Part shown: piece by piece, positions 1 to 64,000 of the stretch
Numbering within the stretch: position 1 is the stretch's first letter
How the letters are laid out: each line of letters begins with the position of its first letter
DNA from: Octopus sinensis
Lineage: Eukaryota
Direction of reading: 5' to 3'
Length of the DNA: 64,000 nucleotides
NCBI RefSeq assembly: GCF_006345805.1
Contig: NC_043005.1
Span: 48,856,001-48,920,000, forward strand
Translations under genes and position numbers: made by a program
The notes under the pieces: model-generated
The model's input: only the letters and a program-made list of their open reading frames with translations
Told to the model about the DNA's origin: nothing
Databases searched by the model: none

Positions 1-960
1 TAGATCCCTGAATATTTCCTACCCACTTCTCACTCAGGTTGCTACTTAGAATGACTTAGGTAGCAGATGCTATCATTACTTTGAAGAAACCCTCTAAATA
101 TTTGAAATAAGTTGTTTTAGGTGTACCCTTATTGCTATTTAATTTCATGCAACTACCACATATAAAATTCCTCTTTATAACCCTACTTGTTACCTTACAG
201 TACTTCTTGTGCCTACACAGTTTACACTAGGAACAGTATGTGAAACTCCTACATATTTCTTTTCTGCATATTGAACTTGTTAGATCGCCATGGAGTCCTG
301 TCTGCGATTCCAGCTAACACTTTTGTTCTTGTTGGGTTTAACTGAAGATCCCTTGATTCTAGGTATTGCTTCCACTTTTGGAATCCTTTCCATTTTTTTT
401 TTCTAGTCTTTAACAGATTCAGCTATGGGAACATGGTAATTAGTGTACAGAAGTTTTCATGGGTAACTGGTTTCAAACTCCTCTGTTATGGCCTGGAGAA
501 ATATATTAAACAGGAAGGGCTTAAAAACTAAACCCCAATGAAAAATTCCTGCATACTATCTTTCATTGTATAGAACTTACACAGTTCTCACAGCCATTTA
601 TCAACACCTATAGTTCTTAGTGAATACCAGACAACAGAGTGTGATACCCCATGAAAACCTGCCCCATGTGAATGAAAACTAGATTTAATGGCTTGCACTT
701 AGCTAAGAACATTTATAAAGATCTCACTGGGAAAAGGCTTCAAGAGAAGACTGTCCCAAAGCTAATTTTCTTCCTAATTAACAGTGCTATAATCCAACTG
801 TTACTTTCATAACTTGGTCTATACATTTGATGCTTTAGAAGTAGTTACATTCTAGAGCATCACCCTCCATTCTTGTAACAATTCATGATATTTCTGTGAT
901 GCTCACAGAGCATGGCTCTCTACTGCACTATTTGTTTGAATATGCAAATAACCGGTGCAC
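1..960 (-). mobile_element. Highly decayed LINE reverse transcriptase remnant (RTE-like)
   Basis: Minus-strand fragments lie in collinear order and resemble RT motifs: GFHGVSHSVVWYSLR (AFDxV..IW), PFLFNIF (SPLLF), GLQLNPTRTKV and DSICYL. Many stops and frameshifts. Confidence 0.55.
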
Positions 961-1154
961 ATCACTTTTTGCCAAATATATACAAGTTTTGTGAATGTGT
1001 GTGTGTGTCAGTGTGTGTTTTTGCATGTGATATGTATAAATATATGATATATATACATATAATATGCATATATATATATATATATATATATATCACATTT
1101 ATATTATATAGATGTGTATATGTATTATATGCATATATATGTCTAATAAATGTG

Positions 1155-1217
<63 letters not shown>

Positions 1218-1619
1218 TATAATATATATATATTTACATATATTACATTCATACATATAAATATTATATATATCTATATACATAACACACACACATATAT
1301 ACACACACAGTTATACATACAGATACATGCATATATGCATATGTATATAAATATTTATGGGTATGTATATATGTATATATATATATATAACCATTTCACC
1401 CGGAGCCAAAATATATATATATTATATATATATATATATATACGCACACACAACTGGGTACATCCATATACACACATTATATATAATATATATATATAAT
1501 ATATATAATATATATATATATAGATATATATATATATATATTATATATATATTATATAATATATAATATATATATATATATATTATATATATCAGCATAT
1601 GTATGTAGATGCATATATA

Positions 1620-1664
<45 letters not shown>

Positions 1665-2023
1665 CAGATTTGTATGTAGATGCAAGAAAGGTTTTATCAA
1701 CACTCACAAATATTGTTACAAATGTCTGAAGACACACTCATGGACTGGTTGTTATGGAAACACAAAGTAGATAGAACCAAAATATTACACTCACTGACAT
1801 AAATGGAATGCCTTACGCATACAGACATATTTACAAACATACCTCCTTTGCTGTGTATGTATGCACCTGCATATGTATGTTTGCACATGCGAATGTTTGC
1901 ATGTGCATACATATATATATATATATATATGCACACACGCACACATGTATATACATATATGTGGTATTAGTGTAGATATATATATATATATATTGTGACA
2001 CCATATAAATATATATATATATC

Positions 2024-2070
<47 letters not shown>

Positions 2071-2248
2071 ATATATATATCATATAGCTGTGTATGTATG
2101 TTTGTGTATATATGTAACTGAAATCAGAGCCTAAATTATGCACCATGGTTGCTCCATGATTCAACATGAGACAAAAAGCAAAATTCAAAATAATGGCATT
2201 CTTAATATCAGTTACTTTTCATTGATAGTATTATTATTATTATTATTA

Positions 2249-2281
<33 letters not shown>

Positions 2282-2404
2282 TAATATTACCTTTTTTATG
2301 ATTCCATATTTCATGTGCATGTGTGTGTGTGTCTGTGTTTGTGCATGTTTGTGAATGTGTGTATATGGATGTACACAGTTGTGTGTGCGTATATATATAT
2401 ATAT

Positions 2405-2850
2405 ATTGGCTCGCCGGGTGAAATGGTTAGCTGTATTTCTTCTGTCTTTACATTCTGAGTTCGAATTCTGTGAAGATCGACTTTGCCTTTCATCCTTTCA
2501 GGGTCAATAAATTAAGTACCAGTGAAACACTTGGGTCAATGTAATCGACTGGTCCCCTTCCCCAGAAATTTATTTCAGGTCTTGTGCCTTTAGTAGAATG
2601 GATTATATTATATTATATATACACATATGTACATATACATATATATATGTATTCATGTATGTACATATATGAAGCAAGCTGGCAAAATCGTTACTGCACT
2701 AGAAAAAATTCTGAGTTTAAAAAACTACTGGGGTCAACTTTTCTTTTTCAACCTTGTGGGGTTGATAAAATAAAGTACCAGTTTAGCACAGAGGTCAATG
2801 TAATCAATTACATACAAACCACTGCTAGCCATGTGCCATAATTCGAAACC
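2405..2850 (+). mobile_element. Two partial copies of SINE family B
   Basis: Core ttctgagttcgaattc...gactttgcctttcatcctttcagggtcaataaattaagtaccag is shared with about 20 other copies in the window. Confidence 0.75.
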
Positions 2851-2925
2851 TGCTTAAATATACATATATATATTATATATATATATATATTATAATATAT
2901 ATATATAAATATAAATATATATATA

Positions 2926-2980
<55 letters not shown>

Positions 2981-3911
2981 GACCGTGAATGTGTGTGTGC
3001 ATGCTGAAAAACACATCTATTTAAACTAAAATGCCTATGTGTGTGTATGGGGAGTTTGTGTGTGTATGAGAATATAGATGTATTTTATATTTAAGCATTA
3101 TTTGTTTCTAATATGTTGATCTACCCACAATTTTCAATCAAACAACATGCTTATATATATGCACTGTTTCACAGATACATACACATGTACATACACATAT
3201 ATTTATATATTCATACAAATATGTATCCATGATCTCTTACTAGGAAATGATTTGACCATAGTCTGAACTACATATAGTACTGAGTATTATTTAATGAATG
3301 CTAGTATTTAACAATGGAATAAAATATCCTGGAGCTTCTAATTAAATATACTTAGTTCTTTACTCTACCTCATTGTATGTGTATATTGCTTGTTATCTTG
3401 CAAGCAATACCTTTCTAATTGACCAAATTCTTGCTTTAAGGCATTCGATCTATGACTGTTCTGGCTTTTATTTGTGTTTTTATTCGTAAAAGAACTAAAT
3501 ACAGTCCATTTTTTTTAGGTATTACTGTGTTATATAAGGAAGATTTGGCTGTTATTTCTAGTTGGTTGCACTACTATGTGGAGGCTCCTTGTTGCATTAA
3601 GTTTGTGAGCATGCATGTATGTGCATGTGTGAGCATGTGTGTGTGTGTATGCATAAGTGTATATGTGTTCTGTGTGTGCATATGTGTGTGCATGTCTGTT
3701 TATGTATCTGTATACATACATGTGTGTCTGTGGGAATATGTGTATTTGCAGGTTTGGATCTATGTGTGCTTGCATACAGACACACTTGTGAACATACACA
3801 TTATAAAGAATGATTACATGTAAATTTTATATTTAAGAAGGCATTTAACATAGTTTCAGAAGTGCCAATGCATAAACTCTCTTACCTTGAGTCACTTGAT
3901 TACTCTGCTAA

Positions 3912-3976
<65 letters not shown>

Positions 3977-4689
3977 TATATATTTATATATATATATATA
4001 TATAGAGTATATATTATATATATATATATATATATGAGTATATATTTATATATATAAATATATAAAAGTATATCTACATATATATATAATAAGTATATAT
4101 ATATATATATAAAGTATATATATATAATAAATATATATATATATGAGTATATATATATATATAACTATATATATATATAACTATATATTTTTGATATATA
4201 TATATATATATATATATAACTATATATTTATATATATATTTAGATATAAATATATATATACACGCACACACACACTCACACACTCACACACACTCACACA
4301 CACACACACTCACACTCACTCACACTCACACACACACATAATCACACACATGCACACAGGTACATACACACACACAAATCTATAATTTTATATACATTGA
4401 CGTATCAAAAGAACTTGAATTAAGAGTTTTATCAATCTGATCCATCTTTCAAACAGTTCTTCACTTTATTTAACTATATATCTATATGTTCTATTTATAT
4501 ATTTATCTGTTGGTATATCTATTTATCTGTCTCTCTCTCTATCTCTACTATTATCTATCACTATTTCTTTCTATATACCAATTTCTTTACATTACATAGC
4601 AATCAATCTATCTATTTATATAACCCACCGGTTTATTTAGCTGACCATAAATCTAGCTTCTTAGCTAAACTAAATAGCTTTCCAAATCT

Positions 4690-4789
4690 NNNNNNNNNNN
4701 NNNNNNNNNNNNNNNNNNNNNNNNNNNNNNNNNNNNNNNNNNNNNNNNNNNNNNNNNNNNNNNNNNNNNNNNNNNNNNNNNNNNNNNNN
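4690..4789. other. Assembly gap (100 N)
   Basis: Run of n. Confidence 1.
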
Positions 4790-4896
4790 CCAACACCCCC
4801 ACCCCAACTTTGCTCCAAAATTAGCAAAGACCTTAGGGCTTAGCTTTGTAGTTTATTGTAGTTGTTATTGTCATAGATTTTTTGCAATGATTCATC

Positions 4897-5756
4897 TTTA
4901 CTTCAGTCGTGAGACTGGGGCCTTGCTAGGGGCCACTGCCTTCAAGAATTCTTACTCAGATTGATTCTTACTCGAAAGAATCAACCCCAGTACTTACTAT
5001 TCTTTTATGTCTGGTACTGATTCTATTAGTTCCTATTTGTTGAACCACTAAGTTATGGTGATGTAAACACACCAATTCCAGTTGTCAAGCAGTGGTGGGA
5101 GACAAACACAGTCACTAACACTGACACACACACACACACATACACACACATGTTTATATATATGATGGGCTTCCTTCAGTTTCTGTCTACCAGTTCCACT
5201 TACAAAATTTTGGTTGGCCTGAGGCTATAGTAGAAGACACTTGCCCAAAGTGCCAAGCAGTGAGACTGAACTCGGAACCATGTGGTTGATTGTTGAGAAG
5301 CAAACTTCTTACCTCACTGCCATACTTACTCTTACTCTTTTTACTCTTTTACTTGTTTCAGTCATTTGACTGTGGCCATGCTGGAGCACCGCCTTTAATC
5401 GAGCAACTCGACCCCAGGACTTTTTTGTAAGCCCAGTACTTATACTTCGGTCTCTTTTGCCGAACCGCTAAGTGACGGGGACCGTAAAACACACCAGCAT
5501 CGGTTGGTCAAGCAATGCTAGGGGGACAAACACAGCACACCACACAACCACACATATATAATATATATATATACATATATACGACAGGCTTCTTTCAGTT
5601 TCCGTCTACCAAATCCACTCACAAGGCATTGGTCGGCCCGGGGCTATAGCAGAAGACACTTGCCCAAGATGCCACCAGTGGGACTGACCCGGAACCATGT
5701 GGTTGGTGTAGCAAACTACTTACACCACAGCCACTCCTGCACCTATACTTGTGCCT
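4897..5756 (-). mobile_element. Two nested copies of tRNA-derived SINE family A
   Basis: Both are reverse complements of the 19062-19550 element. The younger copy (~5326-5745) interrupts the head of the older one, with atactt on both sides. Confidence 0.85.
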
Positions 5757-6453
5757 ATGGTTTTCATACAGTCAAAAGAACTTTCTCTGAGAACCTAAAT
5801 ACATAATTCCAGTAAGATTTGGATAGGTCTGGTCTGGTCTGCTCTGATCTGGTAGGGGTAGTGGTAAAAAAAAACGTGTGGGAGGTGGGGGGGGGCATCT
5901 GCCCCCCCCCCCCCCACTAGGTAATATACTATTGGTGGTATCAGTGGCATGAAATTGGTGATATCGCATGACGCTAAGGAATCTGGAATATAACAGAATA
6001 CAAAAATGACCAGTACGAGAAGCCTGGCAATTTATTGACCACTAAAACTACTCTACTGGACGCTTCTAGATTTAACTTAAAACATCTCCATCCTACCAAA
6101 CCCTGTTCCGCCCTCATAAAACATACCCCCCCCCCTACACACACCAACTTTTATTGTCATATCCAATCTGATTCCAAGTAACCAAACCCTGACATTGATA
6201 CTGTCACCCAGTAAGGAGGAATTTTGTCAGGCGTGTGGGGAGTCGGTGTGTTGGCAGTGATATCAGACCTATGATCGACCAGTAATTCTAGCTGCAGTAA
6301 AGTTTACACAGGCTCTGTACTCATATACATATATATCATATAATCATGTATATTATATCACATACATACATATATATATTTATATATATATACATAGATG
6401 CACACAAACATATTATGTATACATACCTACATATATATATAAATACATACATG

Positions 6454-6495
<42 letters not shown>

Positions 6496-6711
6496 ATACA
6501 CTCCTTTTATGAAACAGTGTATCTTGAAGCACATAAGACTACAAATGTCAAAGTGTAAACATTGGGTTGAAGAACCCTATGAATAGAAAAAGGCAATGGC
6601 AGCTCACGTGTTCATTCACACACAAGCACACAAACACAGACACACACATGTTTACATATATTAAGCAGTTCTCTATTTAAGAGATGAGGAATTATATACA
6701 ATATTTACATT

Positions 6712-7015
6712 ATTTACATTTGATGGATATTTGTCCTCATCTTGTTTGTTGTTAACTCTATGGCATAGTGGTTAAGAGCACAGGCTACTAACCCCAAGAT
6801 TCCGAGTTCAATTCCAGGCAGTGACCTGAATAATGATAATAATAATGATAATAATGATGATGATGATAAGAATAATAACATCGAAAAATACCTTAGGAAT
6901 GAGAACCCAGGTTCGAAATTTCCCCAAGACACCTGATGAAGGCTGTAGGGTATATCAGCCGAAACGTTGTGTTAAGAACAAACAAGATGAGGACAAATAT
7001 CCGTCAACTGTAAAT
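6712..7015 (+). mobile_element. tRNA-headed, hammerhead-containing non-autonomous element with a 45-bp terminal inverted repeat (Penelope-like tail)
   Basis: Box A TGGCATAGTGG 6761-6771, box B GAGTTCAATTCC 6804-6815, an (AAT/GAT)n spacer and a hammerhead at 6928-6973. Inverted repeat 6712-6756/6971-7015 matches at 42/45. Confidence 0.75.
6928..6973 (+). ncRNA. Minimal type I hammerhead ribozyme motif
   Basis: Stem I GACAC/GTGTT, core CTGATGA plus one extra A, stem II GGCTG/CAGCC, GAAA, palindromic stem III AC-GT and cleavage triplet GUU. Confidence 0.7.
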
Positions 7016-7176
7016 TATATAAATAATAAATATTATGCATATATAAATGCGTGTGTGTGTGTGCATATGTGCACATACACACATGTATCACCAAGATTTA
7101 TCTTTAAGGTATTCATATATTCTAAAAAAAACATGTATATATGTTTTGTGTGTATGCACGTGTGTGCATGTATGAG

Positions 7177-7214
<38 letters not shown>

Positions 7215-7747
7215 CCTTTGTTTTTAAGGCATCATTTTTCTACACTATAATCAAACTATAATATATAAATGAGCACAAATTTGGCTGTAATTTCTAGTAG
7301 ACAGAACTACCATGTTTAGGCAGGTTACATTATAGGCGCAACAGAAATAGGTTTTTCCAATAACTTAATCAATAACTTTCTAAACGATATGCTGAAACTA
7401 AAAGAATTCTTGATTTTTCAACTTCCCATTTTATTTATATCAATTGATAGATCATAGAAGTAAATAAATTTAGATCTTTTTGCCATTTTGCATCTGCCTG
7501 ACATTTTATCTGCATTTAAACCTTTCATTTTCTGAAAAATAAATCATGTTTATATTGGTAGTTATATTATAGACAAACACATATTCATATCATTGCATTC
7601 CATCACACACACACTATCGAATACACATGCACACACATTCACTATCAAACACACATGCACACACACACATACAAACAAAAATATATATAGAGGGAGAAAG
7701 GCAAAGAGATGCAAATGTATGCATGTGTACGTATATGATGTTTATGT

Positions 7748-7781
<34 letters not shown>

Positions 7782-7943
7782 TGTGTATGCACACATCAAT
7801 ATACACATGTATTACATACATTTCAAATATACATAAATATTTATATGTGTGTGCATGTGCAATATATATATATATATATGTATATATAAATTGTGTGTGG
7901 TGTGTGTGTGTGTGGTGTATATATATATATGTATATAAATGTT

Positions 7944-7992
<49 letters not shown>

Positions 7993-8865
7993 ATACACAT
8001 ATATATACATATATATATATACACATATATATATACTTATACATATATATATATACACATATATGTATACATACGTGCATACATACATACATACATACAT
8101 ACATACATACATACATACATACATACACAAACACTCACAAGAACATAAATATATAACATACAGGCTTCTCTACAGTTGTTTCTCTATTGTTTATTCATGA
8201 AAACATCTTTATGGATTGATTTTATCTCCTTTCATTCTTCCATTGTTTTATTCAATCTTCATTTACTCCTTTCTATATATTTTCCTGTCTTTTTCTCTTT
8301 TTGCTCTTTCGTGATTTATTTAAAACAAGGGTAGAAATTTATACAAAATTTGTTTCTCAATTTGTTTCTATGAGAATTCAAATCCGTAATATGTCAATTT
8401 TTACAGTTTTCATGCCTCTGACATCAATAAAATTAAGTACCAGTAATGTTATAAGGTGATTTGATTTAATCAAATACGCCTTTATTTTTTTTTTTTTTTT
8501 TTTTTAGAAATATATGTGCTTGTGCTAATGTGAAGAAATTTGTATAATTTCATTTCTCAATAATGGCAGCTAATATATATACTTACATGTGTGCATATGT
8601 ATGTATCACTTTTATATGCTAGCCACTGATATAATCATTTCAATGGTTATAATATATATATATACATATACATATATATATATATAGATATTATATAGAT
8701 ATATATAATATATATTATAGATATATATATATACATACATGCATATATATATATATATAAATATATAATAGAAATACTATAATAATAATAGTAGGGAATA
8801 TAATTCAAAACTGCTCAGGGAAAGATTCAATTTAACAATTTTAAATCAAATTCCACAATATAAAA

Positions 8866-9129
8866 TATATGTATATAATTTAGAGAAAAACCACTATTAA
8901 ACAATTCAATAAAGAAAGATGTTATTCACACCATATAGAAAACATATACTATAAAAAAAACTTATTTTAAAACAATGAAGTACAATAAATACTACTGTTT
9001 ACTATTTATTGTACTTTATTGATTTAAAATAAAGTTTTTTTTATAGTATATGTTTTCTATATGGTGTGAATAACATCTTTCTTTATTGCATTGTTTAATA
9101 GTCATTTTTCTCTAAATTATATACATATA
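8866..9129. repeat. Long AT-rich palindrome (~125-bp arms, 11-nt loop)
   Basis: 8866-8991 is the near-perfect reverse complement of 9003-9129. Confidence 0.9.
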
Positions 9130-10120
9130 AACATATATACATATATATTTTTATATATATATATATACACATACATGCATATATGTATGTATGTAAATAT
9201 ATGAGAGAGAGAGACAGACAGAAAGAGAAAGCTCTTTATATCATTATATTGTACTTATGGTATACTAATGTGCTACTTAATTTTCATGTATCATAAACTA
9301 GCTGTTCTCCATCTGGAGTGTAATACTTCATCTAGAATGTAAATTTGCTTCTGACTATTTTGCCAGTCATAATAAATATGGAAACTTGTGAAAATAAAAT
9401 GATAAAACAAATAAATAGAAAGAAATTGTGAAGGAATGAACATAGAGAAGAAATCATCTGAATTATGTCTGTTAAATTAACAGTGTACTTCTATATCAAA
9501 AAATGTTTGGAAATTTAACAAAAATTTCAAGAAAGGTTATGAAATATTAAGGTACATCTGTCAAATGCAATGTACTGTTTAAATGTAATGTCATGTAATT
9601 TTGTATAAGAAATTATTTGTTTGTATTGTGTTTGTGTGAAAAGTGTTTGAATTCTTCTGATAGTCTATATCAAGTGAAGATGTGCAATGCGAATGTTGCT
9701 TTAGGTTAGGTGTTCAGTTACACTAGATAAACGTTATCGTAGGATGTAAATTACTTTGATGTAGATCAAATTTTGTAATCAGCTAGCATGTATTTGTCAT
9801 AATGTGGGCATCATTAAAAGAAATCTCTTTTAGTGTTTAAGCAGTCACTAGTGATTTTCAACTTAATCAATATATGTGTGTTTTCCACTGTACACATCAG
9901 CCATTTCCTTGACCAGTTGGTATATGATCTGCCTCATTTGAGAATTCTTTATCATATATCTTAATCTGAGTTCCCTTATCCGTAAAATTGAAGTAGCACC
10001 TTTGTATATATTAAGAACTTCACAAAAATCTCGTCTAACTCTGACAACGGTGTTCAGTCCTCTGTACCAGTTGAATGTTCTCTTAGTAACAAGGAATATG
10101 TATGTATGTACGTATATTTG

Positions 10121-10154
<34 letters not shown>

Positions 10155-10363
10155 TGTATGTATGTATGTATGTATGTATGTATGTATGTATGTGTGTGTG
10201 TGTATGTATGTGTGTATGTATGGTCTTGCTCACACATACAAAGATACACAGATCACAGATGCATACATTATATTTAAGCTAATTACTATGTCACATTTTG
10301 AATGTTGAATATTCAAAACTTGTAAAAAAATAGTACTAATATATTTTTTTTTTTCTATTGCAG

Positions 10364-11850
10364 AAATGAAGACATAGTGCCTCACACTAGCGAGGATGTA
10401 GGTAAATCTGTGATGTCCCAGAATGCAACATATTCTTCCGATGTAGATAGAAGACATGAAGACATAAGTCACAATAGTCAAAGACAGCTTCCTCCAACAA
10501 CTGCCATTGTTAGCGACATCTCTCAAAGGCATGCTTCCGCTTCTACTGCCACAGCTTCTGTTGAGGAACTAAATGGTCAACAGAGCATTGAAGACGTAAG
10601 TAGTAGATTCTCAGAAATAGCTAATCACAGACAACCAGAAAGTCTCGATCATAGAAACTGTGAAGAATTCAATAGTCGACACCTGGATGAAAGCAGCAAT
10701 AGGCAGGAAGTGGGTTACAGACATGTTAATCAGCTTAATAATCGGCATGTTAACGAACATGCTCTCAGGCACTCCGAAGACTTACACCATAGACATAGTG
10801 ATGGCTCATCTCTAAGAATTACTGCTGAAGAATCGACTCTTAGACATCCAGAGGACCCTAGTTTAAGAAATACTGAGGAATCAATTCTCCGACACTCGGA
10901 CGATAACATGCTTCGACATTCAGACGACTCGATCCTACGCTTACCTGACAGCATCGTACAGAGACACGCTGATGAACTGAATAAATGTCATCCAGGAGAA
11001 ATAAGGCATTCAGAAGATTTAAGACATCAAGACGATTTAAGACATCAAGATGATTTAAGACATCAAGATGATTTGAGACACTCTGAAGAATTGAGACCTC
11101 CTGAAAGCCTGAGGCAATCTGAAGATTTGAGACATTCTGATGATCTCAGACACTCTGATGAGTTGAGACATCCAGAGAATTTGAGACATATTGAGAAGCT
11201 GCGTCACCAAGATAGTTTCAGACATTCAGGAGATCTCAGGCATCCCGATGAAATGCATCATCGAGATGACTCGAGACATCAAGACGACCTCCATCATCCT
11301 GAGAGCCTAAGACATCCGGAAGATCTAAAACACCTCGAAGACTTGCGTCATCCGGATGAATTAAGGCATCCAGATGAGTTGAGCTATCGCCATCCTGACC
11401 AGCTAGGTCTTCTCCATCCAGATACAAAATTGAACCATAGGCGACCAGATGAATTGACACCAAGGATTCCAGATGATCTTCGATGTAGGCAAATGGGTGA
11501 ATTAAGTCATAGGCACTCAGATGAGCTTGGTCATAGACTTTCTGACGATCTTGTACCTCAGTTTCCTCAAGATTTAAGCCCAAATAACTCAGATGATCTC
11601 AGTCCACAGCATTCCATTGATGATTTAAATCTTCGGCATCCTGGATCCGACTTTAGTCAGCGATATCATGATGATTTAAGTTTACGAAACCCAGACTCAT
11701 ATCAGCCAAATGTCAGCAGTTACAACAATATCAGCATCAACGAACTTTCACCTCATACACCTCAATCTATTTCACCTTCATCTCTTCCTGATGTTACATG
11801 TCACCTCAATAATGAGGGTATTTTCGTATGTCACTTATGCAACTTTTCAG
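10364..11850 (+). CDS. hb: hunchback coding exon A: His/Arg/Asp repeat region and first half of N-terminal finger 1; first in-frame ATG at 10413
   Basis: Polypyrimidine acceptor ttttctattgcag ends at 10363. The frame is open to the donor CAG|GTGAGT (11850/11851, phase 1). It ends in FVCHLCNFS, which exon B completes into a C-X2-C-X12-H-X3-H finger. An upstream exon is implied but was not located. Confidence 0.85.
10620..11700 (+). repeat. Coding tandem repeat: 21 LRHxDD/E-type hexapeptides (11001-11378) flanked by degenerate octapeptides
   Basis: Read directly from the translation, with 18-nt periodicity such as ttaagacatcaagatgat. Confidence 0.9.
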
Positions 11851-11859
11851 GTGAGTCTC

Positions 11860-11954
11860 CTTCTTCTTCTTCTTCTTCTTCTTCTTCTTCTTCTTCTTCT
11901 CCTCCTCCTCCTCCTCCTCCTCCTCTTCCTCTTCTCCTCTCCCTCCTCCTTCTT

Positions 11955-12037
<83 letters not shown>

Positions 12038-12120
12038 CATTATTCTAATACTACTATTGCTGCTGCTGTTGCCATGGCCACTAGTGCTGCTACTACTGCT
12101 GCTGCTACTCTTGCTACTGC
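11860..12120. repeat. Compound trinucleotide microsatellite (CTT/CCT/ATT/CTG) right after the exon A donor
   Basis: Directly visible. Confidence 0.95.
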
Positions 12121-12423
12121 CGTTAGTTATATCCTTACTAAATATCCTACTACAAAATAGAATTCTAATTCAAAATTCATGGATAACTTTTCTATTTTGA
12201 TTCTGGAAATCTCTTGAGTTCTCTCATCTTTACCTTCACATTCCTAATGTGCTATTGAAGAATGTATAAGCATAATTATTTCTATTTTACTAGACAAACC
12301 TTATCCTATTTAAATTCTTTGAAAACAACCCTAGCACTGCCAAATTTCAACACTCTAAACCTTTCCATACTGTAATTCTGCTACTAATTCTTCCATTTAC
12401 CATTCATACCTGCCAAAATGGTA

Positions 12424-12472
<49 letters not shown>

Positions 12473-12501
12473 ATATATATATGTGTGTGTGTATATATAT
12501 A

Positions 12502-12545
<44 letters not shown>

Positions 12546-13216
12546 ATAAATATGTCTACCTTTCGCTCTCTCAATTCATCTCTGTTTTATCCCCTTTTCC
12601 CACTTCACTGCCTCCCTCTCCCTCTTTCTCTCTCGTCTCCCTTCTCCCCATCATCTCTCTCATTCTTTATATTTCCCCTCCCCCTATTCTTCTGGACTGG
12701 CATAAATTCAGAATCAAATGATGGAGGAGAGGTTTGACTCTCTTGGCTTAAGATAGCATTTTCTCAAAGCTCTCCAAAGGAATCAAGGTGTTAAAAAAAA
12801 AAAAAAGAAAACAAAAAAGAAAAAGAAAAAAGAAAATATCCAAAAACAAGAAAAAAAAAACAAAATCATAGACAGCTCACTGCTTCGTATCATTGTTTAG
12901 AGAATAGATATGTTGATAGTCAATTTACAATTGTAGATTAATTGGCAACAGCGGTAGAAAAATCTATGCTATATCAACAAGATATGCAAGATAGTTTATA
13001 CTTTCTAAATGAATGTGTATCAGCTGTGTCAGACTGGCTTTTCTCTGAAGTTGGTGTTTCTTCTCTTTTGAGTCATAGCCATGTATGTATTACAGTGGAA
13101 TGAAGAGAAAGAGAGAGGAGAGAGAGAGAGAGAGAGAAAGAGAAGAGAGAGAGAGAGTTTGCATGTGCATGTGTGTGTACATATGTATATATACATAAAT
13201 ATATTATATTATATAT

Positions 13217-13266
<50 letters not shown>

Positions 13267-13337
13267 TATTTATGTATATATACATATGTACACACACATG
13301 CACATGCAAAACTCTGCATACAATCATGTGTATATAT

Positions 13338-13371
<34 letters not shown>

Positions 13372-13469
13372 CATACACATATATATGCATATATATGCAT
13401 ATATATGAATATATATATATTATTACATACATACATACATACACACACACACCACACACATATATATAT

Positions 13470-13501
<32 letters not shown>

Positions 13502-14027
13502 TATAATATATATATATATATATATAATATATATATTATATATATACACACATATATTTCTATATTGAGTGTTAGTGTGAAACGTAGCTAGCTGACTGCT
13601 GTGAATGGATAAAAACACAATTACTTATAATGTGTAATGTGTGTGTTGTATGTATGTATGTGTGTGTGTGTGTGTGTGTGGTGTGTGTGAGAGAGAGAGA
13701 GAGACATGATGTGACTTTTACATATTAATTGGAACTTTCCCATTTCATTAAAACCTTTCACTACAGTAGCTCGCTTGTCCACACTGTAAATGTGCAATGA
13801 GCTGTAACATGTGAGTAACGAACCATAAACATGAAATACACCTTGAGTATGCCTTCGTTTCCACTTAGTATAACATAAACTAAAGAGTACAAAATTGCTG
13901 ACAAACATAATTAATTGCATAGATATATAATTATATATATGTAATTATTACATACACAGATACATAGATACATACATATATATATTTTTATGTATATATA
14001 ATATATATATACACAATATATATATAT

Positions 14028-14076
<49 letters not shown>

Positions 14077-14492
14077 ATTTGTAAAAGAAGAATAAGAAAA
14101 AAGAAGGGAAATTAATGGAGCATTAGTTATAGATTTTCACATGATATGTAGTCGAATTAATTTAGGAAATAAATGGTATGAAATACATTAGCAGACAATT
14201 TTTGAGTAAATTGTTTCTAATATCTTAATGAGTTTTAATGATTAACTTACATTCAACTAAAAGTGTTCCATTCTTTTATGAGAAAATCTAGGAACAAAAT
14301 CTACAAGAATTCATTCACAAAACATATATATGCATATATATGCATATATATATATATATATATATATATGTGCGTGTGTGTGTATGCATATAAATTTATA
14401 TAAATAAGGATAAGATCATTAATTTAAAATCTAAATAACGATCTTATCAAGTGGCCAGCATGGAAATAAAAACCTTCAAAGGTAATAATTAC

Positions 14493-14763
14493 TATTGAAA
14501 TTAATAATTTAGGGTATCTATGAGATACTACCACGCTGAAAATAGCAGTCAAAATCTGACTCTAAAATGAACATTTAATGTGGTTTTAGAGTCAGGTTTT
14601 GACTGCTATTTTCAGTGTAGTGGTATCTCTTAGATACCCTAAATTATAATTTTAATATATTATATATATATAATGTAGTTTTAGAGTCAGGTTTTTGACT
14701 GCTATTTTCAGCATGGTGGTATCTCTTAGATACCCTAAATTATAATTTTAATATATTATATAT
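14493..14763. repeat. Fold-back with ~80-bp arms and a tandemly duplicated right arm
   Basis: 14493-14575 is inverted relative to 14576-14657, and 14671-14763 is a direct copy of the right arm. Confidence 0.88.
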
Positions 14764-14859
14764 ACATAAAAGAAACTTGTTGGTTAAGGCTAGAACAATG
14801 TGAGATGAGATATAAAGTAAACACAAAAAGAAAGCTAAACAAAGTTGGAGTATTATTAT

Positions 14860-15290
14860 GTTTTCCATGTTTCGGAGTTATGACCTCTTCTTCAGGACAA
14901 GTGAGAAGTGAGAGATGGAGAAAGGTTGATGCTCAGATGGGCAGGAGGCAGGATGGTGACATGAGCCAATTGGTATTGCTATAGTGACTAGTCTGCTTCA
15001 AGTAGCTCTTTTCTGTTACTTATAGCTAGTCTCAATTTGTTGACAAAGGAGAGAGTTCATGATTTTGAGAATGACTCTATTGCATTGAGTGGTCTGGATG
15101 GATACTGCAAAATCCTGAGTCTGGCACTTTTGATGGTGATTTTCAACTGAAGTCTCTATGCATATGTGTATCATGCTGCAGATGTGCAGATTCCTGGTGC
15201 TGCTTCCAATATAGGACGCCCAACATTCACTGCAGACTAACTTTTATACTACATAGGCCAATTGGGGTCCATGTGACCCATATAAGATTT
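14860..15290 (-). mobile_element. Penelope-like element 3' remnant: GIY-YIG endonuclease fragment and decayed hammerhead
   Basis: Minus strand reads YVV*KLVCSECWASYIGSSTRNLHI, matching the PLE VVY-x3-C-x2-C-x3-YIG-x2-TR pattern. Downstream lies CTGAAGA-AGAG..CTCC-GAAACATG (~14866-14895). Confidence 0.7.
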
Positions 15291-15734
15291 TGATGCTAAA
15301 ATTTATTGGCAATAAATTGGTTGTACTCCTACAAACACAAAATATTTTAACAATGGTTTTTTGTACAATTCCTAATAATATTTAATCATAAAAATATAAC
15401 AAGATTTTTGAAACATCAAATAGTTCTGAGTGTCCATCTGAGTAAAATAAGAACCAAAGGTGTTCATAGGTGAAAAAAAAAAAAAATGGTTGAAAACCAG
15501 ACATAGGCAGGCCCTGAAGCACAATAAAGTATTTATATTATAGAATGGATCACAGTTGGTTTTCACCATGAGGGTTCTGTTGTTTACTAAACTGAAGACC
15601 CTGCTCATTGAATATACATGTAAGTGGCAGAGTATTCCACAGACATGTGCACACTGAACATAATTCTCACATTGACTCCGTATGATACAGTGTGTCTTTT
15701 AAAATTACAGATGCAATCAATCTAACAAGCTTCA

Positions 15735-15880
15735 ATACAGTTTCCATCTATTCAATTATACTTACAAGATTTGGGTCAATGTGAGGCTACTGAAAATTAC
15801 TCTCACCAAAGATGCCCAGCTGTAGTATTGAACCTGGTACTTTATTACGACTGAGCAAGCTGCTTAACCATTTGGTCATA
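15735..15880 (-). mobile_element. Degenerate 5' part of SINE family A
   Basis: cagtttccatcta...tcaatgtgaggctact...attgaacctgg is similar to the family A head. Confidence 0.55.
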
Positions 15881-15929
15881 CTCTGTATACAAGTAAACAT
15901 ATATATTTATGATATCTGTATGAGTACAT

Positions 15930-15994
<65 letters not shown>

Positions 15995-16526
15995 TACATA
16001 TAAATATATATATGTATATAGATGGATAATGTGTATGTATGATATTATCTATGCAAAATATAAGATACATACTACATAATATAAAACAATTTTCAGTTTT
16101 AATTTTCAGTAGATATTTATTTATATTGCCTGTATAAATTATTTTCTGTTGCCTGAAGAAACCATCTTAGAATATAAGAGAATATCATTTAATTTCATTG
16201 CACCATCCTACTACATCTGATATGTTAGAAATAAAAGACTACAGGAATAATATTTTCAAAGAGCTAAATAAACCAATGTAATTTCAGATCAAGATGACGG
16301 TAAATTAATGATGCAAAGCTCTAAAATTCAAATCTAAGTTATCTGAAATGATGATAAATTAGAAAGTCTGATGCTAATTTCTTGTCTTTGAAAATAAAAG
16401 ACTTTCTGGCACTTAAGTTTTCTATTTAGCTATTTCATTATTTATTAATTTTTTTAGTACTTTGCAAGTACTTTTTTAGTACTTTATATCTCTCTCTATT
16501 TCTCCCTCTCTCTTCATATGTATGTA

Positions 16527-17450
16527 TTGGATCATCCCATAAATAATGTGGCTTTTTCAATTGCATGAACTAAAAGTCGGAGGGGGTGGGATAAACTACC
16601 TGCATCGACTTGCTATAGAAGAAAGTAGTAATTTTACCTTGTACTTATTCTTAGTGCAAGTTTTGAAAAGTGCAGTTCGATTTTAACAGTTACTTTTTCA
16701 AAGTTATAATGGAAGTGACAAAGGAGCATATTTGGTATATTTTGCTTTATGAGTTCAATAAAGGCAAGAACACAAGAGAAAGTGTGAGGAATATTAACGC
16801 AGTATATGGGGATCAGGTATTAAGCATAACCCAGTGTCAATGGTGGTTCCAGAAATCCCAAACCAGAAACTATAGCCTAGAAAACGAGCCTCATCCTGGT
16901 AGATCTGTAGAGCTCAAGAAGGACATCTAGTAAACCCTGGTGGAACAAAATCCCATCGTAACTGTTGAGGAACCAGCAGAGAAGCTTGGATTTGGTCATT
17001 TAAACATTCATTGACACCTGCACTAGAAGAAAAACAGCCATCTATGGGTTCAAGACAAAAGGTGTTCTTCCATCAGGATAATGCTCAGCCACATACAACG
17101 AGGATGTCATTCCAAAGGCTGGAGCAGTTTGAATGAGAAATGATGCCCCACCCACCATATTTGCTGGACATTGCCCAATCTGATTATCATTTATTCTGCA
17201 GCCTTCAATATATTTTGGACAGAAAATATATGAATTCTGTAGAAGAGGTGAGAACAGTACAGGAGGAGTATTTTTCAACGCAAACAAGTGAATTTTTGAA
17301 GAGAGGCCTTGCAAGTCTACCAAATAGATGAAAGAGCATTATAAAAAAATGAAGGAGAGTATATTTTAGATTAAAAAAGAATTTTGTTTATCTTAATTTT
17401 GAAAAATAAAAGAAGTATAAAAAGACCACATTATTTATAGGATGACCCAA
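16527..17450 (+). mobile_element. Mariner DNA transposon, internally deleted and pseudogenised
   Basis: ~31-bp TIRs (ttggatcatcccataaataatgtgg / ccacattatttataggatgacccaa) with TA duplications at 16525-26 and 17451-52. Transposase remnants: MEVTKEHIWYILLYEFNKG..WWFQK..ENEPHPGR, HQDNAQPH and HPPYLLDIAQSDYHLF. Confidence 0.95.
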
Positions 17451-17970
17451 TATGTATGTATGTATAATAGTGTATGTATGTATAATAACAGAATAATAGT
17501 GATAATACAACAGATAGGGAAGGATGAGAGAGTGATGGGGAAGACAGACAAACAAGGAGTGAGGGAGAGGGTGGTGTTGTATAGGTTGGTAGGTTGCAAG
17601 GATGTACTGGGGGAATGGCAAGGGTAGTGCATGAGATGAGTGAGAGCGGTATGATGGGTGAACGAGAGATAATTGGGTGTCTCAGAGCAGATGATCAATG
17701 TAAAATTGCTGTTGGTAAGGAGAGCATTAAAGCCGAATGATGGATATCAAGAGAAATGGTTCCAAGTTGTGAGAAAGATATATGGTATTAAAAAAAGAGC
17801 TGCAGTTAGAATAATGATATGTTGTGGGGAAATCTTGATGAGAAAGCTGGATGAAGGGCACAGCTTAGTATATACATATATATATATATATATAATTTCA
17901 ACAATTGAGGGTAAAATTAATTAATTAATTAATCAATTTCACCAAGTATATATATATATATATATATAAC

Positions 17971-18960
17971 TTGGAAAAAAGAAGGTACTCAGAAATCTGG
18001 ATGGTTGTACATGTACAGATTTTTCGTAATATGTCACATGTTTATATAAATCATACATTAGCGCTTGCATCTACTCTAGTAGATTTGAATTTTTGAGGGG
18101 ATTCGTCTCTTTTTATAGTATTATTGAGTGTGTAGGGGTGGAAAGAGATATAGGATAGTAAAAAAGGGTGCGGAATGGGGAGAAACTGAGAGAGAGTGTG
18201 TATGTTAGTGTGTGTGTGTGCCTGTGTATCTGAAAAGAGAAGGAAAAAAGAAGGAAAAGAGAAAAGAAAAAATTGTGTTTACATCTATACAGCTGGTCAG
18301 CACTTTTAATAGAAAGTGATGAATTGATTCTTGGCCTTTAAAGATGGCAAAACCAGGTGACTGCACACAGAGTGCTATGCATATATGTGCATATACATAA
18401 ATAGAAACAACCTTACATCCAGATTTTCCAACCCATACCAGCATGGGAATCAAACATTGGACAAGGATGATGATGATAATAAAGCCAAACAATTTTTTGA
18501 AAAATAACTTTTATTAACCAACTTGTCATCTTCAATTGAAAGAACTGAAAAGCTGTATAGATGTAAACACAATTTTTTTCTTCTTCCTTTCTTCTTTCTC
18601 TTTCTCATTGACACTTCTTTCAGATACACAGGCACACACACACACACACACACATGCCACATACCGCCCCCCCAAAAAAAAACCACGAACACACATTCTC
18701 TCTCACACACAAACACACACACTCTCTCTCACTTTCTCCCCATTCAAGACCCTCTTTTACTATCCCTATATCTCTCTCCACCCCTACACACTCAATAACA
18801 CTATAAAAAGAGACGAATCCCCTTAAAAAAAATTCATATCTGAAGAATTTGCAAAAGTAGATGCAATCAATAATACATGATTTATAAAAACATGTGACAT
18901 ATTAATAAAAATCTGTAAATGGACAACCATCCAGATTTCCGAGTACCTTATTTTTTCTAA
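17971..18960. repeat. Large inverted repeat (arms ~17971-18322 and ~18526-18960)
   Basis: For example, aaggtactcagaaatctggatggttgt pairs with acaaccatccagatttccgagtacctt, and aattgtgtttacatctatacagct with agctgtatagatgtaaacacaatt. Confidence 0.9.
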
Positions 18961-18990
18961 TATATAATACCTGTACATCACCTCCAGACC

Positions 18991-19049
<59 letters not shown>

Positions 19050-19061
19050 ATGGCTGTGTGG

Positions 19062-19225
19062 AGGCGCAGGAGTGGATGTGTGGTAAGTAGCTTGCTAACC
19101 AACCACATGGTTCCAGGTTCAGTCCCACTGCGTGGCATCTTGGGCAAGTGTCTTCTGCTATAGCCCCGGGCCGACCAATGCCTTGTGAGTGGATTTGGTA
19201 GACGGAAACTGAAAGAAGCCTGTCG

Positions 19226-19257
<32 letters not shown>

Positions 19258-19262
19258 CATAT

Positions 19263-19328
<66 letters not shown>

Positions 19329-19550
19329 AGTGTGTGTGTATGTGTTTCTGTGTTTGTCCCCCTAGCCTTGCTTGACAACCGATGCTGGTGTGTTTACGTC
19401 CCCGTCACTTAGCGGTTCGGCAAAAGAGACCGATAGTATAAGTACTGGGCTTACAAAGAATAAGTCCCGGGGTCGATTTGCTCGACTAAAGGCGGTGCTC
19501 CAGCATGGCCGCAGTCAAATGACTGAAACAAGTAAAAGAGTAAAGAGAGA
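19062..19550 (+). mobile_element. Full-length SINE family A with internal (TA)n
   Basis: Degenerate A/B boxes (tggatgtgtgg, ggttcagtccc), central ccttgtgagtggatttggtagacggaaactgaaagaagcc, and tail cagcatggccgcag...tgaaacaagtaaaagagtaaag. Confidence 0.9.
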
Positions 19551-19779
19551 GTATATACACGGGAGTATGTGTTTATCATGTGCTTGTTTCTCGCCGCTTG
19601 ACAACTTGTGTAGGTATGTTTACAATTCCGTAAATGAGCTTGAAATAAATAGTGGAGTGGATTTGATTTCGACTAACCCCATTAAGACAACCTAGCATAG
19701 TTGCAATTGGCCGAATGAATCAAGTGATAGAATGAAAGTAAAAACAGAACAATATGTGTGTACGTTGATATCTTCTGTC

Positions 19780-19926
19780 GTGTGTCGACTACGGAAGTAA
19801 GCAACATGAAAAAACGGGAAGGCCCTCGAAGCCTCCCTTTCTCCATCAAGTTACACAGGTTTCCGTATCACTCCCAAAGTCAGAAATGTCGTGACCCACA
19901 GACTGACCTGTGTGAATCTTGTAAGT
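19780..19926 (+). promoter_or_regulatory. Candidate alternative promoter/first exon of hb (ATG 19806, donor 19920/19921)
   Basis: Unique CpG-retaining segment with a CGGAAGT (ETS-like) motif, gcaacATG, 38 open codons plus 1 nt, then GTAAGT. The phase matches exon B. Confidence 0.4.
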
Positions 19927-21088
19927 AAAGTCATCATTCTTTATCAGTTGAGATATAGAGCAAACGAACGAATTTAAATTTTATATAACGGGGTAACTAT
20001 TGAATCAGTAACCAAAGAATTATGAGTTCAAACTCTATTGAGATCTTCGATATAGTCATCATTTAATATAACCAGTATCATACAGTCCTTCATTAAGTTG
20101 TAAATACCCATTCAGATTCCTCACATAAAACCTGTGCTGATATAAATCTGAAGATAAACGAAGTGCTATAACGTAAGGCAAATACTTTATTGTAGTTTAG
20201 TGAATAGATTTCGTATATGAAAATATATCTTATCTTGCTACGGTATTGAAAGTGTTTTCTATAAATATATATTTTATATGGGAAAGGTAATCGACTATAA
20301 AATAGATATCTTTGCTTATTTATCTTTTGTTTCATCTTTTTGGAGACGCTATCAAATTGACATTTTTATCTTCAAAAGTAGTTTTCTATTCATACTGGTC
20401 CTGTCCAAAACAAAATTAATTAGTATTGTCTAATAAGTTACCTAATTTTTAAATGAATAGTTAAATAATTAAATAAGCACTTTAAAAATTACATAAACAA
20501 GTAAGTTAAATACAAATGAATTTAAAAAAGAAAAACACAAATTAATTTACGAACATATTGGTAATTTTAATATAAATGGAATATATTTAGATTATGGGAA
20601 ATCCAAATTTCTTTCGGAGTTTTATTTCCGCTTGACAATTAACAAAACTTGAAAATATTCTTTGCTTTACTGAAACAAAGTTTACAAACAAATATTCGAA
20701 GAATACTCTTATTTTTTCACGAGAAACAAAGTGCTTTTCCAAGAACTAAAACTCAATTTTGCTTGAATCAACCTAACAGGATCAGTATTGTAAGGGAGGT
20801 AACTCTGCGCTCACTTTCCCAAGCTGCACAGATGATCCACGTTTAGCAGACGCCTACCCGCTGTTCTTCAATAAACTATGTACTTATAAGTCTGCTAGTT
20901 TAATTAACTGTTATATAGGAAACTTAAAACGTAAACGATTCAAGTCATAAAACAATTAAACTAGCATAATATTGTGGTAAGATATAAAAAATTTTTAATA
21001 AATTACTAATGCGTGAGTCAATATCATACTTTATAGTTTGTATACGTGAGTTTATGTATGCAGCTTTATCTACCTACCTATCTCTCTA

Positions 21089-21159
<71 letters not shown>

Positions 21160-21451
21160 GTCTGTCTGTCTGTCTGTCTGTTTATCTGTCTGTCTGTCCG
21201 TGTGTGTGTGTGTGTTTCCATGCACGTATATATTACCATGTATGTATATTTGTATGTATTTTTGTACTCTTTCTCTTTTTAATTTCATTAAATTTTGACC
21301 AATCACCTGTTTGGTAGTAAGGTTGTAAAAGAAAGCATCTTGTTTGTTTATCATCCTTTAAATCTTAAGAAGGTTTTGCAGATTTTTATTGTTTCATATA
21401 ACGTGTATGTATGAATTTATGTATATATAAATACATATACATATATATATA

Positions 21452-21502
<51 letters not shown>

Positions 21503-21515
21503 GCATCTGTATATT

Positions 21516-21548
<33 letters not shown>

Positions 21549-22189
21549 ATATATATTACACACACATATATGTACATATATATATATATCTTTATATATA
21601 TATATATGTATGTATATATGTATTTATATATATATGTGTTTATATATGTATGCATATATATATAATATATATATATATATATGTATGTATATATATATGA
21701 ATATATGTATGTAAATATGTATGCATGTATAATATATATGTATATATATATGTATATATATGTATATATATATATATGCATGTATATATGTATATATGTA
21801 TGTATATATATATATATATATATATATGTATGCATGTATATATATATAAATGTGTGTGTGTGTGTGGATGTATATATGCATGTGTATATATTATATTATA
21901 TGATATATATATGTATGTATATGTATGTATATATGTATATATTTATATATATATATATATGTGTGTGTGGTGTGTGTGTGTGTATATATACGTATGTATA
22001 CATGTATTTATTTATGTATATATTATGTATGTATATATATTATATATATGTGTGTATTATATATATATATATGTGTGTGTGTATGTGTGTATTTATACAC
22101 ACACACAGACATACTTATACACTCATATATGTAAGTACAGACATAGTGTTGGTTTTTGTTTACATCCTGTATAAGAGTAGTTTGGCAAA

Positions 22190-22830
22190 AGTTCTGGATT
22201 ATTTGGTGACAGATCTAGTCAATTGCATCGATTCCAGGGCTAAACCAGTTCTTATTTCATCAATCCTGACAGAATGAAAGTCAAACTTGACAGAATTTGA
22301 ACACAGAACATGTAAAGATAGATGAAACACTGCTAAGCATTTTTGCCCAGTGTGCTAGCGATTTTGCCAGCTCACCACCATAGTAATAATAATAATAATA
22401 ATAATAATTTTCATTTCTTTACTACCCACAAGGGGCTAAACATAGAAGGGACAATCAAGGACAGCCAAACTGATTAAGTCAATTACATCGACCCCAGTGC
22501 ATAACTGGTACTTAATTTATCGACCCTTGAAAAGATGAAAGGCAAAGTCGACCTCGGCGGAATTTGAACTCAGAATGCAGCGGCAGACGAAATACTGCAA
22601 AGCATTTCGCCTGGCGTGCTAACGTTTCTGCCAATAATAATAATAATTCTTTTATTTACAACTAAAGGTTCACAAATGTGTGGTTGCATAATAATAATAA
22701 TAATCCTTTCTACTAAAGGCACAAGGCCTAAAATTTTTGGGGAGGTGACTAGTCGATTATATCAACCCCAGTGTTTTACTGGTCCTTATTTCATCAACCC
22801 CGTAAAAGATGAAAGGCAAAATCAACCTCA
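22190..22830 (-). mobile_element. Cluster of three SINE family B copies
   Basis: Reverse-complement cores such as tggtacttaatttatcgaccc...gatgaaaggcaaagtcgacctcggcggaatttgaactcagaa. Confidence 0.85.
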
Positions 22831-22976
22831 GATGGGGGTTACATAATAATTATAATAATAATACCATGAAATAACCATAACAATGATAATTTTAATTGCC
22901 AAATGATAAATAAAATAGTAATAATGATAATAATAATAAAATAACAGTAGAACCACACCTACAAGAAGAAGAAGAG

Positions 22977-23012
<36 letters not shown>

Positions 23013-23410
23013 AGTCTGCACGTGCGTGTTATTGGTTCAGCATAAAGGTATGAAACTCCTCTCTTCAATTTTCTAAACAGAAATATCAGAGTCAGTGACC
23101 ACTTTTCAAAGTACCAATCGTTATTGTGGCACTCTTCCAAATGAAGAAATATTTGAACAACTTCGACAATGCCATGTTTATCACACATCTTGTCGACATT
23201 AACATCGGAATTGCAGGATGTAATTACATCACAGAATTCTTCAAAGGAGGAACCATACTATACTATAGTGTACTACTATACTTAACCATTCTTAGGAGGT
23301 ATTCTTATGGCATCATGATTTCAAAAGAATCGGCCTTTGTAAATATAATTACACTAATATTTATATTATATATATATATATATATAATATATATATATAT
23401 ATATAATATA

Positions 23411-23487
<77 letters not shown>

Positions 23488-23692
23488 ATGTATATATATA
23501 TATATATAATATATATATATATTATATATATATACATATATATACATATACATACATAATGGTATATGCGTGTGTTTGTATAATGTATACATATATGTAT
23601 ATATATACATACACACACACATAATATGCATATATATATATACACACGTGCATGCATGCATGTGTGTGTTTTTATATGCATATATGTATGTA

Positions 23693-23726
<34 letters not shown>

Positions 23727-23839
23727 ATGGCATACCATTTTAGATAATCAAGAGATATACAAGGTGAATGAAAGAATTAGGCACTGAAATATTGATTAAA
23801 TCATTACTGTACTTAAGCGCTAGATAATCTTCAATGCAA

Positions 23840-24210
23840 AACACGGTTACAAGGCTGGAACTTCCATATGTCTAACACCTGTGGGCATGCCTACCAAATG
23901 ATAAAAGCAATACAACACCCATAACTTTCAGAAACATTTTTTCTCACACTCAGAATTGCTGAAACATGGAATAAACTACCCACATCAGTTGTTAGCTGTC
24001 GAGACACTACACTTTCAAAACTTCCATACTTCACAAAAATCTCCACCAGTACACCTGATGTGTCTCCCCACAATCCCAACTTTTTTTTAAATAACTCATT
24101 CACCGTTCACTTTCTGTGCATTATTCTGTGTCCTGTTTGTGCACTTTTGACTAGTTTTTCATAGGTGTTGTAGTGCACCTGAGCACTGTGTACTATAAGT
24201 TCATTATTTT
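23840..24210 (+). mobile_element. CR1/L2-type LINE 3' end fragment
   Basis: Encodes a frameshifted remnant resembling FF-x-LRIAETWNKLPTSVVSC (FFxxRxxxxWNxLP motif), followed by a 3'UTR. Confidence 0.7.
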
Positions 24211-24559
24211 TTTTTTTTTCTTTTGGAAATTGGTGAGAATGGTTAAATTTATCCCAATCACTTGACGGGTACTTTATTTTATTGACCCTAGAAAACTGAA
24301 AAGCAAATCTAACATTTGCATGATTTGAACTATCTAGAATGAATATCTTACAAAGTGTTTTGTCCAATTCTTTAAATTTCATTAATTTATAATAGAAGTA
24401 CAAAGTGATAATTTCAGGACAATAAGATACTCAAAACATCATGTATTTTATACACACCCTGATGCATTATAGCATTAAGTTTATACACACCTCTGATGCA
24501 TTATAGCAAGAATTCTCAGCCACTAGATTGTGAACTAGATGTATGTTTAATAATAGTAA

Positions 24560-24795
24560 TAATAATGAAATTATTGTATACAGTGCTCAAGTGCACCACA
24601 ACTTGTCAAAAGTGTGTATAAACCATATGCAGTAATGTACAAATGTCTGGGAAGTGAACAGTGCATGAGTCAGATACATGCTTGCATGTGTATGGAGGGG
24701 AAAAAATCAGATGTAGTGTTGGTGAATCTCAGGAAGCATGGAAGTTTTGAAGGATGCAGTGCTCTGACAACTAACAACTGATGCCAGCAGATTGT
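24560..24795 (-). mobile_element. Second, inverted copy of the same CR1/L2-type 3' end
   Basis: tacagtgctcaagtgcaccacaac and gacaactaacaactgatg are reverse complements of segments at 24166-24190 and 23984-24000. Confidence 0.7.
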
Positions 24796-25029
24796 TCTGG
24801 GATGCACAGAAAGAATGGATTTTAAAATTTTATTCCATTTCATTGACTATAGTAGTCTGCTGAATGTTTTTGCATTATATATGTATTAAATATGTAATAA
24901 TTAAACTATGAGTTATGCACTTTGTGCTTTGTTATGCATGTGATCCCTTGGCCCTTAGAAAAATTGTCTTGTATGAAACTGGTCGGTGATGCAAAAAACG
25001 TTGGGGACTGTTGTGTTATAAGAATCAAC

Positions 25030-25587
25030 GGCAATGTTTCGGTTGTCGTAGCACACGTTTCCGTCAATTTCCTCCGTCGATTTCCGTAAAAAACTTTTAT
25101 TTTTTTACATAAGTAATGAGAGCGAAAGAGACTAAGAGGAAGCGATTTTATGACGAGGAAATTTCTCTTTGAAGTCCCCGTGTGTGTGTTTGATGGGGTG
25201 TGGGAGACAGACAGACAGACAGTATGTTGTGTAAGTGAAGTGCTTCTGTTAGTGTGTGTGAAGGGACAGAGAGAGTAATGTGTGAAAGAGAGAGATAACT
25301 GAAATTTTTTACTCGGTGTATGTGTATATGTATGTATGCATGTATGTGTGTATGTATCTATGTATGTGTGTGTGTGTATGTATCTATGTATGTGTGTAAG
25401 TATGTATGTGTGTATGTATCTATGTATGTGTGTGTGTGTGTGTAAGTATGTGTGTGTGTATGTATGTGTGTATGTATGTATGTATGTATGTATGTATGTA
25501 TGTATGTATGTATGTATGGCCGATTCAGTGTTTACATTTTTTACGGAAATCGACGGAAACATGTGCTACGACAACCGAAACATTGCC
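25030..25587. repeat. CpG-rich ~50-64 bp inverted repeat enclosing ~440 bp (MITE-like or fold-back)
   Basis: ggcaatgtttcggttgtcgtagcacacgtttccgtc (from 25030) pairs with gacggaaacatgtgctacgacaaccgaaacattgcc (to 25587). Confidence 0.8.
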
Positions 25588-25844
25588 ATATCAACTCCAG
25601 TATTTCTCTGTATCTCCATTTTCTCCATCTCTTTGTCAGAATTGATAAAGATGGACAAAATGGCTTGCAGCATTGAATTACATCCCTTTGCATCCTGAAT
25701 TCAAATCGTTTGGAGATCAACTTAGGCTTTTAGTCCTTAACCCTTTTGCTGTCACATTTCTGTTGAAATACACATCATTTGTTTCAATTAATTTTGAAAG
25801 TAATGAAGAATTTATTAAGCTAGTGTTTGCAACATTAATTGATT

Positions 25845-26030
25845 TCAAATTTTGGCACAAGGCCAACAAAGTTGGGGAATGGGGTGAGTCAATTACAACA
25901 GCCCCATTGCTTGATTGGTATATATTTTATCAACCCTGAAAGGATGAAAGGCAGAATTTGAACTCAGAACAAGATGGACAACATGCCACTAAGCATTTTG
26001 CCTGGCGTGTTAATGATTCTGCCAGCTTGC
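25845..26030 (-). mobile_element. SINE family B
   Basis: caaccctgaaaggatgaaaggcagaatttgaactcagaac...ctaagcattttgcctggcgtg. Confidence 0.8.
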
Positions 26031-26239
26031 TGATGGAGGTTATAATTTAGATCACTTTAAAAGAACAATTTTTTTTAAATCCTGGATCCAGGGGCAATCT
26101 CCAATAGGCTGCTTATAGAAGAGTTAAATACATGACCTTCAACTTATAGCTGATTGAAATCCCCCAAACATATTAATGGTATTCTAATGATTTCACTCTT
26201 TGTCACAAACTCACAAATATGTATATATATATATATATA

Positions 26240-26465
26240 TATGTACAAAGTAGATGTAGGGGTTTTTAAATCAAAGCTGGACCTCTTCCTGTCTAGAGTC
26301 CCAGATGAACCTACCTCACGGCAAGAGGAGCAAATGAGGGTAGCTATATCAAACTCCATTCTTTATCAAGTGCCACATATTAGAGGAGGCTCTTTGTAAT
26401 AACAAGTGTAGCAAAATGGCAGTACATCAGCATGGCCACAGCTCTGAGCTGAAACTAAAAAGAAA

Positions 26466-26468
<3 letters not shown>
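26240..26468 (+). mobile_element. LINE 3' terminus (CR1/L2 group) sharing its tail with SINE family A
   Basis: ORF end KVDVGVFKSKLDLFLSRVPDEP (FKxxLDxFL motif), then cagcatggccacagct...ctgaaactaaaaag. Confidence 0.65.
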
Positions 26469-26509
<41 letters not shown>

Positions 26510-26612
26510 GCAGTAATGTTGTATAAATGGTTGAATCATTCTCAGTACATAATTGGTTCTGAACTCAAAGGAGCCAACTGAAGAAGTAAAGTCTAACGAG
26601 AAGTCCAGTTAA

Positions 26613-26832
26613 CCTTTTTATTACTGTATTTATTTTGAGATGCTCTGTGTGTCTTTCAATTACTTTAAATATAACAAAGAATTTAGTAAAATAACTTAAT
26701 TATCATTCAGCTAGTGTTAGGAACATAAATTGTGACTGAGGTTTGGTGGAAGATTTTAATTCAAAACTTATGAAAACAAGAAATTTGTACTTAGAGCCAG
26801 AGCTGGTTTCAGCTAGGTTGGTAACAAAAGGG
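26613..26832. mobile_element. TTAA-flanked MITE (piggyBac-like)
   Basis: TTAA at 26609-12 and 26833-36; TIR cctttttattac / gtaacaaaaggg (10/12). A related fragment lies at 25737-25840. Confidence 0.75.
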
Positions 26833-27579
26833 TTAATGGATTGAATTAAAACCCCAAAACGTATGACTGACACAACCCTGAAAGGATAAAATGCAAATGA
26901 ACAGCTCTTTAATAAATAAGAGATAGTTTTTTATTGCTGCAGCTGAGAATCACAACAAGAACAACAACAGTCAAAAGAATAAAATAAAAGATAACCATAA
27001 AAAGAAAAAAAACTGAATGTATTGATATTTAAATAAAAAAAATAGTAATAACAATAAGAAAAACTACAGTGATTCTGTTTATTATTGTGGCTGTGAATGA
27101 CTTCTGGGAGAATGTTTTGATGATTAAAAGGTTTGTAAGTCCTGTCAGATAAGGCAGAATGACAGATGTTGACATCACCTCCTTCAAGAATTTTGACAGA
27201 GGTTTAGTAATCACTCGTCTGTAGGGATACAAACAGACAACATACACACATACACACACACACACATACTCACACACACTCATGCATGCACATACAGACC
27301 CACACACTCACTCACACGCACACACATTCACTCACTCACATACACATACATAGATACATGCACATGTACACACACATACACAAATATACACATGTATGTG
27401 TAAAGATGTATACATATGTGTGTGTGTGTGTATGGATGTATATATTAAATACATGTATTAATAAAAATATATATCAACACAAGTATATATAAATGCACAC
27501 ACACTATACACACACACGTACAGATATCAAAATTAAACAAAAAAAAATCTGTTTACACTCACACATACATATATATAAT

Positions 27580-27625
<46 letters not shown>

Positions 27626-27864
27626 TGCACAAATGTTTATACAGATATATGTGTATATATATAGTACATATATATATATAAATATGTCTATATACATAAA
27701 CATACATATATACACAGGCACACGTACATTTACACATGCTTGTATATATGTATCATATGTATGTAAATGTGTATATATATGTATATACATATATATATAT
27801 ATATGTGTATATATATATAGATATACACACACACACATATATATATATATATACCTACATTCTG

Positions 27865-27941
<77 letters not shown>

Positions 27942-28054
27942 AGAATGTAGGTATATATATATATTTATATATATATATGTAAATGTGTATATTCATGCAT
28001 GTGTATGAATATGTATACATGTGTGTATGCATATATAGATACACATACATATAT

Positions 28055-28085
<31 letters not shown>

Positions 28086-28419
28086 TATATCTCTATGGAT
28101 ATATAAATTAAAAAATAAATTTGAGGAAAAAATAAACACATACAAAATTTTTTTATTTTCTACTGTTTTAATTCCTCGCTCTTTACACATCAAAATGGTG
28201 TTCTTCATGATAAACTTGCTAAACGTCACGTATGTAAGTCCTATTTTGGCGGTTTCTTTCTTTCCCCTACACACACCTTACTTATAAGTGATTTTTTTTC
28301 CAGGGTAGGGTACAGTTTCCCCACCTTTCCCTTAATATTATTAATCACTTCACATGTTTATTTTTTTGATTAAGTTGTCAATTACCTATTAATTACTATC
28401 ATTATTATTATTATTATTA

Positions 28420-28453
<34 letters not shown>

Positions 28454-28479
28454 CATTATTATTATCATTATTATTATTA

Positions 28480-28650
28480 TGGTGGTGAGCTGGCAGAATC
28501 GTTAGCACACCAGGCAAATTCAGCCAAGGTCAACTTTGCTTTTCATCCTTTCGGGGTTGATAAATTAAATACCAGTAAAACACTGGGGTCGATGTAATCA
28601 ACTAGTCCCCTTTCCCCAAGATTTGAAGCCTTGTGCCTTTACTAGAAAGG

Positions 28651-28700
<50 letters not shown>

Positions 28701-29037
28701 GTTGGTGAGCTGGCAGAATCATTAAGCACACCAGGTAAATTCCACCAAGATCAACTTTGCCTTTCATCTGTTTGGTGTTGATAAAATAAATTACCAATTG
28801 AGCACTGTGAGGTTGAGGTAATCAACTTACCCTCTCCCCTAAAATTGCTGGGCTTGTGTCAAAATTTGAAATCATACGGTAGTGAGCTGGCAGAATCATT
28901 AGCACATTGTTACTTTCTGAGTTCAAATTCTGGCGAGGTTGACTTTGTCTTTCATCCTTTCAAGGTCAATAAAATAAGTAGCAGTCAAGCTTATCCCCTC
29001 CCGCAAAATTTCAGGCTTTGTGCCTATAGTAGAAAGA

Positions 29038-29040
<3 letters not shown>
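28480..29040 (+). mobile_element. Three tandem SINE family B copies separated by (ATT)n, just upstream of exon B
   Basis: ggtgagctggcagaatc-type heads at ~28483, ~28704 and ~28881. Confidence 0.85.
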
Positions 29041-29084
<44 letters not shown>

Positions 29085-29289
29085 GCCAATTTTTCCCACC
29101 TCTATTTTTGGGGGGCAGGGGAGCAGTGTTTTTTTTTTTCTTTTTCATAAATAAATATTTTAATTTATAAAACTTCAACATAAATCAAATTTCTAACCAT
29201 TTTTGTCATTCTTTTAGTTATTGGTGCTGTCGTTGTTGTTTTTTAATTCTTTATTATGTTTTATCTTTTTTTTTTTTTTTAAATTGCAG

Positions 29290-29519
29290 TCGCTGGTAAA
29301 GAGGCATTCCAAGAACACACTTCCATCCATTTTAAACATGCATGCCCAATGTGTGAATATAAATCAAGAACCGAAGGAAGACTGAAAAAACATATTGAGA
29401 ACTTTCATAGCAACACTTCTCCAGAACAACTGGCTGCCAATAAACAGAAGAAAGGCAAGATGCCGGCTAAACCAAAGAAATTTACTTGTAAAACTTGTGG
29501 CCATGAAACACCTACAAAG
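29290..29519 (+). CDS. hb: hunchback coding exon B: end of N-finger 1, N-finger 2, start of central finger 1
   Basis: Acceptor (t)n-aaattgcag ends at 29289 (phase 1). Reads (V)AGKEAFQEHTSIH-FKHACPMCEYKSRTEGRLKKHIENFH...FTCKTCGHETPTK. Donor AAG|GTACTT at 29519/29520 is phase 0. Confidence 0.93.
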
Positions 29520-29606
29520 GTACTTTTTTTTTTTTCCTTATATTCTTGGATCTTTTCCATTGCTGTCACAAATTTGGAAATTTCAAGTTTAAGAGAAAAT
29601 TTTCAA

Positions 29607-30020
29607 ATTTGGTATGTTGATATAATTTTTTTATGCTGAATCCAAATTTGAGCTTCATTTATTCCAGAAAAAAAAATTTAGTAAAACATTACTGAAGTTC
29701 AAAGTTTGATCTCTTTTTAGCCAATCAGAAAACAGAAATCAGTAGCCAGTATTTTCTGTGTGATAGTTATTTATCACAAAACTTGTAGTGGTTACAATGG
29801 TGAAAGTGCCACAGTCATGCCAATACAGTGTCCTTGTTACAGTGACAACAGAGCAGACTATAGCTTTGCTTGTCACTATGGAACGAGACACCAATGTGAG
29901 ATTTACAGTCACGTGTATAATGGTGACTTTCGATTGGCTGTCTTTTTTATTTATTAATTTATGGCAAAAATGCATTTCATTTTCATACTCAGCATACAAG
30001 ACTAAATCAGTATACCAAAT
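29607..30020. mobile_element. Degenerate MITE-like element in intron 2
   Basis: Imperfect inverted termini atttggtatgttgat..tatgctga / tcagcata..atcagtataccaaat, plus internal inverted gccaatc / gattggc. Confidence 0.5.
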
Positions 30021-30261
30021 GCTAAAAATAGCATCCAAATCTCCCCTCAGATAACAATCTACTGTCAGCCTAGTTCTAAATATGCTAAGTCTGTAAAAGA
30101 AAAGATTTGATGGTCACCAGTGGAATGCCTTTCATCATAAATTTGTTCAATCATGGCTGATCTATGATTAAACAATAATGATTTTAGGATGGGGTTTAAC
30201 CTTGGTCAGTTCTGGTAAGACAGACCTATCACCAAAAGCATTCTAACCAAAAACATCTATC

Positions 30262-30500
30262 TCATCATCATCATCATCATTTAACATATGTTTTCCATAC
30301 TGGCATCTGTTGGACAGTTTGACAGGAGCTGGCAAGCTGAAGAGTTGTACCAGGCTCCAATTATCTGTTTTGGCAGGTTTCTATAGCTGGATGCCCTTCC
30401 TAATGCCAAGCACTTTACAGAGTGTACTGGGTACTTTTTATGTGGTACCAGCACCAGTACGTTTTATATGGTGCCAGCACAGGTGCTTTTAATGTGGCAT
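30262..30500 (-). mobile_element. SINE/LINE 3' segment family D with (GAT)n tail, RTE-like
   Basis: catcatcat-ttaac..ttccatactggcat..caccaggctcc..agctggatgcccttcctaa; same family as the 62272 and 63294 copies. Confidence 0.7.
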
Positions 30501-30869
30501 CAGCACATCTATCTTTTGTATTTTTAATGTAGTATATTTAAGACTATATTTTCCAATTTATACTTTTTTTAAATGTTATCTGAGAAAGATTTGGCTACTA
30601 TCTATACTAGTTTGAGTGAGCTTGTAAAGGCGTCCCTTATTAACTAGTATTGATTTCTTTAAAGTTATTTTAATGGCCATAGGTTTTTTTGATAACTGAG
30701 TTCAGAGTTCATTTAGAAAGCCATTTTAATTATGACACCCTGCTTACACATGTACACACAAACCCCAACAGCAGCACAAACTCACAATATTGTTTTATAA
30801 CGTATACTTGCAATGTAATTTTATATGTATTTGTATGTAGTTTTATTAAAACATATTTATAATATAGTT

Positions 30870-31330
30870 TTGGCAGCAAGCTAGCAGAACTGTTGGCACA
30901 CCAGGCAAAATGCTTAGCTGCTTTTTCTCTATCTTGATGTTCTGAGTTTAAATTTTTGTTGAGGTCAACTTTCACTTTTATGATTTCGGGTTCGATAAAA
31001 TAAGTACCTGTGGAGTACTGAGATCAATGTAATTGACTTACCTCTCTCCCTAACTTGGTAGCCTCATGCCAAAATTTGAAACCAATATTCTGCATCTTTA
31101 AGACAGCAAGCTGGCAGAATTGTTAATGTGCCAGGCAAAATGCTTAGCAGCATTCTGCCTGTCTTCACTTTCTGAGTTCAAATTCCTCCTCAGGTCAACT
31201 TTGCTTTTCATCCTTTTAAGGTCAATAAAAGAAGTACTAGTTGAACAATGGTGGGGGGGGGGCTTTTTCGATGTAATCGACTTATTCAATCCCCTGAAAT
31301 TTCTGACTTTGTGCCAATATTTGAAATCCA
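30870..31330 (+). mobile_element. Two tandem SINE family B copies ending ~45 bp before exon C
   Basis: Heads ggcagcaagctagcagaa (30872) and gacagcaagctggcagaa (31102), each with the family core. Confidence 0.85.
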
Positions 31331-31375
31331 TTCTTATAATATTGTTTTAAAATATACGTATCTTTTTACTTACAG

Positions 31376-34327
31376 GTGGAATTCTGGTCACATGCCCGCT
31401 CTCATATGCGAGAGGATAAAGTCTTGAACTGCCAGTTTTGTCCGTTTGTCACTGAGTATAAGCATCATCTGGAGTATCACCTGCGAAATCATATGGGTTC
31501 AAAGCCATTCAAGTGTAGCCAGTGTAATTACCGCTGCGTTAACAAGTCCATGCTAAACAGTCACATGAAATCACATACTAACGTCTACCCATTTCGTTGT
31601 CAGGATTGTGGATATGCTACTAAATATTGCCACAGCCTGAAGCAGCATCTGGATAAGCTAGGACACATGCCATCCACTGTCCTTAACAGTGATGGCAGCC
31701 TTCCCCAAGGACTCGATAACAATGTTTCTCGGCTGAGATTTGCAAAAGGCCGACGTGTCAAAATAGCGTGCAGGGGTCCGACCCTGCGCAAACCCGATAG
31801 GCGCCAGTATATGCAGGGTGGGTTCTTTCCTATGGGGATGCCACCCCAAGTGATGAATGGAACAGTACTCCCACCATACTGGCATTTAATGAACCAGATG
31901 CCTCCGAATGGCTTTCATCCAGCTGTGCCAAGACCACCCCCGCCACTGATTCCAGTCTCTGGGACGCACTCAGGCGATCCGCACCAACATTCACCTCAAC
32001 AACAACAACAGCAATCACCTTCCCAGCAACAACAGCCACCACCACCACCTCCTCCACAACAACAGCAACCACACCAACAACATCCACCAGCACCACAACA
32101 GTCACCACAACAGCAGCAACCACTACCACACCAGCCACCACTCCAACAGCAACCACAACCACAACAGCAGCAGCCTCTGCAGCCGCCGCATAACCAGCAG
32201 CAACCGCAGCCTCTGCAACCACCTCATCCCCCTCATGCCCCTTCACAACAGCTCTCACAAGGCCAGCAGCACACACAGCAGTCACAGGTTCAACTCCCAA
32301 CACAGCCATCGCAGCAACATCCGCAACAGCTTCCACAGCATCATCATCATACACAGCAACAACATCAACAACAGCAGCAGCAACAACAACAACAGCAACA
32401 ACAGCTCTCCACTCTACAACAGTCTCAGAACCAACAACACCAACAACAACAGCAACCACAACAACAACAACCACAACAACCACCACAACAACCACAACAA
32501 CAACCTCCACAACAACAAATGCAACAACAACAGCAAACACAGCAAGCACAGCAGCATCAGCAGCATCCCCCACAAGATATTTCTGTTTCTACCTCAGTGA
32601 CATCTGTTGTCAATTCAGGCTTGTACAAGTGTACCTTCTGCAGTGTAACAACTGAAACTATGGAAGCCTTGAACAACCACCTCTTAAAAGTTCATGCTGC
32701 AGAGAACCAAGATTTATTTAATGCTTTTGGCATTTCCTCTGAAGCACTCCTTGAAGATCACAATTTGCGATCAACAATGATATCAAATACGTTTAATCAA
32801 CCTGATGTTTCAGACACTAAACGAACAGAAACATCAGATTCAATGTATGGAAGCTCTGATACAAATTTTCAGCAGTCAAACAATGGAAGTCCACAATTTA
32901 CTGATATCAAATCTGACATAAAATCAGAGAATGTTCCACCGAAATCTAATGGTGTGGCTACACATTCCATAATTCAGTCCAGTGAGTCAACATCACCCCA
33001 GGCTAGCACAATCAAACAAATGATGAACCGCTTTGGTATGGGTCCTCTTTCTGCATCTCAAGCCAGCCCTGATGTGCCACAAACAACTGAAATTCCTCTG
33101 GACCTACGTAAACCAAAGTCACCGATCATGTCTACTCCTTTCATAGGTGGTGGTCATGACCTTGAAGGCAGAAATAACAACCTTCCTGGTTCTACTGTTC
33201 AGCCAACAAATGTTCTTACTTCCCCCATCACAAGCATCCATAGCTCTGCGATGACAAACATGAAACGTACTCCTTTTCAAGAAGCCATACCTAAGAAACG
33301 ATCTAGAAAAAGCAGAGCATTTAAGCGAGACACTTTTCAAATAAAATATGAAGACCATCTGTCTATGACAGATGTCGATGAGGAACTTTCTCATGGTAAT
33401 AAAAGCAGTAGTGTTAGCCCAGATGTGCCGCCAGATTGCATGGAACCTCAAACCTCTGAGTGTACATCAGATACAGCAGCATATTCCATGTACTCTGCGG
33501 ATAAGAGAAAGACACCGACTGAAGATTACCCTACTGGATCTTTCCGGTCAACTCCAAGCAACGAAAAGAGTCCACAAGGGACGGAAGAACATGTGATCAG
33601 CTATGAACAGCTTCATAAAAGTTTGCAGATTCTCAATGAAGAACTAGAGCATAAACCAGATATCTCTGGTCATCTTCCTAGCGGTCAGCTCAACGAGAGT
33701 ATGTCAGTTTCACAACAACAACAGCAACAACCTCCTCCTCCTCCTCTTCCTCCCCATCCTTCACAGCAGCCAGTACAGCAAAACCCCCAGCTAACATCAC
33801 AGCAACTCCCACAACCTTCAACATCAGCCTCTGTATCATCCGACAGTGTTTCTGGTGATCTCTTACCTGAACAAATGAATCATTTCTTAAACACATATTA
33901 TAGCCAACAAAATTCTTTGTCAGGGATGCATCGTCGGGGTTCTAAAATTGCAATGCAAATAATCCAAGAGACAGGTAGTAGTAGCCAACACCAAGCAAAC
34001 AATCAAACGCCTCCTTCAAATTCAATGCTACCCCCACAACACAATGGGAATGTTCCCCCATTCAGACGTTACCCCATGAATCCCAATGACGGTGGCAATC
34101 CAAACAATAATAGCAATCCAAAAATGGATCGCAAAAACAAAGATCAAGAGAATGAAGAAACATTTGAGTGTGGGCATTGTGGCATTGTCTACAGAAGTTG
34201 TATAATGTATACCATTCACATGGGCTATCATTGCCAACAAGACCCACTTAAATGCAACATGTGTGGACATCAAAGCAGAGATAAGATAGAGTTTTTTATC
34301 CATATTGCCAGAGCACCCCATGTATAA
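31376..34327 (+). CDS. hb: hunchback terminal coding exon C: central fingers, Q/P-rich tract, extra finger, basic box, two C-terminal fingers
   Basis: Acceptor tctttttacttacag ends at 31375. Contains Hb signatures [50 protein letters not shown] and KCNMCG. TAA stop at 34325-34327. Confidence 0.97.
31981..32570 (+). repeat. Coding Gln/Pro/His-rich low-complexity tract (CAA/CAG/CCA)
   Basis: Translation shows polyQ and QQP repeats between central finger 4 and the extra finger. Confidence 0.9.
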
Positions 34328-34545
34328 GTTTTATGGTAACTATGTAAAAAAAAAAAATTATAAAAATAAAAACAAACAAACGAAAAACAAAAACACAGAG
34401 ATAACAAAAAAAAAAGGAAGAGAGAAAGAGAGAGAGAGAGAAAGAGAGAGATAGCAAAATGAGAAAGTGAAAACAATATTTGGTCAATGAGCAGAGATTA
34501 GTGGCAGCTGCACGTCCTTTGTATTCTAACAAAAGCAAACAAGAA

Positions 34546-34607
<62 letters not shown>

Positions 34608-34694
34608 GAGTAATAATAATAATGATGATGATAATGATAAAGATAATGGTCCATGTTAAATTTAGAGTCTCAAAATATCTTGCCAATTCTTAAA

Positions 34695-34704
34695 GTCTCA
34701 GGGA
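34695..34704 (+). promoter_or_regulatory. lin-4/miR-125 family target site (GTCTCAGGGA) in the putative hb 3'UTR
   Basis: Exact complement of miR-125 nt 1-10 (UCCCUGAGAC), about 370 nt after the stop in non-repetitive sequence. Confidence 0.45.
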
Positions 34705-35007
34705 CGGAAATATAACTTGCATTATTCTTAAGACTTTGTTATAATTGGCAAGTGTTCGAAGAAATGTCATATCCACAAACACACACACACACACACTCAT
34801 ACACACACACACACACACATACATACACATGCATGCAAATGCTCACAAACTTACACATATCAACACATACACATACATACACCACCTTTCCCTGTCCTTA
34901 ATTCCATCATTAGTTTTCTTTTGTTTTATTTATTGGTTTCTGTCAAACTTCATATATATATATATATGGGTGAGAGAGGGAGAGGTTTGTGTGTACATAT
35001 AAATATG

Positions 35008-35056
<49 letters not shown>

Positions 35057-35292
35057 ATGAGCGTGTGTATGTGTGTGTGCGTATATATACACATGTATAT
35101 ATCCTCGAGGCAGTTGATGTATATATATAAACACACTGTACGTACACAAATATATGTACATATATATACATATATATATATATACACACACATATATATA
35201 TATGTATACATATATATACACACATATATATATATATACATATATGTATATATGTAAACAGGTATATATACATGTATATATAAATATATGCC

Positions 35293-35328
<36 letters not shown>

Positions 35329-35443
35329 TATATAGATATAGATATATATATATATATATAAACTCACTGTACGTACACACACATATATACATATATATAT
35401 ACACACACACACATACATAAGCATATATATTAACCTAAATTCA

Positions 35444-35477
<34 letters not shown>

Positions 35478-35806
35478 ATATATATATATATATCAATAAT
35501 ATACAAATACTATGTATATATATATAGCTTTAGGACTGAAACATAAGAGTATATATGTATATATGTGTATGTATATAAAACAAGGTTAAATGTGGTATTT
35601 TTCTTGAAAAATGCCTCTGTAATTTTCATTTCTGTAGCTTAACTTCCAAATATTTGGTTATTATTTCTTAAATATGGCTGTCCAGTTTGATTGTTCAAAT
35701 TGCTTATAAATATCTCTTCTGGCACTAAACAGCTGAGAGACACTCTTACTTTGTTGCTTGACATTGTTTTCCTCAAATCTTATGAAGACCTTCTTCAATA
35801 AATTAG

Positions 35807-35866
<60 letters not shown>

Positions 35867-35880
35867 TAAATATATGTATG

Positions 35881-35934
<54 letters not shown>

Positions 35935-36103
35935 ATATATATATATATATATATAAAATTGAATTTACAAATGAGAGAGAAAATACGTTAAGTACAGATT
36001 AATTATTTATTTTTATTTATTTATATACTCGTTATTAGAAGTTTGAAACTTCTTGCTAGGATCACTTCAAGTTTTGCAATTCCAATTATCAAATATGTGT
36101 GTC

Positions 36104-36169
<66 letters not shown>

Positions 36170-36240
36170 ACACACACATATATATATGTATGTATGCATG
36201 TATATACACGTATTCATATATATATTCATATATATGTATA

Positions 36241-36285
<45 letters not shown>

Positions 36286-37306
36286 GACATATATGTACAG
36301 ACGCATATATGTGTGTGTATCTATGACAGTGTATTTATAAGTATGCATGTGTAGGTGGGTGTGTATATTTGTTTGGGGGAGATGTTGGTGGTGGGGAGCT
36401 GTACATTTTTTTTCCTAAATTTCAATGAACATAGAATTCTAATCCACTTTTAGCAAAATATTTGAGTGACTTTTCATATAATTCTTATATGTATGTAATA
36501 ACTGTTTCATTGACATCTTGTATCAGTCAGTTTCTGTCGTATTCTTTGGTATAAACAGGAACTAAACACAGAACAATAATAATGATAATAATAATAATAA
36601 TAATAATAATGATAATAAATTTATATAACACACACACGTAAGGATTAGGAACTTACATATCTGGAAATATGCATATATCTATGCTTCCATCCATCCATAT
36701 ATATATATGTATGTATATGTGTGCATGCATATATATATAATAATAATAATAATAACAATAGTAATACATGCACACATGTGTGTGTGTGTCTGTATACATA
36801 TTCATATATTAATACAAATTAAGTTGCAATAATTGTTTTTTTTTCTTTGGTGAGGGCGGTTGCTAGTCTAAAGCTTATCTTAAATCAAATTCTAATTTTA
36901 AATCAAAACAAGAGAAAGAAGTATTATAAATATTATTCTAGGTTATTTGATAAGTGCCAAATAAAATGCTTGCAAATGCCAAAATTTGAAATAATTTAAA
37001 TGCTGCATTCTAAATATTGAACTCTTAACATTAATTGAAACAACACACATGATAATCCTTTTAGGCTGCAAATATCTTCCATTTTCCGAAGCCATCAAAT
37101 TTATTTTCATTTTTATCGGTATGAATGGTTGAGTGGTTGACACCATTTATTTATAATAATAGATTCAATATTGTGGCAGAAAAGTGAGCTTGGACAAGAA
37201 TGTCTGTATTTAGCTTTCAGTGGTTGCCCCCCCCCCACGCCCTGCTGTCACTAAATGTAATAGATAAAGAAAAAAAGCCTACTAGAAACGATGATAATAA
37301 TAGTGT

Positions 37307-37338
<32 letters not shown>

Positions 37339-37405
37339 GTTGTGATGGTGCCTGTCATGATGATGAGGATGATGATTTCTTTCCTAGATGATGATAATAA
37401 TAATG

Positions 37406-37447
<42 letters not shown>

Positions 37448-37779
37448 GTAGTTGTAATAATAATGATAATAATAATAATAATTATTATTATTATTATTAT
37501 AACAACTATAACAATAATAATAATTATAATAACAACAACAATAAAAATGATGATAATGATGACGATGAAATTAAGAATATGACATCATACAATCATTAAA
37601 TGTATTAAGAACATCTTACCCATAATCTACCTCAACTGCTTGGTGGATAATGTGTAACTACAGTAGATATCATGACAAATTTTTTTCATAATAATAATAA
37701 TAATATATAGTAGCAGTAATAATAATAATAATGATAACAATAATAATAGTAATTATTCTTATTATCATTATCATTAGAA

Positions 37780-37970
37780 GGTGGAGAGCTGCCAGAATCG
37801 TTAGCATGCTAGGCAAAATGCTTAGTGGCATTTAATCCATCTTTACATTCTGAGTTCAAGTTCCATCAAGGTCGACTCTGCCATTTATTCTTTCAGGGTC
37901 AATAACATAAGTATCAGTTGAGCCCCCTCCCCTGAAATTTGAGGCCTTGTGCGCCTTTATAAGAAAAGAT
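37780..37970 (+). mobile_element. SINE family B
   Basis: ggtggagagctgccagaatcgttagc...ttctgagttcaa...gcctttataagaaaagatt. Confidence 0.8.
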
Positions 37971-38380
37971 TATTATTATTATTATCATCATTATCATTGT
38001 TATACTTGGCAGTTCTCTTTTTGAGATTGGTGTAACTATGAGAACTGCATTAATTTAGAAATCTGTTCTGTTGGGAACAGCAAGGATTGTAAGAAAGGTC
38101 CTCAATATCTAAGGAACCAGATATCAAGGACATTGATTCTGAATGTAAAATATTTGTGCACACCATGGATAATAATAATAATAATGATGATTATGATGAC
38201 AACAATAATGGTCATAATGGAAATGAATGTTTTCATGTCAAGACGAACAAAGATGATGACAATGTTGATGATAATGATCATATTGTTTTAGTAAAATCCC
38301 AAAGCAAACAGTATGAGAATATCAGCTCATTTCTAATAGCAATTAATTATAATGAGTCTCATAACTGTCATTATGTATTT

Positions 38381-38451
38381 GAAGTTATGTGATGTATAAC
38401 ACTGAATTATGTGATGTATAACACTGAAGTTATGTGATGTATAACACTGAA
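38381..38451. repeat. Minisatellite, 3 x ~23 bp (gaagttatgtgatgtataacact)
   Basis: Directly visible. Confidence 0.9.
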
Positions 38452-39295
38452 TAGATAGATAGAGAGAGATAGCTAGATAGAGAGATAGACAGATAGATAG
38501 ACAGATTGATTGATTGCTGATATTTGTCAACATGAAACCTCAGGTTTCAGAAGTTAATATAAATTCTATTAAAAGGAATTAGCCAATAATGATAAACCTA
38601 TGTGGGAGCCCTTGTATGATCATACAACTTGCTAGGTGTCCTACTATACCTGACAAATATCTTTAAATAGTACTCTACAGTCTGAATAACAAAAAAGGGA
38701 CACATTAGATAACATGAGCCTATATATACTATGGCATGTTTAAATAAAAGGCAGGATGGCCCCACAACAAAACTGAGTCACATAGAAACCTCATTGAGGT
38801 TGCACAACATTTTAGAAATCTGAAAATAGCATGATAGATTAACCATCCCCAGTTCAATCACTACATTTTAAAGAAAAGAATTAACACAGTCAATAACATG
38901 CTCCTAAATAAATACTATGTCTCAGAAAGAAATAAGGAAAGATTACTGCTGGAAAAGAGCACAGACATTATATGTTTGAATTGTGACACTGATCTATTGT
39001 TGGTCTTATGTGACAATTTGGCAAAGAGGGCCACTTAATTTAGTTCATTTCTGCCAATCTTAATATGGCAGCAGCTGCTTCCTACTATAAACAGGGTTCT
39101 GTATTAAGAAGATTCTTTTTAAGAGGTTTCTGCTTATGTCATTATTACTTATTAATGTACACTTATACATAGGTATTATAAAGTATAGTATAAAATATGG
39201 ACACAGAGAAGCATGCCGCTATCACAGTATGCTCCTCGTTCAGACCTGGTTACCAGTCTATCTTCACCTTTTACATCTCCTGACTTTATGTTTCA

Positions 39296-39334
<39 letters not shown>

Positions 39335-39680
39335 AAATATAAATATATATACACACACACACACAATCATATATATATATATATACACACTCATGCATGC
39401 ATTTATGAATCTGTTTGCATATGAGTATATACATATGTATGTGTGTGCATGTTGATAATGGTATTTGTGACATAAAAGAACACATGTAAATTTTCTTTTT
39501 TTTCTAGTTGAAATATTAATTTTTTCCAGATCAGTAAATATATTTCTGATGATGTGGGCAATGATAGCAAATAATTTCATTAAGTTAAGCATTATATTAT
39601 GTATGTATGTGTATGTGTATGTATTTATATATATATATATAATATATATATACATACATATATATATATATAATATATAT

Positions 39681-39726
<46 letters not shown>

Positions 39727-39732
<6 letters not shown>

Positions 39733-39946
39733 CGTTATATAATTAGGGTTCAGTAAAATAATTTACCTTACCACACACTGAAACTTTTAGAAATAGCAGT
39801 CAAAACTTTTGAATAAACACTATCTGGGAGACTTTTCTTATAGTAGAAGAAATAGCAGTCAAAACTTTTTGACTGCTATTATCTAAAAGTTTCAGTGTGT
39901 GGTAAAGTAAATTATTTTACTGAACCCTAATTATATAACGTAATAT
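39727..39946. repeat. Fold-back with ~79-bp arms, related to the 14493 palindrome
   Basis: 39727-39805 is inverted relative to 39867-39946. It shares aaatagcagtcaaaa and ttagggt motifs with 14493-14763. Confidence 0.88.
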
Positions 39947-40689
39947 TTTAAATATACCTTGAATGGTCCTTTTACATACTGAACACTACTTGGTGAAATT
40001 AATTAATGGTTAATTGAATTTACCCTTTTATTATTGATATATATATATATATATATTATAGATACAAGACAGGGCATAAATGATATACATAATGATCATT
40101 GCATATTTTCTTTATTGTAGTCAATTTGGCTTACATATGTTATTGATAGGTTTATTCAATCGGTCCATTGATCAGCGTCATAATATATATATATATATAT
40201 ATACATACACACCCATCAGTATTCTGTTGACATCAATCGGTATTTTAGTTGTATAATACGAAATACTATATAGAATCACTAATGAGCTACTACTACCTGT
40301 ATAGTTTCAAGTATTCTTTAATTATCAATAGATGGGGGTGGCTTTAAATTAGCAACCTTCATATATATCATACTACTATTGAAAGTAAATATAATAAATG
40401 AAATATAATTAAATATATCGTTAGCACTTGTATCACCATCATCATCTTCATCTTCGACATCTCATCTTTATTACTATCTCCTTTATCATTATGGCAATTA
40501 TGATCATCTTGATTGTTGTTAACCAATGTCATCATCGTTTTCACCCTCATTGTCATCATCCTTACTGCCAGCATATTAAAATAGACACTGATATAACTTG
40601 GATGGGCCTGTTATTATAGCATATGGCTTTTCATCGCTAATCACTCATTACTTGTCACTCATCACTCATCATCCTTTTGTCATAGCAGC

Positions 40690-41300
40690 CACAAGGTTCA
40701 TTTCCTTCCATTGTTTACCTTAGTCTTCCTTTACTTCCACTGTCAGCATGCATAATAAGACACTTTTTCCACTGAAAACTCAACATTCATTTGCAACACA
40801 TGTCCATAATACCACAATAGACTCAAATCAGCCCCAGGCCTTTTAATATCCAGCCACTTTCTCTGCTCAATTGTGCTCCATCTTTCATACAATATTTAAC
40901 ATTATATATCAAATATATCATACTCAACTCATTTCTGACCAGCTTCTGCAAACTAATATTTGGCTTAATGCCACTACCTAAGCTTGGATGTCTTTTGCAG
41001 AGTCCACTCTGTTGCAGGCATTCTTGCCAGGGTCTCCGGTTTAAGGATAACTTTCTTCCTTCCTCCCACCAGTTTTAGAGGGCCTAAAAAAAATCCAAAG
41101 TATCAAAGGCACAGACCATCCCTCTCTGACTAAACAATTAAAAATGCCCTCTGAATTCCATGTCCCTCTCTTACTTATCATGTCACATCTTACCCCCTAC
41201 ATGTGTTTCAAATAGCCTGCCCTTCACAAAGAGCATTAACAATTCCCTAAATCCTTTTCTAACTCCAGGTTTTGCTATAACCACCACTAGCACTGATTAG
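40690..41300 (-). mobile_element. Decayed RTE-clade LINE fragment
   Basis: Minus-strand remnants LISASGGY, FRELL..VKGRLFETHV and LLWYYGHVLQM occur in the order expected for the RTE ORF C-terminus. Confidence 0.6.
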
Positions 41301-42449
41301 GCAGACTAATTAGTTCTCTTTGGAAGCACATTTAATGAACTGTCAGAGCAGTGCATGAACTTCTCTTTGTGGTTAACTCTAATGCTTACGACTTGTGTTA
41401 CTATATCAAAAATCAAAAGTCTGCCAGAGATCCCGTTCCATCTGCTCCTTTCCTGCATATTCAGCAAGGCCAATAAAATTAAATGCATATTCTACTCTAG
41501 TAGTATAAAGAATAATCTTATGGTAAAACACCAAGTCCACAAACCAATTTAACTTGAGCTAACGAGGCAGCAGCCCTTTGTATATAGTCACCCAACCTGC
41601 TAGAAAAAAGCAGCCAAATCTCCCTAAATTTTAAAGAAAATGTGGGACACATTGGATAATGTAATTTAAAATGGACTATATTTGGAAAAACAGGATGATT
41701 ATTGCTGGAATGTCATGATCGTAGGTCTGTTCAACCAGGCTTAATTTGGGGCTATACTACAACAACCAATTTCAATTGTCATTTAAAAACATTTCACCTG
41801 ACTCATGTTGCACTAATGCCCTAGCAGGGAAATGTATGAACAACTCCCTGTGTTTTGTCCCTGTTTCTATATTTCACAGATATGTACAGACCTTATGTGT
41901 ATCCAAAAGACATCCGTACCTTCTACTACAGTGATAATTATTAAACATTTCTTTAAACATTATATTTAATATTACTTAGATATTTTGTTAATTTTTTTTT
42001 TTTTTTGGTCACTTTCCTTTCAAATTCCCAGAATTTTCATGTTCCCATCAATATTGTTCATTTTCACATCCGCATCAATATTGTTAATGTTAATAGAATA
42101 AAGTTTTCTTCTTTTCTTTTAATGATGGCATAAATTTTGGTGTGTTTTCTTGCTGGTTCTCTCACTTGACAAAAATGGCAACATTTTGTATATTCTTGTG
42201 TAAACATGCAATCATCCACAGATGGAACATAGAATGCTGGTTGTGAGGTTCATTTATTATATTTAGAAAGTAACTATTCTTACCATCATTGTTACCTGTA
42301 ATTTTTGAATTTCAATAAATATGAAAATTCAAATGGTAAATCCAAGACTTGTAGAGTGATGTAGGGATAGTAAAGATGGCAATGTCTGATAGAGCTTCAG
42401 ATTAAATACTGTATTTAATCTTAATCTTTATTATATTATATTGTCTTAA

Positions 42450-42660
42450 GGTAGAGAGCTGGCATTGGTAAAAAACTTCTTGGTGACATTTCTTCTGCCT
42501 CTTTAAATTCTGAGTTCAAATCCCACTGCAGTCAACTTTGCTTTCCATCCTTTCAGGTCAATAAAATAAGTACAAATGAAGTACTGGGAGGAGGATGGGA
42601 TGTAATTAACTCACCCTGCTCTCCTCAGATTTACTGGCCTTATGCCAAAATTAGAGAGAA
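42450..42660 (+). mobile_element. SINE family B
   Basis: ttctgagttcaaatccc..gtcaactttgctttccatcctttcagg. Confidence 0.75.
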
Positions 42661-42996
42661 TTATATGATACTGTCTTCAAATCTCAATTTCGGCTTTCAT
42701 CAGTTGGGAGTATCTAAAAGAAAATTACCACTAAGATACAATGATCTAAACAATAGACTAGATTCCTTCTCTATGAAGATTTACCTCTTTGCCCATTTAG
42801 GAAAATCATTTGCATTTAGTTGAAATAACTGAAATGTGTTGTGTTCTAAACTAAACACATTACAACTGTAAATGTCATTCACAAATTTGTGTTCATATAA
42901 CACCATGGTTTACAGGGGTCAAGTTGAATTTTATACTAAATTAAGAAAAATTCTAACCATTTTGAAATTTTATAATTTTATAAATTTTTTTAATCA

Positions 42997-43168
42997 AGGT
43001 GCAGGCATGGCTGTGTGGTAAGAAACTTGCTTCTCAACCACTTGGTTCTGGGTTCAGTCCCACAATATAGAACCTTGGGCAAGTGTCTTCTACTATAGCC
43101 TCAGACTGACAAAGCCTTGTAACTGGATTTAGTAGACGGAAACTGAAAGCCTGTCATATGTATATTTA

Positions 43169-43205
<37 letters not shown>

Positions 43206-43420
43206 GTTTTGTGTCTGTGCTTGTCTTCCTCTACCACTTGATGGCCAGTGTTGGTGTGTGTACGGCTCCATAACATAGCAGTTTGGCAAAAATGACCAAT
43301 AGAATATGTATTAGCCTTTAAAAAAATAAGTACTGTGGTTGATTTGTTTGAATAAAATTCTTCAAGGTGGTGCTCCAGCATTGCCACAGTCTGATGACTA
43401 AAACAAGAAAAGGATAAAAG
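42997..43420 (+). mobile_element. SINE family A
   Basis: Collinear with 19062-19550. Confidence 0.88.
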
Positions 43421-43971
43421 GTGAAAAAGATGGAAAGGCAAAGCTCATCGCATACTTGTGCAGATAACATCCATTTTAAATTAAAGCATGTTTTGATTAG
43501 ATACTAAGAAGAAAAAAAAAATCTACCAGAAAAGTGCCAGATCTTCATGGTGATGAGTGGATGAAGTAATGAGCAAAATGTAATTGATTTGTGTGAGGGT
43601 TCAAAACATTTATAAGAGATAAAAACAAAGTCTTTTGCATATTTTCTCATTTTCCCAACTCAGTTAAGTTATTTCACATTACAAGACATTGAAGATATCT
43701 TTATGGCTGGATCACCAGACTCCTGAAATATAAAACTGTATGGTCAAACAATGTTTTATAATTGACTAAATAGTTTATGGTTGTTTGCTTATTAACTCAC
43801 TTCTGTAGTCTCAGAAATCTGTAAAACAAAATAGCCATAACAATACAAGCATCTCAAATACTCGACAAGTAATAGCATTCGAGGGGTCAATCATGTTTGG
43901 TTGTTGGTTTCCACAAACTCAGAATATTCAGATTAGTGTTTAGTTATATTAATATTTCTTGTAAAGCATGA

Positions 43972-44400
43972 AGCAGCAAGCTGGCAAAATGCCAAACTCT
44001 ATGTCATCCATTTTTATGTTCTGATTTCAAATTCCACTGGGGATGACTCTGCCTTTCATCCGTTCACGATCGAAAAAAACAAGTACCAGTTGAGCACTAG
44101 GATTGATTTAATTAACTGAGCTTCTCCCTCCAAAACTGCTGGCTTTGTGCCAAAATTTGGAACCAATATTATTTGTAAAGCATAGGGCAGTGAACTAGCA
44201 AAATTGTTTACACACCCATCAAAATGCTCAGTGGCATTTCATCTGTCTTTGTGTTCTGAGTTCAAATTCCACCAAGGTTGACTTTGCCTCTCATCCTTTC
44301 GGGGTCAACAACATAGGTACCTGTTGAACACTGGAGGTGATGTAATTGATTTACCCCTCCCCCAAAATGGCTGGCCTTGTGCCAAAATTTGAAACTAATA
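43972..44400 (+). mobile_element. Two tandem SINE family B copies
   Basis: Two family cores, with the motif aatatt..ttgtaaagc before, between and after them. Confidence 0.85.
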
Positions 44401-46110
44401 TTGCTTGTAAAGCTTGGAAGTATATCTGGTTTAAATCATTAGTAGCATATCTTTTATCCTTATATTACTTTTAACTGACTTGTCATGGCTAAGTCTAGAC
44501 CCTGCCATCAACTGACCATTACTTATCCCTGGGTATATTTGAATCACCAAGGTTTTAGAAATTGTTAATGAGAGCTTTTGTTGAAAAAACAAAAATCATC
44601 ATGGGTATTAACTGTTTGATAAACACTTACCTGAGATTGATCTTGGTTCTTTCATTATAAAATGGTTCATTTTAAAATGTTTATGAATATGAAATTTCCG
44701 ATGTAACTATATGTATGAACATTTTCATATGTTCTGAATACCATTTGGTTATAGAAATATATATATAGAAGTTAATTATTTGACTAAATCCCTCCAATTT
44801 CTTGGTAATTTTCAAAATGAATGAAAACAGCACAAGTAGGATATTTCATTAGAAAATGAAATAATTCATTAGAAAATTATGTCATTTTGGGAGGACTTTA
44901 GCTGATTCGCATCTTCAAGATCTGCTGCAAATGCTACAAATATATCCTGGAATGATAGATGTACATCAAATTGCGTGTTTTATTTATTTTCTCAGACAGA
45001 TTGTCCAGACTTTCAGAATGAAATATTTTATTTAGAGAGCTGATAAGCAAAATGAGATGTGATATATCATTCAAGAAGAATGGCCAATCTGACTAATATA
45101 CAATTAATGAATTGTTCTCAGAATCTTCATCAGTATGAGCCATTTCCAATGCACTTGGCTCATTACCAAAACATATGGTTTGTGCTGTGGATGAAGAATA
45201 GGTCAGATTTTGAAAACAATAAAAACAGATAAGCAAGATTAAAATATAAGTAGCAAAAGAATTCTTTAATCTAGCAAAAGTGGAAAATAAAAATATATAA
45301 TTAGATATTTTTAGGAAATGTGTACAATATTTCTAAGTTATAAAACAAAACTTTAACCAAATTCACATACAGATGACCACACAATAATTTACTAACAGGT
45401 TAGCACAAAAGCCAAGATACAATCTACATAGCTTGTTGTAGTTGTTGTTAATGGTGGTGACAGTGTTGTTGTTGTTAAGTAGCCTCGTGCCGCTCAGCCA
45501 GAACAGAACTACAGGAAAGAAAAACCCAATAGAATAAATTTCCCAGTCAGCTTTCTACTTGTGGTCATCCTGCTTTTAGTGCGGCTCTAATGTCAGGTGA
45601 CTCAAAATAAGTGCTTCTCTTGTTAACCTGCATGTTGTAAATATCAACATTTACAATAAATATCTGTTTAAAATTGTGAAGATACAGCTATCCACAATAG
45701 CTTTTGTAATACATGATGACCTCGTGGTTAACTTCCTGCTGAAGATTTCAACAAACTAACATAGCAATCACTGTGATTCTTCCTTGGGTATTCTTGAAGA
45801 ATGATGAATTGCTGGTGCAACGGAAATAACAGTATCACAATGCACACAAACAATAATCAAACTGTTATTACTATATAAAATGATAAGAAAAGATTTTCTG
45901 CTAATTTAACAGTTAAAATTTCTGTCATTTTTTAAATTTTTTATTTGATATAGAGGAGTCTCTGCTTATGGCCTGTGCAGTCTCTCCTTGGCTACAAGTC
46001 AACAGCTGTAGGAAAAGTGTAGAAAGGGAACAACTTCCAGAGGGATAAGGCTCAGGGGAGGATGTTAATGCATTACACAAAAGCAAAAATATATATTATT
46101 GTGTTAGTGA

Positions 46111-46465
46111 AGGTGCATGGCTTAGTGGTTAGAGCATCAGGATCACAACCATGAGGTAGTGAGTTCGATTCCTGGGCCGAGCTGTGTGTTGTGTTCTTGA
46201 GCAAGGCACCTTATTTCACGTTGCTCCAGTTCACTCAGCTGTAGAAATGAGTTGCGACATCACAGGTGCCAAGCTGTATTGGCCTTTGCCTTTCCCTCGG
46301 ATAACATTGGTGGCATGGAGAGGGGAGGCTGATATACATGGCTGACTACTGGCCTTACACAAACACCCTTGCCCAGACTTGTGTCTTGGAGGGGAATTTT
46401 CTAGGTGCAATCCCATGATCATTCATGACTGAAGGAGGCCTTCACCCTTTACCCTTACCCTTTAC
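46111..46465 (+). mobile_element. tRNA-derived SINE family C
   Basis: Box A TGGCTTAGTGG 46118-46128, box B GAGTTCGATTCC 46161-46172, a CORE-like ttgagcaaggcacctta segment and a (TTACCC)n-like tail. Confidence 0.8.
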
Positions 46466-48113
46466 TACATTCAATAATATACTTAAATGTTTCACCCTAT
46501 GTGCTGAGTTCAATTTACTGCAGGGCTAGATGAATAAGTCATAAACCAGTATTACAACTAGATGTTATTCAACTATCTATCTTCTCACCCACACATTGGC
46601 TGTTCTTATACTTCTTTAATAGAATCTGGTACACTGAAAGAAAAAAATTGCTGTAGCTGTTATCCCATAATCATTCTGATTATGGGATGGCTTGAATTTG
46701 TCCTCAGAAAATCAAACAAACCAAAGTAGAAGAGCTATTAAGAACAACATCTTTTTATTGATATCCACATTACCAATCTTATCTTTATTTCACATTTATT
46801 TTTCAGTATTAACTTTAATTAATTTTATTTCATTTTAATGTAAGGTGGTGAAAGGTAGAATCAGTAGAAGTCCTGGAAAAAATACCTTGTAGTATAGAGC
46901 TACATATCTTTAGATTCTGAGTTCAAATTCTTCCTCTTTTGATTTGATATTTTTGTTTTTGTTTTTGTGTTTTTCAATGTTCCAAAGTCAATAAAATTAC
47001 ATATCATTCATACTCTAAGGGTGAAGTTAATTTAATCAATTCCCCCAAACACAAAAATTTCATGGCCTAGCACCTTATGTAAGAAATCCTTATTTAATTT
47101 CATTAATACATGGATTTTTATTTATTAGGCCCCATCCATCAAAACACACACACACACACACATATATATACACATACGTACTTCTATTTAATATCTTTAA
47201 ATTCTATACTTCTCAAAATGATCAATTCTGTTTTGTATTTTAGAATTTGTTTGGTCTCATTTATTAGTTCTTTTGGTGAGACAACAACACGGGGAAGGGC
47301 GAGAAAATTCTTCAAACAAACACCAAGTCATTATAAAGAGTAAAAGGTTTTTTTTTTTGTTTTTTTTTTTTTTACCTCTGTGGTGTGTTGATTGTCACAA
47401 CTCTATGTACCGGTGATATGTAAAGTTTGATATGAGATCATAACTTTCACTGGCTATTAGCCACACCCATTGGTTGTTTATTAAAGACTATGAAGCTCAC
47501 AATAAATAAGGACTTGTCACTGACCATTATTATTCTCAATTATTTATTAGCGCTGCTCATCTATACACCAGATCGTTTAGACAGATCGCCAGCATAAAAC
47601 GATAACAATGATTGAAATAATGATAATATGTGCTGGAAGTGGGTTGGGCGAATAAAGAATGGGGGTGGTATTCTTCTCTGCCACCCATTCACCCCCCCCT
47701 ACCTTACAAAACAAAACAAGAGAAAACAACAATAAAAGAAACAAAAATGGAAAAGCATAAAAAAGAAAAGAAAAAAAAACGGATCTCGTTTTCATCTCTC
47801 TTATTTCTTTCATTCCCTCAAAGACTTTTTAAACCATTCTTTCATTGTAGTTCTTCATCAACAATATACTTTCTGTTAATATTATTTATAAACTAAATTC
47901 TGTTACAAACAAACATACGAAGAAAAAGAAAAAAAAGCAAAGGAAGTACATACTATTTTGTCCCCTCACCCCATTTTTTTTTCCATCTTTTACCCCACTT
48001 CCATACATTATTTTCAATTCCATTTGCATGCTATATGTGTCATCTTCAAAATTTTGAACGAGACTAGATTTGTCAAAAATATACATGCATACATTTGTAT
48101 ATATATATATATC

Positions 48114-48179
<66 letters not shown>

Positions 48180-48412
48180 TATGTGTATATGTGTGTGTTT
48201 GTATGTATGTGCATGTTTGTATGTATGTATATAGGTATGCATATTTCATATCTTCATATATATATATATACATTATATATGTATATGTATGTAGTATAAT
48301 ATATATATATATATTATTATAATATATATATATGATTATATATATACAAATATATATATGTGTATATCAACTATATATATGTTACATATACAATTCATTT
48401 ATATCTATGTAA

Positions 48413-48472
<60 letters not shown>

Positions 48473-48585
48473 CTATATGTGTGTGTGTGTATATATAAGT
48501 GTGAGTTGCTGTATATATATATGTTTATATATATATAAAGATATATGCATATATATATAAGATATATATATATGTATATGTATAT

Positions 48586-48618
<33 letters not shown>

Positions 48619-48693
48619 AGTAGGTATATATGTGCATATATATATATATAAGTATGTATATTGTGCATATATATATGTTATACATTATTTATG

Positions 48694-48751
<58 letters not shown>

Positions 48752-49286
48752 TATGTATATATAGGGAACTCGCAGAAAAATCCTTCCACTGTGATGTAAA
48801 ATTCTTTTCGCACAATTGTGAGTTAATTATATTTGACATTTGGAGACTGTATGAAGCTGTGAAGCTACGCTATGTGGTTGGATGAAGTGGTGTTCAGATA
48901 TTCCCCTCCATATGGAAGCTCTGATTTGAGTTTGTTTTTGTTTTTTTGTTGTTTTTTTGTTGTTTTTTTTTTTCACTCTGAGATAAATACTAAATCAATG
49001 GAAAATTTTAATCAACTTTACAAAAAGTTTAAGAATTGAGGTACAATTTCTACTTTGAATCCATCAAAAAAAATTAAATTAAGACTAACTGTTATGAAAT
49101 TTATATCGTATTCTCAAAACATATACTTTTCTTTCTTTGCACATTATGATTATAAAAAAAATCATACTTAGGACATGGACACATATTATGAATGTATGTA
49201 TATTGATACATATATGCATATATATAATATATATATATATATATAGAATATATATATATATATATATATGCATATATGCATACAAT

Positions 49287-49327
<41 letters not shown>

Positions 49328-49720
49328 CATATATGTATAACAGCAGTAAAAACCATGCAAATACACATACAAAAGCCTTGTACTTGGCCAGCCCCTGTCA
49401 CACCGTAAACCCATGCCAGCATGGAAGACGGATGTTAAATGATGATGATTATAATATATATATTATATATATATATATATTATGTATGTATGTATTATAT
49501 GTATATATATGGATATATACATATATAACCATATATATATTATATTTTATATATTTATATAATATATATATATATATTATATAAATTATATATATATATA
49601 AAGGCGAAAGTATGGTGGGTTAATTTCCCTCTTTCCATATATATTCAACCACATGTAAATACCTGCTTTCTATATTTATATATACATATATATCTTTATA
49701 TATATATATATCTTTATATT

Positions 49721-49751
<31 letters not shown>

Positions 49752-50314
49752 TTAGTGGTATGTGTTTTGCATATTATGTACAAATATGTATGCATGGTCC
49801 ACTTTTGGAGTCTTAGTATACATAGGTGTGTGTGTGTGTGTGTTCCACTTACAAAATCTTAGTTCAGTTTCGATGTATTTAGATTTACATACATAGATTG
49901 GAGATACAACCAATCAAATTTAAAACTAACAACACAGATGCTAAACCAGAGAAGAATTTATTTACAAAAGCAATAAAAGGAAAAAAAAAATAATCAATTG
50001 AATTGTTTCTCTCTCTCTCTTATCCTCTCTCTCTCTTCTCTCTTTCTTTTTTTCACTGTCACACACTAGAGACATTTTTTCACCATACTCACACACATTC
50101 ATTTATCTATATGTGTATATATTTATATATGTCTGTGTGTGTGAACATGTGTATATATGTATATATGTATGTATAAGAAGAGAGAGCAAGAAGGAGGGAG
50201 AACAAAAAGGATATAGAGTGAAATAATAAACTCATTAATCATATACTCACATGTATGTGTGTATGTATGTGTGTTTATATATATATATTATATATATATA
50301 TTTATATATTGTGT

Positions 50315-50379
<65 letters not shown>

Positions 50380-50584
50380 CACACATATATATCATCCATG
50401 TATATATGCATATGCATATATATATACATTCATGCATAAATATTTCATTAGAATTCACTTGAATCTCAATTACTTAAACTGTATATATATGTATATGTAT
50501 GTATATGTATATAAGTATTCATGTATATGTATATATATGTTATTTTGCATATATATATATACAAATATATATACACATATATGC

Positions 50585-50627
<43 letters not shown>

Positions 50628-52643
50628 GTATATAAGTTTGCATACAGACACGCAAACACACACATACACATACGTACACACATGCATGAACACACACATA
50701 GATACACACACTGACCCAAACATTCTGGAGTATTTATTTCAGGGTGAAAAAAAAATATCTTGTGATGCCTGCCACGGTGCTGGGGGGTTATCGTTTATGT
50801 TCTTACTGTCTCTGCTGTATTTTTTACAAAGGTCTACCTCATTGATAGATTTATGCAAATAAAAGCAAAAGAAAAAAAAAAACTTAAAAAAACAACATAA
50901 ATGAAAATTTATCATTTTCACTCTCTCTTTCTCCCTACCCTTCTCTCTCTCCCTCTCTCTCCCTCTCTCTCTCCCCCTCTCTCTCTATTTCTTTCAATCA
51001 TTGCTCTTTTTACTTTCTCCTTTAAAAAAAGGGGAGAAAAAAAAGAAAGACATGATGATGGTGTGTGAGTGTGTTTGTATGTGTGTGTGTGGAGGGGGGG
51101 GGTATTGGCTGGTGATGGTGTTCATGATGCCGGGGTGGGTGGGGTGAAAGTGTTGGTGCTCATAATGATATTGATGATGCTGATGGTGAGGTGATGATGG
51201 GGAAAATTAAGACGATGCTAATAATGTTGATAACTGATGATGACAATGATGATGCTATTGATGATGATGATGATGATATCAAAGAAGATGGCTACAAAAT
51301 CTGACGATAGTGACAATGACAACAGCTGTTCAAAATGAATTCTGATGATGGCAATGATTAAAATAATGATGATGATGATGATATGATGATGTTCGATGGT
51401 GGTGACAGTAATAGCAACACCACTGATAATGACAAGGATAATGGTAATAGCAGTGGAGGTGATGACAGTAGTGGTCAAGGTACTCATGACCATGATGGTG
51501 GTGGTGGTGGTGATGGTGGTGGTGAGAGTGATGGTGGTGTGATTTGTATCTTTGGTGGCTTCAGTAATGAATTTCCTGCAAAGTGACACAGCTACCCAAT
51601 GTTTGGTTCAAACCCGATATCAAATTGCCTGCTTTTCATGGCAATGACTACCGCCACTACCACCACCACCACCACCACACAACAACAACAACAACAACAA
51701 CAACACCTCCACCACCGCCATTAGCACTACCAGCATCACAACAACTGCTATTTAAAATTCTTCACCTGGTTGTTTGTAGAACCACCCTTTAAAAAAACTT
51801 CATACCCAATTTATACCTAATTCAAAACCCACACTCGTTCATTTTTGTGACCATTTTCAAGTTTTTTCATTCACTCATAACATTGAATCATTCAAAAATC
51901 CTCACCTGTACTTTTAGTAACTTTTTCCCCAATGCCTTCATTTGCTTAAAACATCTCTTTAACCTGTTCATTTCATGACCATTTATTCAGACTTTTCTTT
52001 TTATTCATCCAAAATTCTCTCCTTTTCTTTCATATCATCTCTCATGGTGATCATTTGCTCACACGATACAAAATCCTCCTCTCATTCATAAACATCTTAT
52101 TCAATAGCAACATTTTTAACTGTACATTTCCTTCTGTCTTCCGCAATTGATTTGGTTGTACCGTTCTGATACTGATCCTTTCAGGGTCATTGGTAAAATT
52201 AAGCTCAAGTAAAATACTGAGCTTTATTTATATTCCTATAATAATGTATCCAAGATGTCAATGGAGTTATGATAGATGAATATGACGATTGTCTTGAGAA
52301 TACATTTGAAGGACACATTGGACAATATGCATGCAAAGAAATTTTTTTTTAAATGCGCTACTTGCTGCTGGAATCCCGTTCATTTCACCATCGGTCAGCT
52401 CACTCAGGGTTGTCCTGGTTGAATTGGCCTTGGGCTAAATAACAACAAATCTTCTATTTGGTACGGTGTCTTTTATATGTCTCTGTTACATTTGGGAAAG
52501 AACAGAACGATATCGAATTCCCGTCTCTTACCACTTTCCTCTCTATTTTGTCTTCTCTCTCCTCTCTCTCTCTCTCTCTCTCTTGTATAATATCAAGTCA
52601 GCAAACCTATATACAAAAGCAAATATCATTTTGTTGTTACCAT

Positions 52644-52674
<31 letters not shown>

Positions 52675-53327
52675 ATATACAAATTTATTTATTTGTACGT
52701 GTTTATTATGTGTGTGTTAGGTATGTGCAATTTTGTTCTTTAGTGTAAAGAGGAAAGAACCGCTGTGTAAGGTTAGCGCAGCGAATAAATGCTATATATA
52801 ATTAGAAGTATAACATTTCCGTATGCATGGATACAAGAATATATGGAGAATTGTATTTATTTTATTTATTTATCTATTTATTAATTTTTAATATGCTGCA
52901 AACATTCTGCAAGTAACGTTCGCTGATCATTTAACACAAGTTAAACACTACTTACTTCCCTTTAACGCTATATATATTTTTTTTTCCTTACAATGCTTAC
53001 TCCCCTTTATCTCTGCCTAATCAGTTTGCTATTTACTGTTCTGTTTTATTGTGGATGCAAGTCTGAGGATGTAAAAATTTGATGCAGAACAAGCTGACAT
53101 TTTACATCATAACATAATTATTTTCATTAGTCGAAGAAATTAACAGAAAACGATAGAATTCAAGATGATTTCAAAATAACGCTTTTATAAGCTTTCATAC
53201 TTTGCAGACACATACATTTACAAAGATACGTGTGGAATAAATGTATGAATACAGTTGCGGGTGTGTGTGCTTTTATGTATATATATATATACATATATAT
53301 AAATATATATATATATAATATAAATAT

Positions 53328-53359
<32 letters not shown>

Positions 53360-53660
53360 TTTACATGTAAACTTACATTTATATAAGTATATATACATGT
53401 AATATACATCTGTATGTATACTGTTTTTTAATATAAACACATATAACATGCATATAATACAATATATATTTTATATTATATATATATATATATATCTATA
53501 TATATATGGCTAGATCCAAGTGTAGTATATATTATAATGGGTCCTTGGTTTTAAACATGAAGCCAAAAGGTTGCCATTTACATTGCCATATGCATACCGT
53601 ACTTATATACACACACGCATGCAGATGATATATATATATATATATATATAGATATATATA

Positions 53661-53703
<43 letters not shown>

Positions 53704-53727
53704 ATATATATATATATATATATATAA

Positions 53728-53769
<42 letters not shown>

Positions 53770-54412
53770 ACATATATATATATATATATATATATAACAC
53801 ACATATATAGATATGAATATGTATATACACGACACATATATATATATATATATTATATATAATTATAGATAAATATGAATGCATACGTTCTACATGCATG
53901 TAAGGTGACATTATTATTTTTGTTGTGAATTGAAACTAATATCTACAAACATGAGTTCTCTGTAGTTACTGCCAATCTTGCCTGTTGTATCAAATTGTTT
54001 TCCTCACACAATGTCTCACTGGATAATATCATCCATTCTTTATCTAAAGAGAAAATCATCTTCTGTGTAAAGAAAAAAAAAAAAGAAAATATCATCTGAA
54101 AATGCCCCAATTTCATCTCATATTCTTCCACTCAGAAGTTTGTTTAAAATGCCTTATTTAGTTCATAACTCCTTGCAGTCGTGTAATGCGATGTCTAACC
54201 TGGTGATATTTCTATACGCTGTTCTAGCTAGTCATTTGAAGTCATTCCATTGTAAATTTATATTGTCTGCATCAGATAAATATTTTATCCGTGTAGAAAC
54301 TTAGGAACAAAATCTTTAGGTAAAACACAAGTACATGTCAGTACAATAACTGAGCTGAGATGAGGGCAATGAAGATGACCAAATCAACAGGACATGAAGC
54401 TTGGCGCTTTAA

Positions 54413-54618
54413 CCCCCTGGCATTTAAACCAGCCATTTTCAGTCAAAATATTCTACCAATTTGATGTTCAAAGTGATCATATCCAGCCTCACACATCTAC
54501 CCTATGATGCCATTCTAAACACAAACAATCACATCATTGAAATTTTGACCCTGCAAGATAAACCATGATCAATTCAAATAAATATAACATTTGACAGAGT
54601 AATCTGAATTCTAAAGGG
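54413..54618. mobile_element. TTAA-flanked MITE (piggyBac-like), second family
   Basis: ttaa-ccc...ggg-ttaa ends (54409-12, 54619-22) with a degenerate TIR. Confidence 0.6.
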
Positions 54619-54842
54619 TTAATGGTATATAGTTTGATACTTCTGAATTATAATTCGAATCATTTTCCTGTCAGGTTTTTATCCTTCTAGGGTTGATAAA
54701 AAGCCAGCAATATGTTGTGGGTTAATTCAATCGTTTCTACCTCTACTTTTTAAAATATACAGATGTATATTATTAAACGTAAAATCTGTGTATGATTGTA
54801 TGTGTAAGGATTTCGTTCTTATATAATATATATATATACTTA

Positions 54843-54890
<48 letters not shown>

Positions 54891-55728
54891 TACACCTATT
54901 CATGTGTATAGATATACATATATATGTATGTACTTTACAAAGTTTTCTTGAATCTTAATTTTTCTATTGAAACAAAGATTTGTCTGAGAGCTATCTGTTA
55001 AATTATGGGCAGTAATTTGTTTAAAACTAGAGACATTATGAAAAATAACAATGAGAAAGGATTTTAGAACTGGCCAGTAGGAATACCATATCTAGAATTA
55101 TACTGAAATTTTATTATTATCAATCCAATAGACAAAGTTAAAAAGCATTTCTATTTTCTGTCTCTTAATATATTTCTCTATAGGGGAAATTATGATAAAC
55201 ACAAGTTTATATCATTAGTTCCCTACATACGTTTCACTGTTGTGGTTGCTCGGAACCACAATATTGGATGTTTCAAGTGTGGTTGGATGCTTAACTACAA
55301 TGGATCTTTGGGGGAACATTTTACTGCATTATGTTACAAAGGTCAAATGTTTCATATATTTTGCCTACATTTGCTTTGTATACCCTAACCAGTAGTACTA
55401 GCAAGCACAGTAGAAATCATACCACTTTACTGGAAGCAGACTGGATGATGGTAATCTGTATCAAACTCTCTGAACTCAACAATAGCAGTCATACATCCAA
55501 CAATACACACAAGATGTACTGTATTTCTGTATATCAATATTTGTACATTAAAACAGCTTGTATGGCATTCACAGCTACATAACATAAATGTGTCATTAAT
55601 TTTAAAAGACAAAATGCACATGTGAAAAGGAGAAAAGAAAGGAAGTACCATTTTTCTTTTACAACTCTTAATTAGAATTTGAGACACTTTCTCACCAAAG
55701 AATAATAATAATAATAGTAATAATAATG

Positions 55729-55773
<45 letters not shown>

Positions 55774-55917
55774 GTCTGGTGTGTTTAGTTTAATTGCCTA
55801 CCAATGTATACAGTGAGTTTCTCTGCCCTAGGAGTTGGGAAGACACTTGGCAAGAAATAGAAACAAAATTGAAAGAAGAAAAACCAATAGTAATAATAGT
55901 AGTAGTAGTAGTAGTAG

Positions 55918-55960
<43 letters not shown>

Positions 55961-56070
55961 TAATAATAATAATAAATGAATCTATTGTATACAGTGCTCA
56001 GGTGCACTATAATCAACAGATAAAGTAGCCAGAAGTGCATGAACAGTACAGAATATTTATTAAAAACAAA

Positions 56071-56282
56071 GGCGGCGAGCTGGCAGAAACATTGGCATGC
56101 CAAGTGAAATGCTTAGCAGTATTTCGTCTGTCTTTACATTCTGAGTTCAAATTGCACCGAGGTCGACTTTGCCTTTCATCCTTTTGGAGTCGATAAATGG
56201 AGTACTAGTTGCATACTGAGGACAATCTAATCGACAGGCTCCCCCACCCCAAAAATTTCAGGCCTTGTGCCTAGAGAAGAAA
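56071..56282 (+). mobile_element. Full-length SINE family B with a 21-bp target-site duplication
   Basis: agaatatttattaaaaacaaa at 56050-56070 and 56283-56303. Confidence 0.92.
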
Positions 56283-56961
56283 AGAATATTTATTAAAAAC
56301 AAATTTACTTATTTACAAAATCTTCAAATTTTCTTAGTGAAGTTGCTCTGGGCCCATAATCCAGAGGCCCATAGAGCGAAACTACTCTCTATTATGTAGT
56401 TATTAATTTTTAAATGCTTAAGGTGCTGCTCCAGCATGGCCACAGTTAAATGACTGAAGCAAGTAAAAGAATATTATGTATGTCTTATATGCAACAGGAT
56501 TTTTTTTTTTTTTTGTTAACACTATACATTATTTCATTTGCAATAGTTACCGTCTCAGAATGTCTTTTTTTCCTTCTTTGAATCCAAAGAAAGGTTTAAT
56601 CACAGTTACAGCATTGTTAATAGAAGGAATTATCCAAAGGTTATAATCAAGAATTTGGCATATGGAATCTCAAAGACTTAATCTTTGACAATTATGACAG
56701 AACTAAACAAATTTTTAAAAAAAAGAACCATTATTAATAGTTAGACGCAATCTCGACAAATCTATATTCATTTGAATGACATTAGGCTGAGATTAATTCA
56801 TTAATTATAAATAAAATTTTCAAAGTACCATTTTGATTTTATTTAGTTTTGTCTTATATCTTATTTTTTATATATTATTATTATTATTATTATTATTATT
56901 CCCCTACCTAATTTTATAATGTTACTTACATAACAATTGTTGCCATTATTAAGGGTGTATA

Positions 56962-58565
56962 AGGCAGCGAGCTGGCAGAATCATTAGCACACTGGACAAA
57001 ATGCTTAGCAGTATTTCGCCTGTTGCTATGTTCTGAGTTCAAATTCCTCCAAGGTCGATTTTGCCTTTCATCCTTTCAGGGGCGATAAATTAATTACCAG
57101 TTATACACTGGGGTCGATGTAATTGACTAGCCCCCTCCCCCCAATTTCAGGTCGTGTGCCTATAGTGGAATGGATTATTAAGGGTGTATAAGGTGGGCAA
57201 GCCAACAGAATCATTGGCATGCAGGGCAAAATGCTTAGCACCATTTCATGTCTTTACATTCTGAGTTCAAATTCCATTGAGGTCAACTTTGTCTTTCAGC
57301 CTTATGGGGTTGATAAAATAAGTACCAGCTGAGGACTGGGGATCGATGTAATTCAACTTATCCCCTCCCCCAAAGATTCTGGCCTTGTGTCAAAATTTGA
57401 AATCATTATTATTATTTTTCTTGGTTATAAATGATTTCCTTTATGTTTCATTGTCTTCCAAGGGTAGTGGATTAATTAAATTAGAAGAGCATTGAAAATT
57501 TAAAAAACTCCCAAAACAATGCCTAGTGATTTTATTGTTTTTTTAGTTAAGAGCTCTTTATGTCCTGAGTTCAAATCCTTTGTAAGTTATCTTTGACATT
57601 CATTCTTCAGGTTGGGCAGATTGATAAAATAAAATAAATACATTCCTTTTTACTTTGAATTCTGAGCCCTTGTGTCAATTATAGAAATTGTTAGTTCTTG
57701 TCTTCTACCATTATCAGAAGTTCCTTCTTCTAAAGTGCTGCCAGTATCATTAGCACACCAGACAAAATAATTGGCAGCATTTTTCCAGCTTTTTTACTTT
57801 CTGAGTTCAAATTCCACATACATCGACTTTGTCTGTCATCCTTTTGGGGTTAATAATATATGTACCAGTTGTGTACAGGTGTCAGTGTAAGCAACTTACC
57901 CCTCCCCAAAAATTGCTGGCCTAGAACCAAAATTTTAAACTATTATTATTATTTTTCTTGGTAATGAATGATTTCTTTCCAATTTTTCTCCTTTCTAAGT
58001 TCAAATTCCACAAACATCAACTTCACCCTGTCATCCCTCAATAATATAACTACCTTTCAAGCACTGGGGGTCATTGTAATCGACTTGTCCCCTTCCCTCA
58101 AATTTCAGGCAGTGTGCCTATAGTAGTAAAGATTATTATTATTAGTATGTGACAAAGGCAACAAGCTGACAGAATCATTAGCACGCCAGGTGACATGCTT
58201 AGTGGTATTTCATCTGTCATCATGTTCTGAGTTCAAATGCCACTGGGGTTGACTTTGCCTTTCATCCTTTCAGGGTCAATAAGCTAAGTACCAGTTACGC
58301 ACTGGGATCAATGTAATCGACTGGTCCCCTCCCCAAAAATGTCAGGCCTTGTGCCTATAGAAGAAAGGATTATTAGTATCTGACAAAATACTTTGCTGCA
58401 TTTCTGCTTGTTCTTTATCTTCTGAGTTCATATCCTATTAATGTCAACTTTGCATTTCATCCCTCCAAGGGTCAATAGAATAAATAAAGCATCTATCAGG
58501 GCTTGGAGTTGATTTCATCAAAGAATTTCTCCCACAAAATTGCTGGTTGTGTGCCTACTTTAGAG
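56962..58565 (+). mobile_element. Train of six or more same-orientation SINE family B copies
   Basis: Repeated cores at ~56962, 57191, 57745, 57990, 58157 and 58380. TSD-like flanks attattaagggtgtataa and attattagtat(g/c)tgacaaa. Confidence 0.85.
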
Positions 58566-58831
58566 ACGAACTTTTTATTTATCTATTTATCTATTTTTTT
58601 TCATTTATCATGTCATCATTATATATCCATCATCAACATCATCAGTGTTAATATTATTCCTTCAATATCAATCCCACTTCTCTTCTCCATAATGTTAGGT
58701 TAAAGAATTAAAGAATATGGCAAACAGCCCTATCATTAGAATACTCTGAAATAATAGGATGTACTTCTTCAAGGAGAATTCAAAGAAAAACCGAGCCATT
58801 ATGATTATTAAATTCAGTGGATATATATATA

Positions 58832-58890
<59 letters not shown>

Positions 58891-59235
58891 TCACATATAT
58901 ATCATATTTAATATATATTATATTATATATATATATATATTATATTTTAATATCTATAGATATAGGTATATATATTAGATATGCAAGTATGCATGTCTAT
59001 CTATGTATGTGTATATATATATATATCTATATCTCTATAATATTATATATATATATATATACACACATACACATACATATATACATACATATATATTTGT
59101 ATATGTATGTATATATATGTGTGTGTGTATAATATATAGATAATAGATATATATATACATATATTTACACATACATACAAACTAGCATTTTTTGTTTTTT
59201 TATATATACATACATATATATATATATATATATAG

Positions 59236-59278
<43 letters not shown>

Positions 59279-59931
59279 TGTAGGTATATATATTTGTATA
59301 TGTGTAAATAATCCTATACATGTACATATATTTATGTAAGCATATGTGTGAGTCTATACAGATATATACATATATACATATACACAAACACATATACATA
59401 TACATAGATGTATATACATAACCTGTGTATATAAAAAAAAATAATAAATTCCCAATTCCAAAATCTACATTTTCACTATGTTTCAATAAATAAGCCTGGT
59501 TTTTGAACTGTACTGCATGTGGTAAGAATAATGTTTGGGTGTGTTTTTTAAAATTTTTGATTATTTTATTTTGTTGTTGTTATTTTTGTTTTTGTTGTTC
59601 CTATGGTGTTTTTTCTTTATTAGTTAAATTTTTATTTTTTATTTATTTATTCATCTTTTATTTTATTTATTAATTTTTTTTTTTATAAAATCAGATACGA
59701 CATCATCTTACATACTTATATCATTATAAAAACATGCAGAGTTTCGAATTGCCAAGAAAAAGTGTCTCACTTTGGCCTGTAAATAATGGAAATGGAAGCT
59801 GAGAAAATATGTTTGTGTTAGAGAAGGGGAAGGAAAATCCATTATAACGATTTCTCCATGTGATATGAATCTCCAAAAATATTATTCATAATAACAATAA
59901 TAATAATAATTATAATAATAATAATAACGAC

Positions 59932-59988
<57 letters not shown>

Positions 59989-60016
59989 GACGATAATAAT
60001 AATAATAATAATAATA

Positions 60017-60052
<36 letters not shown>

Positions 60053-60181
60053 TAACAACAACAACAGCAACACATCATGTTTGACCTCTCTTTCTTTCCA
60101 CGACACATTCTTGTTCCATCTTGTGAAATATTCGAAACTTTCTGGACTTAACCTTCATCATCATTAATAATAATAATAATC

Positions 60182-60217
<36 letters not shown>

Positions 60218-60894
60218 GTAATAAGGGTAATAATAATAATGATAGCAGCAATAACAACAACAGTGGTAATAACAACAAAAACAACACAATGAGAATAATA
60301 ATAATTATAATTATTCACATAATTATTGTAACTATAATAATAACAGCAATAATAATAATAGTTGTTCTTATTACTATGATTATTATTATTATTATTTTTA
60401 TTATTTTTATTAATACTATAATGATGATGATGATAAAAACAATGCTCATGATAATAACAACAAAACCAATAATATTATTATTATAATAATATCGATAATA
60501 ATAATGATAGAGCAACAACATTTTTTTTTTAAATGATGATAATAACAATAATAATCATATAAATAATACATTTTCATATCGAACATTTTTTGTGGGGGTC
60601 AGTGTACAAATCGTGAAGTGTCTGTGTGTCTTCATTATATAACTTCTGTGATAGATAGAATAAGTGTTAACCTAAATTTAAAATAAAATTTGATTAAAAA
60701 AATCAAAAAAATTCCTTGTTTTTTCTTAATTGCTTACTTTTGTTTCTTTTATCTGTTTAACACATAACTCAGTACATTCTCTAGAAATACCATACATAAA
60801 TATATATATATATATACACACATTTATATATACCCATAAGTATATTTGTGTATATACACATATATATATATAATGAAAGACATATACTTATGGG

Positions 60895-60956
<62 letters not shown>

Positions 60957-60968
60957 TGTATATATGTG

Positions 60969-61005
<37 letters not shown>

Positions 61006-61269
61006 TTATATATACCCATAAGTGTATGTGTGTGTATATATATATATATACACATATACATTTATATATACCTATATACATACACATATACATTTATATA
61101 TACCTATATACATACACATATACATTTATATATACCTGTATATATATCATGTGACTGACCAGACAATTAGTAGTTGTTACACATTGCTGGTCTTTTGCAT
61201 TGTTTTAGCCAATGAACCAACTAGGCCAACACACTCTTTGATTTAAGGGGGACTGGAGCTACATGAAAT

Positions 61270-61420
61270 GAAATGGGTGTGTGGTGGAAGAAATTTTCTT
61301 CCCAGCCAGATGGTTCTGGGTTCAGTCCCACAATGTGGGACCTTGAACAAATGTCTTCTACTGTTGCCTTGGACCAACCAAAACTTTGTGAATGGATTTG
61401 AAAGAAGTCCTTCATCCATC

Positions 61421-61482
<62 letters not shown>

Positions 61483-61730
61483 TATTTTGTATATATGTTA
61501 TATGTGTGTGTCTGTGTTCTGGGTTTGTCTACCATCATTACCACTTGGCACCAGTTTTGGTGTGTTTACATCCCCATACCTTAGCAGTTCAGCAAAAGGG
61601 TCCAATAGAAAAAGTACATGGCTTAAAACAATAAAAGTACTAGAATTGATTAATTCAACTAAAATTTCTGAAAGCAGTGCTCCAGCATGACCACAGTCTG
61701 ATTCCTGAAACAAGTAAAAGAAAGGATAAA
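61270..61730 (+). mobile_element. SINE family A (older copy)
   Basis: tggttctgggttcagtcccaca..aaatgtcttctact..gtgctccagcatgaccacag..gaaacaagtaaaaga. Confidence 0.82.
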
Positions 61731-62113
61731 AGACATTATAATTTATACACTTATATGTGTGGTATGTGTGTATATGTATATTTACGGATATATTTATGTG
61801 CACCCTGTTGAGACAGCAAGAGATCAATCTAAATGAGCATCATCATCATACAAGTGGAGTTAATCATTGCCAATCTTCCATGAAAACATGTCTGGCCACG
61901 GGAAATTGTAGCCTTTCTTTGAAACAAGTGAGGGTTGGCAACAGGATAAGCATCCAGCTATATAAAACCTGACTCTACAATTTCCATCTAACCCATGCAA
62001 GTATGTAAAAGCTAAACAATCATAATGAAGAAGACAAGTTTAAGTTCAAATTCATTTGAGTACTATCATGTGCTTGCTGTAACTGCGCATACTCTGCTCT
62101 CACATATTGTCTA

Positions 62114-62146
<33 letters not shown>

Positions 62147-62271
62147 ATAATATATATATATATTATATACATATATATATATATACACATATATAATATA
62201 CATAACATATATATATATATAGATACCACACATATAATATATATATACATATATATATATATTATCATCAT

Positions 62272-62452
62272 CAATCATCATCATCGTTTAATGTCCGTTC
62301 TCCATGCTAGCATGGGTTGGACGGTTCGACCGGGATCTGGGAAGCAGAAGGCTGCACCAGGCTCCAGTCTTATCTGGCAATGTTTCTACAGCTGGATGCC
62401 CTTCCTAACGCCAACCACTCTGTGAGTGTAGTGGGTGCTTTTTACGTGCCAC
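62272..62452 (-). mobile_element. Family D element with (GAT)n tail
   Basis: Reverse complement of 63294-63433. Confidence 0.8.
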
Positions 62453-63046
62453 ATACAATATATATATATATATATATAGACTATACCATACATATATATA
62501 TATACATATATATATACACATATATTATATACATACATATATATATATACATACATATAATATAATATATATATGTATATATGGATATATGTAACTTATG
62601 TATATATTTTTATGTCTATATGTATATATATCACACACACAACACACACACACACACAACTCACACATACATGCATGTGTGTGTATGTGTGCTCTCAAAG
62701 CCACTCACCTGATGACATGCCAGTACACAACTGCTGCTGGATCATATTCATATAATATTTATATAATGATCTGTATAATATGGAAAACTAAACAATTAAC
62801 TGCTGCTACTAATGCAAAGAAACAATTGTTGTGGTTTGTGATTAAAGGAGATATGATGCCTGAGGAGCTATGAAACTATAAATTGCTATTAAAGAATATA
62901 TATATAAATAAATTAATGTAAAATGTATTAGAGATCTTTCGCAGCCTATCTTGAAAATCAGTTTTACAACTCGGTATTAGATAACCAGATATTATATATA
63001 TGCAAGTGAATATGTTTTCTGGCTTATGGATTCTTAGAGACGCATG

Positions 63047-63081
<35 letters not shown>

Positions 63082-63293
63082 ATGTGTGTACATGTGTACA
63101 TATATATATGCATATATCTTTGTGTGTGTGTATATATGTATGTATGTATGGATATATATATATATAAATATATATATCATAACATATGTTTCTGTACCTC
63201 ATACGTTCATTAGATAATAATTTTCCATATTCATAAGATTTTACTTAAGATTATTCTTAACTTTTATGCATTTGAAATTTTTTTCAACTTCAT

Positions 63294-63433
63294 TAGGAAG
63301 GGCATCCAGCTGTAGAAACATTGCCAGATTAGACTGGAGCCTGGTGCAGCCTTCTGGCTTCCCAGAACCCCGTCCTAACCCGTCCAACCCATGCTAGCAT
63401 GGGAACGGACGTTACGACATGATTTGATGATGA
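63294..63433 (+). mobile_element. Family D element with (GAT)n tail
   Basis: aggaagggcatccagctgtagaaac...aacccatgctagcatgggaacggacgtt..gatgatga. Confidence 0.8.
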
Positions 63434-63674
63434 GTTCAATGTGCTTCCTCAGGTGTCACATTCTTGTTTCTGCAATCCAGATCTACCAGCTTTAAGGACA
63501 TTCTATTAGATTACCCTAGAAGATGGAATTAACAGGTGGAAGCCGACAAAGAGAAGCAAGGATCTTTTACGAGTACATTCTGAGGGGTTTTTTCTCAAAC
63601 AAAACTTAATGGATATATACATATATATATATATATATCCATGAGTTTGTGTGTGTGTGTGTGTGTGTGAGCAG

Positions 63675-63708
<34 letters not shown>

Positions 63709-64000
63709 GTGTGTAAATATGCATGCATGAACAGTTAAATTAAAAATTAAGAACAAACTCCTGGTGACTTTAGATTTTAAGGCAATGATGAATTTTATTA
63801 TTGTAATCATAATATCCATTTTTATTATCTGACAGTACAGTACATCATGACCACAACGGCTTTGAAAATCAATTTCGTCCATTATATTCCTCCCCTTCCT
63901 CTTCCTCCTTCTCCGCCTCCTTTTCATCACCATCTACATCATCATCATTATCATCAGCATAATCATCCTTCTCCTCTTCCTCCTCACCCCCATCCTCATC

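What the first reader, a model, noticed from the sequence alone, without database searches (positions are those of the whole stretch)
6712..7015. tRNA-headed element ending in a hammerhead ribozyme: candidate Pol III-driven, Penelope-mobilised 'ribozyme SINE'
Seen: in ~300 bp there is a tRNA-like head (A box 6761, B box 6804, anticodon-like loop CTACTAA), an AAT/GAT spacer and a complete minimal hammerhead (GACAC-CTGATGA-A-GGCTG..CAGCC-GAAAC-GTT-GTGTT). A 45-bp tail is also present inverted directly before the head. Known: minimal hammerheads with a palindromic stem III occur in Penelope-like element pLTRs and non-LTR retrozymes and are thought to cleave as dimers. Inverted pLTR pieces at 5' truncations are a PLE hallmark. 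An extra A after the CUGAUGA core occurs in natural hammerheads, and Schistosoma Sm-alpha is a precedent for tRNA-derived repeats with hammerheads. Inference: this is a non-autonomous tRNA+pLTR chimera that uses Penelope RT/GIY-YIG machinery instead of a LINE, and may yield self-cleaved or circular small RNAs. I cannot confirm whether it has been described in octopus.
Basis: partly seen in the sequence, partly recalled or inferred. Interest (0 to 1): 0.85.

Follow-up and report, generated by a model that had tools for sequence, protein, structure and literature searches.

The report
Penelope retrotransposon with built-in tRNA promoter
This 300-base repeat is the end piece of a protein-coding Penelope-type jumping gene, and it carries a tRNA-like promoter that likely starts the element's own RNA and likely spins off its many thousands of short, SINE-looking copies.

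Summary
The parts are real: tRNA-like A/B boxes, an (AAT)n spacer, a minimal hammerhead and an inverted tail (91 bp, not 45). It is not a separate tRNA+pLTR chimera. The whole unit is the pseudo-LTR of an autonomous Penelope/Poseidon-type element: its GIY-YIG ORF stops about 35 nt before the head, and the tail is the start of the same ~836-codon ORF (ATG at 6899). About 29,000 tail-bearing arms are estimated. Penelope mobilisation is well supported: 46 of 85 insertions have an inverted arm, 52 of 56 inverted pairs have one long and one short end, and 22 of 56 have target duplications. The new feature is the promoter: 57 of 81 arms stop within -10..+5 of the head, and the 2.5-kb sense ORF has no T4 run (3-5 expected). 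A 38%-identical relative has A/B boxes in the same slot; 15 other relatives do not. Pol III initiation is inferred, not shown; a Pol II start or a hairpin stop remains possible. I found no footprint of self-cleavage or circles. New variant of a known kind.

The parts
6666..6756 (-). Inverted arm: 5'-truncated copy of the element's 3' end, carrying the long end with the ~30-nt tail
   Evidence: blastn of the family 3' part, positions 95-185 of 187, 96%; inverted repeat also seen
6759..7027 (+). Direct arm: pLTR of an autonomous Penelope/Poseidon-type element, from the tRNA-like head to the short 3' end
6759..6829 (+). tRNA-like head (this copy starts at head position 6); A box 6761-6771, B box 6804-6815, A-to-B spacing 44 nt; acceptor stem not paired
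   Evidence: no ARAGORN or Rfam call; parent tRNA unresolved
6830..6876 (+). (AAT/GAT)n spacer, variable in length across copies and sometimes interrupted by nested insertions
6899..7015 (+). First 39 codons of the element's RT-GIY-YIG ORF (ATG 6899-6901); the frame reads through the hammerhead
   Evidence: continues into the full ORF in 13 of 30 loci; same frame in a 56%-identical relative, P0003
6928..6973 (+). Minimal type I hammerhead, CUGAUGA core, extra A, loopless palindromic stem III, predicted cut after 6968 (GUU)
   Evidence: family majority intact
6974..7027 (+). 3' segment up to the short (proximal) end, in the 9-nt repeat; lacks the distal tail carried by the inverted arm

Best explanation
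The unit is the pseudo-LTR of an autonomous Penelope/Poseidon-type retrotransposon, and its tRNA-like A/B boxes likely act as an internal RNA polymerase III promoter that likely sets the 5' end of the element's RNA. Shown: order ORF stop - ~35 nt - head - (AAT)n - ATG - hammerhead - tail - rest of ORF; pile-up of copy 5' ends at the head; paired long and short 3' ends; target duplications. Inferred: the element's RT-endonuclease nicks both target strands about 9-12 nt apart and primes cDNA on uncleaved RNA at two start sites about 30 nt apart, one per strand. When it primes in the upstream pLTR, the cDNA runs only ~290 nt to the RNA's 5' end, giving SINE-looking copies, and two such cDNAs join head to head. 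By analogy with the Anolis element PAc, which needs ORF sequence beyond the start site, solo copies would be dead ends rather than SINE masters. The hammerhead is likely not needed for insertion.
For: pLTR identity: GIY-YIG ORF upstream of the head in 26 of 30 loci picked on an upstream 23-mer (>=100 nt shared); 9 of 30 RT-bearing loci end in the head at the expected distance; the tail runs into the ORF in 13 of 30 loci, three of them near-duplicates; a 551-aa open frame in L286; 1,703 RT homologues. Start site: 57 of 81 arms reaching +5 end within -10..+5, 4.7%/nt against 0.1-0.2 in the ORF and 0.6 inside the head; 25 of the 57 have no inverted arm directly beside them; full-length L308 starts at the head. 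Pol III: canonical A/B spacing with TATAAG 41 nt before the A box; 0 T4 runs in 2,502 nt of sense ORF against 2.95-5.0 expected (P 0.001-0.024), while a Neptune-type family of the same base make-up has 6 in 1,791 nt; relative L320 (38% identity) has TATAAG, A box, B box, AAT-rich spacer and hammerhead in the same order; the A/B pattern hit only L320 in 238 kb of relatives, chance 0.07 per strand. Mechanism: 52 of 56 pairs long+short, 0 long+long, P 4e-12; duplications >=8 nt in 22 of 56 against 2.4% in controls; neither arm is nested in the other (27/17/8 of 52); the distal end lies 93-95 nt past the cut site, against 85-92 in PAc (PMC11167929).
Against: No transcript evidence: RNA reads of a related species cover the pLTR on both strands equally, 79% run into unrelated flanks, and no ends pile up. 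5' ends are spread over ~15 nt, not one base, and a 5-bp hairpin lies at the same place. TATAAG could serve Pol II. T4 scarcity is only moderately specific: L349 has 0 in 1,350 nt, L324 and L339 have 1 in 1,650; L320 has 2 T4 runs early in its ORF; L341, in the same clade, has 19 in 2 kb. Uncapped Pol III RNA would translate poorly (general knowledge), so the protein may need a Pol II RNA. The family is ~6-7% diverged and looks inactive. The requirement for downstream ORF sequence rests on one in vitro system.
Confidence: 0.55

Rival explanations
1. Same autonomous element, but the head is a passenger: an old tRNA-SINE piece in the 3' UTR. The pile-up comes from a Pol II start behind TATAAG, or from RT stalling and cDNA joining at the small palindrome just before the head.
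For: TATAAG lies ~30 nt before the pile-up; 8 of 15 other relatives have a TATA-like word 29-43 nt before the hammerhead, several of them near-copies of each other; many head-to-head joints sit on the palindrome; D. virilis Penelope has a LINE-like internal promoter (PMC2377424 abstract); other tRNA-SINEs are common in this genome (window 46118).
Against: 25 of 57 head-start arms have no inverted arm directly beside them; the T4-free sense strand; the same A/B layout in L320 with a different head sequence.
Confidence: 0.25
2. One reading: short copies are a true SINE. They are transcribed by Pol III on their own and re-mobilised in trans by the Penelope protein.
For: Short copies far outnumber ORF copies (4,938 head 20-mers against 925 upstream 23-mers); they keep A/B boxes, lack T4 and carry target duplications.
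Against: Identical majority sequence in 28 ORF-linked and 95 short arms, no diagnostic change; about half of all arms lack the distal tail, yet pairs carry both end types, so templates held both start sites; PAc needs ORF sequence downstream of the start site. A rapid burst from young solo copies would not be detected by my test.
Confidence: 0.15
3. A non-LTR retrozyme: tandem copies self-cleave as dimers and circularise, and the circles are reverse transcribed.
For: Intact minimal hammerhead in the majority sequence and in 72 of 246 arms; retrozymes are published as pLTR derivatives (bioRxiv 10.64898/2026.07.22.740005).
Against: At most 10 same-strand neighbours among 230 pieces, several only split copies (not de-duplicated); copies are not circularly permuted; no excess of 5' ends at the cut site (19 vs 30).
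Confidence: 0.05

Closest known systems
Poseidon of Anolis carolinensis (PAc; PMC11167929, first two of four parts read)
   Same: Single RT + C-terminal GIY-YIG ORF; hammerhead overlapping the ORF start; two RT start sites giving an optional 30-40-nt tail; both target strands cut and extended; uncleaved RNA as template.
   Different: No tRNA-like promoter is described for PAc; here the ATG lies 34 nt upstream of the core, not inside it; here long and short ends are strictly paired within an insertion, whereas PAc showed no strand difference in vitro.
Minimal hammerheads of metazoan PLEs (PMC4209133, first two of four parts read)
   Same: Extra base between positions 9 and 10.1, G10.1-C11.1 pair, palindromic loopless stem III, mostly single dispersed motifs.
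   Different: That text has no mention of tRNA, molluscs or octopus; the cut triplet here is GUU.
Schistosoma Sm-alpha / Sj-alpha (known here only through passages of review PMC6765202)
   Same: Pol III-type promoter followed by a hammerhead in a short repeat.
   Different: Described as non-coding tandem SINE-like repeats cut free by the ribozyme; here the unit is part of a coding element and copies are head-to-head, not tandem.
Non-LTR retrozymes (PMC7229834 passages; bioRxiv 10.64898/2026.07.22.740005 main text)
   Same: Short, hammerhead-bearing, related to PLE pLTRs.
   Different: Defined by tandem units and circles; neither is seen here. The preprint sampled no mollusc and describes no tRNA head.
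TRIMp3: Cassandra, Helenus, Ajax (PMC10886601 passages)
   Same: A small-RNA-derived Pol III promoter inside a terminal repeat, proposed to arise from a SINE insertion.
   Different: Those are non-autonomous LTR elements, and the author argues that their autonomous partners must use Pol II; here the promoter-like head sits in the repeat of the autonomous element itself.
Octopus tRNA-SINEs of Ohshima and Okada 1994 (title seen in reference lists only; the names OK, OR1, OR2 are recalled)
   Same: tRNA-derived heads in an octopus.
   Different: Sequences not available here, so identity with one of them is untested.

Membership tests
EN+ Penelope-like element | Single ORF with RT and C-terminal GIY-YIG endonuclease | tested here: met
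   551-aa open frame in L286; ~836-codon ORF from copies; homologues carry PF00078/PF26215. Pfam itself gave no hit on L286 at E<=0.001; GIY-YIG read from recalled motifs.
EN+ Penelope-like element | pLTR: a 5'-truncated copy directly before a full ORF | tested here: met
   13 of 30 loci, e.g. L308, L311
EN+ Penelope-like element | Inverted 5'-truncated arm | tested here: met
   46 of 85 tail-selected insertions
EN+ Penelope-like element | Optional 30-40-nt tail, often at one end only | tested here: met
   Bimodal ends, 104 short and 93 long; 52 of 56 pairs mixed
EN+ Penelope-like element | Hammerhead in the pLTR | tested here: met
Penelope/Poseidon clade | No Zn-finger-like linker between RT and EN (unlike Neptune and Nematis) | tested here: met
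   No CX2-5CXXC in L286, present in L038; criterion from PMC8557442 passages
Penelope/Poseidon clade | RT tree placement with named reference elements | not testable with these tools
   No Repbase references on hand; the quick tree holds unnamed relatives only
tRNA-SINE (SINE2) | tRNA-derived head with A and B boxes | tested here: met
   parent isotype unresolved among 42 tRNA sequences of 7 isotypes
tRNA-SINE (SINE2) | Transcribed by Pol III | not testable with these tools
   Indirect only; mRNA-type reads uninformative
tRNA-SINE (SINE2) | Non-autonomous lineage distinct from its partner, sharing only the 3' end | tested here: not met
   The whole unit is part of the autonomous element; identical majority sequence in 28 ORF-linked and 95 short arms
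Non-LTR retrozyme | Head-to-tail tandem units, each with a hammerhead | tested here: not met
Non-LTR retrozyme | Self-cleaved, circular RNA | tested here: inconclusive
   No cut-site joint among the listed joints and no end pile-up (weak library type); no genomic footprint
Minimal type I hammerhead | Core, stems I and II, palindromic stem III; stems kept through sequence change | tested here: met
   L320 keeps paired stems with a different sequence. Copies within the family decay without compensation.
Minimal type I hammerhead | Cleavage as a dimer | not testable with these tools
   Needs an assay; the dimer minimum-energy fold did not give the double-hammerhead form

The most novel reading that the evidence does not exclude
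Some autonomous Penelope elements have swapped their Pol II promoter for a tRNA-type Pol III promoter and purged T-runs, so that Pol III reads the whole 2.8-kb unit. This happened in, or is shared by, at least two distant lineages, and such elements shed their own SINE-like copies: an autonomous, Pol III-driven retrotransposon and a direct route from a Penelope element to a SINE.
Probability: 0.3. Interest if true: 0.85.

Novelty: new variant of a known kind. Interest (0 to 1): 0.62.

Why it matters
Pol III promoters in retroelements are known from non-autonomous SINEs and TRIMs; Kojima (PMC10886601) argues that the autonomous partners of such TRIMs must use Pol II. A coding Penelope element with A/B boxes at its RNA start would be an exception, and it offers an origin for Pol III + hammerhead repeats such as Sm-alpha. 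It also means that part of what pipelines call tRNA-SINEs in this genome is Penelope pLTR. Apart from the promoter, the family is a large natural data set on how Penelope elements insert: strict long/short end pairing, 9-12-bp duplications and non-nested arms point to coupled priming on both strands, which the PAc system can test directly.

Tried and rejected
1) GIY-YIG Pfam search returned mostly other PLE families; none of 30 loci matched the element. The partner was found instead by walking upstream of the head. 2) I first read the ORF from the ATG inside the core; some searches showed the frame starts 34 nt upstream, so a search built on the wrong frame (22 hits) found only short copies. 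3) Cut-site footprint: 19 vs 30; no enrichment after allowing for pattern stringency. An apparent cluster near the site in the small sample is confounded by a palindrome. 4) My first A/B pattern missed the window itself; it was widened and rerun. 5) The first codon-shuffle control used only 139 codons; redone. 6) The first pair count was not de-duplicated (60 of 64); one search is the one used. 7) Viral contigs: no relative. 8) PDB: nothing at E<0.1. 9) Sequencing-run search: no RNA holder listed. 10) Parent tRNA: top scores tie. 11) A clade-wide Pol III trait: rejected for the T-run feature by L341. 12) Earlier scan notes: none. 13) No clear target duplication read at the window copy itself. 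Literature: 10 searches used found no description of a PLE with a tRNA-type promoter or of this family. Repbase, Dfam, subscription papers, Ferbeyre 1998 and Lunse 2016 were not available, and bioRxiv supplements are closed, so a database entry may exist.

Full report
OBSERVATION. A hammerhead descriptor finds this one site in the window and none in 20 shuffles. Rfam and ARAGORN call neither a hammerhead nor a tRNA, and the fold is not unusually stable, so the case rests on motif order and family data. The inverted arm is 91 bp (6666-6756) and the direct arm runs 6759-7027.

FAMILY. Exact counts in G000 are 761 for the 46-nt hammerhead, 9,889 for a tail 24-mer and 4,938 for a head 20-mer. From the share of sampled copies that match exactly (48 of 141; 42 of 139) this gives about 29,000 tail-bearing arms and 16,000 heads, probably low because the samples favour good matches. 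Arms are about 6-7% from the majority sequence, and 72 of 246 keep the whole catalytic core. 23 of 30 head-selected loci are followed by the 3' part within 200 nt; most of the rest are head-only inverted arms or interrupted copies.

WHAT IT IS. Some heads continue upstream into a shared sequence (925 exact 23-mers). In 26 of 30 such loci it extends at least 100 nt and encodes the end of a GIY-YIG endonuclease, with RT motifs further up; the stop lies about 35 nt before the head. From the other side, 9 of 30 RT-bearing loci end in the head at the expected distance, and in 13 of 30 loci picked on the ORF's 5' part the tail runs straight into the ORF (three of these are near-duplicates). The ORF starts at window 6899, reads through the hammerhead and is about 836 codons long; L286 holds 551 open codons. 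A 56%-identical relative reads through its hammerhead in the same frame (P0003). The linker lacks the Neptune-type cysteine motif. So the unit is the pLTR of an autonomous Penelope/Poseidon-type element; the clade name rests on motifs, not on named references. ORF-linked (28) and short (95) arms give the same majority sequence with no diagnostic change.

HOW COPIES WERE MADE. 46 of 85 insertions picked only on the tail have an inverted arm on their 5' side. 3' ends fall in two groups about 30 nt apart, 104 short and 93 long. Of 56 distinct inverted pairs, 52 have one of each, 4 two short and none two long (P 4e-12). The window copy fits: long inverted arm, short direct arm. 22 of 56 pairs are framed by a shared word of 8 nt or more, mostly 9-12, against 2.4% in re-paired controls, so a pair is one event. 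The short arm reaches further 5' in 27, the long arm in 17, and they tie in 8 of 52, so neither is simply a copy of the other. This fits two primings, one per target strand (inference). For PAc, both strands are cut and extended, RT starts at internal sites that define the tail, the template needs 172 nt of ORF, and hammerhead mutants still insert (PMC11167929). The distal end here is 93-95 nt past the cut site, against 85-92 in PAc. A tail at one end only is already described (PMC8557442 passages).

THE HEAD. Among arms not picked on upstream sequence, 57 of 81 that reach +5 stop within -10..+5: 4.7% per nt, against 0.6 inside the head and 0.1-0.2 in the ORF. 25 of the 57 have no inverted arm directly beside them; their ends spread from -10 to +5. 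One full-length copy, L308, also starts there. A and B boxes are 44 nt apart, with TATAAG 41 nt before the A box. The sense ORF has no run of four T in 2,502 nt; four shuffling schemes expect 2.95-5.0 (P 0.001-0.024), and a Neptune-type family of like composition has 6 in 1,791 nt. Nine single copies have 0-4 each. L320, an intact tandem unit of 2,791 nt at 38% identity from a metagenome contig, has TATAAG, A box, B box, an AAT-rich spacer and a hammerhead in the same order, with a different head. The A/B pattern hit only L320 in 238 kb from 51 relative loci (chance 0.07 per strand). Of 16 relatives with the stop-to-hammerhead stretch held, only L320 has a B box; 8 of the other 15 have a TATA-like word 29-43 nt before the core (several are near-copies). 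In a quick tree the two fall in one 21-row clade (SH-aLRT 99) but are not sisters, so one origin or two is open.

AGAINST. No RNA evidence for Pol III. Raw reads from three runs of one study of a related species (about 6% of each run read) and contigs of a fourth run were laid. The pLTR is deeply covered on both strands, 78-79% of reads run on into unlike sequence, the ORF is some 200-fold lower, and no ends pile up: copies riding in host transcripts, in libraries poor at catching such RNA. A small hairpin sits at the pile-up and many joints use it. T-run scarcity is not unique: L349 has 0 in 1,350 nt, L324 and L339 have 1 in 1,650, L320 has two early in its ORF, and L341 in the same clade has 19. 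The parent tRNA could not be named.

RIBOZYME. It matches the published minimal PLE hammerhead, including the extra base after the core (PMC4209133), a type that cleaves poorly in vitro. Truncations exactly at the cut site number 19 against 30 at a control site, and head-to-tail arrays are rare. Nothing here shows cleavage or circles.

KNOWN VERSUS NEW. Known: PLE pLTRs with hammerheads, inverted arms and tails; retrozymes as pLTR derivatives (bioRxiv 10.64898/2026.07.22.740005, parts 1-3 of 5 read); Pol III + hammerhead repeats in Schistosoma (review passages); Pol III promoters in non-autonomous LTR elements (passages). The 2026 O. vulgaris annotation lists Penelope and SINE families without such detail (part 1 of 3 and one supplement searched). 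Passages only were read of PMC8969392, PMC7229834, PMC8967140, PMC6685494 and PMC3531059, and the abstract of PMC2377424. Ten searches found no PLE with a tRNA-type promoter; Repbase, Dfam and most subscription papers were out of reach.

VERDICT. pLTR of an autonomous PLE: about 0.95. Short copies as run-offs to the RNA's 5' end: about 0.75. Pol III as the cause: about 0.55 overall. New variant of a known kind; interest 0.62.

Noticed in passing
window 10326-12200 and 31340-34327 (+): Two long exons of a C2H2 zinc-finger gene that resembles hunchback (resemblance recalled, not searched); the element lies about 3.3 kb upstream of the first.
   Followed up: no
window 46111-46450 (+): A different tRNA-headed repeat with A/B boxes (46118-46171), closest to host tRNA-Thr(AGT) among those sampled; similar copies in L313 and L317.
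   Followed up: partly
L320 1416-1731 and 4207-4522: Intact tandem PLE unit of 2,791 nt with an A/B-box head 12 nt longer between the boxes than a plain tRNA, as if from an intron-bearing tRNA.
   Followed up: partly
L035, L037, L038, L047, L050-L053, L059: A young Neptune-type family (open frames up to ~780 aa) whose hammerhead core reads UUGAUAA instead of CUGAUGA; some subfamilies have 3' UTRs with repeated CCAAT-like words.
   Followed up: no
L061, L072, L073, L077, L087: Other repeats inserted in or beside the (AAT)n spacer; the spacer appears to be a target for elements that end in AAT repeats.
   Followed up: no
L339-L370: Animal-type Penelope elements lie on contigs filed under bacterial and archaeal MAGs, pointing to host DNA in those bins.
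   Followed up: no
family 3' part, window 7010-7027: A 9-nt repeat varies from 0 to 4 units in whole codons and keeps the ORF frame; the short 3' end falls in it.
   Followed up: partly

Follow-up and report, generated by a model that had tools for sequence, protein, structure and literature searches.

A periodic His-Arg-acid repeat in the N-terminal arm of an octopus Hunchback

Hunchback (Hb), a factor studied in depth for its part in patterning and neural timing, recognises the Hb DNA site and forms dimers via its C-terminal fingers. Its disordered arms as a rule change in evolution with no pattern being conserved. At the present locus of Octopus sinensis, a long run of tandem units built around Arg, His and acidic residues is encoded in the N-terminal arm. 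The question raised by the locus is whether this repeat belongs to the protein, whether its peptide pattern has been selected, and what it might do. The repeat is real, coding, spliced and selected on the peptide pattern.

Gene structure and Hunchback identity

The window, i.e. the whole 64-kb stretch of DNA that was analysed, is AT-rich and full of microsatellites. The following parts of the gene were located in it (the finger groups of Hunchback are named NF, MF, ExF and CF):

10364..11850, + strand: hunchback exon A, 1487 nt, with the N-terminal low-complexity region and the first half of finger NF1; AG at 10362-10363, GT at 11851-11852, ends also given by contigs
10413..10415, + strand: first in-frame ATG of exon A, a possible start judged from the frame
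11829..11850, + strand: Cys-x2-Cys half of NF1, cut by a phase-1 intron; read from the joined frame, with the same donor position in contig L001
29290..29519, + strand: exon B, with the His half of NF1, NF2 and the Cys half of MF1; its first 30 letters equal the contig ends in 4/4 runs
31376..34327, + strand: exon C, with the rest of MF1, MF2-MF4, a polyQ/P region, an extra finger, the C-terminal finger pair and the stop; junction with exon B putative

Sequencing contigs of four runs, presumed to be RNA although none is recorded as such, were compared over 10330-11860. The contigs aligned over 10363-11850 and departed at these ends. In all four runs, which belong to four studies, they left the genomic sequence at 11850 and continued with 29290-29319 (30 identical letters), as expected from the original prediction that exon A is spliced to exon B. 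The RNA origin of the runs follows from the contigs themselves, because a jump over 17.4 kb with exact GT-AG borders amounts to a splice. The junction between exons B and C was placed by GT/AG, frame and finger spacing and is therefore putative. Both introns interrupt a finger, and the joining restores the canonical spacing (C-x2-C-x12-H-x3-H across the A/B junction). The joined exons A, B and C comprise 1555 codons without an internal stop.

An upstream exon was joined to the 5' end of exon A in runs X1 and X13, and the main frame is also open through 30 letters of it. The upstream exon was not found in the 64-kb window at up to 3 mismatches. A 100-base assembly gap is situated upstream of exon A, at 4690-4789, and the upstream exon may lie there or beyond the window. 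The loose 5' end of run X3 resembles a sequencing adapter. Near the 5' junction (10364-10377), two very short out-of-frame upstream reading frames were observed, one beginning in the upstream exon and the other at 10366; translational control by them is possible if the start is at 10413.

Nine C2H2 fingers were determined in the joined frame, at residues 489, 514, 562, 591, 619, 647, 991, 1504 and 1532. This 2+4+1+2 layout is also found in named Hb proteins. The middle fingers shared 77-81% identity with bivalve Hunchbacks, and most of the named matches among the best 120 were either hunchback or uncharacterised with the same layout. The layout and the closest middle-finger matches bear out the earlier assignment of the gene to Hunchback. 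The octopus protein resembles spiralian and other protostome Hunchbacks (Mizuhopecten P0005, Mytilus P0011, Capitella P0018, Owenia P0025) in its nine-finger layout, 74-81% middle-finger identity, first-finger intron and long low-complexity N-terminal arm. In a 28-row tree it was grouped with spiralian rows; the tree is weakly resolved and has no outgroup beyond Hb, and its branches are unreliable for the rows which lack the C-terminal finger pair (Pomacea, Macrostomum) or are misaligned there.

A close relative, P0002, is present in the database as exon C only and was 81% identical to the octopus protein over that exon (99% over the finger core). The two were placed on a long stem of 0.89, compared with 0.02-0.2 for most molluscs. 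Only these two have Gln at recognition position 6 in the fourth of the middle fingers (n = 109: Leu in 101, Met in 5, Ile in 1, Gln in 2). Within the basic K-x-x-A-F/Y-K-L motif, which is conserved, both have Arg (n = 76: Leu in 72, Ile in 2, Arg in 2). Judged from the sequences, the changed finger and basic-motif residues may alter DNA or cofactor specificity. The polyQ load of the octopus protein, 55 residues in runs of at least 4, was the highest of 114 Hb proteins. A long Gln/Pro/His tract in exon C (31985-32556) explains much of the length gap to P0002 (973 versus 828 residues from the same Met).

A degenerate exon-end pattern was detected at five loci in metagenome contigs. Four of them contained short frames only, and the fifth, L001, was Hb-like without the repeat; this contig, from a marine metagenome, holds a Hunchback exon of an animal, and the exon stops at the same first-finger intron position.

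Make-up of the array and selection on its peptide pattern

The repeat region of exon A was divided as follows:

10716..10982, + strand: left flank, 11 degenerate octapeptides (one of them with 9 residues), by period-8 self-identity
11001..11378, + strand: core, 21 hexapeptides, by reading of the frame
11379..11558, + strand: right flank, about 7 degenerate octapeptides (units at 11385-11558), by period-8 self-identity
11559..11700, + strand: irregular echoes of the repeat motif, by motif survey

One open frame spans 10365-11849, and the remaining five frames of the core contain 3-16 stops apiece. The 21 units of the core stand in tandem and in frame, and all were recovered exactly as originally predicted. 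The unit is hydrophobic-R-H-x-D/E-D/E: the first position was hydrophobic in 20/21 units, the second R, K or H in 21/21 and the third His in 19/21, and the last two were D/E in 20/21 and 16/21, respectively. Position 4 is free (P, S or Q), with Pro in 7 of the 21 units. The motif R-H-x-[DE]-[DE] was counted 19 times in 10620-11699, whereas 10,000 shuffles gave 0.28 on average and never more than 4. The period-6 self-identity was 0.226 (shuffle maximum 0.153), and the period-8 self-identity was 0.35 in the left and 0.33 in the right flank. Instead of the proposed dozen or so octapeptides on each side, the left flank has 11 and the right about 7. The regular array, about 40 units in all, is about 280 aa long; the periodic domain of about 360 aa proposed originally was an overestimate, since the remainder consists of just scattered motif echoes.

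The comparison of all unit pairs resulted in a pS of 0.75, near saturation, a pN of 0.29 and a pN/pS of 0.39. Neutral simulations (n = 600) were given as many changes as observed, with stops as the sole exclusion, and assume star-like ancestry and uniform mutation; their mean pN/pS was 0.76-0.89 and the minimum 0.46. Third codon positions held 58 of the 100 mismatches to the unit consensus (simulated share at most 0.46), and R-H was kept in 16/21 units (simulated maximum 11). The peptide pattern is considered to be under selection because its pN/pS is below the neutral minimum at a pS near saturation, and the protein-level constraint with synonymous variation that had been suspected is thereby confirmed. 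With a pN/pS of 0.83, position 4 is nearly free, and the other five positions are held by residue class. The pN/pS of the His codon, 0.08, reflects just 2 replacements; by class, Leu, Arg and the acids were kept about equally.

The unit-to-unit identity was about 0.6 and flat with distance, apart from a young block of 3-4 copies in the core (11012-11080, 94% matches). The array is therefore old, with no homogenisation under way. A frameshifted repeat in related species had been named as evidence that would speak against the domain; neither a frameshift nor a change in unit number was detected in the near-identical contigs of three organism labels, which agree to 99% or more and do not include labels D and E. 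Run X13 differed at 5 sites, 4 of them synonymous, and had no indels (P 0.013-0.044; small sample). An A-to-G difference at 11106 (Ser to Gly) was present in X13 and X10, and another at 11210 (silent) in a minority of the X10 depth. These differences within the repeat could be alleles or A-to-I editing.

Distribution of the array and repeats in other Hunchbacks

The occurrence of the unit was surveyed in 45 Hb proteins that matched an NF2 pattern and had an N-terminal part of 150 residues or more; the NF2 pattern excluded decapod and other rows. The motif hydrophobic-R-[HQN]-x-[DE] was found in 21 copies in the octopus N-terminus and in none of the 44 others. Bivalves, gastropods, annelids, nemerteans, brachiopods and flatworms are represented among these, some of them possibly with incomplete gene models. 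The repeat is thus not general in lophotrochozoan Hb in this set; a general occurrence there had been named with the original prediction as a possible refutation. Among the first 99 of 120 Hb-related rows, R-H-x-[DE]-[DE] occurred at most once per protein.

Orthologues of exon A were absent at E 0.001 among 7834 longer candidates and at E 0.01 among 7996 candidates of near length, blanks that weigh little as the best 120 matches to the conserved fingers also lacked a named cephalopod protein. A phmmer scan with exon A gave 35 matches, and the 34 inspected (P0159 was left out) were repeat analogues, none of them Hunchback-like. Since no cephalopod orthologue of exon A was retrieved, "lineage-specific" means here absent outside cephalopods.

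Of 118 other Hb proteins, 5 were found to have unrelated tandem repeats in disordered parts of the chain: those of a crayfish (P0080, 82-152), a tick (P0066, 458-530), two gastropods (P0043, 893-1007, and P0024, 1269-1339) and a planthopper (P0100, 93-118). The units are an octapeptide in the crayfish, a charged 8-mer in the tick, a 13-mer in the snail, a 19-mer in the whelk and a 7-mer in the planthopper. As these five proteins carry their own unrelated repeats, repeats in Hb tails are recurrent, and what is unusual in the octopus array is its age, length and retained pattern. A parallel in place and composition is the repeat of the crayfish Procambarus clarkii, which is also N-terminal and rich in R, H and D. 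Its octapeptide of D, R, A and H occurs in about 9 near-identical copies and arose from a motif of which other decapods have one copy. The crayfish repeat looks young and independent, whereas the octopus array is old, longer and diverged. L-R-H-x-x-x arrays were also present in unrelated predicted proteins, e.g. an owl-monkey model.

A literature search, with supplements and most subscription papers outside its reach, returned nothing on cephalopod Hunchback or its repeat; the supplements of octopus genome papers or single-cell atlases may name the gene. The gene is an unremarkable Hunchback, and the repeat is apparently an undescribed variant of a known phenomenon, i.e. lineage-specific repeats in transcription-factor tails.

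Structure, charge and possible roles of the array

The FoldIndex of the core was -0.49, and the core contains one aromatic residue; disorder is therefore predicted from its composition. AlphaFold2 was run with the single sequence (mean pLDDT 51, pTM 0.18) and with 13 alignment rows (mean pLDDT 55, pTM 0.24), the rows being unrelated analogues without true covariation, and neither run having true homologues. Strands were absent from both models. In the run with the analogues, helix was predicted for the first five units, which lack Pro, at a pLDDT of about 80, and coil for the Pro-rich half. The hexapeptide consensus of the left-handed beta-helix, [LIV]-[GAED]-x-x-[STAV]-x, was fitted by 0/20 units in any of the six registers. 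Exon A had no Pfam Hexapep match, the PDB sequence search gave nothing better than E 0.7, and Foldseek with the low-confidence model found no match; the best ESM Atlas scores, 0.80 and 0.81, were at chance level. Judged from the models and the consensus, the solenoid of the original prediction is unlikely. FAM222A (PF15258) was rejected as a relative: the core matched it at E 0.0012 with 18.5 bits, under the 27-bit gathering cut-off, and unrelated hexapeptide-repeat proteins matched it too. The match is best read as shared periodicity, not kinship.

The core (126 residues) contains 21 K/R, 36 D/E and 21 H, corresponding to an NCPR of about -0.1 at pH 7.4. With a His pKa of 6.5, the computed charge was -12.6 at pH 7.4, -4.4 at pH 6.5 and +1.4 at pH 6.0; with a pKa of 7.0 it passed zero near pH 6.6. 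The change between pH 7.4 and 7.0 was just about 3 charges over the 126 residues. According to Greig et al. (10.1101/771592), an Arg mixed-charge domain at NCPR -0.1 does not condense, and net charge controls R-MCD condensation. Considering the core charge of about -13 at pH 7.4, a soluble, extended arm is therefore expected at resting pH. The condensate formation suggested earlier would accordingly be disfavoured, as the core is computed to be net acidic at pH 7.4, a regime reported to abolish condensation.

Like the Arg mixed-charge domains of speckle proteins, the array has Arg and Asp/Glu evenly mixed in a low-complexity nuclear region. Greig et al. define such domains by a charged fraction of at least 0.7 in 60 residues and a positive:negative ratio of 1:1 +/- 0.3. 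In contrast, the charged fraction of the array was at most 0.48 (0.63 counting His), and the ratio in its most charged segment was 10:19, becoming 21:17 only with all His positive. The label "mixed-charge" thus has to be dropped by the published definition, on both counts.

The array also resembles BRD4, in which, according to PMC11118380, a His-enriched disordered region provides His-dependent pH control of a nuclear condensate: both are His-rich disordered regions of transcriptional regulators with a charge that shifts between pH 7.4 and 6.5. The His blocks of BRD4 are described there as lying in neutral Pro/Gln tracts and its condensate as dissolving on acidification, whereas in the octopus array His residues stand six apart among acids, P+Q is 11% and the NCPR is -0.12, away from the minimal net charge of the HPQ criterion. 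Since the His residues are spaced among acids, acidification would shift the arm towards neutrality, which predicts a sign opposite to that of BRD4. The smoothed His delta-charge peak of the array was 2.55, compared with the BRD4 criterion of >1 in the same source, with a Gaussian unnormalised here and a normalisation that may differ in the paper. A further likeness is to the poly-His tracts of developmental transcription factors, for which Salichs et al. (PMC2644819) give speckle-targeting runs of at least 5 His. The longest His run in the array is 2, and a speckle signal of this kind was ruled out.

The array is perhaps a mostly disordered, net-acidic tail which makes many weak contacts and helps to keep Hunchback soluble, a reading to which we give somewhat less than an even chance. 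Slippage or unequal crossover would have amplified the octapeptide unit first and the hexapeptide unit next, and the copies would then have diverged almost to synonymous saturation with the residue classes kept. The Leu-Arg-His triplets may serve as weak contact points and the acidic pairs as repulsive spacers. At nuclear pH the arm would be extended, would counterbalance the long polyQ/P stretch in exon C and might tune the association of Hunchback with cofactors or with itself; titration of His would modulate it only under unusual acidity or metal load. Against this stand the strict periodicity and the near-invariant H-x-D/E, which exceed the needs of a generic soluble tail, and the room that AlphaFold2 without true homologues may leave for a fold. 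Such a fold, whether salt-bridged helices or a beta-solenoid containing a ladder of His, and possibly dependent on metal or a partner, is quite improbable. It would account for the strict 6- and 8-residue periods, the helical first five units and the hexapeptide protein P0144, with its Pfam Hexapep match, among the top phmmer matches, but the units do not fit the beta-helix consensus, exon A lacks a Hexapep match, the models contain no strands, the PDB and Foldseek searches were empty, and there is one hydrophobic residue per unit with Pro at position 4 in a third of them. It is hardly probable at all that the repeat stays outside the protein, exon A being transcribed with a later start or the repeat being a DNA-level minisatellite. 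The two short upstream ATGs around the 5' junction, both out of frame, would suit a later start; the synonymous excess, however, is seen in the coding frame only, and a start downstream of exon A would delete NF1, which is intact and conserved.

As other Hunchbacks do without the array and five of the 118 carry unrelated repeats, the array may be merely tolerated, having grown by slippage in a permissive region under weak purifying selection against harmful residues, with no new function. This smaller but serious possibility is in line with the crayfish octapeptide, with the similar arrays in unrelated predicted proteins and with a genome very rich in simple repeats, the gene itself having long polyQ. 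Yet the five-position pattern was kept near synonymous saturation, well outside the neutral simulations, and the unit number was constant in the contigs of the three labels, though these are nearly alike. Slightly less probable, in our estimation, is a role of His as a switch, in which H+ or Zn2+ at H-x-D/E would cancel the negative charge of the arm and lead to self-association or partner binding, Hunchback then responding to nuclear pH or metal load. H-x-D/E is a metal-ligand pair, its His and the acid two residues on are among the best-kept positions of the unit, also by the low His pN/pS, and the computed core charge passes from negative to positive on acidification. On the other hand, free zinc in the resting nucleus stays at levels much too low for the affinity that unstructured His/Asp sites usually have, the step from pH 7.4 to 7.0 moves the core charge little, and the His pN/pS depends on two changes, with Leu, Arg and the acids similarly kept. 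The governing of R-MCD condensation by net charge (10.1101/771592) and the pH control of the BRD4 nuclear condensate (PMC11118380) are favourable to the switch.

In its boldest form, an octopod Hunchback with a built-in proton/zinc switch, about 40 evenly spaced H-x-D/E units would hold the protein in dispersed form at resting pH and, once protonated or metal-loaded, would give a neutral arm that enters condensates or binds partners. We regard this as unlikely. If true, a conserved neural and developmental timing factor would be coupled to cell acidity or metal status with a sign opposite to that of BRD4, in a lineage whose Hunchback has also altered otherwise fixed finger and cofactor-motif residues. 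A real switch would give a developmental regulator a sensor of a kind not seen before; otherwise the array would simply add to the lineage-specific repeats of permissive regions. For such a switch the sequence predicts an array that is soluble at pH 7.4 and that self-associates near pH 6.5 or with zinc. An old, selected and strictly periodic His-Arg-acid array in one lineage also offers a natural way to study how expanded repeats in the tails of transcription factors come under constraint, with the crayfish, tick and snail Hb repeats as independent comparisons. Related hydrophobic-R-Q/N-x-D/E hexapeptide runs were observed in the unnamed proteins P0153 and P0154.

Follow-up and report, generated by a model that had tools for sequence, protein, structure and literature searches.

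The closest described system is hbl-1 of C. elegans, the 3' UTR of which is regulated by the let-7 family and contains lin-4 sites (PMC8063082, PMC1043860). In Drosophila, hunchback is controlled through its 3' UTR by the Nanos response element, on which Pumilio, Nanos and Brat act, and Brat is reported to repress the fly gene (PMC4460960). The 3' UTR of p27 has a Pumilio switch for miR-221/222, as summarised in PMC8882679, with the microRNA site inside a stem. In octopus, a canonical 8mer response element is defined as a heptamer complementary to nucleotides 2-8 of the microRNA plus an A (PMC9699675). Whether the link between heterochronic microRNAs and hunchback extends beyond the nematodes is an old question; in a literature collection that lacks most subscription journals, no paper treating it in molluscs and no report of miR-125 or miR-31 sites in a mollusc hunchback was found.

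The window (the whole 64-kb stretch of octopus DNA that was analysed) contains a hunchback gene followed by a transcribed, probably constrained island that carries a pair of probable canonical microRNA sites, one for miR-125 and one for miR-31, under a predicted hairpin (Table 1). The gene is orthologous to hbl-1 and has a site for a heterochronic microRNA, lin-4 being of the miR-125 family. Where hbl-1 has several let-7-family sites, this gene has one for miR-125 and one for miR-31, its nearest let-7 8mer is found 3.3 kb past the stop codon (37627-37634, which may fall outside the UTR), and the octopus case is known from sequence alone. Both sites have the form of the canonical octopus 8mer (PMC9699675), but both are predicted to be paired. 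As in p27, a microRNA site is placed, here by prediction, within a 3' UTR stem (PMC8882679); unlike p27, the opposite arm has no Pumilio element, two microRNA families are concerned and a regulated opening is only hypothetical. The likeness to the Nanos response element consists of a putative 3' UTR control and a Brat-like UUGUUA, whereas Box B (ATTGTA) is absent from 34328-37300 and there is no paired Box A/Box B. An 8mer in the UTR of a transcription factor is ordinary by itself; together with a modest excess of related sites in other hunchback genes it provides a concrete test case for the heterochronic link.

Table 1. Features of the hunchback locus and of the island downstream of it (positions in the window)
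Feature	Positions	Strand	Remarks
hunchback internal coding exon, zinc fingers	29290..29519	+	spliced to 31376 (GT..AG) in X13 and X14 contigs
hunchback last coding exon	31376..34327	+	central C2H2 fingers, Q/P-rich linker, C-terminal finger pair; from homologues and tree
AATAAA in A-rich tract	34365..34370	+	38 nt past the hunchback stop
Unique transcribed island flanked by microsatellites	34641..34773	+	0/133 differences in X8, X13, X14
miR-31 8mer TCTTGCCA	34678..34685	+	masked by the lower helix
Predicted hairpin	34679..34752	+	10-bp lower helix, 2x4 internal loop, 8-bp helix, C-A mismatch, 5-bp helix
miR-125/lin-4 site	34695..34704	+	8mer 34697-34704, match to nt 1-10; masked by the upper helices
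A34724 and A34730, opposite C34705 and C34699	34724..34730	+	A-C mismatches, each with a 5' U
UUGUUA, match to Brat NHL motif	34736..34741	+	3' side of the internal loop; short, chance possible

The gene upstream of the island is hunchback, and the homologue search and the tree agree with an earlier note on this DNA, which had given it that name. Among the best 120 of 643 matches, named hunchback homologues predominate, at about 70-78% identity over the fingers. The protein has the central C2H2 finger array and the C-terminal finger pair and groups with named hunchback proteins; a FastTree tree, for which the program warns of long-branch joins, places it in a mollusc clade (support 96) beside one close relative. 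The stop codon is a TAA at 34325-34327 of the plus strand. A probable upstream exon at 10326-11760, with the start of a CHLC finger, includes an 18-nt coding repeat (six residues, H..DLR-like) at 11007-11189. Two A>G differences are found in RNA-type contigs, one at 31461 (X8 and X13), which exchanges K for R in the helix of a finger, and one at 31517 (X8; S>G), both without change in X3 and X14; they are possibly recoding edits, or alleles.

The island is bordered by an AAT repeat (34546-34640) on one side and by a CA repeat (from 34774) on the other, and is thus the unique stretch between microsatellites that had been described. All 11 sampled words are contained in 20 of the 24 listed sequencing runs (13 studies, five organism labels). 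Four of these 20 were examined on the island and four on an intron-spanning stretch, three being common to both; three of the 24 runs, possible sources of this DNA, were left out of the contig comparison. Contigs of X8, X13 and X14 cover the whole island, and the fourth run, X7, yielded none. The contigs of X13 and X14 also join the two hunchback exons, and neither run has any depth over five 90-nt bins of unique intron sequence (29645-29914, 30635-30814), which are near-empty in X8 and continuously covered in X3, a DNA-type run. None of the listed runs with these words is recorded as RNA; X13 and X14 are taken as such from the splice joint, X8 from the near-empty bins only. The island is transcribed in samples that express hunchback. 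Because it is present in RNA runs in which hunchback is spliced and the intron is missing, the AATAAA that the earlier note had located at about 34364, and which is present, is probably not the sole end of the mRNA.

The island is likely to be a part of the hunchback 3' UTR. The contigs of X8, X13 and X14 carry no strand information, none of them links the exon to the island, and they stop in the flanking microsatellites, so that we infer both the strand and the continuity with the coding exon. This state of the contigs would also be expected if the main mRNA ended at the first AATAAA and the island RNA came from read-through or from a transcript of its own, and octopus 3' UTRs have a median length of only 350-380 nt (PMC9699675). 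Such an origin is nevertheless scarcely credible, given that the island is found in three RNA-type runs whose unique intron bins are empty and that six conserved-seed matches near a second AATAAA suggest a long UTR. These matches (miR-92, miR-315 twice, miR-8 and miR-96 twice) lie at 36825-36985 around an AATAAA at 36960, which suggests a candidate distal end and a UTR of about 2.7 kb.

One relative provides information about constraint. X14 differs from the window at 10 of 838 coding nucleotides and at none of the 133 nucleotides of the island. For five of the coding differences the position is given, and each of these is synonymous (176 such sites); the synonymous divergence is about 3-6%. 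By Fisher's test the island differs from the synonymous sites with p 0.006 if all 10 differences are synonymous and with p 0.04 if six are, and does not differ significantly from all coding sites (p 0.37). Nothing about constraint can be read from X3, X8 and X13, nor from the labels A, B and C, all of which hardly differ from the window. The runs were ranked by containing all 11 words, a choice that favours identity, and because X14 was selected in this way the constraint on the island is only suggestive; it does not tell which feature of the island is constrained.

Snail miR-125-5p starts with ucccugagac (PMC12261956), so that its nucleotides 1-10 pair with the decamer GTCTCAGGGA, in agreement with the complementarity to miR-125 claimed before. 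The decamer is present as a single copy in the 64-kb window, both strands counted. The miR-31 8mer on the same 5' arm is new and is absent from the earlier note; its pairing reaches nucleotide 12 of the microRNA with one G-U pair (the extension was read by eye). The ends of the two sites are 19 nt apart, a spacing within the range usually given for cooperative microRNA sites. Both sites show Watson-Crick complementarity to nucleotides 2-8 and an A opposite nucleotide 1. The microRNA sequences used are those of a snail and a clam, not of octopus (PMC3972184, PMC12261956); the tissue expression of miR-31 is given in PMC9699675. Extended 3' pairing to snail miR-125 was rejected, as it is equalled by 38% and 53% of null flanks.

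The main rival to a regulatory function is that the matches are non-functional and due to chance, that the hairpin is one of many decayed inverted duplications in this genome and that constraint on the island is absent or serves something else. This is a less probable reading, although one to be taken seriously. Computed from the window's own 8mer rate, two 8mers would occur in a 133-nt island with a probability of about 0.01 for 48 conserved families and 0.07 for the 138 octopus families, and a second 8mer, given the first, with about 0.14 and about 0.35, respectively; for the 138 families, 35% of such islands should contain one 8mer or more. Against chance, both matches reach past the seed, the island is unchanged in X14 in spite of the synonymous divergence, and a strand-specific surplus of cluster sites is seen in other hunchbacks (see below).

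All the elements of the hairpin in the earlier note, namely the three helices and the miR-125 site on the 5' arm, are in their places, and the computed fold agrees with them. The hairpin starts 352 nt past the hunchback stop. The arms of the lower helix are CTTGCCAATT at 34679 and AATTGGCAAG at 34743, and those of the next helix AAAGTCT at 34692 and AGACTTT at 34731; the 5-bp helix at the top has two G-U pairs and closes a 20-nt loop. The fold has an energy of -22.8 kcal/mol and a z of -3.78, which none of 200 shuffles equals. The minus strand is equal to the plus strand (z -3.82), and the whole 133-nt island has a z of -0.89, equalled by 36 of 200 shuffles. The fold is significant only when the hairpin is trimmed to its own ends. 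The background consisted of 3,246 unmasked 91-nt windows spanning 43.9 kb, in which 22 distinct loci fold at least equally well after GC adjustment, 14 distinct loci have z <= -3.7 (the hairpin is eighth of the 115 that were rescored by shuffling) and 17 loci contain a perfect inverted repeat of at least 10 bp. When the sites were fixed and the flanks shuffled, the miR-125 8mer was buried equally deep in 14 of 1000 shuffles, and both sites in two. The burial is thus unusual in comparison with shuffles, yet such strong hairpins occur about every 3 kb here. This frequency, the equal z on the two strands and the weak fold of the island as a whole speak for chance, as do the deep burial of the miR-125 site and the five arm-to-arm differences in the upper stem, which, as read from the sequence, are all transitions, as in a decaying duplication. 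The best hairpin of the window is an AT-rich inverted repeat at 8948-9047 (z about -12), and an inverted and direct duplication of a unit containing AATAGCAGTC is found at 39792-39880.

Two other origins of the hairpin were considered. A MITE or another interspersed repeat would be present in many copies and was rejected: at 80% likeness the hairpin is represented by one contig per run (RNA-type runs only), in contrast to the repeat-bearing intron, which gives hundreds to thousands. The hairpin has approximately the size of a pre-miRNA (about 74 nt), its z is about -3.8 on both strands, its sequence is identical across the runs and the 3' arm of its minus strand opens with a miR-125-like decamer. 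An unannotated pre-miRNA on either strand is nonetheless very improbable. Rfam gave no match at gathering score anywhere in the window, and of 112 matches to E 10 only a chance snoU18 touches the hairpin, at its start. The Microprocessor stem is about 33-35 bp long, with a well-paired 22-nt duplex, and the hairpin is shorter, with 23 firm and about four weak base pairs; its terminal loop measures 20 nt, and its internal loop is asymmetric.

The miR-125 site does not lie in an accessible context. Seven of the eight bases of the seed site have a predicted pair probability of 0.8-1.0, and the computed cost of opening the 8mer is 8.5 kcal/mol, more than for any other of the 25 cluster sites compared; the background median is 4.3, and 6% of 150 background 8-mers are equally closed. 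Since the site is the least accessible of the 25, its function would be weak. Net binding of miR-125 is still computed to be favourable (-5.7 to -9.0), and the bases facing nucleotides 2-5 of the microRNA, located in the G-U-rich helix beside the loop, are opened at 4.1 kcal/mol. The preferred explanation, held at about an even chance, is that miR-125 and miR-31 repress hunchback canonically through their seed matches, and that the hairpin likely only dampens this repression and is no switch. The island in the 3' UTR would recruit ordinary repression by its two perfect seed matches. MiR-125 would enter at the G-U-rich helix adjoining the loop, and the duplex would return more energy than opening the site costs; the hairpin would lower the efficiency of the sites. 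From the folding model the structure is likely either to dampen the sites or to be incidental. By analogy with nematode hbl-1, we infer that the microRNAs may be co-expressed with hunchback, repress it and have a role in timing.

A more elaborate possibility is that the hairpin is a selected lock. The miR-31 8mer shares an arm with the miR-125 match, so that each helix masks one site, and in the model the opening of one would loosen the other helix. A RISC on one site, or a TRIM-NHL protein like Brat bound to the internal loop, would act as a key, and sharp repression would need both keys. The rarity of shuffles that bury both sites, noted above, is consistent with this, as is the absence of change in X14 over the entire island, seeds and rest alike. 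Coupling between the sites is equally strong in 32 of 1000 shuffles with fixed sites, and in a 201-nt context it is -4.4 kcal/mol; when 34734-34742 is held open, the opening cost of the miR-125 site falls from 8.5 to 3.0. The UUGUUA at 34736 fits the Brat motif given in PMC4460960. The coupling is, however, dependent on context and amounts to -1.7 kcal/mol in the 133-nt island, and many other loci of the window fold better than their shuffles. No sequence variant of the hairpin was found in X8, X13 and X14, hence no covariation. Brat-like hexamers occur about once per kb, and the hairpin (34679-34752) is without a Pumilio element; the nearest is at 34992, inside a microsatellite. Burial is not seen at the sites of other clades. 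There is little to show that the structure is under selection, and such a lock is improbable. If true, either RISC or a Brat-type protein would unzip the hairpin for the other site, and ADAR would close it by editing the two A-C mismatches; a structure that links a pair of microRNA sites in this way would be a logic gate of an unusual kind.

The earlier note had proposed that access to the miR-125 site may be gated by the structure and that ADAR editing or an RNA-binding protein could open it. A-C mismatches in a duplex are usual targets of ADAR editing. Editing was modelled by an A>G proxy at 23 positions. At the two A-C mismatches the proxy makes opening 3.9 and 5.2 kcal/mol more costly, and the site closes; at 34694, 34708, 34714 and 34733 it lowers the cost by 1.4-2.2 kcal/mol, which would ease the opening, and the transcript may be edited elsewhere, at 31461 and 31517. 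No A>G was found in the island in the three runs, of the four examined, that cover it, and contigs drop rare variants. Of 10,053 conserved octopus sites only 39 are reported as edited, and editing is described as decoupled from microRNA function (PMC9699675). An opening of the stem by ADAR that exposes the miR-125 site is therefore highly unlikely, and this part of the proposal is not upheld. Burial is not shared by other hunchback genes, in which five miR-125 sites at four loci have opening costs of 3.1-4.9 kcal/mol. An RNA-binding protein might still act as a gate.

Other hunchback genes were collected from a metagenome scan, in which 80 of 116 relatives were retained; scans of genome contigs and of viral contigs gave none. 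In 40 of the 80 loci the C-terminal finger pair is followed by a stop, and these were reduced to 29 clusters and 12 clades; the other 40, including two truncated loci and L034, which did not pass the filter, were left out, as was the window itself. The downstream stretches are genomic, 227 to 2,500 nt long and unverified as UTRs, and the taxa were read from the tree. A miR-125 7mer-m8 is found within 2.5 kb in three of the 12 clades, where 0.81 are expected (p 0.03-0.04), and is absent from nine; within 1 kb it is found in two (p 0.06). The three clades are a divergent lophotrochozoan group, a bivalve and a nematode-like locus, and their sites cannot be aligned with that of the window. For miR-100, let-7 and miR-125 together, miR-100 having been added before the clade data were examined, there are eight clade hits against 3.0 expected (p 0.006 by matched random trios), with four against 3.05 on the antisense strand; 14 other seeds give 35 against 31.7. 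MiR-31 sites are at background (two against 1.6), and none of the 80 loci has the arrangement of a miR-125 and a miR-31 site. In a ranking of 16,384 7mers over the 29 sequences, miR-100 is 1st, miR-125 106th and let-7 214th; the count over 12 clades was preferred because the ranking is inflated by relatedness. As far as sequence matches can tell, these results speak for a loose association of ancient date between hunchback and the cluster, and less for a miR-125 site that stayed fixed. The modest excess agrees with that part of the earlier note which held that heterochronic control is retained, whereas the gating by ADAR attached to it is not borne out. A wider scheme, in which hunchback was an ancestral protostome target of miR-100, let-7 and miR-125, lineages kept different members and the octopus link took the form of the two-key lock, is more doubtful still than the lock by itself.

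The scan also yielded several observations on single loci. The miR-279 7mer is present in six of the 29 sequences (rank 5 of 16,384) and in three of the 12 clades (p 0.05 at 1 kb), downstream of hunchback in L042, L025 and the L012 clade. In the nematode-like locus L007 (6154-6381), a let-7 8mer and a miR-125/lin-4 7mer-m8 lie within 170 nt past the stop. A divergent group of hunchback paralogues (L060, L065 and L067) has one to three miR-100 sites downstream of each gene, and two of these genes are also followed by let-7 sites. Four divergent, pancrustacean-like loci of one clade share a conserved element downstream of hunchback (L012:3590-3660, L017:11090-11160, L021:3870-3940 and L050:1745-1815), consisting, in this order, of TCGG/AAGTTCGG, a miR-100 seed match and a common GA(C/T)TGT. 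The first part is complementary to nucleotides 12-19 of miR-100, a pairing read by eye, and three of the four loci have additional miR-100 7mer-m8 sites. By its sequence, the element makes these hunchback genes strong candidates for genuine miR-100 targets.
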